Source: a virus. Taken from it: a DNA stretch of 64,000 bases. The translations under genes and the position numbers were made by a program. The stretch covers positions 1 through 64,000 of IMG/VR virus record IMGVR_UViG_3300025086_000015; one strand, written 5' to 3'. Position 1 is the stretch's first letter, and each line of letters opens with the position of its first letter. The notes beneath the pieces are model-generated. The model did not search any database. It worked only from the letters and a program-made list of their open reading frames with translations, and was not told the origin of the DNA. Positions 1 through 64,000 of this stretch are shown here, piece after piece.

Positions 1-1
1 G

Positions 2-1915
2 GTTATAAGTTAATTGACATATATCATCCCACTCATTATCACAACAATACTCATCTACTTCAATAACCCATGCGTAGCAATCGTCATTTAAAAAATAAGG
101 ATTGCCTGGTTCTCCTACACAATTAGCAGCATATAAACACCCTAATGAATCATGTCCAAAATTCATATTTGCTAATGGGTTATAATTCCACGCATTTTGA
201 TCCATACACCCTTGCACCACAGTAATACACGAACCATTGTCAGTATTAGCCAACGGATCATAGTTAAGAGCAGTACTATCGGTACACCCATAAATATAAT
301 CAATACAACTAAAATCTTCACTATTAGCTTGTGGCGCGTAGTTGAGCGCAGAAGGGTCAGTACAGCCATAAATATAAGGGATACAAGTATTATTATCAGC
401 ATTTGCTAAAGGGTTATAGTTAAACATTATTGAGTCTGTGCACCCATATATAAAAGGTATACAGCTTCCATCATTTGTATTTGCAGCAGAATCATAGTTA
501 AACTGTGTTGGATTTATACATCCATATATTACTGGAACACAAGAACTGTCATCAACATTTGCACTAGGATTCCAATTAAAAGCTGTAGTATCCGTACATC
601 CTAAAACTATTCCTATACAACTACCATCGTCAGTATTAGCTAATGAGTCGTAATTAATAGCTAATTGGCTCATACATCCATATACAATAGCTATACAAGT
701 ATCTTCTGTATTAGCGTTAGGATTATAATTAAAAGCTAAAGGCTGCATACACCCAAATATTTTTGGTAGGCATCCCCCATTATCTATATTAGCTAATGTG
801 TCATAGTTGAAGGCTGTAGTATCAGTACAACCCCACATGGCTACTGTTGAGCAAGTCCCATCGTCATAGTCTGCCGTATAACCTTGTGTATAATATTCCA
901 AATACTGAGGACTTGTACATCCCGGATCGTAGTAACAACTAACATCATCTGTATTTGCTAAACTGTCATAATTTATTGCTATAGGATTTGTACACCCATA
1001 AATTTTTTCTATACAATCATCACCACAATACGGCATTCCCATAACTGTTACAAAAGGAGCTAAAGGACTTGCAAACCCTCCTGGAGCATTGATAGCTATA
1101 TGCTCTTCAGAGTATACGCTATAACCACATTGAACAGAAGTAAATTGTGATTGTTGTGTAATATTAAATTTAACTTCAATTGGTTCTGAGATACTTAGTT
1201 CAAATGTAAACGTAGTATCAAAACCATTATCAAGAGTAAATATACCTAAAAAGTTATTACCTTGAAATACTTGTAAAAAAGAACCAGCCCAACCGTTTCC
1301 AGCTAAATCAGTTAATTCTAGTGTGTGTGTGCAACTATCTGTTAGTATGTCAGTATTAGCTGCAGGGTTAAAATTAAAAGCATTAGTGTCTGTACATCCA
1401 AATACTTTAGGTGTAAAACACATACCTGTATCTACTGTAGCTATAGGTAGGAATTCTACATATAAGCTATCCATACACCCAAATATAGGTGGGGGTGGTG
1501 CACAATCATTTAATGTAAATCCATGATAAGAACTAAAACCAAAGTTAGCAGAGTCTGGTTCAACTAGCGTATCTCCACAATGCATTACATAAAAAGAACC
1601 ATCTTGTCCTCCCCATAAAGCACCATTCATACCGTCTCCATATTCATCATACATTTCAAAAGTATAACTACCGTTTGGTATACAAAGTTGTGTTAACTGC
1701 GGACTGTAATCTATTATATTAATATAAGGACCTCCAGAAACAACTGTGTCTCCATAATCATCAATTATAGCCCAAGAACTTTCTTCTGGGTATTGATCAG
1801 GATTTATAAGTATATTTACATAGGTTCCATTAGGACATTGCCCAAAAGCAGATGATAGCCCAAAAACCATAATCATTAATAGTACATATAATATATTTGA
1901 AATATCTTTTTTCAT
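2..1915 (-). CDS. Exported Cys-rich GCTD-repeat protein, partial (runs off window start; absent from ORF track)
   Basis: Hand translation from ATG 1915 (MKKDISNILYVLLMIMVFGLSSAFG-QCPNG...) stays open to the window edge; signal peptide followed by Gln; 13 GC(T/M/I)xxxAxNYxxxANxDxGSC-type repeats; ends in ...CYAWVIEVDEYCCDNEWDDICQLTYN; ATG lies 1 nt after the upstream stop. Confidence 0.9.
   Translation of the reverse strand, partial: MKKDISNILYVLLMIMVFGLSSAFGQCPNGTYVNILINPDQYPEESSWAIIDDYGDTVVSGGPYINIIDYSPQLTQLCIPNGSYTFEMYDEYGDGMNGALWGGQDGSFYVMHCGDTLVEPDSANFGFSSYHGFTLNDCAPPPPIFGCMDSLYVEFLPIATVDTGMCFTPKVFGCTDTNAFNFNPAANTDILTDSCTHTLELTDLAGNGWAGSFLQVFQGNNFLGIFTLDNGFDTTFTFELSISEPIEVKFNITQQSQFTSVQCGYSVYSEEHIAINAPGGFASPLAPFVTVMGMPYCGDDCIEKIYGCTNPIAINYDSLANTDDVSCYYDPGCTSPQYLEYYTQGYTADYDDGTCSTVAMWGCTDTTAFNYDTLANIDNGGCLPKIFGCMQPLAFNYNPNANTEDTCIAIVYGCMSQLAINYDSLANTDDGSCIGIVLGCTDTTAFNWNPSANVDDSSCVPVIYGCINPTQFNYDSAANTNDGSCIPFIYGCTDSIMFNYNPLANADNNTCIPYIYGCTDPSALNYAPQANSEDFSCIDYIYGCTDSTALNYDPLANTDNGSCITVVQGCMDQNAWNYNPLANMNFGHDSLGCLYAANCVGEPGNPYFLNDDCYAWVIEVDEYCCDNEWDDICQLTYN
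140..997 (-). repeat. 11 tandem ~26-aa GCTD-type coding repeats
   Basis: Consecutive units starting GCTN, GCTS, GCTD, GCMQ, GCMS, GCTD, GCIN, GCTD, GCTD, GCTD, GCMD. Confidence 0.9.
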
Positions 1916-1916
1916 T

Positions 1917-2267
1917 TTAAAAATCACTCATTATTAATTCATCAATTGTTCCTTGCATTTCTTTTCTTGTTGCTTTCATAGCAAATGATATATCTGCTTG
2001 AAATCTTTTCATTTCCTCACCGTCTTTAAATATAATAACAGTAGGTACAACTACTATTTCATGCTTAGTTTGCAGATTAGGTGATTTAGCTATATCAACA
2101 TATACTATCTCACAATCTGTTAACTTGCCTATGTAACTCACTTTATTCGGATCATTCCATTCTGCATTAAAGTGTGTAACTACTATTTGCCCAAAAGCAT
2201 TTGAAGAAATTAATAAAAGTATTAACACTAATAAACCTCCAAATATTTTTGTGGTTATATTTTTCAT
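1917..2267 (-). CDS. Exported thioredoxin-fold protein lacking CxxC
   Basis: Signal peptide ...SSNAFG-Q; FNAEWNDPN at the WCxxC position; YVDI strand and VPTVIIFKDGEE cis-Pro motif typical of thioredoxins. Confidence 0.75.
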   Translation of the reverse strand: MKNITTKIFGGLLVLILLLISSNAFGQIVVTHFNAEWNDPNKVSYIGKLTDCEIVYVDIAKSPNLQTKHEIVVVPTVIIFKDGEEMKRFQADISFAMKATRKEMQGTIDELIMSDF

Positions 2268-2545
2268 CTTCCTCTATCTAACTTGTCTTCAATTCTGATT
2301 AATCTATCTTTTAGATCATCAACAGCTTTTTCTGTATTTTCAATTGTAAGTCTTATATTTTTATCTTTCATGTCAAACTCCATGCGTGTAACTTGTGGAT
2401 CTAAAGGAGCTGGAAGTTCTTTGGCTTCTGCAATATCTGCTTGCAGCATAAACCACATACTTACTAATGTAAATATTAATGCTGCTATTCCTCCTAATGT
2501 TTTTATGCTTAATTTAAAAGTTGTGTCTTCGTTTAATTCTTTCAT
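2264..2545 (-). CDS. Small single-pass membrane protein with C-terminal coiled coil
   Basis: Hydrophobic TLGGIAALIFTLVSMWFML, then heptad KAVDDLKDRLIRIEDKLD; ATGA overlap with next gene. Confidence 0.7.
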   Translation of the reverse strand: MKELNEDTTFKLSIKTLGGIAALIFTLVSMWFMLQADIAEAKELPAPLDPQVTRMEFDMKDKNIRLTIENTEKAVDDLKDRLIRIEDKLDRGR

Positions 2546-2546
2546 T

Positions 2547-3023
2547 TTATTTTAGTATTATGGCTGCAGATCTAGTGGCTTTAGCTCCATTAGCAGCAGT
2601 TGTTACAGCTGTTATTGTTAAAGTAGCTCCTTTATTATCAAGTGCAAAACTTAAAGTTTGATTTGACGCTATTAAAAGTGGAAAACCAGTTTTACCACTA
2701 TTAGATGCTATAGCAAGTGCTTGTGCATCACTTACTCCTGTTTTTGCAGTATTAGCATTAATAGCAGCAATGTGAGCATCAGTTAACATGTTATCATCAC
2801 TAGAGTTGGCAGTAGATTTAATTAAAATATGAAGCATTGCTCTTAATTTTTCTGCTGTAATTCCTCCACTTTTAGATTCAAATAATTCTTCGATTTGATC
2901 TAACAGTTCAGCTCTATCTCTTTTCTCTGCAGCCTGTACAGAAACTTTACTAAAAGACCCTGTTTTGACTAGCCCTTTATAGTTTTCTTTTGTGCTGTTA
3001 TTATTATAATTTCCTTTAGCCAT
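2547..3023 (-). CDS. Hypothetical protein, possibly fibre-like virion protein
   Basis: 158 aa ORF in operon; duplicated AIxANT/SxKTG segments. Confidence 0.6.
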   Translation of the reverse strand: MAKGNYNNNSTKENYKGLVKTGSFSKVSVQAAEKRDRAELLDQIEELFESKSGGITAEKLRAMLHILIKSTANSSDDNMLTDAHIAAINANTAKTGVSDAQALAIASNSGKTGFPLLIASNQTLSFALDNKGATLTITAVTTAANGAKATRSAAIILK

Positions 3024-3035
3024 TTTTATATTATT

Positions 3036-3116
3036 TTAACATCCAAAATCACCTCCGAAGCTGTCATCAAAAGTGCATATAGATGTTGTGTCGTTTGTTA
3101 TACTTATCCCTATCAT
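3036..3116 (-). CDS. 26-aa micro-ORF (MIGISITNDTTSICTFDDSFGGDFGC)
   Basis: ATG overlaps TGA of the upstream gene (ATGA); fills the gap before the next gene. Confidence 0.55.
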   Translation of the reverse strand: MIGISITNDTTSICTFDDSFGGDFGC

Positions 3117-3403
3117 AGCTTATATGCTATTACTGATCCTGATTCTAAAGATAATGTTTCAAAAGAACCGTAAATAGTCACACCTTTAGGGAGTGTAAAA
3201 TCTGCATCATATGTTTCCATACTACTACCAAAAACACAATCAGTAACATCCACAACTGCATCTGTTATAGCTAAAACTGCTTGAAACGTTCCGATGTGTT
3301 GAGAATCATCATCAATAAATTTAGAGCTTCTAGGACTAGTTAAAGATCTTGTATTATTACCTATGTTAGCAAGAGCTAACTCCATGTCTGTTCTTGCTGC
3401 CAT
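3113..3403 (-). CDS. Small beta-rich hypothetical virion-module protein
   Basis: LPKGVTIYGSF...SGSVIAY resembles the C-terminus of ORF 5604-5978. Confidence 0.65.
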   Translation of the reverse strand: MAARTDMELALANIGNNTRSLTSPRSSKFIDDDSQHIGTFQAVLAITDAVVDVTDCVFGSSMETYDADFTLPKGVTIYGSFETLSLESGSVIAYKL

Positions 3404-3507
3404 TATGCTTTACAACATTTACCTGTTCCACACTCACATACACACCATCCAAAACATATTAAACCAAACGTTATAGCTTCAAACCATTTACAAATTTTAT
3501 TTTTCAT
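3403..3507 (-). CDS. 34-aa Cys-rich peptide (MKNKICKWFEAITFGLICFGWCVCECGTGKCCKA)
   Basis: TAATG coupling with the downstream gene; A-rich leader; 7 Cys. Confidence 0.65.
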   Translation of the reverse strand: MKNKICKWFEAITFGLICFGWCVCECGTGKCCKA

Positions 3508-3518
3508 TTTTTTTATTT

Positions 3519-4583
3519 TTAAAATATTATATAATTAATTCCTAATTTAAAATCGTACCATTCTCTATTCCAGTACTTATTATATTTTCCTTCTACAAAG
3601 GTTCCTAAATGTTTATTGTATTTATATCCAAATATTAACCCTCCTGAATAATCCATCCATTGATCATTGTCAATATACTTATGATAAGAAAACTCATTAC
3701 CGTCATCATAGTGATAAGGCAGTATATTTCCCCAAGCGTGTAGCCAAAAATCTTTTTTATAATGATAAAAATCAAAGCCTAGTACTAAAGAATGGTTCCA
3801 TTGAGAAGGTAACTCATCTCTTTTTTTCTCTGTATAATCTCTTAAAATTCCTGGAACAACTACTGCTTTCCAAACTTCAGAATTAGTAGCTACTACCTTA
3901 CCGCTTGGATCTTTATATTCACTATTATTAACATCAATTGTGTATCCTTCTTGTATTGCCAAATAAGTGTAGTGTATATCACCGTTAGGTAAAACCCACT
4001 CTTCTAACGGATCATATCCATAAGGCTCTGATAATCTTTGTGCTGCACCTATATTAAAAGACAGTTTACTAGTTACTTCATGTCTATATCTTTGAGACAC
4101 TTCAAAGTATTTAATATCAGCAAAACCATCCTCTAAATACTCTCCTTTAAAAGAAAAGTGTCTAGCGCAAATAATTCTACCACAATTATCATGTGCAGAA
4201 TATCGTATAAAATGGTGTTGATCTAAATAATCCATACCTTCTTGGCGCTTCATATCAAATTGAAATTTATACTCTAAACCTTTAATTTTACCTACAGTAG
4301 CCGCATCACTATAGTTAGATTCAGAACCATCATAAAAAGCTTTAGCTTTATTTTCGTATCCAAATCTAGCTATTTTTCTTATACCTAATGATACATTATA
4401 ATCGTAAGGAGTTTCAACTACAGAAGTTTGCAGCCCATTAGATATAGAATATACATCTACATCTGATATTGAATTTCCTCCATTTACTGCTGCGTAAAAA
4501 GTAGAAAATTTAAAATACTTTTTTATCTGAGCGTCAGCTACAGTAGAAAAACAAAGTAATATAGTTAATATTATATATCTCAT
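3519..4583 (-). CDS. Putative outer-membrane beta-barrel protein
   Basis: Start reassigned to MRYIIL (just after upstream stop); signal peptide ...STVADA-Q; aromatic-rich alternating strands; C-terminal FKLGINYIIF resembles the beta-signal. Confidence 0.75.
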   Translation of the reverse strand: MRYIILTILLCFSTVADAQIKKYFKFSTFYAAVNGGNSISDVDVYSISNGLQTSVVETPYDYNVSLGIRKIARFGYENKAKAFYDGSESNYSDAATVGKIKGLEYKFQFDMKRQEGMDYLDQHHFIRYSAHDNCGRIICARHFSFKGEYLEDGFADIKYFEVSQRYRHEVTSKLSFNIGAAQRLSEPYGYDPLEEWVLPNGDIHYTYLAIQEGYTIDVNNSEYKDPSGKVVATNSEVWKAVVVPGILRDYTEKKRDELPSQWNHSLVLGFDFYHYKKDFWLHAWGNILPYHYDDGNEFSYHKYIDNDQWMDYSGGLIFGYKYNKHLGTFVEGKYNKYWNREWYDFKLGINYIIF

Positions 4584-4584
4584 T

Positions 4585-5604
4585 TTAAAATGTGTCATAT
4601 TCATTAGTTACACTTGTTGCTGTTGGGCAGCTACTATTCAAAGTTACGCCATTACCATTATAGGTAGCGTCATGATCATTACCACTAAAATCCTCTATCC
4701 CTAATACAGCTGCGACAGTTTCTGATAATATACAACAAACTGTTCCTTCTGTTCCTGCATTAGTTAATCCAGCACATTCCTCATTCCACAAATCTGTTCC
4801 TTCTACTACCATAGCTCCTTCACATTTTGCTTCGTCAACAATCTGGTATGTAGTATTTGTAGTTGCTGGAACCATAGTAATGTTTGCATCACACTTTAAC
4901 CAAAGTTTGCAGTAAGCTGCTCCCGCATAATCCCCTGTATCTACAGTGGGGTCTACAGAATATTGTCCGTCATTATATATTTGAGTTATCTCTTCTTGAG
5001 ATAAACAGTAGTCTTTCCAAAACATAATATCAGACATACTACCATTAAGATCATAATTAGCATTATCTAATCTACACCCAATAGCAACTTTAGAGTTAGT
5101 ATTATCTATTCCAGAATAACTACCACCACCTCCACTGGTTGTAGACAGTTGTTCTCCGTCTTTATATATCCTCAGACCTGTTGAAGCTTCTGATCCGTCG
5201 TAAGTAGCTACTATATGATACCACGTGACAGCAGGATTATTAAGTGTTTGTGCTGGACCTATAACTCTGTAATAGTTATTATCCTGATTGTCTACTATAT
5301 CAAACATTAGTTGTCCGTAATGTAAAAATAGTTTATACTCTTTAGTTGAACTACCTGTTCCTTTCCCAAAAAGTAATCCGTTAGCACTACTGCTAGTACC
5401 AGTTGCATGCTGATTAACCCAGCAGGAAATAGAAAAAGGCAGGTCATTATTACTTCCATCTGTAGGACTAAAATCAGTATCATCATCTATAGTTAGACCA
5501 TCATCACTTCCGTGAAAGTCCACACTGTTAACACAAGCTACGTACTTCATGTGTCTAGATGCATCTGGTCTAGTATAATTTATATTTAGTCCTGTATTTA
5601 TCAT
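4585..5604 (-). CDS. LamG/concanavalin A-like domain protein (tail/receptor-binding candidate)
   Basis: FSISCWV, WYHIVATYDG, LRIYKDG, LSQEEITQIYN motifs; start reassigned to the TAATG-coupled ATG at 5604. Confidence 0.8.
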   Translation of the reverse strand: MINTGLNINYTRPDASRHMKYVACVNSVDFHGSDDGLTIDDDTDFSPTDGSNNDLPFSISCWVNQHATGTSSSANGLLFGKGTGSSTKEYKLFLHYGQLMFDIVDNQDNNYYRVIGPAQTLNNPAVTWYHIVATYDGSEASTGLRIYKDGEQLSTTSGGGGSYSGIDNTNSKVAIGCRLDNANYDLNGSMSDIMFWKDYCLSQEEITQIYNDGQYSVDPTVDTGDYAGAAYCKLWLKCDANITMVPATTNTTYQIVDEAKCEGAMVVEGTDLWNEECAGLTNAGTEGTVCCILSETVAAVLGIEDFSGNDHDATYNGNGVTLNSSCPTATSVTNEYDTF

Positions 5605-5978
5605 TAATATCCAAAATAACAGATTACACCATGCCCACTTGTAATAGTTGTGTGAGGTTGAACTGCTGTCCACCTTCCAAATATCATTGAGCCTGATGCA
5701 AATTTATTAGTAGTATCTATAGTTAAACCTCCAGATCCTGCTCCTGTACTACCTATAGCTATACATTCACTTCCTGCAGCGCCTTCTGCTGTGAGTGCAG
5801 CAAGTCTACAAGTGCCCATAAACTGTATGGCTACAATAACTTTACCTGCAGGAGGAGTTATTGTATTTGAATTAGAATCAGTAAAAGCTGACCCATATTG
5901 GCCTAATTGGTGTTGTCTGGTAGACTGTATTTCGGATCTAACCGCTTCTAAAAGCCCTTCACTTGTTGTTCTTATCAT
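5604..5978 (-). CDS. Small virion-module protein, probable paralog of 3113-3403
   Basis: FASGSMIFGRW...GVICY C-terminal pattern. Confidence 0.65.
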   Translation of the reverse strand: MIRTTSEGLLEAVRSEIQSTRQHQLGQYGSAFTDSNSNTITPPAGKVIVAIQFMGTCRLAALTAEGAAGSECIAIGSTGAGSGGLTIDTTNKFASGSMIFGRWTAVQPHTTITSGHGVICYFGY

Positions 5979-5979
5979 A

Positions 5980-6393
5980 TTATTCTATAAGTTTTGATAA
6001 AGAAGAAATTTGTTGTGCTGTAATATTTTCTGGAAGCATTTCGTAAGTAATAGGTTCAACTGTTATTTCTATTTCATCTTCCAAAAGAACTGCTACTGCA
6101 TCTAACTGTGCTCTTCTTTCATCTATTAATTCTTTATTCTCTTTTTCTAATTTTTCAATTTCGTAAATTTTTGACTCGTCGTTAGGATCAGTAGTATAAG
6201 CGTTTACAGATAATGCTAAATCCATAAATTCTTTTGATGGCTTTCCTGCTTCTTCTACATCTTTTAACTCTTTAGTTATTGTTTCAAGATTTTTAGCAGC
6301 TGTTATAGCAAACTCTTTACCTTCTAAATCTTTTAACGTGAACAAACTGTTTACGATTTGAACAAATTCTCCTTTTGTTGTTTTAATTTTCAT
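5980..6393 (-). CDS. Acidic helical protein, possible fibre assembly chaperone
   Basis: 137 aa, follows a fibre-like gene; function inferred from position only. Confidence 0.55.
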   Translation of the reverse strand: MKIKTTKGEFVQIVNSLFTLKDLEGKEFAITAAKNLETITKELKDVEEAGKPSKEFMDLALSVNAYTTDPNDESKIYEIEKLEKENKELIDERRAQLDAVAVLLEDEIEITVEPITYEMLPENITAQQISSLSKLIE

Positions 6394-6416
6394 TTCTATA
6401 TATATTAGTTAAGTTG

Positions 6417-6424
6417 CAAATATA
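6417..6424 (-). promoter_or_regulatory. Bacteroidota sigma-A -7 element TATATTTG
   Basis: Matches TAnnTTTG in the intergenic gap upstream of 6393. Confidence 0.6.
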
Positions 6425-6440
6425 ATAAAATTTTTATATT

Positions 6441-7907
6441 TTAAGCAATTCTAAATATTGTTACCGCACTAGAGCCAGTTCTAGCTATTCTAAACTGTGC
6501 AGATCCACTCGCAATTGATGCGTCCGCTGTGTCAGGAGAAGAAATATGCATATTACCTACAAGAGTTACTCCTGTGTTTGTGGTTAAAGTTATATCTCTA
6601 TTTTCACTATCATCTCCAAGATTAATAAATACAAAATCAAATGCATCTCCATTAGCCTCTAACTTCAATCCGGATACTAGATTAGCTGCTGTATCTATTT
6701 GTTTACTATGATCAGATCCTGGATTTACAGTTATAATACCTGCTATAATACTACTGTGTGCTATTAAACTAGCGTCAGCACCTACATCAGTTGCAGATCC
6801 TTGATACTTTATTACTTGCGGATAAGCTGCTGCTCTCATATACACACCTTTAGTGCCAGATATTAAATTACAAGCTGTTGTAACATTTTGATTTGCATCA
6901 ATAGTTACTGCTGTTGTATTAGCAGTTTTAATTAATACAGATCCTGCTGTACCTGACCCTGAAGTACCTCCTGCTATAACAGCATTACCTCCTGCGTCAG
7001 AACCAGAAGAGTTACCTCCTGATACAGTTATAATACCTCCTGCTGCTGCAGCTCCACCTCCTGAAATTGTTGTTGCAACTCCATTTGTTCCACCTGTAGC
7101 AGCTACTGGAGCAATTGTTGGAGCAGTTGCTGAATCAAAAGCAATACCACCTTTTACGTTTAAAGTATCTGAATAAAAAGCTGTAGGTGTTGATTGTCCT
7201 ATATAAACCTTACCTGCAGCATCTACTGCAATACCTTCATCACTACCATCTCCACTAATCCAACTTTCTCCTGTAGCATAATCTAAATTTATATTATAAG
7301 TCGATGCTACAAGATTTGCTGCAAGAGTTGATAAATTAGCTGCAAGTGTAATTGCACCTGCTCCATTAGTAATAGTCATATTACTACCAGCTGTAAGTGT
7401 TGCTACTGACGGGTAACCATTAGTTGCATTACCTATAAGTAATTGTCCGTTTGTAGACATTGCTGTGCTAGACGCTAGAGTATCTTGAGCGCTAGCATAT
7501 AGTATAGATCCTTGAGCTATTGAAGATAATCCTGTTCCTCCATTTACCACATTATTTACTCCTGTTACAGATTGTGAAAAATCTAAAGAAGTTAAAAAAG
7601 CTGCTGTAGAATTATCACAGTTTGCTAGATTAATAGCAGATTCAACTAAAGTTAATACTAGGTTGTTCGATGCAGTTGTTACTGTCATCTTTGTATCTGC
7701 AGATATTAAACCTTTAAAATTTAATTGATTTGAGTTTGTTACACTAATAAATAAATCTTGACCTCCTACACCTGTAGTAGATAACGACGGAAACATACTC
7801 TGTATTAAAAACTTGTATTCTAATTGAGTTGTAGCATCTTCAATTTTTACATATTGATTTGCGGTTGTAGCTGTTTTTGCTAATGTGGTTAATCTTGATA
7901 TTGCCAT
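6441..7907 (-). CDS. Tail fibre/spike-like protein
   Basis: G/A/S/T-rich; NGGTG, GQLLIG and ITNGAGAIT motifs common in phage fibres. Confidence 0.7.
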   Translation of the reverse strand: MAISRLTTLAKTATTANQYVKIEDATTQLEYKFLIQSMFPSLSTTGVGGQDLFISVTNSNQLNFKGLISADTKMTVTTASNNLVLTLVESAINLANCDNSTAAFLTSLDFSQSVTGVNNVVNGGTGLSSIAQGSILYASAQDTLASSTAMSTNGQLLIGNATNGYPSVATLTAGSNMTITNGAGAITLAANLSTLAANLVASTYNINLDYATGESWISGDGSDEGIAVDAAGKVYIGQSTPTAFYSDTLNVKGGIAFDSATAPTIAPVAATGGTNGVATTISGGGAAAAGGIITVSGGNSSGSDAGGNAVIAGGTSGSGTAGSVLIKTANTTAVTIDANQNVTTACNLISGTKGVYMRAAAYPQVIKYQGSATDVGADASLIAHSSIIAGIITVNPGSDHSKQIDTAANLVSGLKLEANGDAFDFVFINLGDDSENRDITLTTNTGVTLVGNMHISSPDTADASIASGSAQFRIARTGSSAVTIFRIA

Positions 7908-7933
7908 TTTCTATATTTTTATTTTATTATATT

Positions 7934-10900
7934 CTAACTTTGTCCTCCTCTTATTTTACCTACTTTATTTCCGATACACTGAGGATCTTCTGTACATTTA
8001 TCACATTGTTCATTTATATATAAAATAAATGGATCTATGTAATTTACTGTAGTTGTATTTGGGAATGTATTTAGCTTTGTGCATTGCGCCCAATGTCCTG
8101 ATGTTGCCCCTACAGTTGTTTCTGGATTATAACAGCCGTTTGTACATGACCCTCCAGATACAACTTCATAAATTAAACCGCTTGGCATTTTTATAACATC
8201 TCCTACAAATAAAACAGTTGATGGCACAAAAAATAAACCTGGATTTGTTATTGTAGTTCCTTCTCCAGTTGTTATACTTGAGCCTGGATATGCAACGTCA
8301 TTAAGTCCTGTTGCAGGTCCTCCAGTTGTCCATTTAGAATCACAATCAGCCGTAGCAGAGGCAGGAGCAGTTGTCATATCATCAGTACAGTTATATATAC
8401 AATCTAACCCATCTCTCTGGAGTAAGTAATTTACTAAAATTAACTTCCATTGATTCATTATTGAACAATCGTCTGCGTACCCAATTCTTAATTTATTTAA
8501 ATACATTGCTCCTTTTAAAGTTAAACATCCAAATAACTTATTATCAAGTTTTCTTTTTGAGGAACTGTTTAACTGACAAGGATTTTGTACAATATTGTAT
8601 TCACAAGTTCCATCATCACATGCTGCATTAGGATTATAATTACTTGCTAAAGGGTCTGTACATCCACAATATATACAAGAACCATCATCAATGGTTGCTG
8701 ATGGATTATAGTTTGAAGCATTTGGATCAGTACACCCACAGTTTGAAGGAGAACTACCAATACTAAATATACCTGTTACAGTGCATCCATTAGTATCAAC
8801 AACCTCCCAAGTGTAAGGTCCAACTGCTAAATTTGCAAATGTAGGTACTGAAATTCCAACGGTTGCTGACACTGTTGTTGAATATACTATTGTTCCTGAA
8901 GTATCGAAAACGGTCACGCCCCAATTAAAAGCTCCAGCAGAAACAGCTGTACATGTAAAGGTAGCCATACCATCTGCATTATTAGCACAAGTAACTGATG
9001 ATGCTGTTGCGTTTTGTATTACTACAGGATCAACTACTGGAGGCGTGCAGTAAAGACAACATCCTCCATTATTCGCATTGATATTTGGATTATATATTCC
9101 ATTACAGTCGTGCAGGTAATTTAAAGCGCTTTGATCTAAACATCCTTCCCACATACATGAGCCATCATCAAAAACAGCTAGAGGATCGTAGTTTGTTGCA
9201 GTTGGATCTGTACAGCCTCCTCTTGGGTATAAACAACTACCATCATCTACAGTAGCGTTAGGATCATAGTTCGTAGCTACTGGATCTGTACAACCTGGTA
9301 TTGGATAAAGACAACTATTATCATCCAAAGTAGCTGTAGCATCATAGTTAAGTGCTGAAGCATCTGTACATCCACAGATTGGGGCAGTATAAGTAATATC
9401 TGCAGTAGTAGTACAATTACCTCCGGCTCCTCCATCTATTATATGAAAAGTATAAACACCACTTATACTAGCGCCAGGAAAAACACTATTTCCTGAAGCT
9501 GATGCGAGTGATTGTGTAGGATTAAATAGATTTACTACATTACCGTTTGGATCTGTCCAGTAAATTTGAGTTGCGGAAGCTGGATTACATGTATACGAAG
9601 CCGCAATATCTTGAAGACATACACCCTGAGAGCTACTACCTGGTACTATTAATATATTAGTAATATTACAATCACATCCTGCTGGGTATGTACACAAATA
9701 CATAGCTGAAACTTGTAAATCTGTAGGAACTGCTGTTCCGTAATTAGTTGCTCCTTGATCAGGGCAAACTTTAGCTTTAACATCTACTGGAATTTCAAAA
9801 ATACATTTTTCTAACCCAGCATCTGCTCCTGTAGACGAATCTTCTATTTCTACAAGAACTGTATAATATCCATAACTTAAACTAGTAAAGGTAGCGTTAA
9901 TTCCAGAAGCTACAGTAGATGTTGTTGTTGCTAAAATTGCACTACCAGAATATGCTGCACCTGAACTTGAAACAGTAGCTAAACTGTATTTGTAAGACAT
10001 TGTGCTTGTTATATAAGGAGTTAACGATGGATGAATACCACCAGTAACTGTTAATTCACCGTCTGACGTTGAATCATCTGATGTTGGCTGAGAAGTCCAA
10101 GTTGAACTTGAGAAAAACCCTGATACTATATTTCCAGTTGAGTTTATAACAACTCCAGGCGCATCATCAGCACAGTATAAACAACAATCTGGAACGCACA
10201 TTACTTGTGCTGCAGAATTATAATTAATTGCAGTTGCAATTGTACAGTCTGTTATTCCTGACAATTCGCGAATTGGTATATTTTGAGTCCAAATACACCC
10301 ATCATCATCTGTAACTGTTAAAATGTAATAATTTGATCCAGTATTAGCAGGTAATGATCCCCATTGAAATATAAATGGTGCAATTGAAAAAGTTAAAGTT
10401 GTATTAGTTTGAGCGCTAGCAGAATTAACTGGTACATTAGTACCTGCTGCAGAGCTTAATTGAAATTCTGTTACTGCACCAGGTTGACCACCAGTAATTG
10501 CTCCTACAAAAGATCCTGCAGCAATACCAGTACCTGTTACTGACATACCTACTGTAATAGAAGCGTTAGAATTACAAGTAACTATTGAGCTATTTAATGT
10601 TGTATCACAAGTAGCATCTGTAAATGACGCTCCAATTGTATACGCTGAATTTCCATTTTGTGTAATTGTAGCTCCAGAACTGTCTGTTAGTGATACAGTG
10701 TAAGAATGCTGATTAGCAGTAGCGTTATAATTACCAATAGCACCAGTTGTGCCGTTTGTGAAATCTATAGTTATAGTTCCATCAGAAGCTCCAAATGACG
10801 CATCTGTCGATGTAGCTAGCATAATAAAATTAGTACAATCTACAGAACAACATCCAGCTGGGCCTGCTACTGGTATCCAAGCGCCTTGCGCACCACTTAT

Positions 10901-12418
10901 ATAACTAGCAATATTTGTACCATTACAATCTAAACTAGTTGTTAAATAATAACTTGGAGAGTTTTTATCTAAACAAACATCAATTGATGTAGGAGGAGAT
11001 GTGTCGCAACTACCTAAATTTTCTGAATAGGTATAAACACGAGTTACCCCATAATTTCCTTCAGCTGGCCTAATAGGATAAACTCCAGATGCGTCAAAAA
11101 CTTGAACACCATTATGACTTTCTAAAGAATTTCTTAATTGGTATCCATTATAAACAGTAGGAAAATTATTAGTAGCTCCATAAGTACTACTTACAATTGC
11201 TTGGGGAGGTAGCATTTGCTTCAAAGGAAATATAAACATATCTGCCCTTGTTTGCTGCGCTGGTGAGACTGCTAAAGGAGAGCCCCACTGAACACTTCCA
11301 GCGCTTGACATTGTTGCTTGTACTGATAGACTTTGAGCATCATACACATACTCTGCTAAATCTGCTTTTGTAGGATGTAGACCGTTTTGATCAGTTCCTG
11401 CATCCCACTGTGCCAATCCTACATTTTGTGATATAAGCATTTGAGGAGATATTCCTGCAGCACTCCAATCAAATCTGGTTGGATTGCCTGATAACTCATT
11501 TGTAGCTATAATAGCCATATCTGCAGTTCCCCAACTATTTCCAAATGGTCTACTTTGATCTCTTTGGTATAAATAATCTGAATTGGTGCAATAACGCAAT
11601 GCATTTCCTGACCATCCATAACCTGAAACCGTTGTAATTTGGGTATTACTTTGCCAACAAGGGCTTGGTGGCATAACGTACATTGTTTCCGTATGCCCAG
11701 AAGCATAAGTTAGTATATATGTTCTTCTACCAGCATAACAATTTTGAGAAAATATTCTCATGTCTAACTTTACGGCAATTCTAGGACCTCCAGCGAAATT
11801 ATAATGATCATTAAATGTTGAAGTTGAAGTAGAGTAAACACCTGACAATTCTTCAAACCCAAAACCATCTCCACTATTATCTGTTACCATAACTAAAGGG
11901 TCTACTAAACCAAATTCTGGAGCTGCAGTAGAACCATCAACTATTTCTACTTCAGGGGCATACGCCCAAGGTATAGCATTAGTTGTTATTACATTAGTTG
12001 ATGTATTAGGATTACTCCCAAGTATATCCCAAATACCTGTGTGAGGAAAATCTTTTAAAGGTAAGAAAACAAGTTGAGTATACCTCATATTGCCGCTAAC
12101 ATTAATATTTGCAGCTTTTTGCTTAATTAAATCCTCAGTGCTTATAGCTAAAGATCTATCTAGTTCTTCTATATTTTCCTGTAACTCTTTAGTTTCGTTT
12201 TCAAAGAAACTTGAAACTTCTGGAGGTAATTCACTAAATACCTCTGCCTTTTTTAATTCTTTTTGTAATCTTTCTTGTAAGTCAGCACGTCTACTAACTT
12301 CCTGAATCATCTTAGCTCTTTCTCTCATACGTCTTGAAGCTTCTTTCTCGCCGTATTTCTCAGACTCTTTCTTATATAGTTCCGCGTTTAAGTCTTTTAA
12401 TTTTTCGTATTCTGCCAT
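7934..12418 (-). CDS. Large Cys-rich virion protein with GCTD repeats and Ig-like segments
   Basis: 1494 aa; six clear GC(T/L)DxxAxNY repeats; TDDDGC and VDTNGC SprB-like strands; charged N-terminal coiled coil. Confidence 0.75.
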   Translation of the reverse strand: MAEYEKLKDLNAELYKKESEKYGEKEASRRMRERAKMIQEVSRRADLQERLQKELKKAEVFSELPPEVSSFFENETKELQENIEELDRSLAISTEDLIKQKAANINVSGNMRYTQLVFLPLKDFPHTGIWDILGSNPNTSTNVITTNAIPWAYAPEVEIVDGSTAAPEFGLVDPLVMVTDNSGDGFGFEELSGVYSTSTSTFNDHYNFAGGPRIAVKLDMRIFSQNCYAGRRTYILTYASGHTETMYVMPPSPCWQSNTQITTVSGYGWSGNALRYCTNSDYLYQRDQSRPFGNSWGTADMAIIATNELSGNPTRFDWSAAGISPQMLISQNVGLAQWDAGTDQNGLHPTKADLAEYVYDAQSLSVQATMSSAGSVQWGSPLAVSPAQQTRADMFIFPLKQMLPPQAIVSSTYGATNNFPTVYNGYQLRNSLESHNGVQVFDASGVYPIRPAEGNYGVTRVYTYSENLGSCDTSPPTSIDVCLDKNSPSYYLTTSLDCNGTNIASYISGAQGAWIPVAGPAGCCSVDCTNFIMLATSTDASFGASDGTITIDFTNGTTGAIGNYNATANQHSYTVSLTDSSGATITQNGNSAYTIGASFTDATCDTTLNSSIVTCNSNASITVGMSVTGTGIAAGSFVGAITGGQPGAVTEFQLSSAAGTNVPVNSASAQTNTTLTFSIAPFIFQWGSLPANTGSNYYILTVTDDDGCIWTQNIPIRELSGITDCTIATAINYNSAAQVMCVPDCCLYCADDAPGVVINSTGNIVSGFFSSSTWTSQPTSDDSTSDGELTVTGGIHPSLTPYITSTMSYKYSLATVSSSGAAYSGSAILATTTSTVASGINATFTSLSYGYYTVLVEIEDSSTGADAGLEKCIFEIPVDVKAKVCPDQGATNYGTAVPTDLQVSAMYLCTYPAGCDCNITNILIVPGSSSQGVCLQDIAASYTCNPASATQIYWTDPNGNVVNLFNPTQSLASASGNSVFPGASISGVYTFHIIDGGAGGNCTTTADITYTAPICGCTDASALNYDATATLDDNSCLYPIPGCTDPVATNYDPNATVDDGSCLYPRGGCTDPTATNYDPLAVFDDGSCMWEGCLDQSALNYLHDCNGIYNPNINANNGGCCLYCTPPVVDPVVIQNATASSVTCANNADGMATFTCTAVSAGAFNWGVTVFDTSGTIVYSTTVSATVGISVPTFANLAVGPYTWEVVDTNGCTVTGIFSIGSSPSNCGCTDPNASNYNPSATIDDGSCIYCGCTDPLASNYNPNAACDDGTCEYNIVQNPCQLNSSSKRKLDNKLFGCLTLKGAMYLNKLRIGYADDCSIMNQWKLILVNYLLQRDGLDCIYNCTDDMTTAPASATADCDSKWTTGGPATGLNDVAYPGSSITTGEGTTITNPGLFFVPSTVLFVGDVIKMPSGLIYEVVSGGSCTNGCYNPETTVGATSGHWAQCTKLNTFPNTTTVNYIDPFILYINEQCDKCTEDPQCIGNKVGKIRGGQS
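8600..9373 (-). repeat. GCTD coding repeats (4+2 copies)
   Basis: GCTDASALNYD, GCTDPVATNYD, GCTDPTATNYD, GCLDQSALNY, GCTDPNASNYN, GCTDPLASNYN. Confidence 0.85.
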
Positions 12419-12430
12419 TATATATTTTTA

Positions 12431-12949
12431 TTAGCAATCACACCCACATGAGTTATCACATAATTCTTTTGCCTTTGAATATTTTTCATATATATCAGAA
12501 AAAATACCACCTGACGCATATTGATTTGGTTGATTTACTAAAGAAACAGCTGTGCTAGCTGCATCTAGTAATAAAAATATTTTTTGAGCTTTTGCTAATG
12601 CGCTTGAACATTTAGCACAATCACACGCACAATCTAAAAGCTCGTTTGTTAATTTAGCTAAACAACAATCAATATCACAATGGTTAAATAGAGGTTTCCT
12701 TACCTGCTCAGAACCACCTTCAATTAATCGAACTACAAATAGTCCATTCTTATATCCTAAATTTGATACTGCATCTAAATTTATTCTCCCTACTCCACCT
12801 GCACCACTAAAGGTGATTGTAGCTGTATATAAAACAGCTTGGTTTGGGTAATCTAATATTTCTATTGTTCCTGTAGTTCCACCTACATAGCTCTTTGCGC
12901 TTATAGCTACATAGTTACAACTTGAAACGGATTGGACGTTTAAGCTCAT
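12431..12949 (-). CDS. Cys-rich virion-module protein
   Basis: CDIDCC, CACDCAKC and terminal CDNSCGCDC; lies in the tail/ring region. Confidence 0.65.
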   Translation of the reverse strand: MSLNVQSVSSCNYVAISAKSYVGGTTGTIEILDYPNQAVLYTATITFSGAGGVGRINLDAVSNLGYKNGLFVVRLIEGGSEQVRKPLFNHCDIDCCLAKLTNELLDCACDCAKCSSALAKAQKIFLLLDAASTAVSLVNQPNQYASGGIFSDIYEKYSKAKELCDNSCGCDC

Positions 12950-12970
12950 TTGAGGTTTTTTTAAATTAAG

Positions 12971-13010
12971 AAAAAAAAGACCAGCAGGGGGACTAAGCCC
13001 CCTGATAGTC
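12971..13010 (-). terminator. Intrinsic terminator
   Basis: CAGGGGG/CCCCCTG stem followed by 8 U on the minus strand. Confidence 0.8.
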
Positions 13011-13028
13011 TAATTAAATTTGCTGATC

Positions 13029-13385
13029 TTACTCGTCAGCTTCTGTTACGTACTCTACGTGTATGATAGCATCACTACCACCACTGTAAGTTCCAGTAGT
13101 CGTTAATTTTAACGCTCCTGGAGTTGTAATCTTATTTGCTGTTAATGTAAGAGCATTGTAGTCTGCTATAGACCCAGTTGCTAATGTGCCCATTAAAGCT
13201 GTTGCACCACAATATAATCTTACATTTGTTCCGCCAGCTAAAGCCGTCATTTCGCTTAAATGTGCGCGAAGAACTAAAGCTCCAGCAGGTAAAACTACAT
13301 CACTTCCAGCAGAAGGATAATCTCCCGCCGATGTCATAACACCAGTTCTAAATGAAACTGATTTTACATTTGATAATTTACTCAT
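13029..13385 (-). CDS. Small capsid decoration/spike-like protein
   Basis: LPAGALV motif, beta-rich, located in the capsid operon. Confidence 0.55.
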   Translation of the reverse strand: MSKLSNVKSVSFRTGVMTSAGDYPSAGSDVVLPAGALVLRAHLSEMTALAGGTNVRLYCGATALMGTLATGSIADYNALTLTANKITTPGALKLTTTGTYSGGSDAIIHVEYVTEADE

Positions 13386-13412
13386 TTTAATTTATTTTTT
13401 TAAAAGTTAATA

Positions 13413-14405
13413 TTATAGGTTAACTGGAGCGTATCCTACAGATCCTAAGTATCCGTTTAATACTGATTCCAATGCACCCGTTAATCCTGCTGTTGTATTA
13501 TCAAAAGCTATATTAACTTCAATAACATTATCAACACCGTTAATCTGAGAAGATGAAGATCCATCTTTAGTAGCTGCAATATGATACATATCATAAGTTG
13601 TTCCTGCTACTGTTGTATTTGCCGGAGTATTTGGTAAGTGAATTCTGTTGTGGTATCCGTACTGGATAGCTTTGTGATTCTCTTCCATTTCCGCTACATA
13701 GAAAGCGTCGCCATAACCTCTGTTTGCTGCTGCAACTAAAGCTAAAGTAGCAACACCACCATTAGATGCTAATGATAAGTTTTCAGTTACGATTTCAAAA
13801 GTTGTTGGGTGCTCTACTACGTTACCTTGTCTGTCTATCTCACCTTTTTTCCATCCTACGAAAGTTAAAAGATTAGTATTATCCCAAGCGTATGTTTTTA
13901 TAAAGTCAGGAAGTTGATCAGACTGAGTAGTTGTTACTGCACCACCACCAGAGTTATAAGTTGCATCTAACTCATCTACATATGCTTCACCAATTTCTGC
14001 TGCAGTATTTAAAGCTGACGCATTAGTTGTAACATTGTAAGACTTCATGTTAAAAGGCTCAGCTCCGTTAGTTTTGTTAATAAATTTAATGGTAGTTACT
14101 ACGTCTGCTGTGTTAGTTGCAGCACCAGTAATTTGAACTGTTCTGCTTTCAGCTACTTGAGCTACGTGGCTTTTACCACTCCAGTCAATAACGTCTTTAC
14201 CATATATCCACGGACTTACTAAATCTCTTGTTCCATTTCCTTGAACAATTCTAAATTGAGCAGAGTCTGCTATTGTGTCTCCAGCTACCATTGCTGTTGG
14301 TCCTGAAGCGCTTAATTTTTGGATTTCGATAGCACCATTATCCAGTATACCTGCTACTGTTCTAGCTACTGCTGTGTCGTTTCCAATGTACAAATGTTTT
14401 GCCAT
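13413..14405 (-). CDS. Auxiliary capsid/structural protein
   Basis: 330 aa, A/T/G-rich, at the crAss-like position downstream of MCP and ring gene. Confidence 0.6.
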   Translation of the reverse strand: MAKHLYIGNDTAVARTVAGILDNGAIEIQKLSASGPTAMVAGDTIADSAQFRIVQGNGTRDLVSPWIYGKDVIDWSGKSHVAQVAESRTVQITGAATNTADVVTTIKFINKTNGAEPFNMKSYNVTTNASALNTAAEIGEAYVDELDATYNSGGGAVTTTQSDQLPDFIKTYAWDNTNLLTFVGWKKGEIDRQGNVVEHPTTFEIVTENLSLASNGGVATLALVAAANRGYGDAFYVAEMEENHKAIQYGYHNRIHLPNTPANTTVAGTTYDMYHIAATKDGSSSSQINGVDNVIEVNIAFDNTTAGLTGALESVLNGYLGSVGYAPVNL

Positions 14406-14431
14406 TTTTTTTAATTTTTGTTAATTAATAC

Positions 14432-15589
14432 TTATTCATTTTTCCCAGCCTCTACTGACTGAGATTTATATCGAGGGTCACTAATTCCCTCTAATATGCT
14501 ACTTACCGTCATATCTACAATTTCTTGATGACAATGTTCAGGTAATTCACAATCGATCGACAAATTTAGTGAAATATTTGCCGGTTTTCTTATATACGTT
14601 ATTTTTAGCTTATCTATTATAAATATAGCACTTGTATAGATGTCTATATAACTACCACGTATCGTTGTAAGTGGTGATGTGTATTTTGTTGTGTTAAAAG
14701 GATCATTTAATAATGTAAAAATATCATCATGCTGCACAAATTTATTTACAGCACTTATAGTTGTTCCTCCAATTATATCTCTCTTATTTCCATACGTACT
14801 ATCTTCATATTGCGCAGAGGCAGAAACTATGGTATTATTTGTTGCGTCTCTACCAATAAAAGAAGTTGCTAAATTAGAACCACTAGTTAGATTAGTTACA
14901 GACATATCCCAATTAAACCATGGGAATAATGTTGTTGCATCTACCTCAAATATAAAGTTTCCAGGAACTGTTAGTTCTCCATACTGCTCCCAATACACGT
15001 TTATACCCGGAACAGTAATACCTAAAATACTTAATCTAACATTTTCTGTATCTGCTGGATACGTAAATCCTGAACCACCAGACCAAATTAATTGATCTCC
15101 TAAAAGAGGATTATCTGGATCAGCCATCATACGTATTGAGTCAACAAAATCTGTAGATCCATTGTTAGCATTATTACATACAAAATCATTTAAACTAATT
15201 GTAAAATAATTTAAAGGTTGATTGTTTCTTAAATCCCACGACACACGTTCACAATTGTTAATTTTAACATCGGATCTTTGTGACACTAAATACATGTAAT
15301 CTATAGGTAATTTAAAAGTATCAATCCAAAAATCAGCACTTAATTGATCTTTATATGTTACAGGGTTTTCATACTCTGTAACTAAAGTTCTTAAGTCATC
15401 TATTCTTTTTTGAGATTGTTCAAATCCTTTCCCTAATGCATTGTTTCTACCATATTTTGTATTTATAAATTTAATTTGAGCTTTATTCAGCTCTAAATCT
15501 ATTTCTTCTTGTAGTAGCATATCAGCTTGGAGTGAATTAATTTTATCCACTCCTTGCTGTATTGCTAAATGCATTTCGAGTACATTCAT
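14432..15589 (-). CDS. crAss-like head-tail ring protein
   Basis: N-terminal EIDLELNKAQ...GFEQSQKRIDDLRTLV and C-terminal YIRKP...CELPEHCHQEIVDM, recognised as crAss ring/adaptor motifs. Confidence 0.7.
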   Translation of the reverse strand: MNVLEMHLAIQQGVDKINSLQADMLLQEEIDLELNKAQIKFINTKYGRNNALGKGFEQSQKRIDDLRTLVTEYENPVTYKDQLSADFWIDTFKLPIDYMYLVSQRSDVKINNCERVSWDLRNNQPLNYFTISLNDFVCNNANNGSTDFVDSIRMMADPDNPLLGDQLIWSGGSGFTYPADTENVRLSILGITVPGINVYWEQYGELTVPGNFIFEVDATTLFPWFNWDMSVTNLTSGSNLATSFIGRDATNNTIVSASAQYEDSTYGNKRDIIGGTTISAVNKFVQHDDIFTLLNDPFNTTKYTSPLTTIRGSYIDIYTSAIFIIDKLKITYIRKPANISLNLSIDCELPEHCHQEIVDMTVSSILEGISDPRYKSQSVEAGKNE

Positions 15590-15593
15590 ATTA

Positions 15594-16403
15594 TTATACT
15601 GCTAATTCTTTAAGTTTAGCTCTTAAAACGGTTAATGTTGAAGAATTTTTCTTATCTCTAAGATAAACAACTGCATTATCTAAAGTATCCCCAATTATAT
15701 CATCTATAAAAATAATTTGGTTTCCTATTTTTCTTAATACACCTGCTGTTATCATTTCTTCTATTTCTGCCTTTAATTCTAAGTTTTTATCTGAAGCAAT
15801 TTTTAAGAATTTAGCTGGACTCTTATCTTTGATTTCATAAAGTTGATTCTCTATTTGATCACCTGTTAAACGGTCAGGATTAACATTTGCGATCAATCTT
15901 AAAATTCTCTTCATAGTTTTTACATCTGCAGAAGCTTTGATAAACATTTTATCTGCATCTTTTCTGAGTTGAATTTTATTATTTTTAACTTTATCGTCTC
16001 TTGTAAGATCTTGAATATAAAATCTTTTTGCAAAATCTTTATCCATTTCATCTTTTGTTAATGCTACATGTGGGTGTTTTAAAGCAAATCTGTATTTGAT
16101 GTAATCGTCAATCTTTACTGGTACACCGTTAGCATCTACTCCAATCTCTAATTCAACTCCCGTAAATCCTACTGGTACTGTTAAATTAGCCCAAAATTCT
16201 TTAGAGTGTTTTGGCCATTCCACATGGTCTGGACTCACATCTAAAAATCCTTTCATAAACTTTTTTTCTTCCTCTTCATCGAAAGCTTTTAAAGGTTGTC
16301 TATTTACATAGACACTGCTGAGTTTTAATACTGCTTCAGCTCGCACTTGTTTTGGGAGATGGTTTAAAACCTCTTTTCTCCTTAATGTTACTTTTTTTGT
16401 CAT
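15594..16403 (-). CDS. Conserved crAss-like protein downstream of MCP
   Basis: Synteny; start reassigned to MTKKV (16403) because the ORF-track extension overlaps a hairpin. Confidence 0.7.
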   Translation of the reverse strand: MTKKVTLRRKEVLNHLPKQVRAEAVLKLSSVYVNRQPLKAFDEEEEKKFMKGFLDVSPDHVEWPKHSKEFWANLTVPVGFTGVELEIGVDANGVPVKIDDYIKYRFALKHPHVALTKDEMDKDFAKRFYIQDLTRDDKVKNNKIQLRKDADKMFIKASADVKTMKRILRLIANVNPDRLTGDQIENQLYEIKDKSPAKFLKIASDKNLELKAEIEEMITAGVLRKIGNQIIFIDDIIGDTLDNAVVYLRDKKNSSTLTVLRAKLKELAV

Positions 16404-16482
16404 TTTCAGTTCTTTTAAATTAATAGTTAAATGTTGAGATGTAAAGAATAACCCTCTCAACCAAGGTATATTATAAATTGAT

Positions 16483-16515
16483 AAAGGGGTGGGAGAGAAA
16501 ATCTCCCCCACATCC
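16483..16515 (-). terminator. Hairpin downstream of MCP (terminator or processing site)
   Basis: GTGGGGGAGA-TTT-TCTCTCCCAC stem with short U tract. Confidence 0.55.
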
Positions 16516-16556
16516 TAAATCAAAACCAATATATATAGACGCAAATTAATGCCTAA

Positions 16557-18005
16557 TTAAGATGCTGTACAAGTGATGTCAATAGAAGTATCAAATCTAC
16601 GTAAGCAGATACCAGCTGTTTTCAACATATGTACAGACGCACCATCCACATCAGAAGCTCTAGCATCAGAACCAGAGAATCCTTTAGGAACTACAGAACC
16701 AGCTACACACCATCTCATAGACTCACGACCTTTTTTGTTGATCATTTGTAGGTTGTTTTGTCCATCATAATTTGACTGATCAACAAATACCATTCTATAA
16801 GATTCTAATGAATATCCAGTTACTGGGTGTTTTGCACGAGCTTGAGCAACAGCACCATGATCAAACAATGGTAATTTTACCACGTTTACAGAGTGTCCGT
16901 CAATATGCTCGTACGATGTAAAGTATCCTGTCATACCTAAGTTACGACCTGATCCAGTTACAAACTTACCGTTATCTACAATTTTAAATGTATTACCAGC
17001 AAAGTGCGATTTAAGAGCCTCATCAAATTCTCTAGCTCCACCGATTCCAGTGTAAAGAGTAATTTGTTTTTTAGAAGCATCTGTCATTTGGTAGAATAAA
17101 TCACCAATGATGTTCTTTAATTTAGACTCAGTCATTACAGAGTAAGTGTCTTTGTTAACAATTTGCTCTAAAAGACCTGGGCCTACAATTACTGGCTGAC
17201 CATTTTCATCTTTCATGAAAGTAGCACCGTTAGCATCATAAGTTTTTTGTCCGTACCAGTAGTACATTTCACATTCTTCTTTAAAGTCAAGCATGTGTAA
17301 GTACTCCTCATAATCCATCCAAAGTTTAGTAGTAGATCCACCTTTAGTTGGTAAAGAGAATTCTGCTACAAAATCTTTAGCGTTTCCAGACATGTGGTAA
17401 GATTTTCTAACTGTAGTTAGTTTATTTCTTACTAAACCTGGAGTTTCCCAGTTTGAAGCGTTACCTCTAGAGAAGTCTACTCCTACTGGTGCATACATTT
17501 GCGCGAAAAGCGCTCCTGCCGCAACATCCGCTGCTGGCATAGTTGCCGTAGCTGATGGGTTTACTAATTGTAAAGTGTATTTGTAAGATGTGCTTCCTGC
17601 TACTTGAGTAGGCTCCATCATTATACGTGCTTGCACCCCAGACTGAGATACTAATACGTATGGAAATACGAAGTGTTTATCAGGAAATTCCAACTCGAAA
17701 GTTGCCCCTCCTAATCCTAAATTTGCTGTGCTTGCTGGTACCACTGCTACTGGTCTTGTTCTCAATCTGTGTGTTGACACACGATATTCATACTCAAGAC
17801 GGTCAATAGACTTAGTGTTTCCAACACCTTCCGTTAAGAAAGATAAAGGGAATCTAGCGTCATCTTTTCCTGCTAAATGAGTAATAATCGGAGACAATTC
17901 CGTAGGCTTGGATAACAAAGCATTAGATAGACTGTTCATATCAGTCATCTGTGAGTCATTGTAAAACGTCTTTTGGACGCTTATGTTAGTTCCATTTACT
18001 GCCAT
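16557..18005 (-). CDS. Major capsid protein (crAss-like)
   Basis: 482 aa; RNKLTTVRKS, GPGLLEQI and LYTGIGG motifs; portal-scaffold-MCP synteny; strong codon bias. Confidence 0.9.
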   Translation of the reverse strand: MAVNGTNISVQKTFYNDSQMTDMNSLSNALLSKPTELSPIITHLAGKDDARFPLSFLTEGVGNTKSIDRLEYEYRVSTHRLRTRPVAVVPASTANLGLGGATFELEFPDKHFVFPYVLVSQSGVQARIMMEPTQVAGSTSYKYTLQLVNPSATATMPAADVAAGALFAQMYAPVGVDFSRGNASNWETPGLVRNKLTTVRKSYHMSGNAKDFVAEFSLPTKGGSTTKLWMDYEEYLHMLDFKEECEMYYWYGQKTYDANGATFMKDENGQPVIVGPGLLEQIVNKDTYSVMTESKLKNIIGDLFYQMTDASKKQITLYTGIGGAREFDEALKSHFAGNTFKIVDNGKFVTGSGRNLGMTGYFTSYEHIDGHSVNVVKLPLFDHGAVAQARAKHPVTGYSLESYRMVFVDQSNYDGQNNLQMINKKGRESMRWCVAGSVVPKGFSGSDARASDVDGASVHMLKTAGICLRRFDTSIDITCTAS

Positions 18006-18067
18006 TTTTTTATTATTTTTTTAAAGTTATTATACAAAATTCAAGTTTCCCTGAATAGTTGCCATTA

Positions 18068-19207
18068 TTAAATTGATAGATCTAAATTTTCTAAATCTAC
18101 ATTACCACCTTTTCTTCGAGTTGATCGCCTTGTACTTTTTACTCGGTCTTCATTTCTACTAATACGGTCTTTTAAAGATCTTGCGTTTTGTGTTTTAGCT
18201 TTTGTTTCTACTATACCACCTAAATCAAAACCTTTATACATTAAATAATCGATAGCTAATTTTACATCCATATCAGCATCTCGATGATCTAAATCTCTTT
18301 GAGTGTACCCTTCACGTGTAACAGGGGTAGATAGATAATCAAAAAACTTATTCTTATCTCTATCAGGTACACTTATTCCTGCAAACTCTCCTGAGTCCTC
18401 AATAGTATCAGCCACTCCATTCCAAAATTCTGTTAATTTTGATTCTTTCTGTGCCTGTTGCTGACGTTGCTCTTCTACCATTTGCGATCTTTGCGCATCT
18501 TGTAAATTAGCTAACGCTGTTTTAGCTTGTTCAGCTTTTGAGAACAGTTTACCTGTATCCTCATAATCGTTTACCATTTCATCGATAAAGTTTTGTTCAT
18601 GTCCTTTTGTAGCAAAATAATTTGCTAACAATTGTTTTTGCATCCTAACATCGCCCTCATCAATTTGTAAAAGACTATAATCCGCATTAGGATCATTTGC
18701 TTCCATAAATTTTTGAGAATCTCCACCAGCTAACACATAATCTAAATGTTGTTTTACTAATGGGAATGCTTCCATTACTTCATCAATTCTATCATCGGCA
18801 ATTTGACTTGCCACATCAGCAGTTAATGCTGCAATACCTTCTGGAGTGTCTTCGTAATCTGCTCCTTCAACGTCGTATCCTAATTTTTCCATAACTTCAG
18901 AAATAACTGAGTCATCTCTATAGTCTTCTGGATTTAAATCTTCATCGTCGTCGTCGTCATCTTCATACTCATCCTCTTCATCATCGTATTCATCATCCTC
19001 TGCATCTGCATCATCTTCGTAGTCACTTTCAATTGCTAATTCATCTTTAGCCTCATCTTCTGTGTCTACTTCATCTAGCTCCTCTAACTCTGGTTCAGGT
19101 TGAGGTTCTAGAGGTACTTCTACTTCTGGGGTCGTTGTTACGCCCGCTCCCCCAATAACATCATCAAATGTAATGTCATCAAGTTGTATTTTTTCATTAG
19201 GTTCCAT
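18068..19207 (-). CDS. Acidic scaffold-like protein
   Basis: D/E-rich N-terminus, coiled coil, directly upstream of MCP. Confidence 0.7.
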   Translation of the reverse strand: MEPNEKIQLDDITFDDVIGGAGVTTTPEVEVPLEPQPEPELEELDEVDTEDEAKDELAIESDYEDDADAEDDEYDDEEDEYEDDDDDDEDLNPEDYRDDSVISEVMEKLGYDVEGADYEDTPEGIAALTADVASQIADDRIDEVMEAFPLVKQHLDYVLAGGDSQKFMEANDPNADYSLLQIDEGDVRMQKQLLANYFATKGHEQNFIDEMVNDYEDTGKLFSKAEQAKTALANLQDAQRSQMVEEQRQQQAQKESKLTEFWNGVADTIEDSGEFAGISVPDRDKNKFFDYLSTPVTREGYTQRDLDHRDADMDVKLAIDYLMYKGFDLGGIVETKAKTQNARSLKDRISRNEDRVKSTRRSTRRKGGNVDLENLDLSI

Positions 19208-19231
19208 ATATATATATTGTTTAGTTGGTCA

Positions 19232-19239
19232 CAAAAGTA
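19232..19239 (-). promoter_or_regulatory. -7 element TACTTTTG upstream of scaffold/MCP
   Basis: TAnnTTTG in the intergenic gap. Confidence 0.55.
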
Positions 19240-19244
19240 CAGAA

Positions 19245-20372
19245 TTATTTCTTTCTTTTGCGCTTGGTTATTTTTTTATCATTTACTTTACTGTATAACA
19301 CTTTGCGGTCTATAAAACCACCCTCTCTCATGCTAACTTCAGGTTGTTTATCTATATTTATAGCAACAGGTATACCTTCCCCACCTTTAGATAGATATTT
19401 TGGGGCAACAGTCCAACGAAGTTGATTGTAAGGATTATCAGCAATCAGCCCATCTTCCATCATTTTTTCAGCTTTTAGATTTTGGTTAAAATCAAAAGTA
19501 TCTGTAAGTGTATACCCAGTATCTGTTTCTTCTACATTTCCATACCCAATAGTTGTTTTCAATATTAAATTAGGATTTGTAATTTTATCGTACAGATTTG
19601 TATTTTGAATACTAAGATTTTTCCCATAATCTGAATAATCTAATATTCTATTATTCAAATCAGCATCACCTTCTGTTCGAGAATCTGTTTGTTCTTTTCT
19701 TTTCTCGACAATTTTTGTTAATAGTTCAAGCTCTCCTTTAGATAAATCTTTTTCTGTAATTGGCTTTTTATACCCTAAACGAGTTTGTATTTTTCTTGGT
19801 AAATAAGATAGAGGAGAAAATTTACCTATAGGATTGTCTTTATTAAATAACATATTATCTTGAGCGTCCTCCATTGTCATCCTAATATTAATCGGTACTA
19901 ATTCATTATAAGCAGCTTGCGATGCAGACTTGCCGTCAAACCAATTTTTAGGTAATAGTTGTCTCCCATATTCTAATGCTGCATCTTGAAAATCTAAAGA
20001 CGCATAAACACTTTTAGCTACTCTTCTGTGTTGATAAGCTCCTTTTGATACACGGGAAACAACATCACCATCAGAATTAAATACTCCTGAACCTATACCT
20101 TTTAAACCGCCCTCGTCATATCTACTAGCATCTTCTAACATTTCAGATTTACCAATTTTATCTCCTGTAGGTAAATTTTCTAAACTTGGGGGCTGAGATT
20201 CATATGATTTAACTAAACCTCCAGTTTCTCGTTGTTCAGATTGTTGCTCTTCCTGAGCAGCAGCAGCTTGTTTATTAATTGTAGCTTGCTCAATTAATTT
20301 ATATATAGGCCCCCTGTAATCTTCTGCAAGAGCACCTTTAATTATTTCCATTTGTTCTTTAGAACTTAACAC
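19245..20372 (-). CDS. Hypothetical protein, possible internal/cargo virion protein
   Basis: 375 aa between portal and scaffold; RETGG, YDEGG and MREGG motifs. Confidence 0.65.
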   Translation of the reverse strand: MLSSKEQMEIIKGALAEDYRGPIYKLIEQATINKQAAAAQEEQQSEQRETGGLVKSYESQPPSLENLPTGDKIGKSEMLEDASRYDEGGLKGIGSGVFNSDGDVVSRVSKGAYQHRRVAKSVYASLDFQDAALEYGRQLLPKNWFDGKSASQAAYNELVPINIRMTMEDAQDNMLFNKDNPIGKFSPLSYLPRKIQTRLGYKKPITEKDLSKGELELLTKIVEKRKEQTDSRTEGDADLNNRILDYSDYGKNLSIQNTNLYDKITNPNLILKTTIGYGNVEETDTGYTLTDTFDFNQNLKAEKMMEDGLIADNPYNQLRWTVAPKYLSKGGEGIPVAINIDKQPEVSMREGGFIDRKVLYSKVNDKKITKRKRKK

Positions 20373-22654
20373 TATTTGCTAGAAGGTTTAGGTTTAGACT
20401 TAGCTATTTTTACTTTATTCTCACTGTCTCTTTTTTTAATAGATTCTCCAGCTCTGTTAGATCTTTCAGTTTCATTAGCTTGCTTTTCTTTTAAAGCCAT
20501 TTCCTGCTCTTTAATATCTAAATCTCGCATTCCTTTTTGTAGGTCTAAGTTAGCTTTTGCATCATTATCTCTCGCATGAATCATAGCAACTTTAATTTGA
20601 GTTTCTCTATCTTTTTCTTTATTCATGTTATCCATCTCAGCCTCTTTAGCTTGTTGTTCAAGCGCTGCTTGTTGCTGTTGTTGTTGAGCTTCTTGTTGTT
20701 GTTGTTGCAATTCTTCCATTGCTTTTTCTGCAGATTTAATTTTAAGTTTAATTTGTGAGAAATTCTCTGCATCAAACATTTCTGCAATAGTAGAAGCTGG
20801 CACACCATTCTGAACCATTGATTGTGAAAGAGCTTTAATTTGTTGTAATTTATCTTGATCTTTACCAGAGTCTGATAAGAATATACCATATTCAGATTCC
20901 ATATGTTGCATGCTTTCTATATCTAAAAAGTCAGTAGTTCCATCTGGCATTACATACATAGCTTTTTTACCTGTTATCCAAGCTTCTTTAGAATAATCTA
21001 ATAAAGCCTGTATATCACGTTGTTCCATCCTATTAAATTTTCTAAATATATCTTCTGTAATATGGGATGATTGAACAATAGCTTGTTGTGATGTAGCTTT
21101 ACCTTCATAACTTCCAACCTGCCCTTGTCTTTGTCTATTTACTCCAGACAATTTTTCCCACTCTTGCATTATAGAATCTAGTAAAGCAATATATTGTTCT
21201 ATTGTTTTAATAGACATATCTAATACTGACTGATGTTGAGGATTTAATTGTATTCCTTCTTTATTGTAATCTACCCAAGCAATACCAGATCCCTCTACAT
21301 AGTACATAAATTTATCCATATCCCATTTTTTAGGGATCATATTAATGTCAAATTGTGCAATAATATCTTTAGATCTTGCAATAGCTAATTCTAACCTGTA
21401 TTTGTAGATGTTATAATTTAATTGGTAAGGGATTCCAAGCTTAACTAGAGAAATATTAGTTGCATTTACATCAGAATATTTTCTACCATTAATTGGTAAT
21501 TTACATGTAGAATTATTATCTAAAGAAGTTCTTTGATTAACACAAGCGTGTATTTTAACATACATTCTACCATCTATTCTTGTACCCTCCCAAACTTCGT
21601 TAACCCATTTCCAAGTTACTTTAGCTCCTACTTGTTTTAACTCTTGAGGCATTCTAAATCCATCTTCAACAACTTGTTCTTCTATTCCTCCTGTTTCAGG
21701 ATTTGTAAAAGTTAAAAATCCTATTCTTTTTCTAGATTTCCAATAAACACTAATAACTTCAATAAGTCTATTTCTATATGAGTTTGGATCTTTATGGTGG
21801 CTAGAAGCATATAGATAATATGAATCAGACTCAGAATGAGCTGGTTCTTCTAGAGCTAATATTTGCTCATCATCTAAATATTCATAATACGCATCAATAA
21901 CACTAGACGCATGTACAAACTTTTTAACTGTAGCCCAATCTCCATCTTCTACAAATTCTAAATCTGGATCTAAATCATAGTCTACATCTAAAGGATTAAG
22001 TATTTCAAAAAACGGCTCATTATTTCTAACTCCTCTATGTGTGTAAGCTTCTCCAGAAACTAAAAAGTGAAACCAAGCTTTTTGCAACTTGTCATACACT
22101 TCTTCTTTTTGCATAATATAGTTAATTGCATTTTGTCCTTTGATAGCTCTATTATCTACATAGCTCATTTCAAATTGTTCTGCAATATGTCCAGGTAATT
22201 CAACATCTTGAGTTTCTAACCCAGTGTTCATTCCTCTAGTATTCATTTCATTTACAAACTGCTGTTGTAAATTTTTATATATTAATTCTTTTTTAGCTTC
22301 TTCTTTTACAGAAATACTATCTGCATTTTGAACTGTAACAGTGAAATTGAGAGGCCGCTTGGATTTTTCACCAAGGAGAAGATCAATTATAGGTTTAATT
22401 ATGGGATAGTTACGCATCTGAGAAGGGAAGTTCTTACGACTTTTGCCGTAAGGTTTTAATACGTACCTATAATCAGCCTCGTCAATCACACCATTATAGT
22501 AATCATATAGCATCTGCATATCATCTCTACGAGATGAGCCAGAGCTACGTCCGTTGTTAGAAAGATCAATAAACGCTTCTACGCATTGTTCTCTCCATAA
22601 TTTATTTTTCTTTGCTATAGACAGTTTCTGTCTAGGTATTTTATTATATCCCAT
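20372..22654 (-). CDS. Portal protein
   Basis: NYPIIKPIIDLLLGE, WVNEVWEG and SGVNRQRQG crAss portal motifs; Q-rich C-terminal coil; follows TerL; start reassigned to MGYNK. Confidence 0.9.
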   Translation of the reverse strand: MGYNKIPRQKLSIAKKNKLWREQCVEAFIDLSNNGRSSGSSRRDDMQMLYDYYNGVIDEADYRYVLKPYGKSRKNFPSQMRNYPIIKPIIDLLLGEKSKRPLNFTVTVQNADSISVKEEAKKELIYKNLQQQFVNEMNTRGMNTGLETQDVELPGHIAEQFEMSYVDNRAIKGQNAINYIMQKEEVYDKLQKAWFHFLVSGEAYTHRGVRNNEPFFEILNPLDVDYDLDPDLEFVEDGDWATVKKFVHASSVIDAYYEYLDDEQILALEEPAHSESDSYYLYASSHHKDPNSYRNRLIEVISVYWKSRKRIGFLTFTNPETGGIEEQVVEDGFRMPQELKQVGAKVTWKWVNEVWEGTRIDGRMYVKIHACVNQRTSLDNNSTCKLPINGRKYSDVNATNISLVKLGIPYQLNYNIYKYRLELAIARSKDIIAQFDINMIPKKWDMDKFMYYVEGSGIAWVDYNKEGIQLNPQHQSVLDMSIKTIEQYIALLDSIMQEWEKLSGVNRQRQGQVGSYEGKATSQQAIVQSSHITEDIFRKFNRMEQRDIQALLDYSKEAWITGKKAMYVMPDGTTDFLDIESMQHMESEYGIFLSDSGKDQDKLQQIKALSQSMVQNGVPASTIAEMFDAENFSQIKLKIKSAEKAMEELQQQQQEAQQQQQQAALEQQAKEAEMDNMNKEKDRETQIKVAMIHARDNDAKANLDLQKGMRDLDIKEQEMALKEKQANETERSNRAGESIKKRDSENKVKIAKSKPKPSSK

Positions 22655-22660
22655 AATGTG

Positions 22661-22668
22661 CAAATTTA
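22661..22668 (-). promoter_or_regulatory. -7 element TAAATTTG immediately upstream of portal
   Basis: TAnnTTTG ending 6 nt before ATG 22654. Confidence 0.5.
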
Positions 22669-22730
22669 TTAAAATTATTATTAACTCCTACACTACTTCT
22701 AATTTTTATTAACGCCTTTACTATATAGCA

Positions 22731-24695
22731 TTAATAGTAGTTTTTTTCAAACCACTCATTAGATGAATTATCTTCTAAAATTTCTTTAACTTCTGCATTG
22801 TATAACTCTCTAGTATGGTACATCCCAATCATTAACGACATAACGCGGTCAAAGTTACCTTTATGATTAAATTTAATTAACTCTTGAAGTAAAGCTAAAT
22901 CATATATTTTATGTAGATTTAATACTTGCTCTCCTTTTTCGTCTTTAGATCTCACAGAGTTTAGCCAATCTCTTATATATATTTCACCTTGTCTTTTCCT
23001 TGCTTCAGTCATGTGCATACCATATTGCCTCTTTACAGTTTTACTCCTAAGCTCTCTTTTGTCTAACATTTCAAATTCTTCTTGAAGTCTATGCATTTTT
23101 CTATGTCGTTTTGCATAAGCTATTACCTCACCACGATCATTCTCAAATCCTATCTTACAATTATAATAATCAGCAAGCATAAATAAATTTTTATTATATT
23201 CATCTTGTGTATGCGGCCTACCTACATATGAAGCCACTATCATATCATCTGGAGCAGAAATATTATTTACTCTTTTTATTACATACGCTGATCCTAACGA
23301 CATAGAGTCTGCTGATTGATTTTGTCCGTAAGGGTCATGGCATAATACATATAAATTATGAGGAACTTGCTGTTTTTGGTTTTTATATGGAGCTTCATAC
23401 ATAACTATAGCTCCAGTTTTATCATCATCTTTTCTATGTGGATACCTCATAATTGGTCTTAAATCCCCATTAACTTTAAACTGTATTTTATTGTCTTGTC
23501 CGTAATATAGATTTCCTGCTGTTCCGATGCTATGTAAATTATTAGCTTTAATTTTATTATACTGTTCTTGTAAAGATGCTACGTCAAATAAATTAGCTGT
23601 AACTCTTAACGTTGCTTCTTGAGGTGAAAAAGGGTGCTCTGCAATATATTGGTCTAATGATTTTGCGTCTGCAGCACCTTTTTTCTTATTCCTCATCTCT
23701 TCCTCATGTTCTATAGCTTTTTCTTTTATAGAGTTACCTTGATTGTCTATAAACCCATCTAAATTAGTTTGTATGGGAATAAAGTACCCACATTGACTCC
23801 CCATAGCTCCTTCATCCCATATATTTTCATAAGACATACAGTCATACGCATCTGGGTTATAAAATATTTCCTCCATTGCTTCAAAGTCAGAACCTTCTGT
23901 ACCCCCTGTACCAAATGCTACCATCATACCTAATGTTTTAGCACCTTGACGCATTGTTGGCATCGTTACCTCCCAAGCTTTTAATAATCCCGGAAAAGAT
24001 CCTGCTTCTTCAAAGAATACTAACTCACCAGCCTTACCCCTTACTTTATCTGGATTATCTTTTAGTGATACTCCCATAATTTGAGATTTATTCCCCATTT
24101 CAATCTCTAATCCATTTACTTTCTTTTTATACCCAGACATTTTATGCATCTCCCTGTCTTTTAATCTTGGTTGGGCCCAAGCAGTATGGTCATCAATAAA
24201 TGCTAAAAAATCCCAAGCTTTTGAAAGAAGTCCATCACCAATTAAAAATTCTTTAGATGCTGCAAATACAAAGTTTTTAGAGTTACGTACAAAAAAATAG
24301 TTACGAGCTAGCATAGACCCTGCCTTATAAGAGTATCCCTTACGCCTTGCTTTTAAAACAATCATATGTTTATTATCTGCTCTAGCTTTATCTATTTCAT
24401 GAAAATATTCATAGTCACCATCATAAAATGCAGGAAATGTACGCTCACGTCTAGCTTGTATAGTTCCGTCAGGTAATTCTTCGTCGACAGCTCTGTCAAT
24501 AGGACAATAGTTTAAATAAAAATAATGAAATCCAGTAACTTTAAGTTCATCTATCTCATATCCATACATACACCTATTCTTCTCCTCGTCCCAAAAGTCA
24601 TAATAATCTTTTGTTCCAGGGAGAGAAGAAGTATAATGTCCCTTCTCTAAAAATGTTAAGGCAGCTGGCCTTAGTCTGTCTGTGTCTTTAAGCAT
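22731..24695 (-). CDS. terL: Terminase large subunit
   Basis: Walker A LKARRKGYS, Walker B VFFEEAG, FGTGG coupling motif, nuclease HDPY...NFDRV. Confidence 0.95.
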   Translation of the reverse strand: MLKDTDRLRPAALTFLEKGHYTSSLPGTKDYYDFWDEEKNRCMYGYEIDELKVTGFHYFYLNYCPIDRAVDEELPDGTIQARRERTFPAFYDGDYEYFHEIDKARADNKHMIVLKARRKGYSYKAGSMLARNYFFVRNSKNFVFAASKEFLIGDGLLSKAWDFLAFIDDHTAWAQPRLKDREMHKMSGYKKKVNGLEIEMGNKSQIMGVSLKDNPDKVRGKAGELVFFEEAGSFPGLLKAWEVTMPTMRQGAKTLGMMVAFGTGGTEGSDFEAMEEIFYNPDAYDCMSYENIWDEGAMGSQCGYFIPIQTNLDGFIDNQGNSIKEKAIEHEEEMRNKKKGAADAKSLDQYIAEHPFSPQEATLRVTANLFDVASLQEQYNKIKANNLHSIGTAGNLYYGQDNKIQFKVNGDLRPIMRYPHRKDDDKTGAIVMYEAPYKNQKQQVPHNLYVLCHDPYGQNQSADSMSLGSAYVIKRVNNISAPDDMIVASYVGRPHTQDEYNKNLFMLADYYNCKIGFENDRGEVIAYAKRHRKMHRLQEEFEMLDKRELRSKTVKRQYGMHMTEARKRQGEIYIRDWLNSVRSKDEKGEQVLNLHKIYDLALLQELIKFNHKGNFDRVMSLMIGMYHTRELYNAEVKEILEDNSSNEWFEKNYY

Positions 24696-24943
24696 TCTGT
24701 TTTAATCTTTACTAGTACTGCGCATTTTTCATATTCCTCATAAGTTGTAAAATGTTCGATTAACATATCCAACACATCTTCTGATCTTCCATTTTCAAAT
24801 GTAGGATCAAAAGGTAATGGATAGTTTTGATTTAAAACATCCATCTGTGTGTATAGTTCTTCTAACGTTTTTCTTTGAGTAATAAATTCAAACGCATTGT
24901 CCATAGCTTGATTATATAATGCTAAGTCTTCTAAAAAATCCAT
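24671..24943 (-). CDS. Hypothetical protein with UVR-like EEYEKCA motif
   Basis: ORF in operon, overlapping both neighbours. Confidence 0.65.
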   Translation of the reverse strand: MDFLEDLALYNQAMDNAFEFITQRKTLEELYTQMDVLNQNYPLPFDPTFENGRSEDVLDMLIEHFTTYEEYEKCAVLVKIKTECLKTQTD

Positions 24944-25449
24944 TACATACTATATTTATTTACTTCAATTCCACCTCTATTTGTATTGGCAGCTTGCTCT
25001 TCTTTTCTTACTATCTCTTCTAATCTACTTAAGCCATCTACTACCTTCCCCATATTAGATAAATTAGCTATTAAATCTTTAGCATGAAATATAGGTTTAC
25101 CATGATCATCCATCATTTGTAAATCCACACTTCTAAAATACTTTTCTAATTTAATTATAGATTCTCTTGCAGCTTTTAATAATCTAACTGCAGATGTTTC
25201 TATTAATTTATCATAAGCATCACATCCTCCTAAAACTTTTGGGGATGGAGTCCATTTCTTTTCTCCAAAAATACTAAGTTTTACTTCTTTTAATCTTTGA
25301 TCCCATTCATATACAGAAAATGGAGACCTATGATCCACCATAAAGTATATATAAGCTAATTCTTCTACTTTTAAATCTTTAAATTCTTTTATAGACAACG
25401 CATAAGGACTTAACACTCCTTTATTATTATCGATTTGTATTAAGTCCAT
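24943..25449 (-). CDS. Conserved crAss-like protein near TerL (TerS candidate)
   Basis: ELAYIYF...SPF and terminal RGG; synteny. Confidence 0.6.
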   Translation of the reverse strand: MDLIQIDNNKGVLSPYALSIKEFKDLKVEELAYIYFMVDHRSPFSVYEWDQRLKEVKLSIFGEKKWTPSPKVLGGCDAYDKLIETSAVRLLKAARESIIKLEKYFRSVDLQMMDDHGKPIFHAKDLIANLSNMGKVVDGLSRLEEIVRKEEQAANTNRGGIEVNKYSM

Positions 25450-26042
25450 AACTCTGAAAATTTTTTATCCCCTTCTTTTCTTTTCTTTTGTGGGAGTTGT
25501 TTATTTTTTAACATATCTTCTAACTGTTCACTAGAAGGCGCATAAGTTTTACTTTTTATTCTTTGTTTTGCTAGTAAAAATTCTTTTTTTAAATCGTAGT
25601 AATTAAAACCTTTATTCCTATACACATCTCCATATTTTCCTAAAATATAACAAGGCACACTAGCATTTCTACCATACATACACTCAAACAGCTTTGTTCT
25701 GTGATAGCCATCTCTTATACTATATTTAAAAGGAGCATTTTCGCGTGAAGGAACAGGTACAACTATAATAGGATTTTTAAGTCCATGTTTTTTTACACTA
25801 TCACGTAAACCTTGCCAATCGTATTCAGGGTCATGAGATTCTAAAGCATCCCAATTTTCAGTACGGTCAGCATTTAGATCTTTGATTGGTATTTCTCTAG
25901 AATCTATATACACGTATAAACCATCATATCTAACATCGCCCCCTAGTCTACGAGCCATGTTTACAAAAAATCCAATTAAAAAATGACGAATTTTAAATTT
26001 ATAGTTTTCTATATGAAGCGCTATTAATTTTTTATTTACCAT
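25440..26042 (-). CDS. ParB/Srx N-terminal domain protein
   Basis: SVKKHGLKNPIIV...IRDGYHR motif. Confidence 0.75.
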   Translation of the reverse strand: MVNKKLIALHIENYKFKIRHFLIGFFVNMARRLGGDVRYDGLYVYIDSREIPIKDLNADRTENWDALESHDPEYDWQGLRDSVKKHGLKNPIIVVPVPSRENAPFKYSIRDGYHRTKLFECMYGRNASVPCYILGKYGDVYRNKGFNYYDLKKEFLLAKQRIKSKTYAPSSEQLEDMLKNKQLPQKKRKEGDKKFSELWT

Positions 26043-26250
26043 CTTTTGATAATTTTTTTATATACGCTAATCGTTTACGGTTAACTGTAAATTTTCCAAA
26101 ATATGGGAGACGTGTAGTTTCAAATTTGCCAGCTTTCATTTTACTAGCTACAAATTTAAATTGATATTCTACTATTTCTTTTACCTTACTTAAAGGCAGA
26201 TTATACTTAGTAGCTAAATGGTGGATTATTGCTTCTTTATTCTTTGGCAT
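26032..26250 (-). CDS. HU/IHF-like DNA-binding protein
   Basis: RLPYFGKF motif; typical neighbour of crAss TerL. Confidence 0.8.
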   Translation of the reverse strand: MPKNKEAIIHHLATKYNLPLSKVKEIVEYQFKFVASKMKAGKFETTRLPYFGKFTVNRKRLAYIKKLSKDGK

Positions 26251-26599
26251 CTTTGTCCCATTTATTTAAAGGGCATTCAGAAGTTTTCATTCTTGCTTTA
26301 TACTCTACCATACATCCACACTCCATACATCTATTTTGTCTCTCATTAAATTTATCACAAACGTGGCAAGTTATAATTCTATCTGCAAATTCTTTTGGAG
26401 TAACTACAGGAGCACCTTCTTTTATCCATCCTGTAAAAGCTTTAGCAAAACTTACAAGCTGAGTTTTTAATGAGGGTGGTTTTTGATACTCCCCTTCAGT
26501 AGGTTCTTCTTTTTTAATCTCCTCTTCAGGATTAGTAGGATTTTCAAACTTAGGTTCGTCACCTATATATATTTTTTTATTTGGTATCTTGTCTTTCAT
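26237..26599 (-). CDS. Cys-rich probable metal-binding protein (DUF6171-like)
   Basis: CHVC...CMECGC...ECPLNKW. Confidence 0.7.
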   Translation of the reverse strand: MKDKIPNKKIYIGDEPKFENPTNPEEEIKKEEPTEGEYQKPPSLKTQLVSFAKAFTGWIKEGAPVVTPKEFADRIITCHVCDKFNERQNRCMECGCMVEYKARMKTSECPLNKWDKDAKE

Positions 26600-26704
26600 A
26601 TATTGTTCATATTATATTGTACATCCATATACAAATACTTTCCTTGACTATTTTGGACAATTACAATATAATAAATGTCACAATCAAAAGTACTGATAAC
26701 ACAA

Positions 26705-27037
26705 TTAATGTCTAGTAAACTTGATTTCAATTGTATCTGTATCTGTTTCTAATAACGTGTTGACTGTATAGTTGTTTCCTTCTTTTTTAAAAACCCCTTT
26801 GTCTTTAAATCTTTTAATATAATTATTTAAAGTGTTTGGATCTTTAATACCTACAGCTGCCGCCACTAATTTTTTATTCTTCATCGAACAAAGATTTTTA
26901 GTCTCTGTTACTTTACCAGTATCTACAAAAGTAGATAAAATTTCTAGTTCTTTATTAGTTAAGTTAAAAATACCATTCCAAACTTGTAAAAATTTGTAAG
27001 TTGTATTTACGTTAACTGTTATTTTTTTTGTTTTCAT
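26705..27037 (-). CDS. Winged-HTH DNA-binding protein
   Basis: LTNKELEIL...LNNYIKRFKDKG; start reassigned to MKTKK. Confidence 0.65.
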   Translation of the reverse strand: MKTKKITVNVNTTYKFLQVWNGIFNLTNKELEILSTFVDTGKVTETKNLCSMKNKKLVAAAVGIKDPNTLNNYIKRFKDKGVFKKEGNNYTVNTLLETDTDTIEIKFTRH

Positions 27038-27224
27038 AATTTTCTTCCAATATTTTAAGTAAAGACTTATCTCCATACATAGTTCTTGCAGATTTAAACT
27101 TTACATACTCTTCAGGTTTGAATATCATTTTAACTTCTGTTATAAAACCTTCATCATCTTGACGTATTGTCCAACGTCTACCTCTTACTGTCTTATTATT
27201 TTTAAGTGTTGTTCTCAAACTCAT
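27012..27224 (-). CDS. Hypothetical protein
   Basis: Overlapping ORF in operon. Confidence 0.6.
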   Translation of the reverse strand: MSLRTTLKNNKTVRGRRWTIRQDDEGFITEVKMIFKPEEYVKFKSARTMYGDKSLLKILEENYENKKNNS

Positions 27225-27466
27225 AATTCGTCTTTAAATTTAATTTTAGCAAAGCCATTTTCTATTACTATCTCAGAAGTTCTAGATTGTTTATTAAATT
27301 CTGCAACAAACGGTTCTATATCTACTCTAGTACATAAGTATGATAAAAAAACTTGTAATTCTTTAGCTGCTTTTTTAACGTTAGAGATGCGATTATCTGC
27401 ATCTATCTTTACATCTATAAGAGCTTGAAAATCTTTGATGGTTATAGTAACAGTCCCTTCTACCAC
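27221..27466 (-). CDS. Hypothetical protein
   Basis: Overlapping ORF in operon. Confidence 0.6.
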   Translation of the reverse strand: MVEGTVTITIKDFQALIDVKIDADNRISNVKKAAKELQVFLSYLCTRVDIEPFVAEFNKQSRTSEIVIENGFAKIKFKDEL

Positions 27467-27729
27467 TTACCTAATATTTGATGTTCATTAATTAGTAAGT
27501 AATTTTTTCCGTCAATAGGAGCTTTTACAGCTTCTGTTCTAGGATCAATCATTACAGTATCGCCTTTTTTTACAAAATGACACTGATCTCCCGCAGCAAT
27601 TACTTTTAAAACATTAGATTTTTTAGCGTTAGACTTAGCCGTTTCTTCATCTAAGATGATTCCAGATTTTGTTTCAGTTACTATTGGATCAGGCACTACT
27701 ATCCAACTTCCGTGTGGTTTAAATTTCAT
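27460..27729 (-). CDS. groES: GroES-like co-chaperonin
   Basis: KPHGSWIVV, TKSGIIL mobile loop, VIAAG, VKKGDTV, YLLINEHQILG. Confidence 0.9.
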   Translation of the reverse strand: MKFKPHGSWIVVPDPIVTETKSGIILDEETAKSNAKKSNVLKVIAAGDQCHFVKKGDTVMIDPRTEAVKAPIDGKNYLLINEHQILGKW

Positions 27730-27749
27730 AATATATATTTTTGTTTGGG

Positions 27750-27782
27750 CAAAGATATAAATTATTATTTTATAAAAACAAA
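27750..27782 (-). promoter_or_regulatory. Bacteroidota sigma-A promoter of the late operon (TTTG-N21-TATCTTTG)
   Basis: Both -33 and -7 elements with consensus spacing, 20 nt upstream of groES. Confidence 0.75.
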
Positions 27783-27812
27783 TCTTTTGTAGTATTTTTC
27801 AAGTGGATATAG

Positions 27813-28042
27813 TTATCCCCCTTGGAGTCTCTTTTTCAAACTTGGATTTTACTCTAGCAGTGCTTCTCAAAAAGAGACCAAAGGATAGTAAGACTGATGT
27901 TAATTCACCGCACATACCTGTGTGCAATCTATCCTAACTAGAGTTTATACACTCGTTCTTTTCCAACTACCGGAGAAAATCTCACTCTTATTTAGAGTTA
28001 CCAATCCGATGTCTAATCCCTTTTATGGTTACCGGGGGATGA
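27813..28042. ncRNA. Candidate ~230-nt structured non-coding element
   Basis: Terminal ATCCCCC/GGGGGAT; GTCTCTTTTT/AAAAAGAGAC; AGGATAG/CTATCCT; GCACA/TGTGC; pseudoknot-compatible ACTCTAG/CTAGAGT. Confidence 0.5.
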
Positions 28043-28054
28043 TATTGTTGGACT

Positions 28055-28067
28055 GCAAAGATATAAA
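28055..28067 (-). promoter_or_regulatory. Second leftward -7 element (TTTATATCTTTGC)
   Basis: 13-nt exact copy of 27749-27761. Confidence 0.65.
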
Positions 28068-28227
28068 AAGTTTAATAAAAAAAATAAAATAACTAAAAAA
28101 TTTTTTTTGGGGTTTATTTGTGAGCGTACGGACCTCCTCAAAACAACACCCCGTCTTGTAATAGGGTTTGCAAGCACCCCCTATTAAAGCCAAAAGATGG
28201 CTTTAATTTAATTAAATACTTAATCAA

Positions 28228-28434
28228 ATGGCACAAACTTATGACAAGAATGGTAAGTGGTCTAAGACCACAACATTCACAACACCTTCGGGTTGGCACA
28301 TCAGCACTTCGTTATCTCACACTAAAGGTGAGACTGATGTTAAAAAGTCTCAAGACTTTACTAAACTTGATGAATTACCAGAGGAAATTCAACAAGGCAT
28401 CATGGATGGTACTCTTTCAATAAAATTGAAATAG
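28228..28434 (+). CDS. First rightward (early) hypothetical protein
   Basis: A-rich leader; followed directly by a terminator. Confidence 0.7.
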   Translation: MAQTYDKNGKWSKTTTFTTPSGWHISTSLSHTKGETDVKKSQDFTKLDELPEEIQQGIMDGTLSIKLK

Positions 28435-28438
28435 CACT

Positions 28439-28460
28439 AAAGGGACTTTGTCCCTTTTTT
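28439..28460 (+). terminator. Intrinsic terminator
   Basis: AAAGGGAC-TTT-GTCCCTTTTTT. Confidence 0.75.
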
Positions 28461-28580
28461 AATATATATGGTAGTAATCAATTTGTAGTTGTGAGTGTGG
28501 CTTCGTGGTCACATTCACTACTATTTCCACCATTTATACAATCAATCAAATCGTTAACATTATAATAATATAACACTAAC

Positions 28581-28700
28581 ATGAAAACACTACTTATATT
28601 ACTATTAGTAGCAGTATTCTTTGGCAGCTGCGCATCAACTTGCCAATATTCTAATAGTCATTCATATAAAATGAGAAATAATTGTGCAGCATATAGATAG
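28581..28700 (+). CDS. 39-aa lipoprotein (MKTLLILLLVAVFFGSCASTCQYSNSHSYKMRNNCAAYR)
   Basis: Type II signal peptide with FGS-C lipobox; below ORF-track cutoff. Confidence 0.7.
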   Translation: MKTLLILLLVAVFFGSCASTCQYSNSHSYKMRNNCAAYR

Positions 28701-28710
28701 TACAAAACAT

Positions 28711-28799
28711 AAATAACAAGGTTTATGATGTGAAATTCATCTCGTGGCCTCTTGACCAATCAGCCGTTAAATGCGGTAATAGATAGAGACTTGTTATTT
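28711..28799 (+). ncRNA. Structured RNA module A
   Basis: 10-bp closing stem AAATAACAAG/CTTGTTATTT enclosing three short hairpins. Confidence 0.5.
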
Positions 28800-28803
28800 T
28801 TAT

Positions 28804-28880
28804 TAGAAAGCATAAACATTAAATTGGGTATGAACATGGAGGTAGACACTATGCAGGTGTTCACATGTTCTAACTTTCTA
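28804..28880 (+). ncRNA. Structured RNA module B
   Basis: TAGAAAG/CTTTCTA, GAACATG/CATGTTC, GACAC/GTGTT; loop TATGC complementary to upstream GCATA. Confidence 0.5.
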
Positions 28881-28887
28881 TATACAT

Positions 28888-28963
28888 AAATAAAGAATAG
28901 TAGAACGTCTTGGATAACAACCTGCAGTGGTAAACCGTAAGGCATGTGGACTATTCTTTATTT
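28888..28963 (+). ncRNA. Structured RNA module C
   Basis: Perfect 14-bp closing stem AAATAAAGAATAGT/ACTATTCTTTATTT. Confidence 0.5.
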
Positions 28964-28964
28964 T

Positions 28965-29865
28965 AAAATACAGTTGTAAGGTATTTATAGATAAACCTTG
29001 TTTTCTAGATAAACAAAACTAATCTTGACACTGATTGACTTGCAAGCAATCACCTATCTGGTTTAAAGAAGAAACTTTGATTTCATTCTTTACCGTGGAT
29101 TTAAAATGGTAAACGTGTCCTAAAATATGGATGTGTGTCCATACTGATGATTCCAAAAGGATGAATTTAGAAAGATTTTGGGGCTTAACCCGATAAGTAT
29201 AGTAATATACTTAAAGACATAGTGTGGAATCTATGTTGCCAGCAATGGTCAATTTAAGCAAGCAGGATACTACACGGCACCAATGGACAAATGTCTGAGG
29301 GTATGTGTATCGCTTCTATTTTAGTTGGAGTGATGAGCTAGTGATAGCAATAGGAAATAACTGTAGATTTAGTTTTGAGTTAACTGTCGAGTTAATAAAG
29401 AGTATAAATCAGTATGATGGGCAATCTTAGGGAATAAGATATAACCTGAAATACCATAACGATGAAAAGTTATACTTGAGTAGTTTAGTATTTTGTCTCT
29501 CAAAAGGAGGCGAAACTAATGAATAACCGCTACTTGAACCATAAATAATAACAATATTTATACAACTAAAAAAGAACAAGTGTTGTTCCGTTAAACATTG
29601 AAAGATGACTAAGTCTGAACACGTATGCGTATGTGAATTCAGTTGCATTGATCCCTCAAGGTGATATGTATTTCAAGTGAAAGTCAGGTATGGGCCCTAG
29701 AACCCATCACCTCGTATGAGTAGTTTGTGAGTAAATGTTTATTGTTAAGAGTGGTTAGCTATACTAACCGTCATTACACAATACTATTGGAGACGATAGT
29801 GGATACGTTGCTAACTCATAAGGCAACAAAAGATGTGTACTATTAGCTATAATCTCAGGCTATAT
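28965..29865 (+). ncRNA. GOLLD-like giant structured RNA (~900 nt)
   Basis: No credible ORF; long-range TACAGTT(28969)/AACTGTA(29359); many hairpins; elements recalled from GOLLD RNAs (GAGTAG...CTCAAAAGG, hairpin-GTGGATA-stem-AAAGA, terminal TAGC-TATAATCTCAG-GCTA). Not confirmed with a covariance model. Confidence 0.7.
29118..29172 (+). ncRNA. Type III hammerhead ribozyme, variant core (U15.1-A16.1, AAA cleavage triplet)
   Basis: Stem III CTAAA/TTTAG; stem I TATGGA-TGTGTG-TCCATA; CTGATGA at 29144-29150; stem II T-TCC-AAAA-GGA-T; GAA at 29163-29165. Confidence 0.75.
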
Positions 29866-29891
29866 TTTATTAACCTTTTAATCTAAATACT

Positions 29892-30029
29892 ATGAACAAC
29901 AAGAAATTACTCAAGAATATAACTTGGGAGCTCAAAAGAGCTGAAAAATATTGTACAATATCAATGATACTAAATGTATTATTTATATTAATAATAGCAA
30001 TACAAGCAATTCAATTATATATTAACTAA
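29892..30029 (+). CDS. 45-aa membrane protein
   Basis: Hand-translated; C-terminal hydrophobic helix; CTAAATACT leader. Confidence 0.5.
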   Translation: MNNKKLLKNITWELKRAEKYCTISMILNVLFILIIAIQAIQLYIN

Positions 30030-30169
30030 ATACTAAATAAACATGGAAACAGATCAAAGAATTTTGAAAAAGAATTTAGAGATAACTAAACTATCTCAAC
30101 AAGTAGATAAACTAACATCAGAGTTAGTTAATCTAAAAGAAGAGTATAAACAATTAAAAAACAACACTC

Positions 30170-30463
30170 ATGAAGAAGAAAGATGAAGTATGGTACTGTG
30201 AAAACAGTAAGGGACAAAAGATTCCACCTTATAAAAGTACTTATATTGTACCTAAACCTAAGAAATGGACATTTGAACGTATCTTAAATAGAATAGGTGT
30301 TGTCATTGGCATAGCTATGCTTGTAGCTATTGCATTTAGCTTGACATCTTGCGGGTCATTAAAAATGACTGAGAAAGATAAACAAGTAAATTATGAAATT
30401 GAGAAGTTATATATTAAATATACTTATCAAAGAGATTCAATACTAATCGAGAATTATAAATAA
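30170..30463 (+). CDS. Membrane/lipoprotein-like early protein
   Basis: Hydrophobic helix ending LTSCGS. Confidence 0.65.
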   Translation: MKKKDEVWYCENSKGQKIPPYKSTYIVPKPKKWTFERILNRIGVVIGIAMLVAIAFSLTSCGSLKMTEKDKQVNYEIEKLYIKYTYQRDSILIENYK

Positions 30464-30627
30464 CTTAAATATTACATTATGAAAACAAAAACTAAGATTG
30501 AAATTAAAACTGAGTTTATACCTATAGTAGGGTTAGCAGCTGGTTACAGGTCGCGTGAATTAATATTTGTATTACCATTTATATCTATTGAGATAAATTT
30601 TGGTAAACGTAAAGATAAATACGACTT

Positions 30628-30828
30628 ATGATGGCAGAACTGTTTCAAGTGTGTGTTGACTTGTTAAGAGACTTGTCATCATACCTTGGATGTACTTATG
30701 AAGAAATAAATATTATTATATTTATTATTCTACATCCAACGATCACATTACATTTTATCCTTAAATATAGAAAAGCTAATAAAGAATTTTATAAACTAAG
30801 AGAAATGTACTGGAAACTTAAAAATTAA
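30628..30828 (+). CDS. Small membrane protein
   Basis: LGCTYEEINIIIFIILHP. Confidence 0.65.
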   Translation: MMAELFQVCVDLLRDLSSYLGCTYEEINIIIFIILHPTITLHFILKYRKANKEFYKLREMYWKLKN

Positions 30829-30846
30829 TCTAACCTAAATACTATT

Positions 30847-31110
30847 ATGAAAGAAACCAAAATTATTACTATCACATATGAGTGTGACGCTTATGGTAAT
30901 CACGATTGTCTTGTTGAGGCAATCTGTGATACCAGTGAGCAACAATTTACAGATAAAATGGACGCTATTCATTTTATTGGTGAGTGTACATCTTGCAAGC
31001 ATAACTTAAAAGACATACATCCAGATCTCTTCTTCTGGGAAAATAATGAAGAACAACATGATATTCCTAACAAGGTGTTAGAAGAATATAGAATTAACAA
31101 TAATTATTAA
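30847..31110 (+). CDS. Hypothetical Cys/His-rich protein
   Basis: ORF with CTAAATACT leader. Confidence 0.6.
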   Translation: MKETKIITITYECDAYGNHDCLVEAICDTSEQQFTDKMDAIHFIGECTSCKHNLKDIHPDLFFWENNEEQHDIPNKVLEEYRINNNY

Positions 31111-31129
31111 TAAACAAAAACAATTAAAC

Positions 31130-31723
31130 ATGGACAAGAAAAATGAGTTAAACAGTGGATCATTAGATACACTAAAAGTAGGTGAAACATTATTGATTTC
31201 AGCTAGACAAATTAACAATGGTAAAATATCATTAGAATTTGCAGAGAAAATAACAGCTAAAGATAGACCAGTTAGTGCATTAACAGTATTAAATGCAAGT
31301 GATGATAGATTTAGTTCAGGTGCTAGACGTGGTTGGGCAACTGCAGAACCATTAGATGCATCTAAAGCATTTGATGTAAATTTTGGTGATGATGGTGAAT
31401 GGTATACATCTGAAAGAGGTGAAATGATGGATTTAGATATTTTAAATCCTACATTTAATGATGTTAGATTTAGAGTTCAAATTACAGAAACAACTGAGCC
31501 AACGGAATGGCAGGCTGAAAATCTGGAAAGAGCTGCTAAACGTGCAGGTAAAGATGGAGATTATATTACACATAAAGGTGATTATATTTTCTCTAACTCT
31601 GATATAATATTATTACCAGAAGGAGAGGATGCTAACCATACATGGTTAACACCAGACACAGAAAGAATGGCTTCTAAGACAAAAGTTGTTGTAGAAGCAG
31701 ATGAGGTTGAGGATATGATGTAA
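31130..31723 (+). CDS. Hypothetical protein, possible ssDNA-binding protein
   Basis: Beta-rich with acidic tail; strong codon bias; function is a guess. Confidence 0.6.
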   Translation: MDKKNELNSGSLDTLKVGETLLISARQINNGKISLEFAEKITAKDRPVSALTVLNASDDRFSSGARRGWATAEPLDASKAFDVNFGDDGEWYTSERGEMMDLDILNPTFNDVRFRVQITETTEPTEWQAENLERAAKRAGKDGDYITHKGDYIFSNSDIILLPEGEDANHTWLTPDTERMASKTKVVVEADEVEDMM

Positions 31724-31741
31724 ATAAAATAAATACATTAC

Positions 31742-31772
31742 TTGCATAATGTACTTATTTTTCATATATTTG
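31742..31772 (+). promoter_or_regulatory. Bacteroidota promoter (TTG-N20-TATATTTG)
   Basis: Consensus -7 and partial -33 in an intergenic region. Confidence 0.6.
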
Positions 31773-31901
31773 TGGCAGATTTAGATATAGACTATAAAAG
31801 TTTTATTTATATACTGCCATAAATAATTGAAACTGAGCATCTTAAATTCAAAACCAAAACAGTCACCACAGACTATAAAAGGAGTATTTAGTAGATGATA
31901 T

Positions 31902-31935
31902 AGAGAGGGCTTCTTCATAAGGGAGCTCTCTTTTT
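31902..31935 (+). terminator. Intrinsic terminator
   Basis: AGAGAGGGCTTCTT-CAT-AAGGGAGCTCTCTTTTT. Confidence 0.7.
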
Positions 31936-31974
31936 ATCTATATACTCAAACAAACATTAATTAAAACAAGTATT

Positions 31975-32223
31975 ATGGGACATATGAAATGGATCTTCGA
32001 CATGATTGTAGACGGATCATATGAAGATTTTAAAAAAGAATATATTAAATGTGTATTAACAAAACAAGACACATTTAATTGGGGCAGTAAAAATATTGCC
32101 AAAAGTTATGGTAAGAGTGTGGTTAAATATGTAGATGAACATTTAATACATGAATACGACAAACATATTGATCAATGCATTGAATCAGAAGCAACAATGC
32201 GTGAATCATATGCAAATTATTAA
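31975..32223 (+). CDS. Hypothetical protein
   Basis: 82 aa ORF with A-rich leader. Confidence 0.65.
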   Translation: MGHMKWIFDMIVDGSYEDFKKEYIKCVLTKQDTFNWGSKNIAKSYGKSVVKYVDEHLIHEYDKHIDQCIESEATMRESYANY

Positions 32224-32238
32224 TTTAAATATATAATC

Positions 32239-32382
32239 ATGGATAGACATAGAAAAACGATTAGCATTATCTGCATAACAGTGGTTCTGTTATTGATAGT
32301 ATGGAATTGCTTTTCACCTAAACAATCTCCTATAGTTTCTGATGAAGATTTAAAAGAACTTATAAAATTAACATCAGAATGA
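32239..32382 (+). CDS. 47-aa membrane protein
   Basis: Hand-translated; ATGA overlap with polA. Confidence 0.55.
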   Translation: MDRHRKTISIICITVVLLLIVWNCFSPKQSPIVSDEDLKELIKLTSE

Positions 32383-34280
32383 TTACGTTAGTAGATAATA
32401 CAATAGCCAACCTACCTACATCACATTATCAGTTGGGAACGATTGATGATGTGGTGAGCTATTGTGCTGATAAAACAGTATTAGGGGTAGATACAGAGAC
32501 TGAAGGATTTGATTTTACATGTAAGAAAATGATTATGTTTCAAATTGGAGATGAGAATCAACAGTTTGTGATAGATACTAGAGTAGTTAGTATTGAACCG
32601 TTACGAAATATATTAGAGAGCAGAGAAATTATAAAAATATTTCACAATGCTAAATTTGATTATAAATTTATTCGTAGATGGGCAGATATTAAATGTGAAG
32701 GTATTTACGACACATTCTTAACAGAACTAGTTATTAGTTGTGGTAAGAGTTTAGGTTATGGGCTTAAAGATTTATGTAAACGCTATTTAAATGTAGACTT
32801 AAATAAAGAAGTTCGTAATCAGTTTATAGGTTTAACTGGACAACCATTTAGATCTGATCAGATAGTTTATGGTGCTAAAGATGTAGAGTATTTATGTAAG
32901 ATTAAAAACTTACAACAGCCTGATATAGATAAGTATAAATTACAAAATGTAGTTAACTTAGAAAATGAAGCTGTACTTGCATTTGCAGACATGGAGTATA
33001 ATGGATTAGATTTAGATGTACTTGAATGGAATAAACTTGAACAAGGTAATAAAGAAGGAGCATTAGCTTTAAGTAATGAATTAGATTTAATGATTACAGA
33101 AGATGCTAGATTACAAAGATTTGTAAAGAAATATGTACAATCAGACATGTTTACACCAATTGAAGATATAAGAAAAATTGATGTTAAATGGTCATCTCCT
33201 AAACAGGTTCTTGAAGTTTTTCAAGTACTTGTTCCAGGACTCGACAATGTTAACGGTAAACAGATGTACAAATATCGCTTTAAGCTTCCACTTATTGATA
33301 AATATGTAAAATATAAGGAAGCTATGAAGTTATGTACATCATATGGTGATGCATTTCTTAAGAATTTGTCAGGAGACAACAAGATCCATACAGGTTTTCA
33401 TCAAATACTAGACACAGGGCGGGTAAGCTCTTCCAAACCTAACATGCAGCAGATACCTGCTGATAATAGATTTAGGAATTGCTTTACTGCACCATCAGGT
33501 TGGAAATATGTAAGTGCAGATTATTCTTCACAAGAGTTGAATGTCATCGCTTTTGGTAGTAACGATCCAGTTTGGATAAATGCATTGAAGAATGACGAGG
33601 ATTTACACTCAACTTGTGCTGAATTAGTATACGGTGAAACATGGATGAACAGTGGTGAAGATGATTGCGCTTACTTTGAACGTAGAGGTAAGTGCAATTG
33701 TCCATCACATAAAAAACTAAGAACAAATGTTAAAACTATTAATTTTGGTCTGGCTTATGGTATGGGCCCTAATAAGCTTTCTGATACTCTTAATATTAGT
33801 GTGGATGAAGCTAAAGGGCTTATCGAAAAGTATTTCACGGCCTTCCCAGCAATCAAAGGATTCTTAGAGAAACTAGGCAATTTTGGTAAAAGGTATGGTT
33901 ATATTAAAACATTTCCACCTTATAACAGAAGGCGTTGGTTTACTAATTGGTATCCTAAAATATGGGACAACAAATCATCAGTTATGGAGCTTGGCAGTAT
34001 AGAGCGTGCTAGTAAAAATACGCCTATACAAGGAGCTAGTGCAGACATGACTAAAAAAGCTTTGGTTTTATTACGTAGCTTAATAAAAGAAAACAAGTTA
34101 GAAAACCAAGTTAAATTAGTAATGACTGTACATGACCAGATAGATACTATATGTGAGAGTAGATTTGCAGATAGTTGGGGTCGATTGATGAAAATGACAA
34201 TGGAAGAAGCTGCATTGGAAATAGTAACAAACGGTTTGCTAAAAGCTGAAGTAACAATTAGCAACTGTTGGGAAAAATAA
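32379..34280 (+). CDS. polA: Family A DNA polymerase (3'-5' exonuclease + polymerase)
   Basis: Exo DTET, HNAKFD, YGAKDV; TGRVSS..PNMQQIP; motif A ADYSSQEL; motif B KTINFGLAYG; NTPIQGASAD; motif C VHDQ. Confidence 0.95.
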   Translation: MITLVDNTIANLPTSHYQLGTIDDVVSYCADKTVLGVDTETEGFDFTCKKMIMFQIGDENQQFVIDTRVVSIEPLRNILESREIIKIFHNAKFDYKFIRRWADIKCEGIYDTFLTELVISCGKSLGYGLKDLCKRYLNVDLNKEVRNQFIGLTGQPFRSDQIVYGAKDVEYLCKIKNLQQPDIDKYKLQNVVNLENEAVLAFADMEYNGLDLDVLEWNKLEQGNKEGALALSNELDLMITEDARLQRFVKKYVQSDMFTPIEDIRKIDVKWSSPKQVLEVFQVLVPGLDNVNGKQMYKYRFKLPLIDKYVKYKEAMKLCTSYGDAFLKNLSGDNKIHTGFHQILDTGRVSSSKPNMQQIPADNRFRNCFTAPSGWKYVSADYSSQELNVIAFGSNDPVWINALKNDEDLHSTCAELVYGETWMNSGEDDCAYFERRGKCNCPSHKKLRTNVKTINFGLAYGMGPNKLSDTLNISVDEAKGLIEKYFTAFPAIKGFLEKLGNFGKRYGYIKTFPPYNRRRWFTNWYPKIWDNKSSVMELGSIERASKNTPIQGASADMTKKALVLLRSLIKENKLENQVKLVMTVHDQIDTICESRFADSWGRLMKMTMEEAALEIVTNGLLKAEVTISNCWEK

Positions 34281-34373
34281 ATAGAGGGGAGGTTAGTAAT
34301 TTAAAGGGCGCTATTGCCCAACATAACTCAGCGGTTATACTTTGTGAACAATTACAATTCCTCCCCTTTATTT
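34279..34373 (+). ncRNA. Structured RNA module D
   Basis: 14-bp closing stem AAATAGAGGGGAGG/CCTCCCCTTTATTT; inner GTAATT/AATTAC, GGGC/GCCC, ATAACT/GGTTAT. Confidence 0.55.
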
Positions 34374-34378
34374 TAATA

Positions 34379-34473
34379 TATACGAGGGGGCTACGGGCAT
34401 AAAGGATATAGAACTACACGAAGTAGTGACTAGTCTACAACCAGGTTAATACTTTGTCTAGCCCCTAAGTATA
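34379..34473 (+). ncRNA. Structured RNA module E
   Basis: TATAC/GTATA, GGGGCTA/TAGCCCC, ACTAC/GTAGT; shares GGTTA(A)TACTTTGT with module D. Confidence 0.5.
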
Positions 34474-34490
34474 ACTATAAAATATAAAAC

Positions 34491-34748
34491 ATGGATAAAA
34501 AATTAGTAGAAGCATTTGTATTAGAATGTAAACAAGAACAAGAGTGGAAAGAAAGATTCAAAGCTAATCACATTGATTTTAATGACTACTTTAAATATAG
34601 TGGTAAGATTGAAGAGGTTAGTGATGAGTATAAAGAATATTTAGGAGCACAAACTTATGCTGCAATTAAAGCAACTGTAAGAGAATCAGCTGGTAGAAAG
34701 GAGTACTTTAGACAATACTGGTTAAAATATAAATTAAATCAAATATAA
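34491..34748 (+). CDS. Hypothetical protein
   Basis: ORF in operon. Confidence 0.65.
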   Translation: MDKKLVEAFVLECKQEQEWKERFKANHIDFNDYFKYSGKIEEVSDEYKEYLGAQTYAAIKATVRESAGRKEYFRQYWLKYKLNQI

Positions 34749-34749
34749 T

Positions 34750-35013
34750 ATGAAAAAGATAAGACAAACTCAAGTAGATTCATTCAATGAATTGAAAAAA
34801 GACATGAGTGACAGACAAAAATCTGTATACTCTGTTCTACTTGTGCATGGAGACTGCACAAATAGAGAATTAGCTAGATATTTAGGATGGGATATAAATA
34901 GAGTAACAGGTAGAGTTACAGAACTAGTAAATCTAGGGATGGTAAATACAAATGGAACTAGATTTGATCATGAAACTAATAGAACAGTTACACTATGGAA
35001 AGTATCGAAATGA
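34750..35013 (+). CDS. Winged-HTH protein
   Basis: TNRELARYLGWDINRVTGRVTEL. Confidence 0.8.
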   Translation: MKKIRQTQVDSFNELKKDMSDRQKSVYSVLLVHGDCTNRELARYLGWDINRVTGRVTELVNLGMVNTNGTRFDHETNRTVTLWKVSK

Positions 35014-36158
35014 AAAAGATAAATGCAATAAGAGATAAACAGCAAAGACTTGCATTGAATTCTTGGGCACAGAGTGACTTTAAAGGCTCTGTTATTGCTG
35101 GTACAGGTTTTGGTAAATCTAGGTGTGGTGTGTTAGCAGTAGAGCACGCACTTAAAAATGGAGGTAAAGCTTTATTGCTTGTTCCTACTACTCAACTACA
35201 AGATCAGTTTATAGAAGAGTTTAACAAATGGGGTGTAAGTACTGAAAATGTAGAAGTTTTATGTTATCAGAGTGCTTATAAGTTAAAAGACAAACATTAT
35301 GATATAGTTGTGTGTGACGAGGTCCATTTAGGATTGAGTATTAAATATCGTGAGTTTTTTGTAAATAATACTTATGATAAACTATTATGTATGACTGCTA
35401 CATTGCCAGAAGAGCCTGAATACAAAGTAAAATTACACATGTTAGCACCTACTGTATATGAAATTTCATTAGACCAATGTGTAGCATTAGGTATTGTTGC
35501 TCCATATAAAATATACTGCAAACCTTTAGAACTAACACCTACAGAAGCACAAGATTATAAAAGTATAAATAATAAATTTATTTATTATAAATATAAACTT
35601 GGGCAATTTGACGCCTTTAATGAAGCTAAAAGAATAATATCTGATAAAAATGCTAGTGGAGAAGAGAAAGCTAGTGCAGCTCAATTTTACAGATGTATAA
35701 GAGAGCGTAAAAAGATAGTAGACTTTGCTGCAAATAAAATAACAGAGTTTCAAAATCTTGTTAAGTCTAACTTAGATAAGAAAATATTAGCATTTTCTGG
35801 AGCTAATGAATTTACAGATAAATTATGTGATTCTGTAGATCCTTATAGTGTTGCGTATCACAGTAAAAAGACCAAAAAACAAAAAGCAAGTGCCTTAGAA
35901 GCATTTAACGATGGGTCTAAAAATGTATTGTGTTCAACAAAAGCATTAAATCAAGGTTTTGATGTTCCTGATGCTAATATGGGGATTATATGTGGTTTAA
36001 CTAGTAAATCTTTATCTATGATACAACGTGTAGGTAGGTTAATTAGATTTCAAGAAGGTAAAGTTGGGGACATATATATACTGTATGTTAAGAATAGTCA
36101 AGAAGAAAAATGGCTAAAAAGTGCAGTAAAAAATTTAAATAATATTAATTGGCTTTAG
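34995..36158 (+). CDS. SF2 DNA helicase (XPB/UvsW-like)
   Basis: GTGFGKS, DEVH, TAT, QGFDVP, QRVGR. Confidence 0.9.
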   Translation: MESIEMKKINAIRDKQQRLALNSWAQSDFKGSVIAGTGFGKSRCGVLAVEHALKNGGKALLLVPTTQLQDQFIEEFNKWGVSTENVEVLCYQSAYKLKDKHYDIVVCDEVHLGLSIKYREFFVNNTYDKLLCMTATLPEEPEYKVKLHMLAPTVYEISLDQCVALGIVAPYKIYCKPLELTPTEAQDYKSINNKFIYYKYKLGQFDAFNEAKRIISDKNASGEEKASAAQFYRCIRERKKIVDFAANKITEFQNLVKSNLDKKILAFSGANEFTDKLCDSVDPYSVAYHSKKTKKQKASALEAFNDGSKNVLCSTKALNQGFDVPDANMGIICGLTSKSLSMIQRVGRLIRFQEGKVGDIYILYVKNSQEEKWLKSAVKNLNNINWL

Positions 36159-36169
36159 CCTATAAAAAA

Positions 36170-36201
36170 TTTGATTATGATACAAGAAACTATTATATTT
36201 G
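36170..36201 (+). promoter_or_regulatory. Consensus Bacteroidota promoter (TTTG-N20-TATATTTG)
   Basis: Exact -33 and -7 match upstream of the replication genes. Confidence 0.7.
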
Positions 36202-36381
36202 CCATCCTTTTATATTTAATAGCTACAAATTCGTTTTGTAAATTATTTATAGATCAATACGGTATATATTTAATCTTAAAGAAGAAAGATTATATATCTA
36301 CACCAACGGGGATAACAGAGCAAGAGAAAATAAAAATTAAAACATTGATTCAATTTACGAATCAACAAAAACCATTTTAAT

Positions 36382-36933
36382 ATGACAATAAATATAGATT
36401 TAAATCTACTTAAAGATACCAAGATGAGTGCTGATGAATTTTTAGCACTTTATCTTGTGTATCGTAAAGGGTATGGATATTTGTATGAGCTTGACTTAAA
36501 CATTGACTGGACTAAATTAGAAAAAGATAGTTACGTAAAATTAGGAGAAACTATAGAGGAGAATACAGTTAGACAAGAGTTCATAGATTTATTTATTAAA
36601 GATTTCGATTCTATGTTTGCCCAGTTAATCTCTACTTACCCTATGAAAGTAAGTACTAATAATGGTATCCGAGTGTTACATGCCTCTAATCCAGATGCTA
36701 AGTCTAATGATAAAGCACGAAATAAATATCGTAAGCTTGTAGACGGTAAAGCACATGTTCATAAAAGAATAATGGCTTTACTAGATGTACAGTTAACAGT
36801 AGAGAAGAATAATCTTCAATACTTACAGAACTTAGAAACATGGATTAATAACCATACTTGGGAAAAGTATGAAAATATAACAGAAAATGACACAAAAGAT
36901 AACGAACGACCAAGGATCACAAGATCCCTTTAA
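36382..36933 (+). CDS. Putative replication initiator/helicase-loader-like protein
   Basis: YPMKV and YLQNLETWINNHTWE motifs; overlaps the dnaB-like gene. Confidence 0.6.
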   Translation: MTINIDLNLLKDTKMSADEFLALYLVYRKGYGYLYELDLNIDWTKLEKDSYVKLGETIEENTVRQEFIDLFIKDFDSMFAQLISTYPMKVSTNNGIRVLHASNPDAKSNDKARNKYRKLVDGKAHVHKRIMALLDVQLTVEKNNLQYLQNLETWINNHTWEKYENITENDTKDNERPRITRSL

Positions 36934-37837
36934 AGAGAAAGGCTTTAAAAGTATAAACAAAGCTATTAGTGCTTCTTTATATCAAGTAGAAAGTGGTATT
37001 AAAGGACAAAGACAAGTTTATAAAACAAAATGGGCTAGACTAAACAAAAATTTATTAGGTGGGTTACAACCTGGTAAAATGTATGTAATTGCAGGTAGAC
37101 CTGGTGTAGGTAAATCAGCATTTAGTAACCAATTAATTTTTGACTTATTAGATAATAATAAACATAAGAAACTGCTAGTTTTATATTGGAGCTTTGAGAT
37201 GCCAGGCTATCAGCAAATTTTGCGTGCTGGCGCTAAAGGTTCAGGTAAACAAGTTAGTGAGTTATTATCAGTAGAACAAAAATTAGAGCATGAAGAGTAT
37301 CAAAGATTTAAAGCAGAGGTATTGAAGTATGCACATTATCCTATTTATTTTAATAATGTTCCTAGAGATATGGAGTTTATTAAAGAGGCTAATGTAGATA
37401 TAACTAACAAAAGACCTGATCATACTATTGTAAATGTGTTTGACCATTCTCGTTTAATTCTAAGCAGTAAAGAGATGGAATTGCAAAAACTTAATGAAGT
37501 ATCTAAAGGATGTATGTGGATGCAATCAAAAATGGGAACAATTAACATTTTATTATCACAACTTAACCGTAACATAGAGCAAGAGCACCGTGCTAAGGCG
37601 CAGTATCAGCCATTGCTTACAGATTTATTTGGTGGTGATTCTATTGGTCAAGATGCACATGTAGTTATGATGATACAACGTCCTTATGATTTATATGGTA
37701 TTACTGATTTATATTGTGGTGAAGATCCTATTGGTCTTTTAGCAGTGCATGTAGAAAAGAACCGTGACGGCTTATTAGGAATGATACCTTTTGAAGCTGA
37801 GATGTCAACATTTACTATTAACGAAAGAAAGAAATAA
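36887..37837 (+). CDS. dnaB: DnaB-like replicative helicase (C-terminal domain only)
   Basis: GRPGVGKS, SFEM, LSQLNR, IGQDAHVV, KNRDG. Confidence 0.9.
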   Translation: MTQKITNDQGSQDPFKEKGFKSINKAISASLYQVESGIKGQRQVYKTKWARLNKNLLGGLQPGKMYVIAGRPGVGKSAFSNQLIFDLLDNNKHKKLLVLYWSFEMPGYQQILRAGAKGSGKQVSELLSVEQKLEHEEYQRFKAEVLKYAHYPIYFNNVPRDMEFIKEANVDITNKRPDHTIVNVFDHSRLILSSKEMELQKLNEVSKGCMWMQSKMGTINILLSQLNRNIEQEHRAKAQYQPLLTDLFGGDSIGQDAHVVMMIQRPYDLYGITDLYCGEDPIGLLAVHVEKNRDGLLGMIPFEAEMSTFTINERKK

Positions 37838-37838
37838 A

Positions 37839-38024
37839 ATGGATGAAAAAGAAAGAGCTATACATATTTGTAAAAATTTAGACCACACAATTAAAAATAC
37901 CAAAAATGAAGGTATAAGAAGTGAGTTTGAATGGGCAAATTCAAGAGCCACAGTAAAAGACCTTAAAAGAAAAAAGGCAAATCTTATGAATAAATATAAT
38001 TTAACCTCTAAAGACTTAAAATAA
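37839..38024 (+). CDS. Hypothetical protein
   Basis: Start at MDEKE just after the dnaB stop; TAATG coupling downstream. Confidence 0.55.
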   Translation: MDEKERAIHICKNLDHTIKNTKNEGIRSEFEWANSRATVKDLKRKKANLMNKYNLTSKDLK

Positions 38025-38200
38025 TGGAAGAAATAACACACGCTAGTATTAGATTTTTACTATATGGTATTTTATTTGGCATGATGATAGTCATGTTTAT
38101 AAGTACTATTCAATTTAGATCTTCTACCAAAAGCAATAACAAATTAATTGATAACATGAATAAAATGAAAGACAATGGAACTACCAAAAGCAAAGGTTAA
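38024..38200 (+). CDS. 58-aa membrane protein
   Basis: Hand-translated MEEITHASIRFLLYGILFGMMIVMFISTI... Confidence 0.55.
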   Translation: MEEITHASIRFLLYGILFGMMIVMFISTIQFRSSTKSNNKLIDNMNKMKDNGTTKSKG

Positions 38201-38873
38201 AGCGAGCCGTAAATCGCCTAAAAACATGATAATATATGGTCCCCCTAAGATAGGTAAGACTACAGTATTGTCACAGTTAGATGATTGTTTAATTATTGAC
38301 TTGGAAGATGGTTCAGACATGGTTGACGCTTTAAAAGTAAAAGCTAATAGTTTGAAAGACTTACAAGCAGTTGGTACAGCAATTATGAAGGAAGGGAGAC
38401 CTTATAAATATATAGCTATTGACACTATTTCTAAATTAGAAGAAATGTGTGAATCATATGCTAAGCAAATTTATATGAAAACTCCAATGGGTAAAAACTT
38501 TGAAACTAAGAACCCTGGTGCATCAGTACTATCATTGCCTAATGGCGCTGGCTACTTATATTTAAGAATGGCCTACAAAGAATGGATAGATAAATTGAAT
38601 AAACTAGCGGATCATATTATCTTAGTTGGACACTTAAAAGATAAGATGCTTGAGAAGAAAGGTAAAGAGGTTGCTGTTAAGGACCTTGATTTAACTGGTA
38701 AGATCAAGCAGATTACTTGTGCTAATGCTGATGCAGTTGGTTACATATTTAGAGAAGGAGATGAAACTAAGATTTCATTTGATTCAATGGATGATATAAC
38801 TGCTGGTAGTAGATGCGAACACTTAAAGGGTAAGACCATGCCTTTAGAATGGTCAAAAATATTTATAGATTAA
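38175..38873 (+). CDS. AAA_24/Sak4-like ATPase
   Basis: YGPPKIGKTT, DLEDG, IAIDTIS. Confidence 0.85.
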   Translation: MELPKAKVKASRKSPKNMIIYGPPKIGKTTVLSQLDDCLIIDLEDGSDMVDALKVKANSLKDLQAVGTAIMKEGRPYKYIAIDTISKLEEMCESYAKQIYMKTPMGKNFETKNPGASVLSLPNGAGYLYLRMAYKEWIDKLNKLADHIILVGHLKDKMLEKKGKEVAVKDLDLTGKIKQITCANADAVGYIFREGDETKISFDSMDDITAGSRCEHLKGKTMPLEWSKIFID

Positions 38874-38884
38874 ACACAAAAAAA

Positions 38885-39253
38885 ATGATTGAATCAAGAA
38901 GCGCTGTAGAGCCTAGTACTACGACGGGAACAAAACCTACCAAAATAACAACTAGTATGATTATTGCTGATTTAGAAAATGGCATAGATCGTAATGGTAT
39001 CAAAGACAAGTATTCTTTAGAAGCTTGGGAAGTTAAACAAATGTTTATCCACCCTGCATTAAAAGGTAAGAAAGCTAAGAAAGTTAGAAAATTATCTTTT
39101 GAATTTGTAGATGATACTGAAAATGCTGTAGATCCTAATCAAACTAGCATTGAAGTACCTACAATTGAGGATACTTTAGATTTAGTAAAAGAACAACAAG
39201 CTGAAGAGTTTGGAGAAGACTTTGACAACGAGTCAGACGAATTTGAATATTAA
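38885..39253 (+). CDS. Hypothetical protein with acidic tail
   Basis: Start at MIESR after the upstream stop. Confidence 0.65.
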   Translation: MIESRSAVEPSTTTGTKPTKITTSMIIADLENGIDRNGIKDKYSLEAWEVKQMFIHPALKGKKAKKVRKLSFEFVDDTENAVDPNQTSIEVPTIEDTLDLVKEQQAEEFGEDFDNESDEFEY

Positions 39254-39273
39254 TAATTAAAACCGATAAAAAA

Positions 39274-40059
39274 ATGGCAATACAAAGTAATGCAAGTACA
39301 GAAGAAGTAATGGGCGGAATGAAAACATTCTCAGGCCTAACAAATGTTAGTGTAGTAGCAGTAAATCCAACAATGGCGGAATTACATGCAATGGACATTA
39401 ATGTTAAACAAGAACCTAATTATACAGTAGAATTTAGTGGTGAATCATACAATAAAATTGTATTCTGGCTAAATAATTCTGATGGTAATTTTAGGTTAGA
39501 AATTTTAATGCAAAATAAACCTAAAGTTTCTCAAACTGGCAAACACCAGTGGATGAATGCAATTGGCCAATCTACGTGGTCTACTGACGAACCAACTTAT
39601 GACTGGTGGAAAACAGAAGGACAGCGTAAAGCTTATACAGGTGAGGAGACTCTAATTAATTTTGTTAAAGCATGGGCTAACGTAGCATCAGGTGACGAAG
39701 TAACATTTGACACTATGCCAGCTATTGCAAACGGCACTACAGCAGAAATTAAATCTTTAGTTGAGGCTCTTAAAGGAAATCAAGTTAGAGTTCTTATAGG
39801 TGTTAAAGATAGTAAATACCAACAAGTATATACTAAGTATTTTGGTAGAATTAAGCCACAAAGAGATGATTTATTTATCAAAGCGCTTAATGATGACTAT
39901 GGTTCATTTAATGCTGACTTTAATGCAGATTTAGTTTGGGGTACACATGTTGCAACTACTAAACTAGTAGCTCCAGACACTATTGCAGAAGAAGATGACT
40001 GGACAATGCCTGATGAGCCTCAAAATGGTGTTAAAGCAACAGAAAACGCGCCGTTCTAA
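39274..40059 (+). CDS. Probable ssDNA-binding/annealing protein
   Basis: Between Sak4-like ATPase and primase; acidic tail ending in PF. Confidence 0.6.
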   Translation: MAIQSNASTEEVMGGMKTFSGLTNVSVVAVNPTMAELHAMDINVKQEPNYTVEFSGESYNKIVFWLNNSDGNFRLEILMQNKPKVSQTGKHQWMNAIGQSTWSTDEPTYDWWKTEGQRKAYTGEETLINFVKAWANVASGDEVTFDTMPAIANGTTAEIKSLVEALKGNQVRVLIGVKDSKYQQVYTKYFGRIKPQRDDLFIKALNDDYGSFNADFNADLVWGTHVATTKLVAPDTIAEEDDWTMPDEPQNGVKATENAPF

Positions 40060-41060
40060 TGGCTATACGCAGTAGAAGCAGCGACGATCATTTACATACT
40101 GATGTCATACTTGGAAAAATTTCTGAGTATGACATTTTTGTGTATTATGTTCCTAGCTTTAAGAAGCTTGGTAAGAAGTTTAATAGTGAACTGCGGGAGG
40201 ATAAAACTCCTACAGTTTCTATTATTCCTTACAACGGCAGATTATTATACAAGGATTTCGGTCATTCTGAACACGCTTTTAACTGCTTTAGTTATATACA
40301 GTATAAATACAATTGCTCTTTTATTGATGCTTTGCGAATTATCGATTGTGATTTTAAGTTAGGACTATCTTCTAATGCTTCAGGTAAAAAATTTACTATG
40401 GGTATAATGGGATATAGACAAACTAAAACTCCACGATTTGAAAAACCTGAAGTTATTATTCAAAAACGTAAACGTCTTTGGTCTTCTGAAGATGCGAAAT
40501 TTTGGTCTAAATACTTTGTCAGTAAAAAAGTTTTACGTAGTTTTGCCGTAGAACCGATAAGTCATTTCTGGGTAAATGGTACTAGATTCAGTTGTAAATC
40601 AATTACTTACGCTTTTAAATTTAATAATCGGTATAAGATCTATTCTCCTTATGATGAACAAAATAAATGGTTAAGCAACACGAAAAAAACAGACGTGCAA
40701 GGCTATAATCAACTCCCAGATACTGGTGAGCGACTAATCATCACTTCTTCACTAAAAGATGTTATGTGTTTACATAGCGCAGGTTATCATTCGATAGCTA
40801 TGCAAAGTGAAATGCAACTTCCAGAGGAAAAATTAATAAGTGAGCTTAAACAAAGATTCAATACAATAGACATTTTATACGATAATGATTTTGACAAAGA
40901 AACTAATCCAGGTCAAACAATGGCCAAAAAGATTTGTGACTTATATGGTTTTAAAAATGTATGCATCCCTGACAAATTCAAATCTAAGGACCCTTCTGAT
41001 TTGGTTAACAAGGTAGGTGCTTTAACTGAACTTAAAAACATATTAAATGACAAGAGATGA
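40059..41060 (+). CDS. dnaG: DnaG-like (TOPRIM) primase, crAss type
   Basis: LREDKTP, YKDFG, ITSSLKDVM, LYDND, KDPSD. Confidence 0.85.
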   Translation: MAIRSRSSDDHLHTDVILGKISEYDIFVYYVPSFKKLGKKFNSELREDKTPTVSIIPYNGRLLYKDFGHSEHAFNCFSYIQYKYNCSFIDALRIIDCDFKLGLSSNASGKKFTMGIMGYRQTKTPRFEKPEVIIQKRKRLWSSEDAKFWSKYFVSKKVLRSFAVEPISHFWVNGTRFSCKSITYAFKFNNRYKIYSPYDEQNKWLSNTKKTDVQGYNQLPDTGERLIITSSLKDVMCLHSAGYHSIAMQSEMQLPEEKLISELKQRFNTIDILYDNDFDKETNPGQTMAKKICDLYGFKNVCIPDKFKSKDPSDLVNKVGALTELKNILNDKR

Positions 41061-42216
41061 AATTATTGAAAAACTGAGAACAAGAAAAGGTTTCTTAAAA
41101 AAAGGAGCACAATGGTTAGCCGATAAATGGGAAACAGATATAGCAATTATTAGAGATTGTAAAAAGCTTGTAACTTCTGAAGAGTGGGTACAAGAGAGAA
41201 TGAATAATGATAATGGTCACGAGTTGACTGAGAGTCAAGCATTCTCAAAACATTTATTGGATAATGGATTGACAATGGCAGATGTAAAGTCTGTTAAATT
41301 TTGGCAAAACTTTAATGGAGAGCAAAGATATAGTATAGTAACTCATAACCAATGGCATGAACAGCCGCAGGTTAAAGAGGAGTTATTAGATTATTTTAGA
41401 TCTAAATCACATAAAGTTAAAAAGCTTAAATATACTAAACCTAAAGACCCTGTATTATATGAAATATCATTACCAGATATACATTATGGTAAGATAACAG
41501 AAGATGACCCGGGAACTATAGAAGATCATTATATGAAAGCTATAGTAGATTTACATAGAAAAGCAGATGGAATTGAGATAGATAGATTTTTATTGCCTGT
41601 AGGTAATGATGGTCTTAACTCTGAAGGTTATTCTAGAGCTACTACTAAAGGGACACCTCAACAAGATCATATGTTATGGCGTCAATCTTTTAGAGGTTAT
41701 TGGCATTTAGTTATGAAAGCTATTGACTACTTAGCACAATTTGCACCGGTAGATGTTGTAGTTGTACAGGGTAATCATGACTTTGAACGTATGTTTTATG
41801 TGGGAGAAGTTTTAGATGCTATGTATCATAACAATAAAAATGTAACAATAGATAATAGTTTAGATACTCGTAAGTATTATGAGTATGGGACTAATATGAT
41901 TATGTTTACACATGGTGATAAAGAAAAATCTCAAGAACTTCCGCTATTAATTGCCACTGAGCAGCCAGAGATGTGGAGCAGATGTAAAGTTAGGGAAGTA
42001 CATTGTGGACATAAGCATAAAGAGATGCTAAATGAATACATGGGAACTAAAGTTAGATTTATCCCATCTATATGTGGTAACGATGCTTGGCATAAAACTC
42101 AAGGATATGTTGGTACATTAAGATGTGGGCAAGCATTTATCTGGAATAAAAATAGAGGTCTGGAAGGGTACCTTCAAACTAACATCATGAATTATGGCGT
42201 GGAAAAGAAGAGCTAA
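41047..42216 (+). CDS. Calcineurin-like metallophosphoesterase
   Basis: PDIHYG, GND, GNHD, THGD, GHKH. Confidence 0.85.
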   Translation: MTRDEIIEKLRTRKGFLKKGAQWLADKWETDIAIIRDCKKLVTSEEWVQERMNNDNGHELTESQAFSKHLLDNGLTMADVKSVKFWQNFNGEQRYSIVTHNQWHEQPQVKEELLDYFRSKSHKVKKLKYTKPKDPVLYEISLPDIHYGKITEDDPGTIEDHYMKAIVDLHRKADGIEIDRFLLPVGNDGLNSEGYSRATTKGTPQQDHMLWRQSFRGYWHLVMKAIDYLAQFAPVDVVVVQGNHDFERMFYVGEVLDAMYHNNKNVTIDNSLDTRKYYEYGTNMIMFTHGDKEKSQELPLLIATEQPEMWSRCKVREVHCGHKHKEMLNEYMGTKVRFIPSICGNDAWHKTQGYVGTLRCGQAFIWNKNRGLEGYLQTNIMNYGVEKKS

Positions 42217-42640
42217 AAAACCTGGAAGAAGTAAAGTTAAGAATGCTAAAAAATCTACTTATGACGGTAAAAACTTTCAATCTAATTTAGAGCTATATTG
42301 CTATAAACAATTAAAAGAAGCTGAAATAATAGTAGAATATGAAGAAACTACATTTACAATATTTGAAGGAGTTGTATATCCGCAAGCGTGTTATGAAGGA
42401 ACAGCTAAAAAGTTATATAACAAAGGATCTAAAATCCGGCCGATTACATACACTCCTGACTTTGTAGATCCTAACGGTAAGTTTATTATAGAAACAAAAG
42501 GCTATGCAAATGAGTCTTTTCCTTTAAGGTGGAAATTATTTAAAAAACATCTTAAAGATAACAATCATCACTATGTGCTATTTATGCCTCGGAATAAAAA
42601 GCAAGTAGATGAAGTTGTTTCACTTATCAAACAATTATAA
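42194..42640 (+). CDS. PD-(D/E)XK endonuclease (resolvase-like)
   Basis: FQSNLE, YTPDF, IETKG. Confidence 0.85.
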   Translation: MAWKRRAKKPGRSKVKNAKKSTYDGKNFQSNLELYCYKQLKEAEIIVEYEETTFTIFEGVVYPQACYEGTAKKLYNKGSKIRPITYTPDFVDPNGKFIIETKGYANESFPLRWKLFKKHLKDNNHHYVLFMPRNKKQVDEVVSLIKQL

Positions 42641-42642
42641 CA

Positions 42643-42665
42643 AGGGCCCTTCGGGGCTCTTTTTT
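42643..42665 (+). terminator. Intrinsic terminator with UUCG loop
   Basis: AGGGCCC-TTCG-GGGCTCT-TTTTT. Confidence 0.85.
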
Positions 42666-42689
42666 ATTAACCAATTAAACACTAAAATT

Positions 42690-42905
42690 ATGAATTATGA
42701 TGACTGGAAACTATCCAATCCAATAGATGATGGGTATGGATACAACATGGTAAGCAATTGCTGTGGAGCAAGAATGGATGAAGACCAAGGTCTTTGTTAT
42801 GAATGTAAAGAGCACTGTGAACCTATGGAAGATTATGAATATGCAGAAAGAATGCATGATAATTATCTAGAAGACAGAATGGACGAAGAAAGATTAGGGC
42901 TATGA
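42690..42905 (+). CDS. Small zinc-ribbon protein
   Basis: SNCCGA...CYECKEHC; start at MNYDD downstream of the terminator. Confidence 0.75.
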   Translation: MNYDDWKLSNPIDDGYGYNMVSNCCGARMDEDQGLCYECKEHCEPMEDYEYAERMHDNYLEDRMDEERLGL

Positions 42906-43300
42906 AAAATGTTAATTATAAAAAATGGGTTCAATCTCTTAAAGAGGGAGATCTTGTATTAGCATTAGATGGGCAATGGAGTGGACCGGTTTTGTTCCTA
43001 GCATGGAATGGAGACAGTGCTACTAATGGGTACAGAGCTCAACATTTATTTATTCCTGATTGGAATATACATCATCACTGGTACGGACGACAAGACGATC
43101 CTCAACAAGCTTGTGATGAACAATGGGAATCAACATTGACTGAGCTTAAACAGCAAGGAGCTAAGTCTCGAAGCTTTTATGTAACAACAGTTAATGCAAG
43201 AGCAGAAGAACGATATTTCCCATTTCCAACTGAGTTCTTAGATAAGAATCAAATTAAATTTATTAAATTAATAAACAAAATAAAAGGATATGAGTATTAA
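42902..43300 (+). CDS. Hypothetical protein
   Basis: Overlaps both neighbours. Confidence 0.65.
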   Translation: MKNVNYKKWVQSLKEGDLVLALDGQWSGPVLFLAWNGDSATNGYRAQHLFIPDWNIHHHWYGRQDDPQQACDEQWESTLTELKQQGAKSRSFYVTTVNARAEERYFPFPTEFLDKNQIKFIKLINKIKGYEY

Positions 43301-46052
43301 AACAATTGATAAACCTATGCAGGGCAGCGCCGGCATAGCTAAAAAGATAAACAAAGGCGCTGAGAAGATGGTATTTGACATTCTTCAATCTACACAATAT
43401 TCTATGCCAGTTCAGTCTACAGTTAGAGAGCTTGTAACAAATGCATGTGACTCTCAACGTGAGAAAGAAGTAGCTAGAGAAATATTGTTGGGCACAAAGA
43501 AAGTTGAAGACTATTATATTGAACGTCATGGCGCTCAGTATGAAGATAGTAATTTTGATAAAGATTATTATAGCATTGGATACCTCAACACTGAAGCTAA
43601 TCATATAGATTTAGTATATGAAAAAAATGAAGGTGTAAGTTATTGTGATGTATTTAAAATTACTGACTATGGTGTAGGTATTGGAGCAAGACGTTTAGAA
43701 GGTATATTGGAACTAGGTTATTCTACGAAAAGAAATACTAGTGAAAATTTTGGTGCCTTTGGTCTTGGTGCTAAAGCTGCGCTATCAACAGGAGTAGATT
43801 TTTATACAATTGAAACTGTATATAATGGTATGAGGTTTAAATGTAATTGTTATAATTACAAAACTGATTTCATTATACCTGCTTTTAATGTAGAAGAAGG
43901 CAAACCTAATCCATTTATTACTTTTAGTGATGGCACTAAAGTATATTATGAAAACTATGGTGGAGATGATATAGATGGCGGTAAAAATAGAACTACTGTA
44001 TCATTTGGTGTTAAGAAACACAATCGTAATAAGTTTGAAGAAGCTATTGAAGAGCAGTTAATGTACTTTGACAACGTTAACTTTAAAATTATTGATAATG
44101 AGGATGAAGGGTATGAAAGAACTGTTAAATTTAAAGCTGAAGTAATTTATAATTCTAAAAACCTGATTGTTTCTGATTCATATTACTTTAATAAGCCACA
44201 TATTGTACTTGTTAAAGATGAGAATGCTACTACAGGTATTAACTATGGTTATATTGACTTTCGTGAACTAGAAATGGAGCAGATGTATGGTTCTATTGCG
44301 TTTAAATGCCCAGCTCGTCAAGTTATTACTAATGATGATGGAACAGAAACTGTTTTACAAGATGGTGTAGATGTTACTCCGTCTCGTGAGAAAGTGATAT
44401 GGAATGAAGCTACTAAGAATTATATTAAAGGTGTTGTTATGGCAGCAGCTCAAGAAGCTAGTGAGATTATTCAAGAAGAGTTACAAGAAACTGACTTTCT
44501 TAAATGGATTGATGCTTGTAGGTCAATTATCACCGGGAACAGTAGCGAGAACAGAATTCTTAATAAGTTAGCACGTATTATTAATACTGAAGATCTTAAG
44601 CCTAAGTTTGGGCCTGATCCTCGAATTAAATATGGTCCCGCTAATAAGTTATTTGAAGGTTTAAATATTATGAAACCTTATATGTTAAATAGCGAAATGA
44701 AAAGAGAGTCTATTAAGGATTGGCAAGGATTTGATGCTAAGCATTTTTATGAAAGAGAAGAAAAGTGGTCTAAATATAAAGATATGTATCTTCTAGAATT
44801 AAACCAAGAAACTTCTTATAATAAAAATTACGTTTGTACTTACACTTTAGAAGACTTAGAGACAAGGTTTAATAGCGCTCTTGCAAAAGCTGCAGGTAAT
44901 CCTGATGCTATTAAGAAAGTTATGAAAGAAAAATCTAGAGTTACAGCTAAGCGTCGAGCTATTCTTAAACTTATTGAAGAATCTGAATGGTATAAGAATT
45001 ACGATGAGGTTGAAATTCCTGAAGAATGGTTGAAAGGCCGTAAAGAGGAAGAAGCTCAAGAAGAAGAAAAAGCTAAATTTTCTAATTTATCTCCTGCAGA
45101 ACGTAGAGAGATAGAAAAGAGAATAGTTGCCTACACTGTTAGATATGATGATAAGAAAGATGATTATTTTACTATGGATAAGATTGAACCTAAAACGGTT
45201 GATATTATGAATAGTAAATATCGTACTTATTATTGTACTAAAGAAGATGAAGGTAAGATGAAAAAAGCTGCTTTACTTCTTAAAGAAATTCAGCCTAAGC
45301 ATAATCAAGTATATGCTAACAGTAATCTTAGTACTTGGGATAAAGGACATAAATACCCAGTTTACTGGTTTGATAATCCTCCAGTTAGTATGATGAAATG
45401 GAATTCTGATGAATACGAAGATTGGGCTACACCCGCTCAAGGATGGGATGCACCTCAGCTTATTCGTGTAAGTCAGAATAAAGTTAAGTTTATCACTAAG
45501 AATCCTAATGTTAGACATATTGATGACCTATTTTTACAAACGAACGACAAAAATGAATATATTATGGACGAAACATTAGTAAATTATTACACAGCACATA
45601 AACTAAAAAGGATAAATGAATTTAAATTTATGCAAGGTTTAGGCTGTATACACGACCAATTACAAAAAGACTATTGTAAACTACAAGACATGAGGAATGA
45701 TACTTATGCTGAGTTTGAGTATAGACGAGTGAGAGATGTAGCACCAGCTATAACTGATCACATGGATAAACTATATGAGTTCCAAAAGTTTTGTAATGAG
45801 TGTGACGATGCAGAGCTAATACAAGAAAAGTCAAAAGAGATGTTTGTTTTGGCTGATATTAGTAATGCCAGGGCTGCAGATTTAGACATACTAAAAAAGT
45901 ATGAGAATCTAATTGAATTTGCAGAGGAAATTAAACCGCTTTTAGATGAGCTAGATTGTCTTAGAGAACGCCAGTGTGATATGACACCTGAGCTAGAGAA
46001 AGAAATCAGAATCTACCTAAGAGCAAAATCCCGTGAGACATGGGACTCATAA
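43290..46052 (+). CDS. rIIA: rIIA-like protein with N-terminal GHKL/HATPase domain
   Basis: VRELVTNACDS, DYGVGI, STKR, GAFGLGAK, VTPSRE. Confidence 0.85.
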   Translation: MSIKTIDKPMQGSAGIAKKINKGAEKMVFDILQSTQYSMPVQSTVRELVTNACDSQREKEVAREILLGTKKVEDYYIERHGAQYEDSNFDKDYYSIGYLNTEANHIDLVYEKNEGVSYCDVFKITDYGVGIGARRLEGILELGYSTKRNTSENFGAFGLGAKAALSTGVDFYTIETVYNGMRFKCNCYNYKTDFIIPAFNVEEGKPNPFITFSDGTKVYYENYGGDDIDGGKNRTTVSFGVKKHNRNKFEEAIEEQLMYFDNVNFKIIDNEDEGYERTVKFKAEVIYNSKNLIVSDSYYFNKPHIVLVKDENATTGINYGYIDFRELEMEQMYGSIAFKCPARQVITNDDGTETVLQDGVDVTPSREKVIWNEATKNYIKGVVMAAAQEASEIIQEELQETDFLKWIDACRSIITGNSSENRILNKLARIINTEDLKPKFGPDPRIKYGPANKLFEGLNIMKPYMLNSEMKRESIKDWQGFDAKHFYEREEKWSKYKDMYLLELNQETSYNKNYVCTYTLEDLETRFNSALAKAAGNPDAIKKVMKEKSRVTAKRRAILKLIEESEWYKNYDEVEIPEEWLKGRKEEEAQEEEKAKFSNLSPAERREIEKRIVAYTVRYDDKKDDYFTMDKIEPKTVDIMNSKYRTYYCTKEDEGKMKKAALLLKEIQPKHNQVYANSNLSTWDKGHKYPVYWFDNPPVSMMKWNSDEYEDWATPAQGWDAPQLIRVSQNKVKFITKNPNVRHIDDLFLQTNDKNEYIMDETLVNYYTAHKLKRINEFKFMQGLGCIHDQLQKDYCKLQDMRNDTYAEFEYRRVRDVAPAITDHMDKLYEFQKFCNECDDAELIQEKSKEMFVLADISNARAADLDILKKYENLIEFAEEIKPLLDELDCLRERQCDMTPELEKEIRIYLRAKSRETWDS

Positions 46053-46900
46053 CAAAGGACACTAGGAAGACGTTTAAAATACGTTTTTCTGGTAGGTCCA
46101 CAGATTTTATTAGTCCTAGTTTTGGTTATGGATGCTTATACAATTGCTCATATTGTTACATGAAGCGCCATAAACCCAAGGGATTATCTATTGCTGTGAA
46201 TACGGGTGATATATTGACTGAAATCAATAATCATGCGTATTTCACTCCAGTGGAGAAACCTAATCAGACACATGCAGAATTTACTACTTACGACATTAGT
46301 TGTAACGAAGATTTTGCATTACATGCTAAGTATCATGATTGGCAAAAAGTGTTTGAGTTTTTCAGAGATCATCCTGTAGCAATGGCTAGCTTTGCAACTA
46401 AATATGTAAATCCAGACTTAACTACATTTGATCCTCAAGGAAAAGTACGTGTTAGATTTAGTCTTATGCCTCAGCATAAATCAGATCTACATGAACCAGG
46501 CACCTCTAAAATAATTGATAGAATAAAAGCTATCGATGCATTTATAGATGCAGGGTATGATGTACATGTTAACTACAGCCCTATTATTGTGTATGATGGG
46601 TGGCTAGATGACTATGAAGAAATATTTGACATGATGAATAACTATGTTGAATATAAAGACCAAGTATTAGCAGAATGTATCTTTTTAACGCATAATTTTA
46701 AGAAACATGTTGTAAATTTGCAAAACCATCCTAAGACAGAAGTAGACTTGTGGGTTCTTGATAAACAAGAAGTTAAGACGTCTCAATATGGTGGAGAAAA
46801 TGTGAGATACAAGCTTGGTCTTAAATCTGAGTACATAAAAGAATTTAAAATTTTACACAATTCCAAAATACCGTGGAATAAAATACGGTATATTTTTTAA
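46040..46900 (+). CDS. splB: Spore photoproduct lyase-like radical SAM enzyme
   Basis: GCLYNCSYCY cluster motif, ISCNED, ATK, RVRFSL, terminal SQYGG..RY. Confidence 0.8.
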   Translation: MGLITKDTRKTFKIRFSGRSTDFISPSFGYGCLYNCSYCYMKRHKPKGLSIAVNTGDILTEINNHAYFTPVEKPNQTHAEFTTYDISCNEDFALHAKYHDWQKVFEFFRDHPVAMASFATKYVNPDLTTFDPQGKVRVRFSLMPQHKSDLHEPGTSKIIDRIKAIDAFIDAGYDVHVNYSPIIVYDGWLDDYEEIFDMMNNYVEYKDQVLAECIFLTHNFKKHVVNLQNHPKTEVDLWVLDKQEVKTSQYGGENVRYKLGLKSEYIKEFKILHNSKIPWNKIRYIF

Positions 46901-46918
46901 CCAATTAAATATTTAATT

Positions 46919-48085
46919 ATGATTACAATTAATGTCATTGATGACAAAATCTGTGGTTCATACGGAGATACTCCGTTCACAGTTGAGTATAGTAAAGAGC
47001 TATACGATAGAATGCAACAACTTAGCCATAAGGCTCAAGGTGTTAGTACAGTAGAAGAATACAACGAAGTAATGGAAGAGTTTGCTCCTTTATGTGTTGT
47101 AGACTATACTAAAACCATTGAAACACAATGTGAATACATTCATGTTAACAAGGCTACAGGAGAATTCTTTCTTAAGCATAATGGAGTGGTATCGACGATA
47201 CCTATGCCACAAGCGTTAGTAGATAGAATATTTGATTCCTTAGATAAAGATCTAGACTTTATGCCTTTAGTTAAGATGTGGACTAGATGGTTGCGTAACC
47301 CAATCTTGTGGAGAAAGATGAGACAAGGTCATGGGAACGATTTCTGTGAGAGATTCTTTAACTTTGTAAACTTGCAATATGAGCATCCAAAGTTTAAAGA
47401 AGAACTTATAGAACAAGGTCTTACTGATGAAGCAGCTTCTAAAAGAGCAATGATGTACCAAATGAAAATCACCCATGAGGGATTACTAAATGGTTACAAG
47501 GTCTCTAGAGAAGTGCTTCATAAGTTTGACAAAGAAACCGGTGAGCAAATTGATAGATACAAACGTACTTTCAATCCTGACACTGGTGAGATAGAAGGTA
47601 ACGGATTACCAGAACATGTAGAAGACAGATTATTTGAACCAGCCGTTATGGGTAATGGTGGAGATGCTTTCTTCTGTGAAGGAGCTAATGGCTTTTCTGG
47701 TCCAGGACATTTTATCAAAGTTGGATGTACTCATAGATTACCTGAGTGGACTCAAATTAACGTTAATGATACTGTATCATGTGTTAAGGGTCTTCATATT
47801 GGTGGCCTTAAGTACATTGCTTATTATAGTGGTGAAATTCACAATATATTTGTTGACCCTATGCATATAGGTGCAGTACCTTGTGATGAAGATGGTGCTA
47901 TTAGATGTAAGCAGTATTTTGTTCATTCTTCCTTAGTAGGTGTGAATGGATCAATATACCACAGCTCTAGCTACGCAGCTATGACTGATGCAGAATGGGA
48001 TCAGATAAGAGAAGAAGCAGTTCAGTTCAAATCTGATGTCAAAGTTCAGTGCGACAAGGAAGTTGCAGAGATTAATGCTCTGTAG
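46919..48085 (+). CDS. rIIB: rIIB-like protein
   Basis: ITHEGLLNGYK, CVKGLHIG, VDPMHIGAVP..IRC motifs. Confidence 0.8.
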   Translation: MITINVIDDKICGSYGDTPFTVEYSKELYDRMQQLSHKAQGVSTVEEYNEVMEEFAPLCVVDYTKTIETQCEYIHVNKATGEFFLKHNGVVSTIPMPQALVDRIFDSLDKDLDFMPLVKMWTRWLRNPILWRKMRQGHGNDFCERFFNFVNLQYEHPKFKEELIEQGLTDEAASKRAMMYQMKITHEGLLNGYKVSREVLHKFDKETGEQIDRYKRTFNPDTGEIEGNGLPEHVEDRLFEPAVMGNGGDAFFCEGANGFSGPGHFIKVGCTHRLPEWTQINVNDTVSCVKGLHIGGLKYIAYYSGEIHNIFVDPMHIGAVPCDEDGAIRCKQYFVHSSLVGVNGSIYHSSSYAAMTDAEWDQIREEAVQFKSDVKVQCDKEVAEINAL

Positions 48086-48101
48086 CTAGTGTTTAATTGG
48101 T

Positions 48102-48129
48102 GATATAGGGGGTTAACGCCCCCTTTATC
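48102..48129 (+). terminator. Terminator-like hairpin
   Basis: GGGGG/CCCCC stem followed by TTT. Confidence 0.6.
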
Positions 48130-48150
48130 TACTTTAATAAAAATTATAAT

Positions 48151-48876
48151 ATGAAAACTTTATTAATAGATGGGGATAGTCTTATTTACTTTGAAATGGG
48201 TAAAGAGACTTTAGAAGAAGCTTTAACTAGCTTAGATGGTCGTATACTAGAAATGTTGAATCAAAGTGAAGCTGACAAATATGCTGGATTTATGACAATA
48301 GGTAAATGTTTTAGATATAAAGAAGCTAAAACTAGAAAGTATAAAGGAAATAGAAAACATGGCGACAAGCCTATTATTTTCTATGCTTTAAAACAATATT
48401 TATTGCAACATTGGAAATTTGAGTACGTTTCAGAGTTAGAAGCTGATGATTTAGTAGCAGTATATGGTGAAGGATTAGATGGTAATACAGTTATATGCAG
48501 TCCTGATAAAGATGTTTTATATCAAGTTGAGGGCAAGCATTATAATTATAGAACTGCTGAATTTATACACACTACACCAACTGAAGCTGAGTTATTTCTT
48601 TGGAAGCAAATGCTTATGGGGGACTCAACAGATGGTATTCCTGGAATACCTAAAGTAGGTGAAAAAACTGCAGCCGCATGGTTAAATGACGTACAATTAC
48701 AGGAAATGCCTGCTTTTGTTTTAAATAAATACATAGAAAAATTTGGTAACTTGGAAGGAATTAGTAGATTTGCAGAGACATTCAAACTTGTATATATCTT
48801 AAAATCCAAAGAAGACGTTCTGAGGATGACTGGCATCGAACTACCTGAATTAGTTACTAATGTCGTAAATATTTAA
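48151..48876 (+). CDS. 5'-3' exonuclease (T7 gp6/FEN-like)
   Basis: LIDGD, YKGNR, EADD, DKD, GDSTDGIPGIPKVGEKTA. Confidence 0.9.
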   Translation: MKTLLIDGDSLIYFEMGKETLEEALTSLDGRILEMLNQSEADKYAGFMTIGKCFRYKEAKTRKYKGNRKHGDKPIIFYALKQYLLQHWKFEYVSELEADDLVAVYGEGLDGNTVICSPDKDVLYQVEGKHYNYRTAEFIHTTPTEAELFLWKQMLMGDSTDGIPGIPKVGEKTAAAWLNDVQLQEMPAFVLNKYIEKFGNLEGISRFAETFKLVYILKSKEDVLRMTGIELPELVTNVVNI

Positions 48877-48877
48877 T

Positions 48878-49654
48878 ATGTCAATAAAATGCAAAGAAGT
48901 AATTCTAACACCAACTGGTCCTCTAGGATTTAAAATTCACGGAGGAACTTCAGCTATTGTACCACAACTTCAGGAAGATAAAATAGTATCGCTAGCAATG
49001 CCTGGTGACTATTTTATTGCAATAGGTGATTCTATTAAAATTAAGAAAAAGCCATACAAAGTCAATATAATTGAAAAATCACTAAAACATGGTACTCTTA
49101 GTTTTAATTTAAAAATCGCAGAACGAACAAAAAGCTCTCTATTTCTAATGCCTATGCTTGGCGGAAATAGACATTTATTTATGTATAACAACCAGCTGTT
49201 AAATTGTTTTGTAGGCTGGGAGGAATATACTGATAAAATTGTTTTACTTTACAGATGGTCTAGCGACCCTTTGTTTGCAAAGTTTGAGCAAGCTTTAAAA
49301 CAATTTGAAGCATTTGAACATTCGTTTGATCCTGACCCATATCATGTAGTGTTTATTTTTAATATACCAAAAGTACACACTAGAAATTTTTACAATTTTA
49401 AAGAAAGTAAATATTCTAAGTTAGATGATGTTTATAAACTTAGGATATTAGATTTCCATGAAATGGATATAGATCAAGCTTTAGGTCAAATATTATTTAG
49501 ATCAGAAGAAAGACGATTAAATTTAGAAGAAAAATTAGACGCAGAGATAGATAAAAATTCAGAGTTACTCAGTGCATTAGACATGCAAAAAGAAATGTTA
49601 AACTTAAAATATTATTTAAATGAAAAAAAAGAAATGCCAGGACTCGAATACTAA
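48878..49654 (+). CDS. Hypothetical protein
   Basis: 258 aa ORF in operon. Confidence 0.7.
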   Translation: MSIKCKEVILTPTGPLGFKIHGGTSAIVPQLQEDKIVSLAMPGDYFIAIGDSIKIKKKPYKVNIIEKSLKHGTLSFNLKIAERTKSSLFLMPMLGGNRHLFMYNNQLLNCFVGWEEYTDKIVLLYRWSSDPLFAKFEQALKQFEAFEHSFDPDPYHVVFIFNIPKVHTRNFYNFKESKYSKLDDVYKLRILDFHEMDIDQALGQILFRSEERRLNLEEKLDAEIDKNSELLSALDMQKEMLNLKYYLNEKKEMPGLEY

Positions 49655-50024
49655 TGTAACAATGTCTGTTCCAGAAGGACTAGAGTTCGATACTCCATAT
49701 AGTATGCATAATAAACATTATTGGGACACAGAAAGAAATAAACCTTGGAAAGTTCCTGAAAAAGCGGATTTTGCTTGGCATCTAGATAAGGTTACAGAGC
49801 AAATTACTTCTTTATTAAAAGAAAAGAATGCTGCTTACGGAGACAGTGCCTTGAAGCCTTTAAATATTTTTAGTAAATTAGATGCGGTAGAATCTTTATG
49901 TTGTAGATTAGATGATAAGATTGCTAGAATAAGTAATAAAGGTATTAATGATCAAACAGAAGATACAGTTGATGATTTGATTGGATATTTATTGCTACTG
50001 AAAATGGCTATGGAAAGAAAATGA
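49620..50024 (+). CDS. Nucleotide-modification-associated domain 1 (DUF1599-like) protein
   Basis: KNAAYGDS, RLDDKIARI, DTVDDLIGY. Confidence 0.75.
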   Translation: MKKKKCQDSNTNVTMSVPEGLEFDTPYSMHNKHYWDTERNKPWKVPEKADFAWHLDKVTEQITSLLKEKNAAYGDSALKPLNIFSKLDAVESLCCRLDDKIARISNKGINDQTEDTVDDLIGYLLLLKMAMERK

Positions 50025-50049
50025 TGGTAGTTATTTGGCCATCATAGAG

Positions 50050-50080
50050 ATAAGGGGGTTATATACCCCCTTATTTTTTT
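50050..50080. terminator. Hairpin terminator between convergent gene blocks
   Basis: ATAAGGGGGT/ACCCCCTTAT with U tract on the plus strand. Confidence 0.8.
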
Positions 50081-50116
50081 CTAACAACACAACGCATATT
50101 TTTTTTCTAACGCCTC

Positions 50117-53100
50117 TTAATACCTGTCGTATTTGTATTGATCACTAGTTTCAAAAGTTTTAGCAAATGCATTTAAACCAGGTATCATTTTAAAAGTATA
50201 GTGGAATCTATTATTTCTATCTCTATTACTATCTTCTCCTAATAGATCATCTCTCATCTCGTCTACAGTATTACTACTAAGTTTCATAACTTCTCTACCT
50301 AAAGATAGTAATGGTATACCTGTAGCCCTTCCTGATTCTAAGAATTCTTGTGGTTGTGTAAATACTGCAACTTCACGATAAGTTCTATTTACTACTGCGT
50401 ATAGTTTTCTACCCGCATAACTTTGTCTTATATCAATTTTACCATCATCATCATAATCTCCACCCATTAACATTAGTAATGACATAAATAATAATGTTAA
50501 TCTCATTTCCATTAAATGTGCTCTAATATTTGCTCTTTTCATTTCAAGGTAATCTTGAAACATCGCCTCTCTTTGAGAAAGATCTTTAAGTCTATCGCTG
50601 AATTCTGGATTGTCTGCATTATTAGCGGCCCATTGATCAAACTTAGCACGAGCTAAATCTTCTTTTATTTTAAATTGATTAGTAAGTCCAAATGTAATAA
50701 CATCTGTTCCAATATTTACTAGATCTTTTCCTAATACTCCTACATAATCTAGTAAAGCAACTTCCTTATCTAGTGCCTCTGCAGGTCCCATAACTTCGCT
50801 AAGCCCTAAGTTACCCCAAGTGCTCATCCATGTACCCTCATCAAATGTTTTTAGTATATTATCATATCTCTGTCTACCAAACCTTTCCATTGCTATACCT
50901 GGCAGCCAAGATTTATAGTGCATCATAAATCTCATTAATAGTGTATTGTTATACAATGCTATATCTTCATCAGTCATTGTACCTTTTACTTTATCACTTA
51001 TACGTCTAGTTACATTACGAAAATGTCTTTCTTGTTTTTCAGTCATCCCTGGTATAGTAACTATATACCTATCTACTGCTTTGTTAGATATATTAGTTGC
51101 TGTACCTTCCCAAGCAGGATTTTCTTTAATCTCCATTAACTCTAGAAGAGATTTTGTTCCTTCTGGTAATTTAGAGAGTACTTCTACTTCATTAGTTTCA
51201 GGATCTAACCCATAATTCTGTGCAAGACTATATATTACAGTAGCATCAATACCACGGTCAGCGGTAGATAAAAATGAGAACCATTTATCATTAGTCATAT
51301 GCCTTGTAACATAATTAGCTGATAAAGTATCTGCTCTATTTTGAGCATCATCTCTTTGATAAATCATAAAATGCTCTGCTAATGCTCTCATTTTAGGATC
51401 TGCCTTCATTAAAGCGCCTTGAGCTGTTTTTAAAGCTTTTTTAGTAATAAACCTACCTTTTGCTGCTTGTTGGTATAATCCAAATTGTCCTGCAAAAAAT
51501 GCACCTGCTGCTACTGGCATTTTTATACCAAGCGCCATCATCGAGTGATATTGTTTTAAAGCTAATACTGTTTTAAGTCCACTTAGTTTTCCTATTTTGA
51601 AATCCTTAGCATCTAAAGTATTTCCAAAAAAGTATTGATCAATATATCCTGTAAACACGTCTGCATTACTTCTAGTTTCAAATAACTTCCTAGTAGCTCC
51701 AGATAATGTAGGTATCACATTACCAAATGCATCTGTATCAATTTCTTTAGATACATTATCTTTTAAAAGTTGTTCCATTGCCATTACTTCGGGGAGAACT
51801 TCCATTTTCATTTTATAGTCTGTTGCTGCATTTAAAAGTAATAATAAACCTTTACCTAAATCTCTACTTTTTAAAGAAGGGTCTACGTTACCATTTGCAT
51901 CTACAATAGGCCTAATAAATAATTTAGGTATTTTTCTAATAAGTTTACCAGTATTTTCATCTCTTAAACCTAGAGATAAGTCATGTTCTCTTACTTGTAA
52001 ATTCTCAAGTATTGCATCCATACCCAATTTGTGAGTCCCATTTTGTTGGTGCTCTAGCATATCTTTACTAATATTAGCTATAAAGTTTGGTCCTAATGTT
52101 TGGCCAAACATTTCTTCTATTAATCTAATTTTATCTTGGTAGTATTCATAGAATTCTCTTAAAGCTGGATTAGCTTGTATTCTACCATATTCTTCAGTTA
52201 ACCATTTTTCATTTGGCTTTAAAAAATATTTACCCCCTAAAGATACAGAAGCTGTATTATAGAATTTTACAATATCATGCTGTTTATCCCAAGCAAGTAA
52301 TTCTCTTGTTATAGCTTTATCATTTTTACCGTATTTTCTTTTTAGAAATTTTTCTTTATTTTTTCTATAAGTTTTAAAATTCTTATCATAAGCTTCTTGA
52401 TTTATAACAGTATTTTCTTTCATCCACTTATACTCTCCTTTTTGTATAGCTCTATCTTTACCTTCGTAATATTCTGTTTGATATTTAGCAACAAAGTTTC
52501 CAGTTTTATTATTAATTAAAGGAGCGAAAGCTTCGATTGGATTAGATCCTGTATATTGAGAAAGAATAGCATCTTGTAACGCTTGTATTTCTCCTGCAGC
52601 TTGCTTTATAGATTTTCTTCTACCATAGTTTAGTTCATCTACAATTTCCCACAAGTTTCTTAAGTACGGATTATTTTGCTTTGATAGAGTTACAAAAGAT
52701 CCCGTCATATAGTCAATACCTGGGTTGTAATTTTTAATACCTTTAACTCCTCTTTCATTAGCTTTCTCTGCAACACGGTCCCTAATCTTTGATTCTATCA
52801 TAGACTGTGCATTTGTAACTGTTCTCCCTACTTCTTCTTGTAATTTAACTGTTTTAGCATATTCTGTAGGGTTGTTTTTTTGAAGATCTGCCATGTAATC
52901 ATCTAACCTGAATAGATTCTTATAGAATATTAAATCATTATTTAAATCAACTAATTCTTCCATTGTTAAATACATTGGATTAGCATCCCCTAATTTAGTA
53001 GTAGGATCATTTTCTTGAATCTTCTTTTCTATATCTTTTAGATCTCTTTTAAGATTATTTAATACATATGCTACATCTTGGTTTAACTGTAGCTTACGCA

Positions 53101-55288
53101 ATTGTTTCTCCATTCTCTCTTTAGCAGCTTTAGCTTTTTCAAAAGTTTCACCAACTTGAAAGTTTTTGTTTCGTAATCTCTCTTCTACTTGTTTTTTACG
53201 GCTTATAAGTTTTACTATTGTATCATTAACTTTATCGAAATCTGTCATTTCTTCAGCTACAGGTATTTGCTCTAAGAACTCACTAAATTTAGCGCCCATT
53301 TGAACAGTAGTAATGTTGCTAGTCATACCTCCTTGGGTATTATACTTATATCTAACATGTATAGGCACAATTCTAGATTGTCTTACTTTAGATATACCGT
53401 ATTCATTTAAAAGTGTTTGTTTATAGGCCCCCATTTGTATGTTATAGGTATCCATTTTTACAGCAAATGGGTCATTAACTATTTTATATTGACCTCCCAT
53501 ATATTTAACGTATCCAGCTTCTATTGATGGAGATACAAATTTATAATCATAAATACCTGCAGTTCCATCACTATACAATACTAATAAATCTATAGTACCT
53601 CCAGTTTCAGCTCCTGAATCAATTATTAATTGCTCTGTTTTAAATACTGCCTTACCGTTTGTATTGTTTTCTTCGTTTATTCTTTTTTGCTGTGCTTTAC
53701 TTTGTGCAATAATATCTTTAATTCCATTTTCAATTCTTTTAAATTGAAATTCATTAAATGGAGAGTTGGCTAGAATTTGTGATCTAGACCCTTTACCATT
53801 TGCATATAATTCTACTAAGTCTTGCATAGTAGCATGTCCAGCGGTACCTGTTTCTTTTCTTATGTTCTCTGTAGAGATTCTTCTTTTTCGTTGCTCATCC
53901 GTTTCAGGTCTTTTAGCAATTTTCATTGAGTAAAAATATTTCTTTACTTCATCAGAAACCCTACCTTTAATTACTACTCCTTCATACGGTGTTCCCGGTT
54001 TACCTACATATCTTTCTAGCTTATCACTTCCTGGTTCTACGATCCATTTTTCTTTTATACCTTGCTCTTCAGCACTAACTTGATCTAAGATATAAGATTG
54101 TGTAGTTTTATCTAATTTTTCTAGAATAGTTTCTCTAGGGTCATCTACAGTTCTAGTATCCATTTCGTAATATTCCCCAGCTTCTAATCCGCCCATTTGC
54201 TTTTCAGCGTTTAAATAGGTGCTAGCACTTTCACTTAGCATAATATATGCTGCTCTAGAGTATGGATCTCTAGTTACTTTTGCAAAAAAGTTTCTAACTG
54301 CTTGCAGCACTCTTTCAAACCACGTTTTAGCCCTATCCATCTGTGCTGGAGAGTCATTTCCTTGTATGTTCTTTACTAGTTGCTGTGCAATAAGTTTTCC
54401 CACAGCTTCTTTTTTCAATTTATTTACATCTCCTTGATATGCTTCTTGGTATCTTGGATCATTTACCACATCATCGTATACACTGTACCTTTCTATGTTA
54501 TTCATCATAGAGGTAAATAATGGGTTACCGCTAGAACTTAAAAGTTCTACAAAAAAGTGAGCTGCTTCTTCTGGTAATGTATCTATTCCTGCTTTATTAT
54601 TTATTACTTGAACTACTTTTCTGAGCATGTCTGCTTTTGCAACAGCATTTATTAATTTACCTTCTTTGTTTCTTATTTCACTTACAGATTCTACTTTAAC
54701 CCCAATACTATCTAGAAAATTACGTATAGATTGATCTATTTGTTTGTCGGCTTTTTGCAGTACTTCATTTTCCATTTGATGGTAAATACTATCTGGATTT
54801 AAATTAGTACTTACACTTAAATGTATAATATCTCCTTTAAAATCTTTACCTACTGTAGCGTATATACCAGGGTATTCTTTTTCAATTCTTTCAGCAAGTT
54901 GGTAAGCCCCATAAGGAATATTAATCGCTGCTCCACTAGGAGTTCTTAATTTAAATCTTTCATTAATTCTATCTATCAACTCAGATGACCTAGGATTGTT
55001 AAAACTTCCTAAGTTTTCTGTAGCATGCTTTATTGTTTTATCTTCAGCTATAAATACTGGATCACCATTTACATTAACAATTCTAGGCTCTCCATTAGAG
55101 TCTACATCACCTGCTTGAAACCAATTTTTAAATGTAGGTGTATAAGTTACAGCCCATTTTTTTAAAGCAGCTTCTTTATCTAGACCTAACTCAACTATAC
55201 TATTAAAAAGTTTAGATGTTTTACCATTCTCTGCAACTACTTTATCAATTTCCTGATTAACAGGGTTTCTATATACTGTACATGCCAT
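50117..55288 (-). CDS. Giant polyvalent virion (ejection) protein
   Basis: 1723 aa; TFKNWF..DSNGEP motif, degenerate zincin PEEAAH, PD-(D/E)XK GTIDLL..IYDYK; adjacent to the vRNAP gene. Confidence 0.8.
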   Translation of the reverse strand: MACTVYRNPVNQEIDKVVAENGKTSKLFNSIVELGLDKEAALKKWAVTYTPTFKNWFQAGDVDSNGEPRIVNVNGDPVFIAEDKTIKHATENLGSFNNPRSSELIDRINERFKLRTPSGAAINIPYGAYQLAERIEKEYPGIYATVGKDFKGDIIHLSVSTNLNPDSIYHQMENEVLQKADKQIDQSIRNFLDSIGVKVESVSEIRNKEGKLINAVAKADMLRKVVQVINNKAGIDTLPEEAAHFFVELLSSSGNPLFTSMMNNIERYSVYDDVVNDPRYQEAYQGDVNKLKKEAVGKLIAQQLVKNIQGNDSPAQMDRAKTWFERVLQAVRNFFAKVTRDPYSRAAYIMLSESASTYLNAEKQMGGLEAGEYYEMDTRTVDDPRETILEKLDKTTQSYILDQVSAEEQGIKEKWIVEPGSDKLERYVGKPGTPYEGVVIKGRVSDEVKKYFYSMKIAKRPETDEQRKRRISTENIRKETGTAGHATMQDLVELYANGKGSRSQILANSPFNEFQFKRIENGIKDIIAQSKAQQKRINEENNTNGKAVFKTEQLIIDSGAETGGTIDLLVLYSDGTAGIYDYKFVSPSIEAGYVKYMGGQYKIVNDPFAVKMDTYNIQMGAYKQTLLNEYGISKVRQSRIVPIHVRYKYNTQGGMTSNITTVQMGAKFSEFLEQIPVAEEMTDFDKVNDTIVKLISRKKQVEERLRNKNFQVGETFEKAKAAKERMEKQLRKLQLNQDVAYVLNNLKRDLKDIEKKIQENDPTTKLGDANPMYLTMEELVDLNNDLIFYKNLFRLDDYMADLQKNNPTEYAKTVKLQEEVGRTVTNAQSMIESKIRDRVAEKANERGVKGIKNYNPGIDYMTGSFVTLSKQNNPYLRNLWEIVDELNYGRRKSIKQAAGEIQALQDAILSQYTGSNPIEAFAPLINNKTGNFVAKYQTEYYEGKDRAIQKGEYKWMKENTVINQEAYDKNFKTYRKNKEKFLKRKYGKNDKAITRELLAWDKQHDIVKFYNTASVSLGGKYFLKPNEKWLTEEYGRIQANPALREFYEYYQDKIRLIEEMFGQTLGPNFIANISKDMLEHQQNGTHKLGMDAILENLQVREHDLSLGLRDENTGKLIRKIPKLFIRPIVDANGNVDPSLKSRDLGKGLLLLLNAATDYKMKMEVLPEVMAMEQLLKDNVSKEIDTDAFGNVIPTLSGATRKLFETRSNADVFTGYIDQYFFGNTLDAKDFKIGKLSGLKTVLALKQYHSMMALGIKMPVAAGAFFAGQFGLYQQAAKGRFITKKALKTAQGALMKADPKMRALAEHFMIYQRDDAQNRADTLSANYVTRHMTNDKWFSFLSTADRGIDATVIYSLAQNYGLDPETNEVEVLSKLPEGTKSLLELMEIKENPAWEGTATNISNKAVDRYIVTIPGMTEKQERHFRNVTRRISDKVKGTMTDEDIALYNNTLLMRFMMHYKSWLPGIAMERFGRQRYDNILKTFDEGTWMSTWGNLGLSEVMGPAEALDKEVALLDYVGVLGKDLVNIGTDVITFGLTNQFKIKEDLARAKFDQWAANNADNPEFSDRLKDLSQREAMFQDYLEMKRANIRAHLMEMRLTLLFMSLLMLMGGDYDDDGKIDIRQSYAGRKLYAVVNRTYREVAVFTQPQEFLESGRATGIPLLSLGREVMKLSSNTVDEMRDDLLGEDSNRDRNNRFHYTFKMIPGLNAFAKTFETSDQYKYDRY

Positions 55289-55293
55289 ATTTA

Positions 55294-58200
55294 TTATTTA
55301 CTTTTTTTACAATTATCTTTTTCCTTAAGAACTTGATTAACTTCGTTAGAAATTGCATCTTTACTTTTAAATAATTGCTCTGTTCCTTGTTGTCTTGTAG
55401 GATCGTAACCAAAGTCATCATAAGAATCTTTGGTAGTATAGTTGCTTGAATCTAAAGTTGTTGCTCTGTACAAAACTACACTTTTTCTGTCAACTAATTG
55501 TTTATTAGCTTTAGCTTTTTTAGCTGCTTCCCAATTTCTATACCCCATTGCTACTGCTAACTCTTCTAATCCTTCTCTGCCTTTAAGGGTAAGTCCAGCT
55601 GCTATAGCTTTTTTAGAGCCTTTATAAATATCATTAATACTTAATGTACCTATTATATCTAAGTGTACTCTCGCATCCCCATTAGTTAAATACATTCCGC
55701 TTGGCATAAGTGTTTTTGCTATAATTACAGCGCTTCCTACTTTATCTAAAACTTGTTCAGTGCCTTTAGATATGTCTAATGTATCAAGTCCAAATTTAGA
55801 TACATTTGATTTTAATAAAGAATCTGTATTAGATTCAATTAAATTCATACCCATACCTCTTTTAGGTATTGCAGTAAACACATTCATAGAAGGTGTTTTT
55901 TTAGATGGTCCTGTATTTATAAATAGTTTAGTTTCGTACACAGGCTTTGTTATACTACCAACTGTTTTAACTGCCCCAGTAGGTGCTGATATACTAACAT
56001 ATTCATGTTGTGAATTATGAATTATGGTACCATCTTTAAATGATTGTTTTCTTTTTTCATTTATTCTATAAGGTAACCTTGGAACTATCTTGCCGTCTGA
56101 TGAAGAATTTTGTATAAAATCTTCCCAAACATTATCTAAGTTTAAATTAAACTCTTCTGAATATCTATTAAAATATGGAGAGATTATATTTAATACTTCA
56201 GTACTTGGCAGCACTTGAAAAAATGCATTAGGACTAAAGTGGAATCCAGATTGTAACACACTAAATTCAACTAAGTCTTTAGCTAATTGAGGTGCAATCT
56301 CTTGTAATTCTAAATACGAGTCTGATAATAAATCAATATCAAATGTTTGTAATTTTTTACTAAACAGCTTCATATTATCTATGCTGTATTCAGGATGCTT
56401 TGGATCTTGGAACGTTTGAAGTAGAGGATATAACTCTTGTATTAATAGATTATCTTTCAATCTTGGAGAACCCTTAGCTGCTAAAATTCTTCTAGGTAAA
56501 CTATTGTCTCCTCTAAATAAACTACTTATTTTGTTTTTTAAGTACGATCTCTGTAAAGGTGTATTTTGTACTATATAAGAAGATAGATGAGAGTCAAATC
56601 TTTTCATTACATATCCTATTTCATCAGCGCTTCTTCTTAATGTTGGATTTGTTAACTCGTATATTTTATCATATGTCCATTTAGAAATATATGGGTGGTA
56701 TTCTTTCATATCTAATGAAGAGAACATTTTAGAACCTGCATCAAACCCTTCTCTAAAAGCAGACATAAGTGAGTATTTCCCATTTTGATTATAAATTAAA
56801 TTATCTACATTTACAAATGCTTGTGTGTCTTCTACTCTTGCTAGTGCTGCTTTCATGTATTTTATAGCTGTAGGGCCACTTAATTTACTAGTATCAAATT
56901 TAGTAGCTGTTGTTAGTAAGAATAAAAAATCTGCGTATTCTTGATACCTTATAAAATCATCTAAAATTTGACTTTGCATTTGTTTTTCAACACGGCTTAA
57001 CTCAGAAATATCTTTTCCAACCATATCTTTTAAAACATCAGCATTAAATTTAACAGGCTCTGATTCAGGCCTTGCTCCATATTTTGTTTTTAATGTAGAA
57101 TACATATCTTCTTTACCCATGTAAGATTTACCTCCACTATATTGAGCAGCTAAAGATCTTTGAGTTTCATTTAGATTTACATAGTCATCTATAATTGGCT
57201 GTGACATAAAGTATGCAACTTGGTCTAACGGAACTCCCGATCTAACTAACATCATATGTATTGGTGCATATTCTACACCAGCATTAATATCAAATACAAA
57301 ATCTTCTTTCGTTACATCAACATACCCGGTAACGTACTGAGCTAAAACAGAAGATATTTTCATTCCACCATTTACATCACTAACTCTAGATAAAGAGTAT
57401 CCTGTTCCTGCAAAGTTTAATTGTAGATCTATTTCAGGGCTCCAATCTAGCCCCGCTCTTTGTGCTTTAGCGTGTTGTGTTGCTGTTACAGCTACAATAC
57501 CTACACCCCCTAAACCAGACCACATACGGTAAGAAGTGTTAACTAAATTTCCAAAGCTTAATTTTTTATTAAACATGGTAGATTGGCCTTTACCTTTACC
57601 TCTCTTATCTCTAAGTGCAGCAATTTCTCTTGCTACATTCTTAACTTCAAATGCACCAACAGGCGTTATAAGCTGATCAAAACTTTGTGGATTTTCTAAA
57701 ACAGTTTTAATTATTTCTTGTACTCTATTTTGTAAAGCTACTTGTATATTTTGGTCAGATATTGGAAGCTTACTGAATTGACTTAAAGTCAAATCTCTAG
57801 GCTCTTCTTGCTTCATAACTTCATACCTTTCTTCAACTGTTGAATTTTCATCTGTTAAATAAGGTATTCTAGAAACAGTATTACTTTCTTCATTATATGT
57901 ATAGTTAGGGAAGTATAGAGTTAATTTATCAATATCATAATCCGATCCAGACTTTCCTACTATTTCAGAAGGTACTATAATTGTAGACCCCGCTGATGGT
58001 GGTAGGTATCCTACTACTTCTATAAAATCTATAGAATTTAATCCCTCTGTAGGAATACGGAATCCTATTAATTGCTTAAGTCCTTCATCAATATTATTGG
58101 CATCTATTAAGTTACCTAAACCTAACTCTTTAAATCTATGCGGAAGCATTACCTGCATAGCTAATGTTTTGTCTTTTCCAGGTCTGTAGAACTTTAAAGG

Positions 58201-61200
58201 TTTAAGCATAGCTATATCGATGTTATCTTTATTTGCTTGCTCGTAATCTTTTTGTTTTATTGCTCTTGCTTGAATCTCTAAACCGGTTGCAGCTTGTAAT
58301 ACCATCATATCACCAGGCATCTTTCTTTTGATAACTGAGTTTGTTACAATAGCATATAGTATTGATTCTATTTTATCTCTTTCAAATAATTGATTTATAA
58401 ATGGATTATCACTTTTAAGCAATGCTAATATACCGTTCTTTGTGTGCATTGGCATATCACGCTTATCAAGCTCTGATATAATAGCATCAGATAGAACTTT
58501 CATATCTTTAGCTAAATATCTCCCATCATCTTGCATTTCAAGATTTAATCTTTTAGTAAGTTTTTCTATATCTCTCTTAATTAGTTGATAACTAACTTCG
58601 TGATATTCGTCGATTACACTTTCCAGACCCGCTTCTTTATATACTTCACTAACCTGTCCATTTTCATATATATTTATAGGAAGCAATGATGTAAGCTGTG
58701 TTCCTGCAGATACTTTGTTTTTTATTTTAGGTGCTATCTCTACTTGTATTCCTACTTGAGAAAAATCAAACTCTAATAATCCTAAAGGCTCTCCATCTTC
58801 TTCAGATAATTCCATCGGCTTGTAACTTGAGTAGTTACCATCTTCTTGATAAAAAGAATCAAAGTTTTGACCATCGATTGTAGGAGCCCCCACTTTAACT
58901 ACAGAGTTAAATACCATATAGTCTATATCATTATCAACCATATCTTGATTAATATCATCATAAGTTCTACCTGGCATTAATTGAGGTATTAATGGGAACA
59001 ATGCAAATTTGTGGAATGTCATAAGTCTTACATTATCCTCTATAAAAGGAGCAAATACTTGCGGCTTTAATGCTGGGAAATATGCTAAGTCTTCATTGGC
59101 TATAGTATCACCATTCATTATTTTTTGATACAAGTTTTCTTGTGCATCAGTCCATTTACCTGCTCTCCACAATAAACTTCTATAAGCATCTAAATGCATA
59201 AATCCACCGCCATCAAACTCATCCATGTTATTATAAGTTTGCTCTAAAATATTTTCACCCTTTTCATTTAAATTATCTAACATGCTAGGGTTTAATACTC
59301 TCACAACATCTATATAATCTTGTAAATACGGAGAATCTACTTTAACATCTCCTCTAACGACTGTCTTTATTTTAGAAGAATGCTCTTTATTCATACCTAA
59401 ATTTTCCATATTGTTATTCATCCACTCTAATAAGTGTGGGTCAGATGATGGGTAAATTTTAGTACCTGATACTCCTGAAGTTCTTTTAAATAGATCTTTA
59501 TACAATGCTAAGTCACCTAAAAATAATTTACTTTGTTCAATAACACCAGTCATGTGCTCATATGTTAATTGTTCTGAGAGAACTCTAACAGTACTTGGCA
59601 TTAAAGTAGATGTGTCTGTAGTATTGTCTTGTGACACCATTTTTAGTTTAGATACTAATTGGCTATTAATACCTACATTATACGAGCTTCCTTGTTTGCC
59701 CGGTCTAATGATATTAAAATCTAGTAATGAATTAGTAACCTCTTGAACTCGTACTTCTAAAAATTCATTAAGTTTTGACTCTACTTCTGGACTAGAAACG
59801 ATCTGTGCTATCTTTTCATCTGAAAGTTTTTTAGATAAATCTTTACGGCTAATATCAATTATACCTTTAAAGAATCTAAGTTCCCCTCCTTGATCTGCAT
59901 AGTTTTCTATTCTCCTTAACTTACTTGTTTTATTTGAATTAAATATAGTTGCAGTTTTTATTTCATCAAATAGGTATCCCTGAAGCCTTTTTACCATATC
60001 TTGTTTAGATAAAGTTAAACTAGCAGGAACTCCAAAGCCTATTCCATACTCTGTTTTTTTATCTGCTGTTCTTATAAACGGCATAATACCATTCCCTAAT
60101 ATAGCGTTAACTTGCATACCTGCTATATCAGACGGTGTGCTTTTAGATAATCCTTTACTTCTACCAAACTCTTGTTTTATATCTTCTAAGACTGATATTT
60201 CTAATTTTCTACCTTGCTGTGCCATACCCTGTAAGTATACAGAATTAGCTAAGTTAGCATGACCTAATAATTCTACTACTCTTTCAGGATTGTTATTTAA
60301 TTCTGAAGCCGTTACATCTAAATGATTCTTTAGACTAATTCCATAAACTTTTTTACCTGCTGCATTTATATGGATTAAATCTACAGCGTAGTTTGTTTTT
60401 TCTATCTCTACATTCATTAAGACTTTTAACCTACCTTGTATGTCTCCCTCGTATAAATCGCTTATTGGATTTGATAATACTTCATTCAATGTCCAAGTTA
60501 CAGCATCTTTAATCTCATTACTGTCCTCATATTTCTCCATAAACGCTGGAGTATCTGAAAATTTAATTCCTATAGCAGATAATAAAGCCGCTGCTTGTAG
60601 AGAGTCTTTTGGAACTTTAGACCACTCTTCTAAAGATTTTGTTACTTTATTGATTGTAACTTTAGCATTTTTATCTACTACCATTTTACCATCTTTAAGA
60701 ACACCTACACCATCTATAATAGATTTTCTAAAGTTTAATTTCCATGTATTTCTAACAAGATCATCTATTCTACTAGAATTATTATCCAGTAAAAATCTAC
60801 CTCCTTGTCTATCTATAGATTGCATATGGAAAGTTCTATTAGCTTGATTAAATTGTTGAACAACTCTAGTAATCATTCTAACTTGAGGTCCAGTTTTATC
60901 TGACCAGTCATTAGTACTTAAACCTAATCTTTTAACAAGCATTTTTAACTCAGGTCTAGTTTGAGTAAGCTCTAATAGTTCTTCTACTATAAACTCAGGA
61001 TCTGTATTAGCTAGCTCTTTGTATAAAAAGGCCATAGTTGAACCAAAATCTACTAGTTTTGGGAATCCGCTATTATTATATACTAATTGTCTTTTACCAT
61101 TTATTTCTTGTGTTGCAGGTAGCGTAGATATTAATAATCTAACCGGATGTGGTAAAGTTAAATTAGGATCTATTTCTGATTGCGCAGTATCAAACCCTAC

Positions 61201-63999
61201 TCCAGTTCGCTCATCTTCACTTATCTCTAGATCATCTAGTATTTCCATTTTGAATCTTTGTAAATACGCTTTATGCTGATCTTGGAAAAACTCCCAATTA
61301 CTTTTAATTAATCCTCTTGTATTTTGTACTTTATTTATTTGATCTTGTACAAATTCTTTTTGTGTTTTACTTTTAGCTACTGCTAACTGCTGCTGAAGAG
61401 CTGTTTCTCTGTTCTGTAGAGACCCTAGCATTTTATTATATACAGTATTAGACTGTCCAGGTCCCCCGTAAAGACTGTTAATTGCAGAACTTACCTTATC
61501 TTGTTTAGATGTATCAAATATATCTTCTATTTCAAATAATCCTTTTTCAGCTGCTAAATGGAATAGCTGTACTGTCATTCCTTCTACAGTATTATTTATT
61601 AAGGTAGGGCTAATTGCTGCACCTTCCATGTAAGCTTCCTCATTTGAATCGTACAAAGTAATTTCTGTTGTAGGATTTGCAAAGTATCCTCCATGTATTT
61701 TAGACATTAAGTTTTCTACTCCAGATGTAGAGTCTGTAAAGAAATTTAAAGCTGCAAATATTTTATCAAATAATCTATCTAACCAAGATTTTTTTACATT
61801 TTGACCTACTCTGTAATCTCCATCAGCTAAAACATACGCTCTAAACTCTTCAGCTAACCACTCATCTATCTCTCTATCTGTAAACTCAGATAATTTTTTA
61901 ACATCTCCTTTAAATGTTCTAGCAGTCCCTCTAAGCTTTCTAGCTTCGTCATACATCTTAAACCTATCCTCTTTAGAAATAAGCCTTCTAGTAACACCAT
62001 GCCATGTTTCATGGTACACTACACCATCTACATCCATTTCACTAGATAATAATATATTACCATCTTTAGTGAACTTACCGTATCCTTTACCGTCTATAAG
62101 ACCTTTTACTAAATTGATACCAATTAATGGATTTCCATTTTTATCTTTAGGCATATTAGCATTAAACCATTTAAGTTGTCCGTCTAGGTCTACTAGCTGT
62201 TCATTTTCAAATTCTACAGAAGACTTTAATAAAAATGGAGAATCATCTTCCGCATCCTCATCTTTATTAGGATCATAGTTAGTAAACGGACTGTTTTCCA
62301 TATTTTGTTTACCTTGATCCATATTTACTTTTTGAATAACTTTTGATTCTTGTGTAGGAACTAAGGCGCCTCTAAGAGCTTCAGCTATACCCGCCGGAAG
62401 ATCTTTACCTTTAGCTACATTAATTATACCTTCAAAAATTACATTACCTTCGTTGTCTAAAACTTGAACTGGAGTAGGCTTTAACTGTTCTTCTACAATT
62501 TTTGAAGCTTCTTCCTCAGTCATTAATGATTTTTCTGTAGTGGTTACTACAACTTCTCCTGTATCTGTTACTGTAGCCTCAACTACAGTTGGTGAATTTT
62601 CTTCCGCATTCTCTTGATTTTCTATCCCATTTAATATTTCATCTTTTGTTTCAGGATTACCATTATGCTTAAGATACATATTCATAAATTGTGGTACTGT
62701 ACTTTGCTCAACGTCTTTAGATTGCGAAGAGTCTAAGTTCATATTTACTGTTACTGGAATATCCGTTATGTCTCTACCTTTAGTAGATAATAAATACTCT
62801 GTGTAATTTGCCCACTCTATTGTTTCTACTTCTAGATCATTATTTACTATAACTTCTACATGCGCTTCATACTCAGGAGGGAAGTTTTTCTTTTTAGCAT
62901 ATAGTTTAGCTTTTCCTTTAGCTGCTTTTATTGCTTTTGATTTAGCAGCAGTTGCTGAAGTTCTAGCTTTCTCATCACGTCCTAACCTAGTACTATTAGC
63001 ATTATGTATAAGTAAAGGTAAAAACTCTAAAAGCTCAGTGTGCTCCGCTGCATACTGCTTAGGATCTGATAATTGCTCTAAAGTAATTTTTTGTCCTTTG
63101 TTTCCATAGTGTATAGCGTCTGTTTCTAGCCAAATAGAATACTCTTTTAATTTTCTATCCTTAGCTTGCTTACCAAAAAATATCATTTCAGACAATATAG
63201 TAGTAAGTCCTTTGCCTCCAATTAGAGCAGCTTCTTCTCCACTCATCTGATCTTGTGCCACTAACTTTTGTCTAGTAGCAAATAGTCTTAATAGATTGTA
63301 AACATTATTTTGCGCATTTTCTCCTAAGTTTTGAGGCCATCCTCTAACTAGGTTACCTTTAATTCCAGACATACCTGGTTTAGATAAGTATAAAAATCCG
63401 TTTGGAACATTCCATGAGTTCCCACCAATATTTATATTAGCTCTACTTTCACCCTTTGTTCCTAAAGCTGCTTTAAGTTGGATGTCTTGCACATGTTTTT
63501 CATCTTGAACTAATCTCCCTAAAACAGACCCTCTAGATTGAGGATTACCGTTTTCCCAAATAGTCATACTTTTTGACTTTCCAGATATTCTATAGTACAA
63601 AGGAACCTGCGCAGTTAATAGCTTTTGTCTATCTTCACTATGTCTATCTGAAACTTCTTTAACAGCTGCTTTTATAGAGCCATCTTCATTTAAATCTCTA
63701 TCTACATTGTATCTATACTCTCCTTCTGGGCCTGTTAATTTAGCAGTAGGCATATCAGTATATGCTAGTTTACCATCAATCAATACAGGATTAAGATCTT
63801 TATCTACAAGAACAAGTTTTATGTTTTCATTTTCTTCAGTTGTAGCATCTTTAAGGTCTTTTAAATATACAAACTTTTTAGTGTAGTCTATATCTCCAGT
63901 ATTAGAGTCAAAAAATATTATTTGATCCTGCAGCTCAGCAGGAATATTATTTCTATGTATAACCATTAATCTGTTTCCAGATTTCTTTGACCAATCAGT
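55294..63999 (-). CDS. Virion RNA polymerase polyprotein, partial (5' end beyond window)
   Basis: GFRIPTEG and GSDYDIDKL catalytic loop (57928-57942); zincin HETWH...EWLAEEFR; frame stays open upstream of ATG 63966 to the window edge. Confidence 0.9.
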   Translation of the reverse strand, partial: TDWSKKSGNRLMVIHRNNIPAELQDQIIFFDSNTGDIDYTKKFVYLKDLKDATTEENENIKLVLVDKDLNPVLIDGKLAYTDMPTAKLTGPEGEYRYNVDRDLNEDGSIKAAVKEVSDRHSEDRQKLLTAQVPLYYRISGKSKSMTIWENGNPQSRGSVLGRLVQDEKHVQDIQLKAALGTKGESRANINIGGNSWNVPNGFLYLSKPGMSGIKGNLVRGWPQNLGENAQNNVYNLLRLFATRQKLVAQDQMSGEEAALIGGKGLTTILSEMIFFGKQAKDRKLKEYSIWLETDAIHYGNKGQKITLEQLSDPKQYAAEHTELLEFLPLLIHNANSTRLGRDEKARTSATAAKSKAIKAAKGKAKLYAKKKNFPPEYEAHVEVIVNNDLEVETIEWANYTEYLLSTKGRDITDIPVTVNMNLDSSQSKDVEQSTVPQFMNMYLKHNGNPETKDEILNGIENQENAEENSPTVVEATVTDTGEVVVTTTEKSLMTEEEASKIVEEQLKPTPVQVLDNEGNVIFEGIINVAKGKDLPAGIAEALRGALVPTQESKVIQKVNMDQGKQNMENSPFTNYDPNKDEDAEDDSPFLLKSSVEFENEQLVDLDGQLKWFNANMPKDKNGNPLIGINLVKGLIDGKGYGKFTKDGNILLSSEMDVDGVVYHETWHGVTRRLISKEDRFKMYDEARKLRGTARTFKGDVKKLSEFTDREIDEWLAEEFRAYVLADGDYRVGQNVKKSWLDRLFDKIFAALNFFTDSTSGVENLMSKIHGGYFANPTTEITLYDSNEEAYMEGAAISPTLINNTVEGMTVQLFHLAAEKGLFEIEDIFDTSKQDKVSSAINSLYGGPGQSNTVYNKMLGSLQNRETALQQQLAVAKSKTQKEFVQDQINKVQNTRGLIKSNWEFFQDQHKAYLQRFKMEILDDLEISEDERTGVGFDTAQSEIDPNLTLPHPVRLLISTLPATQEINGKRQLVYNNSGFPKLVDFGSTMAFLYKELANTDPEFIVEELLELTQTRPELKMLVKRLGLSTNDWSDKTGPQVRMITRVVQQFNQANRTFHMQSIDRQGGRFLLDNNSSRIDDLVRNTWKLNFRKSIIDGVGVLKDGKMVVDKNAKVTINKVTKSLEEWSKVPKDSLQAAALLSAIGIKFSDTPAFMEKYEDSNEIKDAVTWTLNEVLSNPISDLYEGDIQGRLKVLMNVEIEKTNYAVDLIHINAAGKKVYGISLKNHLDVTASELNNNPERVVELLGHANLANSVYLQGMAQQGRKLEISVLEDIKQEFGRSKGLSKSTPSDIAGMQVNAILGNGIMPFIRTADKKTEYGIGFGVPASLTLSKQDMVKRLQGYLFDEIKTATIFNSNKTSKLRRIENYADQGGELRFFKGIIDISRKDLSKKLSDEKIAQIVSSPEVESKLNEFLEVRVQEVTNSLLDFNIIRPGKQGSSYNVGINSQLVSKLKMVSQDNTTDTSTLMPSTVRVLSEQLTYEHMTGVIEQSKLFLGDLALYKDLFKRTSGVSGTKIYPSSDPHLLEWMNNNMENLGMNKEHSSKIKTVVRGDVKVDSPYLQDYIDVVRVLNPSMLDNLNEKGENILEQTYNNMDEFDGGGFMHLDAYRSLLWRAGKWTDAQENLYQKIMNGDTIANEDLAYFPALKPQVFAPFIEDNVRLMTFHKFALFPLIPQLMPGRTYDDINQDMVDNDIDYMVFNSVVKVGAPTIDGQNFDSFYQEDGNYSSYKPMELSEEDGEPLGLLEFDFSQVGIQVEIAPKIKNKVSAGTQLTSLLPINIYENGQVSEVYKEAGLESVIDEYHEVSYQLIKRDIEKLTKRLNLEMQDDGRYLAKDMKVLSDAIISELDKRDMPMHTKNGILALLKSDNPFINQLFERDKIESILYAIVTNSVIKRKMPGDMMVLQAATGLEIQARAIKQKDYEQANKDNIDIAMLKPLKFYRPGKDKTLAMQVMLPHRFKELGLGNLIDANNIDEGLKQLIGFRIPTEGLNSIDFIEVVGYLPPSAGSTIIVPSEIVGKSGSDYDIDKLTLYFPNYTYNEESNTVSRIPYLTDENSTVEERYEVMKQEEPRDLTLSQFSKLPISDQNIQVALQNRVQEIIKTVLENPQSFDQLITPVGAFEVKNVAREIAALRDKRGKGKGQSTMFNKKLSFGNLVNTSYRMWSGLGGVGIVAVTATQHAKAQRAGLDWSPEIDLQLNFAGTGYSLSRVSDVNGGMKISSVLAQYVTGYVDVTKEDFVFDINAGVEYAPIHMMLVRSGVPLDQVAYFMSQPIIDDYVNLNETQRSLAAQYSGGKSYMGKEDMYSTLKTKYGARPESEPVKFNADVLKDMVGKDISELSRVEKQMQSQILDDFIRYQEYADFLFLLTTATKFDTSKLSGPTAIKYMKAALARVEDTQAFVNVDNLIYNQNGKYSLMSAFREGFDAGSKMFSSLDMKEYHPYISKWTYDKIYELTNPTLRRSADEIGYVMKRFDSHLSSYIVQNTPLQRSYLKNKISSLFRGDNSLPRRILAAKGSPRLKDNLLIQELYPLLQTFQDPKHPEYSIDNMKLFSKKLQTFDIDLLSDSYLELQEIAPQLAKDLVEFSVLQSGFHFSPNAFFQVLPSTEVLNIISPYFNRYSEEFNLNLDNVWEDFIQNSSSDGKIVPRLPYRINEKRKQSFKDGTIIHNSQHEYVSISAPTGAVKTVGSITKPVYETKLFINTGPSKKTPSMNVFTAIPKRGMGMNLIESNTDSLLKSNVSKFGLDTLDISKGTEQVLDKVGSAVIIAKTLMPSGMYLTNGDARVHLDIIGTLSINDIYKGSKKAIAAGLTLKGREGLEELAVAMGYRNWEAAKKAKANKQLVDRKSVVLYRATTLDSSNYTTKDSYDDFGYDPTRQQGTEQLFKSKDAISNEVNQVLKEKDNCKKSK

Positions 64000-64000
64000 T

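Follow-up and report, generated by a model that had tools for sequence, protein, structure and literature searches.

The genome of a marine phage (a record of ~76 kb) carries a type-III hammerhead ribozyme motif directly upstream of a GOLLD RNA. The ribozyme sits between a structured leader of ~93 nt and the GOLLD core, which starts at ~29180; it is outside the GOLLD RNA and not at the tRNA linker. Coordinates refer to the window, the 64,000-nt stretch of this record that was analyzed, and the features are collected in Table 1. The explanation that accounts best for the data, and which we hold with moderate confidence, is a leader–hammerhead–GOLLD cassette in which predicted self-cleavage would detach the leader and set the 5′ end of the GOLLD RNA. 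The ribozyme thus most likely trims the front end of the GOLLD RNA. Both motifs named in a preliminary description of the locus are real; the architecture proposed there for them is not.

Table 1. Features of the leader–hammerhead–GOLLD region, in window coordinates
Feature	Position	Strand	Basis or remarks
Leader (domain U), ~93-nt structured RNA	29027–29119	+	upstream of ribozyme; homologous copies
Closing helix of leader, GACAC/GUGUC	29027–31/29115–19	+	
Rival 10-bp helix burying the cleavage site	29117–26/29175–84	+	MFE of 29105–29185
Type-III hammerhead, U15.1–A16.1 variant	29120–29170	+	RF00008 full-length match, 24.2 bits, E 2.9e-4
Stem III	29120–24/29166–70	+	5 bp, mostly A-U
Predicted cleavage nucleotide	A29125 (scissile bond A29125/U29126)	+	hammerhead fold
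Stem I	29126–32/29137–43	+	loop GUGU
CUGAUGA core	29144–50	+	
Invariant core and stem II (CUGAUGA, U·U, UCC-AAAA-GGA, GAA)	29144–29165	+	exact 22-mer
647-nt marine metatranscriptome contig (run X1)	29149–29794		100% identical
Stem II	29152–54/29159–61	+	3 bp, UCC-AAAA-GGA, loop AAAA, U·U at 10.1/11.1
GAA core	29163–65	+	
GOLLD 5′ domain core	29180–29475	+	nhmmer matches to 14 loci; 15-sequence consensus fold
First GOLLD helix	29183–88/29254–59	+	consensus fold
Junction-closing helix, GCAG/CUGU	29262–65/29361–64	+	consensus fold of 15 sequences
GOLLD 3′ domain	29476–29861	+	Rfam RF02032, 222.4 bits vs gathering 150, model 1–416 of 416
A-rich linker in GOLLD (J13/15 position)	about 29538–29582	+	intact, carries no tRNA

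The GOLLD RNA of the window

GOLLD RNAs are among the largest non-coding RNAs of bacteria and phages, and we know of no function for them. They are reportedly described in Weinberg et al. 2009. The GOLLD identity suggested by the preliminary description was checked with the Rfam model, which the 3′ domain matches over its full length and above the gathering score. The GOLLD RNA and the hammerhead lie on the same (plus) strand, as had been described, within ~900 nt (28965–29865) said to be free of a credible open reading frame; indeed, the longest ORF overlapping this segment, which runs on the minus strand across the GOLLD 3′ domain, encodes only 73 aa. The 5′ part, from 29180 to 29475, forms the structured 5′ domain expected of a GOLLD RNA: its consensus fold, from 15 sequences, comprises 77 pairs, of which 43 show compensatory changes, and thereby supplies the covariation across relatives that had been put forward as a check. 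A blastn search against the phage collection gave no match.

The window RNA resembles known GOLLD RNAs by its full-length 3′ domain, its separate, less conserved 5′ domain, its phage origin and its A-rich inter-domain linker, and differs from them in that no tRNA lies nearby or in the linker (ARAGORN found none anywhere in the 64,000-nt window) and in that a hammerhead and a structured leader are placed directly 5′ of the core. In the available text of Kretsch 2025 (PMC12286853), the env-38 GOLLD is a homo-oligomeric, RNA-only cage, seen as a 14-mer by cryo-EM, with a 5′ region of 420 nt; the window GOLLD, by comparison, has a shared 5′ core of ~296 nt. The accessible parts of the same paper and of an RNA Biology review (2026, PMC12990946) place the tRNAs embedded in GOLLD RNAs in the inter-domain linker J13/15. 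As the corresponding segment of the window RNA is intact, the suggestion that the ribozyme takes the place of a tRNA falls away.

A variant hammerhead from a large phage family

Dissection by hand and the Rfam alignment both give the CUGANGA...GAA core and three flanking helices; of these, I and II are closed by loops and III is open. The complete hammerhead fold previously placed at 29118–29172 is thus borne out with slightly refined boundaries, and the predicted cut after A29125 matches the geometry of the hammerhead family. Position 17, which may be any nucleotide except G, is an A. The canonical A15.1–U16.1 pair is replaced by U15.1–A16.1. Of the two Rfam comparisons proposed beforehand, the one for GOLLD exceeded its gathering score, whereas the hammerhead gave a full-length match below the cut-off (24.2 vs 48.5 bits for RF00008; the E value holds for the 76-kb genome). 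Canonical copies from this phage family obtain only 26.2 and 34.8 bits with the Rfam Hammerhead_3 model, likewise below 48.5, so the score of the window copy is typical of its family and the RF00008 cut-off is unsuited to it. A sensitive all-Rfam scan of 28600–29950 (1351 bases) did not return the hammerhead, which we ascribe to a filter effect since single-family and short-stretch searches found it. RF00163 and RF02276 had no match in the genome that contains the window.

The family was delineated with the exact 22-nt core as a probe, which places no constraint on stem I, stem III or positions 15.1, 16.1 and 17. Matches were obtained in 52 contigs of the viral set and in at least 120 from metagenomes, giving at least 172 loci besides the window, at least 175 instances and at least 122 distinct 97-mers; among the matches listed, 119 of these parse. 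Within that set, 117 of the 119 distinct copies have a complete hammerhead shape, which 21 of 5950 shuffled controls (0.35%) attain, and the 119 copies share a conserved GNGU loop I and comprise 60 different sequences for stem I and 69 for stem III. Stems I and III therefore covary around an identical core, as expected of a hammerhead. The U·U at 10.1/11.1 and the 3-bp stem II are traits of these predicted hammerheads as a whole.

The U15.1–A16.1 pair recurs in 10 of the 119 distinct copies among the matches listed, with 9 different stem III sequences, and the maintenance of covarying stems in these 9 contexts argues for selection on the variant. The copy at locus L097 differs from that of the window at only two ribozyme positions, 29123 and 29167, which are mutual partners in stem III and hence compensatory. 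L097 is also the only one of 23 loci found with a 16-mer probe that is related to the window by nhmmer; the others are taken to be chance matches.

A GOLLD three-way junction arm could resemble a hammerhead by chance, as the score below the gathering cut-off and the non-canonical 15.1/16.1 pair might suggest. Such a coincidence is extremely improbable for an element that has the same 22-nt core at over 170 loci and covarying stems I and III, and that 49 other GOLLD records lack.

In the available text of Perreault 2011 (PMC3088659), a natural U15.1–A16.1 hammerhead self-cleaves, albeit less efficiently, and an activity drop of at least 10-fold is cited for 15.1/16.1 mutants; the discussion raises the possibility that the slower variants in phages are under regulation, and phage hammerheads are proposed to process long phage transcripts. 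The window ribozyme shares with known type-III phage and prophage hammerheads (RF00008; Perreault 2011) the CUGAUGA and GAA cores, the three stems and the open stem III, and with the phage hammerheads of Perreault 2011 also the intergenic setting, a proposed role in processing long transcripts and the natural U15.1–A16.1 variant. Its family departs from the known RF00008 members by the U·U at 10.1/11.1, the 3-bp stem II and the sub-gathering score. The survey thus reveals that marine phages carry a large hammerhead family falling under the Rfam threshold.

Members of this family are usually followed closely by a gene: among the matches listed, an ORF starts within 40 nt downstream of 88 of 120 distinct copies (73%), compared with 93 of 600 random positions. 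In the same set, this holds for 1 of 9 U–A copies vs 87 of 111 others (Fisher p about 9e-5), a result that counts kin copies (L097 with L214, L259 with L275) as independent and serves only as a lead that the U15.1–A16.1 sub-variant seldom lies directly before an ORF. The cargo of the window hammerhead is a giant non-coding RNA, as opposed to the gene that follows known phage hammerheads.

A conserved leader and the order of the modules

The leader has homologues at 12 other loci, in about six other sequence contexts. One of its internal helices contains three covarying pairs; out of 13 sequences, 8, 6 and 6, respectively, have both nucleotides of the pair replaced. The closing helix was taken from an anchored extraction, the automatic leader alignment having misaligned the flanks; it reads GACAC/GUGUC, GACACU/AGUGUC, GACUCU/AGAGUC or GCUCUC/GAGAGC depending on the lineage, bearing in mind that helices of 5–6 bp are common by chance in shuffled sequences. 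No Rfam family matched the leader in the all-Rfam scan of 28600–29950. At four loci (L097, L153, L270 and L121), leader and ribozyme precede a cargo other than GOLLD; L097 had no Rfam match at gathering. The conserved structured leader is a new RNA that accompanies the ribozyme ahead of various cargos.

Ten of the 14 GOLLD relatives align only from about 29172–29181 onward. In locus L206, the order is leader, canonical hammerhead, a 65-codon ORF and GOLLD. The closest GOLLD relatives of the window (L067, L060 and L084, whose alignments show hardly any mismatch across 29180–29480) carry a plain hairpin of ~60 nt at the slot of the ribozyme, and in these three loci and L006 the leader is joined straight to the GOLLD core.

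These arrangements bear on the preliminary model, in which a long-range stem (28969–75/29359–65) closed off a domain with the ribozyme inside it, internal to the GOLLD fold, and the cut produced a nicked subunit with paired pieces that would act as a switch in cage maturation or assembly. The 7-nt complementarity behind that stem is present in the sequence; the stem itself is not conserved, its 5′ arm TACAGTT being missing at the corresponding position in all 14 relatives, and CUGU (29361–64) of its 3′ arm pairs with GCAG (29262–65) in the consensus fold of the 15 sequences. Since all four GCAG/CUGU pairs are invariant, covariation does not by itself prove them. The ribozyme lies 5′ of the GOLLD core and 3′ of the leader rather than inside a stem-closed domain. 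The direct junction of leader and core in L067, L060, L084 and L006 means that the leader could belong to the 5′ domain of that subfamily, and the 449 nt from 29027 to 29475 come near the 420-nt 5′ region given for env-38 in the available text of Kretsch 2025 (PMC12286853). Against this stand the 65-codon ORF that parts leader and ribozyme from the GOLLD core in L206 and the four loci at which both precede another cargo, and we judge the preliminary model to be quite improbable. That the two pieces would stay paired as a self-nicked subunit is likewise unlikely, as stem III alone would hold them, and the ~160 nt given for the 5′ piece assume a transcript start at 28965, for which no evidence was found.

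The direct fusion of hammerhead and GOLLD is rare. Among the 172 other probe matches listed, GOLLD is present only at L206, and a descriptor scan of 50 GOLLD loci found a hammerhead core upstream of GOLLD only in the window. In the 49 other GOLLD records, RF00008 gave 0 matches at E ≤ 0.1 (one match of 13.7 bits had E 0.32), and RF00163 gave 0, with none in the controls either. The junction pattern of ribozyme and GOLLD had 0 matches in viral_contigs and 0 in genome_contigs. Within the literature that could be searched, the claim that this combination is undescribed holds: no printed description was found, though the alignments and Figure S6 of Perreault 2011 and the supplements of Kretsch 2025 may catalogue such cases. 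Given this rarity, the juxtaposition may have arisen incidentally, when modules were shuffled or an ORF was lost, instead of being selected, and the generality of any lesson is limited by how seldom the fusion occurs in the collections searched. A likeness between the window junction and the start-codon region of L206 (AAGATTT..TGG) was considered as a trace of ORF loss and rejected, the similarity being too short.

A rival helix at the cleavage site

The minimum free energy structure of 29105–29185 contains a rival helix of 10 bp that buries the cleavage site, so that the hammerhead fold is disfavored in this context. The hammerhead-compatible fold of the window copy is 5.8 kcal/mol worse than the MFE, compared with a family median of 0.3 among the matches listed, where only 3 of 119 copies, the window copy included, are as bad or worse. 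Together with the slow core variant, this predicted fold leaves self-cleavage of the window RNA unproven.

G29183 and C29184 belong both to the rival helix and to the first helix of GOLLD. Cleavage could accordingly be conditional, with the ribozyme blocked until the GOLLD core takes these two nucleotides into its first helix, so that the cut would report correct folding. The thermodynamic outlier status of the window copy and the possible regulation of slower phage variants raised by Perreault 2011 (PMC3088659) point the same way. The overlap is nevertheless only 2 nt, nearest-neighbor predictions are weak in AU-rich RNA, and the rival helix lacks comparative support as it has no counterpart in L206 or L097, whose downstream sequence is different. 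We regard conditional cleavage as very improbable.

Alternatively, the ribozyme may be a passenger or in decay, having come by recombination or been left behind after the loss of a small ORF, as the layout of L206 would allow; it would then cut poorly or not at all and have no role in GOLLD. The rarity of the arrangement, the slow core, the rival fold and the energetic outlier position of the window copy are all compatible with this view, as is the retention in L206 of the usual family layout of ribozyme then ORF. The plain hairpin at the same slot in L067, L060 and L084 fits as well and implies that GOLLD works without a ribozyme. Yet the ribozyme retains its core, loop I and three stems intact, its sole two differences from L097 are compensatory, and the U15.1–A16.1 copies keep covarying stems in their 9 stem III contexts. 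A passenger ribozyme is therefore possible but, in our estimate, doubtful.

Transcription and proposed processing of the cassette

The joined ribozyme–GOLLD sequence is present in an RNA library: the X1 contig runs from within the ribozyme, whose 3′ portion it contains, into both GOLLD domains, and contigs of two other studies (X3 and X4) cover parts of 29200–29860. These data are contigs, from which ends and strand are not readable, and they cover nothing left of 29149 or right of 29860. The X1 contig begins 23 nt past the predicted cut; coming from one study and from contigs only, this start is not counted as evidence. A sigma-70 scan yielded 10 sites, against 13.4 expected from shuffles, with none near 29000 on the plus strand. 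A Bacteroidota-type −33/−7 promoter can be read by eye at 28998–29027, which clashes with the closing helix of the leader.

According to the favored explanation, a tailed marine phage would transcribe a non-coding cassette that heads its rightward replication and early genes, in the order leader, hammerhead (29120–29170) and GOLLD (29180–29861). The ribozyme would derive from the widespread phage family, whose members usually lie just upstream of a start codon and are presumed to cut long transcripts into units, and its cargo here would be the GOLLD RNA. Cleavage after A29125 would free the leader, ending in a 2′,3′-cyclic phosphate, and produce a GOLLD RNA of ~736 nt with a 5′-hydroxyl and a 54-nt 5′ extension made of ribozyme stems I and II; this end chemistry is established for hammerheads. 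The pieces should separate after the cut, since their sole pairing is the 5-bp stem III. Cleavage in vivo, its rate and its purpose of defining the GOLLD 5′ end are what we infer.

A more far-reaching version, which we consider unlikely as a whole, would be that in some phages the precise 5′ end of the cage-forming GOLLD RNA is set by the ribozyme and not by host RNase P or RNase Z acting at flanking tRNAs. The slow U15.1–A16.1 core and the rival helix overlapping the first GOLLD helix would then serve as a folding checkpoint before cage assembly, the cut waiting for the 5′ domain, and the released ~93-nt leader would itself have a function, as another RNA not yet described, and accompany the ribozyme ahead of several cargos.

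The window RNA has a parallel in the tRNA-flanked and tRNA-embedded GOLLD RNAs described in the available parts of Kretsch 2025 and of the review (PMC12990946): in each, a small self-contained RNA module on the GOLLD transcript could define an end by being processed. Flanking tRNAs may, in our view, define GOLLD ends. In Kretsch 2025 and the review, embedded tRNAs lie in J13/15 and require RNase P and RNase Z, whereas the ribozyme of the window precedes the 5′ domain and would cut without an enzyme. If the favored explanation is true, a ribozyme at the GOLLD front would give an enzyme-independent route by which GOLLD could leave the phage transcript with a defined 5′ end. The cut site of the ribozyme also offers a natural construct boundary for structural work on GOLLD.

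Genomic setting and extent of the GOLLD RNA

The IMG/VR virus record is a linear sequence of 75,869 bases, estimated to be 87% complete, whose first 64,000 bases form the window (33% G+C). By PHROGs annotation, the minus strand carries terminase, portal, and major head protein at 14–25 kb, and the plus strand carries DNA polymerase, helicase, exonuclease, and an rIIA-like protein at 32–46 kb. The leftward and rightward arms are separated by a gene-poor gap of about 2.1 kb, which contains the GOLLD/ribozyme cassette; the first small rightward ORF (29892) follows the cassette by 30 nt. No tRNA was found by ARAGORN in the whole 64-kb window. The upstream non-coding segment 28803–28890 is conserved in L067, one of the related loci collected from contigs (designated by L numbers), at 7542–7629 (nhmmer, E 1.3e-15), about 1.7 kb upstream of the GOLLD of that locus.

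The GOLLD RNA proposed in the preliminary description is genuine: Rfam RF02032, which models the conserved 3′ domain only, matches over its whole length at 29476–29861 on the plus strand with 222.4 bits, against a gathering cut-off of 150. Relatives were gathered by a 3′-domain signature (49 phage contigs) and by a 5′-domain signature (42 stretches). With window 28700–29480 as nhmmer query, 14 loci align to the 5′ half, ten of them starting only at about 29172–29181 and four (L067, L060, L084, and L006) already from about 29055. The consensus fold of 15 sequences over 29176–29480 comprises 77 pairs, 43 with compensatory changes, so that covariation across related contigs bears out the 5′ half as well; in the first helix, 29183–88/29254–59, four of six pairs covary. 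The relatives' alignment, the covarying fold, and the RF02032 match thus place GOLLD proper at about 29180–29861.

The ribozyme is therefore located ahead of the GOLLD core and not, as had been proposed, inside a GOLLD domain closed by a long-range stem. The arms of that stem, TACAGTT (28969–75) and AACTGTA (29359–65), are complementary in the window; the 5′ arm occurs at the equivalent upstream place in none of the 14 relatives and the 3′ arm is kept in nine. In the consensus fold, CUGU 29361–64 pairs with GCAG 29262–65 and closes a junction of covarying helices, although these four pairs, invariant in 15/15 sequences, are neither proved nor disproved by covariation. We regard the long-range stem as a chance complement. 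The idea that the ribozyme replaces a tRNA is likewise abandoned, since embedded tRNAs, according to Kretsch 2025 (PMC12286853) and a 2026 review (PMC12990946), occupy linker J13/15, which is not where the ribozyme lies in the window.

Features of the cassette and its surroundings in window coordinates
Feature	Position	Strand	Remarks
Cpn10/GroES-like co-chaperonin	27460–27729	−	32.7 bits; first leftward gene, borders the non-coding gap
Domain U	29027–29119	+	structured leader of ~90–93 nt directly 5′ of the ribozyme; covarying internal helix
Rival helix, 10 bp	29117–26/29175–84	+	would bury the cleavage site
Stem III	29120–24/29166–70	+	CUAAA/UUUAG; dissection by hand
Cleavage nucleotide	A29125	+	predicted; dissection by hand
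Stem I	29126–32/29137–43	+	loop GUGU; dissection by hand
CUGAUGA core	29144–50	+	dissection by hand
Stem II, 3 bp	29152–54/29159–61	+	loop AAAA; follows U.U mismatch at 10.1/11.1; by hand
GAA core	29163–65	+	dissection by hand
Domain U copies noted			L206, L153, L194, L270, L097, L214, L121, L133, L134, L164, L254, L067, L060, L084, L006

A family of type-III hammerheads

In the window hammerhead, pair 15.1/16.1 is inverted relative to the canonical A-U and reads U-A. Run alone on this genome, the Hammerhead_3 model aligned over its full length with 24.2 bits (E 2.9e-4), short of the 48.5-bit cut-off; the G-U-C and A-C that the model has around the cleavage site are deleted in the window copy. 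An all-family sensitive Rfam scan missed the element, and the type I and II models matched nothing in the genome. Two canonical family copies reach only 26.2 and 34.8 bits, so the low score is a property of the family.

A 22-nt probe (window 29144–29165), which covers only core, stem II, and GAA, matched at least 120 metagenome contigs and 52 viral contigs; essentially none would be expected by chance. Among the matches listed, 175 instances, 166 with sufficient flank, yielded 122 distinct 97-mers, of which 119 can be read as type-III hammerheads; among these, stem I occurs in 60 distinct sequences and stem III in 69, and loop I is mostly GNGU. Of these 119 listed copies, 117 show the full shape, for which stem I must reach 6 bp or more directly next to the core and an in-register stem III 4 bp or more; 21/5950 shuffled-flank controls do so. 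Positions 16.1/15.1 are U/A in 109 listed copies and A/U in ten, the window included, which carry nine different stem III sequences. In the near-identical copy of L097, the sole two ribozyme differences, at 29123 and 29167, partner each other in stem III. The fold first proposed by eye is thus upheld. It is that of a true member of the family, of a variant on record as slow: Perreault et al. 2011 (PMC3088659) report that a naturally occurring hammerhead with U15.1-A16.1 cleaves itself with lower efficiency.

L229 (516–570), L230 (873–928), and L241 (701–756) each have, a few hundred bases away from the probe copy, a second and different type-III hammerhead (35–47.5 bits), which is the clustered arrangement that Perreault 2011 describes.

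Among the matches listed, 120 distinct copies have downstream sequence of sufficient length, and in 88 of them an ORF of 40 codons or more opens with ATG within 40 nt downstream, versus 93/600 random positions from the same loci; the window copy is one of nine listed copies without an ORF within 400 nt. A nearby ORF follows 1/9 U-A versus 87/111 canonical copies among those listed, a comparison that overstates independence because several copies are related. Perreault et al. 2011 (PMC3088659) describe the hammerheads of phages as flanking genes and as possibly serving to process long transcripts. A GUGUC-loop-GACAC hairpin, with the arm sequences of the domain U closing helix in opposite order, lies within 50 nt upstream in 22/120 distinct copies among the matches listed (e.g., L118, L128, and L145). 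In L097 (6080–6260), L214, and L121/L134, the hammerhead is followed by a structured ORF-free stretch of about 150–170 nt ending in a terminator-like hairpin and U-run; its long-range pair in L097 is UAGUAGGC/GCCUACUA, and Rfam found nothing at gathering on this locus.

Leader, ribozyme, and cargo

Domain U, centered on UUGAAA-N-AUACUUUGA, matched no Rfam family and recurs in 12 other loci. Its internal helix has three covarying pairs in 13 sequences; the closing helix occurs in four complementary versions across lineages, helices so short being common by chance. It precedes the hammerhead in L206, L153/L194, L270, L097/L214, and the L121 group, and a plain hairpin of about 60 nt in the GOLLD relatives L067, L060, L084, and L006, while the cargos behind it vary among GOLLD, ORFs, and other small RNAs. 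L206, 92% identical to the window over 28979–29165 and 83% over 29181–29876, has the order domain U, canonical hammerhead, 65-codon ORF, complete GOLLD (214.9 bits). From this order and the recurrence with different cargos, leader and ribozyme form a unit that stands before cargo of different kinds; that of the window is GOLLD, starting only about 9 nt past stem III.

The 65-aa ORF of L206 (267–464, plus strand) matches the C-terminal domain of ribosomal protein L7/L12 below threshold (23.1 versus 25.9 bits), which is curious because ribosomes bind GOLLD in pull-downs according to the discussion of Kretsch 2025 (PMC12286853).

GOLLD was found in only L206 of 172 other probe-positive loci among the matches listed, and searches of 49 other GOLLD records with RF00008 and RF00163 were negative for hammerheads. 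A descriptor scan for the core upstream of GOLLD returned only the window among 50 loci (antisense control, 0 matches), and a direct-junction pattern matched nothing in viral_contigs or genome_contigs. Judged by listings and abstracts, the parts of the GOLLD literature surveyed for hammerheads or for ribozymes and processing contain no description of the combination; the main text of Kretsch 2025 (PMC12286853) has no word beginning "cleav", and the 2026 review (PMC12990946) neither "hammerhead" nor "self-cleav".

Probable role and RNA evidence

The role that we find somewhat favored is self-processing, which would part the leader RNA from GOLLD and set the GOLLD 5′ end. Its main rival, a doubtful but real contender, is that the hammerhead is a poorly active passenger. 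Among the matches listed, 97-nt contexts mostly place the hammerhead fold at the MFE or close to it (median difference 0.3 kcal/mol), and in 67/119 copies the MFE structure retains 80% or more of the ribozyme pairs; the window copy is 5.8 kcal/mol off because of the rival helix, with 3/119 listed copies, itself included, as far or further. Neither L206 nor L097 has an equivalent of this helix.

As to the self-processing reading, marine metatranscriptome runs contain the ribozyme-GOLLD stretch, as contigs from which ends, strand, and level are not readable. One 647-nt contig of run X1 is identical to 29149–29794 and therefore links GOLLD to the ribozyme's 3′ part in an RNA library; X2, which shares its sample with X1, covers 29265–29786, and X3 and X4 come from other studies and span parts of 29200–29860.

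Just 5′ of domain U, a hairpin AAGGU...ACCUU followed by GUUUUCU (28976–29008) is kept in L153 and L206 and may represent a weak terminator or belong to a promoter region.

Follow-up and report, generated by a model that had tools for sequence, protein, structure and literature searches.

The window analyzed here is a stretch of 64,000 nucleotides, positions 1 to 64,000 of the 75,869-base IMG/VR virus record IMGVR_UViG_3300025086_000015. On its plus strand, an upstream block, a type III hammerhead with a variant core and a full GOLLD RNA (29180-29861) follow one another (Table 1). The hammerhead ends 7 nt upstream of the GOLLD RNA. The score of the GOLLD 3' domain exceeded the gathering threshold of RF02032, and GOLLD was the only Rfam family found in the window at gathering threshold. 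The best phage matches of the family A DNA polymerase of the record were crAss-like phages at 26-31% identity. The description of this DNA as crAss-like in the original prediction therefore held at a coarse level only. The GOLLD neighbor of the hammerhead had gone unnoticed in that prediction.

Table 1. Features of the locus in window coordinates
Feature	Position	Strand	Basis
Upstream block common to other hammerhead-bearing phage contigs; promoter/leader candidate	28957..29092	+	blastn, 75% identity over 140 nt to L082; alignment A3
Whole type III hammerhead, variant core U15.1-A16.1 and U10.1·U11.1	29118..29172	+	sequence; model R2 match 29117-29173
Stem III 5' strand (16.7-16.1), UCCUAAA	29118..29124	+	A29124 is position 16.1
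Predicted cleavage site, between A29125 (N17) and U29126 (1.1)	29125..29126	+	predicted from alignment to hammerhead consensus
Stem I, 6 bp (UAUGGA/UCCAUA), with loop I UGUGUG	29126..29143	+	29126-29131 pairs with 29138-29143; loop 29132-29137
Core C3-A9, CUGAUGA	29144..29150	+	sequence; columns invariant in A2, A4 and A7
Stem II, U29151·U29162 and 3 bp (UCC/GGA), loop II AAAA	29151..29162	+	29152-29154 pairs with 29159-29161; loop 29155-29158
Core G12 A13 A14, GAA	29163..29165	+	sequence; R2 alignment
Stem III 3' strand, UUUAGAA	29166..29172	+	U29166 is position 15.1
GOLLD 5' domain, ~300 nt	29180..29475	+	82% identity to L012 over 303 nt; similarity to 7 loci starts at GGGG 29180
GOLLD 3' domain (Rfam RF02032)	29476..29861	+	222.4 bits against gathering 150; model positions 1-416

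All elements of a type III hammerhead were found on the plus strand at 29118-29172, and the coordinates given for them in the original prediction were right throughout. Three helices surround the core, loops close stems I and II, and stem III is open. The conserved core positions C3 U4 G5 A6 N7 G8 A9 and G12 A13 A14 were all present. Position 17 is A29125 and hence not G. Two positions departed from the consensus. The A15.1-U16.1 pair, which gives the NUH triplet, was absent; U29166 pairs with A29124 instead, which makes AAA the cleavage triplet. The basal position of stem II is U29151·U29162 in place of G10.1-C11.1. Stem III of the window copy is weak. It has five contiguous pairs (29120-29124 with 29166-29170), four of which are A-U, followed by a C29119·A29171 mismatch and the pair U29118-A29172.

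Both core deviations were published in 2011 and alone are no discovery. The class as published admits an exception to A15.1-U16.1, because a natural U15.1-A16.1 hammerhead was reported that "self-cleaves, albeit less efficiently" (Perreault et al. 2011, PLoS Comput Biol, PMC3088659, section 8). The loss of efficiency was put down to the missing A15.1-G5 contact, and the activity was described as "low, but detectable". In the same paper, U10.1-U11.1 was reported to occur naturally and to support more activity than other mismatches. The caveat in the original prediction that such variants may already be reported was thus correct. Our literature search found no other paper that mentions U15.1 together with hammerheads.

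Folding energy was calculated for the isolated element. The 55-mer gave a z value of -1.26, 20 of 200 shuffles folded as well, and its MFE fold was different from the hammerhead fold. For the 57-mer, ViennaRNA preferred a non-hammerhead fold (-10.3 kcal/mol) to the hammerhead fold (-4.9 kcal/mol). A similar energy gap favoring a non-hammerhead fold was obtained for L049 and L082, which are canonical and AT-rich. Both the predicted alternative fold and the weakness of the AU-rich stem III count against efficient cleavage, and the canonical AT-rich relatives are similar in this respect. Fold energy was not used as support for the hammerhead.

The Rfam hammerhead models gave no match at E ≤ 10 in 28700-30100, which agreed with the expectation that strict pattern searches would miss the element. 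The window copy did not reach the RF00008 gathering score of 48.5 bits. In the same region, matches to FopS, GibS, SNORD87 and rdlD in E-value mode were far below their thresholds and were treated as chance. A blastn search with 28900-29900 against the phage collection found nothing. Two canonical relatives aligned to RF00008 in the type III register with 34.8 and 30.3 bits, below gathering. Among seven small hammerhead loci searched, only two gave any Rfam hammerhead match, and none of 20 hammerhead loci matched Rfam at gathering score. Since the subfamily scores below the Rfam hammerhead threshold, standard annotation misses it.

Relatives were collected with the 22-mer at 29144-29165, which runs from C3 to A14 and includes stem-loop II. 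Exact copies were present in 52 IMG/VR contigs and in 26 contigs of GTDB species genomes. Nearly all of the viral copies were canonical type III hammerheads with GAAA and with NUH triplets, for example GUA. These canonical copies had a 6-bp stem I of varying sequence, loop I UGNGUR and a fixed stem II. Most viral copies were closely followed by a ribosome-binding site and a start codon, and a hairpin often came before them. Two to six family hammerheads were found within a few kb in L047, L050, L084, L072, L046, L074, L095 and others, in line with the clustering of phage hammerheads reported in 2011. In addition, 22 of the 26 GTDB contigs (L139-L164) were Patescibacteria/CPR MAGs, 15 of these being Saccharibacteria or Saccharimonadales. 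L052 (4029-4085, minus strand) and L162, which have an identical sequence, combined the same core and stem II with a type I arrangement when read by eye. In these two loci, stem III is hairpin-closed, stem I is open and the GUA triplet lies downstream; the R2 match was partial, with 33.1 bits.

The covariance model R2 was built from alignment A4, which contains 35 canonical A15.1-U16.1 sequences and leaves out the window and all U15.1 copies. R2 scored the window with 67.7 bits (E 1.7e-18 in 123.6 kb). The match was full length (model positions 1-57), and it was the only R2 match in the whole record. Thus, homology to the canonical members was found by a model that excluded the query. This confirmed, at the level of homology, that 29118-29172 truly belongs with a widespread family of phage hammerheads. 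The type III order of CUGAUGA, GAA and three stems, as originally described, was borne out by this homology to bona fide type III hammerheads.

The structure of the family was examined using 41 distinct members. The hammerhead structure was 84.4% paired, and stem I reached 98.4%. Changes on both sides were observed for 13 of 17 pairs. The covariation score was 0.669 compared with 0.06-0.12 for the slid structure, and 0 of 500 shuffles reached it. Strong covariation was found in stems I and III. All six stem I pairs showed changes on both sides, among the 41 members and also among the 22 variants described below. Loop I positions 1 and 2 were invariant in A4 and A7, and both loops, for which a loop I-loop II contact had been suggested, were conserved across the family. 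Core columns C3-A9 were invariant in A2, A4 and A7 but belonged to the search pattern, and the invariance of stem II in these alignments follows from the search pattern and is not evidence. U·U at 10.1-11.1 was present in all pattern-fetched sequences. Relatives found by R2 had G-C, A·A or U·U at this position, with covarying stem II sequences. The U·U pair of the original prediction was therefore correct, yet a family trait and not peculiar to the window copy. On the sequences compared, the family is one of phage and Patescibacteria-type contigs, in which stem I has 6 bp, loop I reads UGNGUR, stem II carries U10.1·U11.1 and is capped by AAAA, and stem III is open.

The composition of the alignments was as follows. 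A2 omits L052 (type I topology) and L094 (contains N), with L057 and L072 cut by contig ends. L083, which has a 7-nt loop I, is misaligned by one column in A2 and accounts for the single "other" cell at 16.1-15.1. Beyond the A2 exclusions, A4 and R2 omit the window, L058, L095, L083, L054 and L060. A7 consists of the window and 21 distinct metagenome sequences that passed an ungapped test (stem I at least 5/6 pairs, stem III at least 4/5). L101/L116, whose loop I has 5 nt, and L119, whose stem I is unclear, are not in A7.

Sequences with the variant pair were searched using a pattern with the same motif, any loop II and non-A at 15.1. In the IMG/VR scan, all three contigs found (L058, L094 and L095) carried U15.1 together with A16.1. 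In L094 and L095, the copies precede a protein gene, and their stem I, loop II and stem III are not those of the window; both contigs have one U15.1-A16.1 copy alongside canonical copies. The metagenome scan gave 42 loci, of which 27 passed the ungapped hammerhead test and two more had a 5-nt loop I. U15.1 occurred with A16.1 in 29/29 of these. The remaining loci were L119, whose stem I was ambiguous, and 12 without stem I, which look like unrelated matches. In GTDB, 24 of 26 loci passed the hammerhead test, and the swap was present in six of the 24. The U15.1-A16.1 form with stem III UCGCUA/UAGCGA was frequent among the GTDB contigs L139-L164. No single-sided change at 15.1 or 16.1 was found among hammerhead-like sequences from IMG/VR, the metagenomes, GTDB and the R2 matches. 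The original prediction had called the 15.1-16.1 change (A29124-U29166) compensatory, and the presence of A16.1 in every non-A 15.1 hammerhead of the IMG/VR and metagenome scans agreed with this.

The 22 distinct U15.1-A16.1 sequences, the window included, maintained their stems. Stem I was 99.2% paired and stem III 87.7%. Twelve of 17 pairs changed on both sides, and the covariation score was 0.700 compared with 0.07-0.11 for the slid structure. The pairs 16.1-16.5/15.1-15.5 were formed in 21-22 of the 22 sequences, with compensatory changes in four of these five pairs. The rest of the core, whose bases were part of the search pattern, was intact in all 22. The window and L058 have stem I in common and show a compensatory exchange at 15.2-16.2 (U-A vs A-U). 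Position 17 was A in 19 of the variants, U in two and G in one. The variant with G was L112 (5783-5839, minus strand), whose stems were otherwise intact. G at position 17 is usually held to block hammerhead cleavage. Because the stems of 22 distinct variants were kept through compensatory changes, the variant fold is under selection. As read from the alignment, this conservation pattern marks a fold that is maintained and functional rather than decaying. These results indicated that the U15.1-A16.1 inversion is a recurrent natural subclass of hammerheads, with at least 22 distinct sequences and with the triplet AAA in the window copy.

We also compared the DNA upstream of the hammerhead. About 100-140 nt of it resembled the DNA upstream of hammerheads in L082, L058, L049 and L063 (alignment A3), the matching blocks being 8778-8905 in L082 and about 5924-6020 in L058. 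This block contains CTTGACACTGA-like and ACTTTGA...ATTTA...GTAAAG-like stretches and may be a promoter or operator region. A sigma-70 scan of 27600-30200 gave 10 sites compared with 11.9 expected, none of them convincingly placed before the hammerhead, and a by-eye fit of the Bacteroidota -33/-7 promoter to the shared block failed. Judged from these alignments, the shared unit is the upstream block plus the hammerhead, with varying downstream cargo. In L058, the closest relative, the ribozyme is followed by ~380 nt (6078-6460) without an ORF of at least 50 aa. A hairpin-rich part of this region, which terminates in a T-run near 6244-6250, may be a small RNA cargo; no Rfam match was found in L058 at gathering.

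The relationship of the hammerhead to the GOLLD RNA was examined in homologous loci. The GOLLD 5'-domain pattern fetched 28 loci, and 17 distinct rows were compared. Only seven of these (L002, L009, L012, L017, L018, L020 and L027) show the GOLLD 5' start; the other ten resemble unrelated or coding matches and were set aside. In all seven, similarity of the 5' domain began at 29180, and the DNA upstream was unrelated. L012 has an ORF stop codon followed by a terminator-like hairpin upstream of the GOLLD start. In L009 and L002, the upstream DNA has a tRNA-like 3' end. The ~300-nt 5' domain of the window is common to L012, L027, L018, L009 and L002. The consensus fold of six 5' domains was self-contained, with compensatory changes in 37 of 87 pairs, and within it ~29360-29364 pairs with ~29275-29279 inside the conserved 5' domain. 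The region 29118-29172 was not conserved in homologous GOLLD 5' domains. With model R1 (E ≤ 1), no hammerhead was found in the 40 loci that GOLLD patterns had fetched, and blastn found no GOLLD similarity in 96 hammerhead loci. The original prediction had proposed core conservation in homologous loci as a check. This was true of the hammerhead homologues, which keep the core fully, but the GOLLD-homologous loci are without the element altogether. Because the similarity of the seven homologues starts at 29180 and the consensus fold of the 5' domain is self-contained, the hammerhead is, on this comparison, not part of the GOLLD fold. The juxtaposition of hammerhead and GOLLD is so far unique to this record. 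Among other GOLLD-bearing phage loci, L003, L008, L011 and L004 have tmRNA genes ~1-3 kb from GOLLD, and in L004 a group I intron lies beside or inside the tmRNA match.

Marine RNA-library contigs, which show neither strand nor RNA ends and may reflect DNA carry-over, matched the locus in four runs from at most three samples. One contig of 647 nt, identical to the window, spans 29149-29794. It starts inside the hammerhead, 31 nt before 29180, crosses the GOLLD 5' domain and ends within the 3' domain. Other RNA-library contigs reach 29860. In these runs, no contig aligned to 28400-29148 or past 29860, and such a lack of cover is not informative by itself. Around the core, ~43 nt are the same in the window and its L058-type relatives, and such identity can break assembly graphs there. 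For these reasons, the start of the contig at 29149 does not indicate that an RNA 5' end lies near 29126.

Based on the above results, we think it likely that the element is a type III hammerhead of the natural U15.1-A16.1 subclass, placed 7 nt before GOLLD, which cleaves a leader off the GOLLD transcript. Homology, structure-preserving selection and the position relative to GOLLD are grounded in the present data; catalysis, co-transcription and a role in 5'-end formation are what we infer. Transcription from upstream would run through the hammerhead into GOLLD. The hammerhead would then cut the RNA at the A29125/U29126 junction, probably at a lower rate than canonical cores do. Cleavage would free a leader or upstream RNA ending in a 2',3'-cyclic phosphate. 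The remaining GOLLD RNA would start with a 5'-OH and carry a 47-nt hammerhead remnant and the 7-nt spacer. Judging from its sequence and placement, the hammerhead probably trims the GOLLD leader.

Other explanations were weighed against this reading. The element could be an inactive relic of hammerhead descent: the swap would have killed catalysis, and the remainder would survive only as a stable structure in the leader or simply not have decayed so far. No pair of the class is more conserved than A15.1-U16.1, activity falls at least 10-fold on mutation of 15.1 and 16.1, and inactive examples were among the natural core variants assayed (PMC3088659). The weak AU-rich stem III, an alternative fold predicted to be 5.4 kcal/mol more stable and the lack of an Rfam match point in the same direction. 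However, every other core base and both stems are kept in the 22 distinct U15.1-A16.1 sequences through many compensatory changes. The swap was always double, no single-sided hammerhead-like sequence appeared in the scans, and a natural U15.1-A16.1 hammerhead does self-cleave (PMC3088659). A relic is thus unlikely in our view.

The hammerhead-like fold could also be built into the GOLLD 5' domain as an internal module. The long-range stem closing it would form between 28969-75 and 29359-65, two 7-mers that are perfectly complementary in the window. In the part of PMC12286853 available to us, published 5' regions are variable, and the ~420 nt of env-38 would reach back to ~29055 here. This explanation was considered very improbable: the seven homologous 5' domains resemble the window only from 29180, and L012, which is 82% identical downstream, has the ORF stop codon and the terminator-like hairpin directly upstream. 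The six-domain consensus gives ~29360-29364 a partner at ~29275-29279 and not at 28969-28975, and the hammerhead and the upstream block recur in contigs without GOLLD. A chance origin of the hammerhead-like sequence in AT-rich non-coding DNA would agree with the shortness of the core motifs (7 nt and 3 nt), with a fold energy no better than that of shuffles (z -1.26) and with the absence of an Rfam match. It was refuted by the recurrence of the exact 22-mer in 52 viral and 26 genomic contigs and by the 67.7 bits (E about 1e-18) obtained with a model that excluded the window, and it retains a negligible probability. The view that the compensatory change argues against chance was upheld by the same two results.

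The preferred reading, a leader-cleaving hammerhead of the U15.1-A16.1 subclass, can be taken further, although we put forward the following extension only tentatively and with some doubt. The inversion may define a selected, rate-tuned or condition-dependent subclass with dozens of distinct natural members in phages and Patescibacteria-type genomes, rather than a crippled form, and the window copy may mature the GOLLD nanocage RNA of a crAss-like marine phage with a 5'-OH end. If true, a ribozyme-made 5' end would be known for a giant ornate RNA for the first time. A hammerhead directly 5' of GOLLD gives a testable idea for how the 5' end of this one GOLLD is formed, and it predicts a defined 5' end for constructs of this GOLLD. 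As a single hammerhead-GOLLD case, it says little about GOLLD biology in general. The subclass itself, which is sizeable and common in phage and Patescibacteria-type contigs, argues for the "essential" A15.1-U16.1 pair being replaceable in vivo, and its natural sequences form a series in which one can ask what makes up for the loss of the A15.1-G5 contact. New here are how large and how conserved the subclass is, that Rfam thresholds hide it, and the one case of a hammerhead-GOLLD arrangement.

We compared the locus with published systems. In the available part of Kretsch et al. 2025 (PMC12286853), GOLLD is described as having a separate, less conserved 5' domain, which in env-38 comprises residues 1-420 of 833, and GOLLDs are described near tRNAs. 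The window agreed with this description in having a 3' domain and a separate, less conserved 5' domain. It differed from the GOLLDs described there in the hammerhead directly upstream. In addition, no tRNA was found anywhere in the window, unlike many GOLLD loci. The 5' domain of the window was also shorter than that of env-38 (~300 vs 420 nt). PMC5737381, in the portion accessible to us, treats GOLLD and the hammerhead without linking them.

The element shares an open stem III, the CUGAUGA...GAA core and H17 with phage type III hammerheads (RF00008, Hammerhead_3; PMC3088659). As in those hammerheads, its family occupies intergenic phage DNA, and one contig often has several copies. In the sections of PMC3088659 seen by us, gene-flanking phage hammerheads were proposed to process long transcripts. 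The window copy differs from phage type III hammerheads in U15.1-A16.1 and U10.1·U11.1, and the whole subfamily differs from RF00008 in staying below gathering (30-35 bits vs 48.5). The review literature, as far as it was accessible, has rewritten the NUH cleavage-triplet rule as NHH. The subclass agrees with this rule of Eckstein and coworkers in that A at 16.1 can be cleaved if 15.1 is changed to match; the ribozymes there were engineered, trans-cleaving and minimal. The natural core variants of PMC3088659 (section 8, Figure 5) show the identical two deviations. That paper speaks of "a sequence", whereas the swap here belongs to a subclass of at least 22 distinct sequences.
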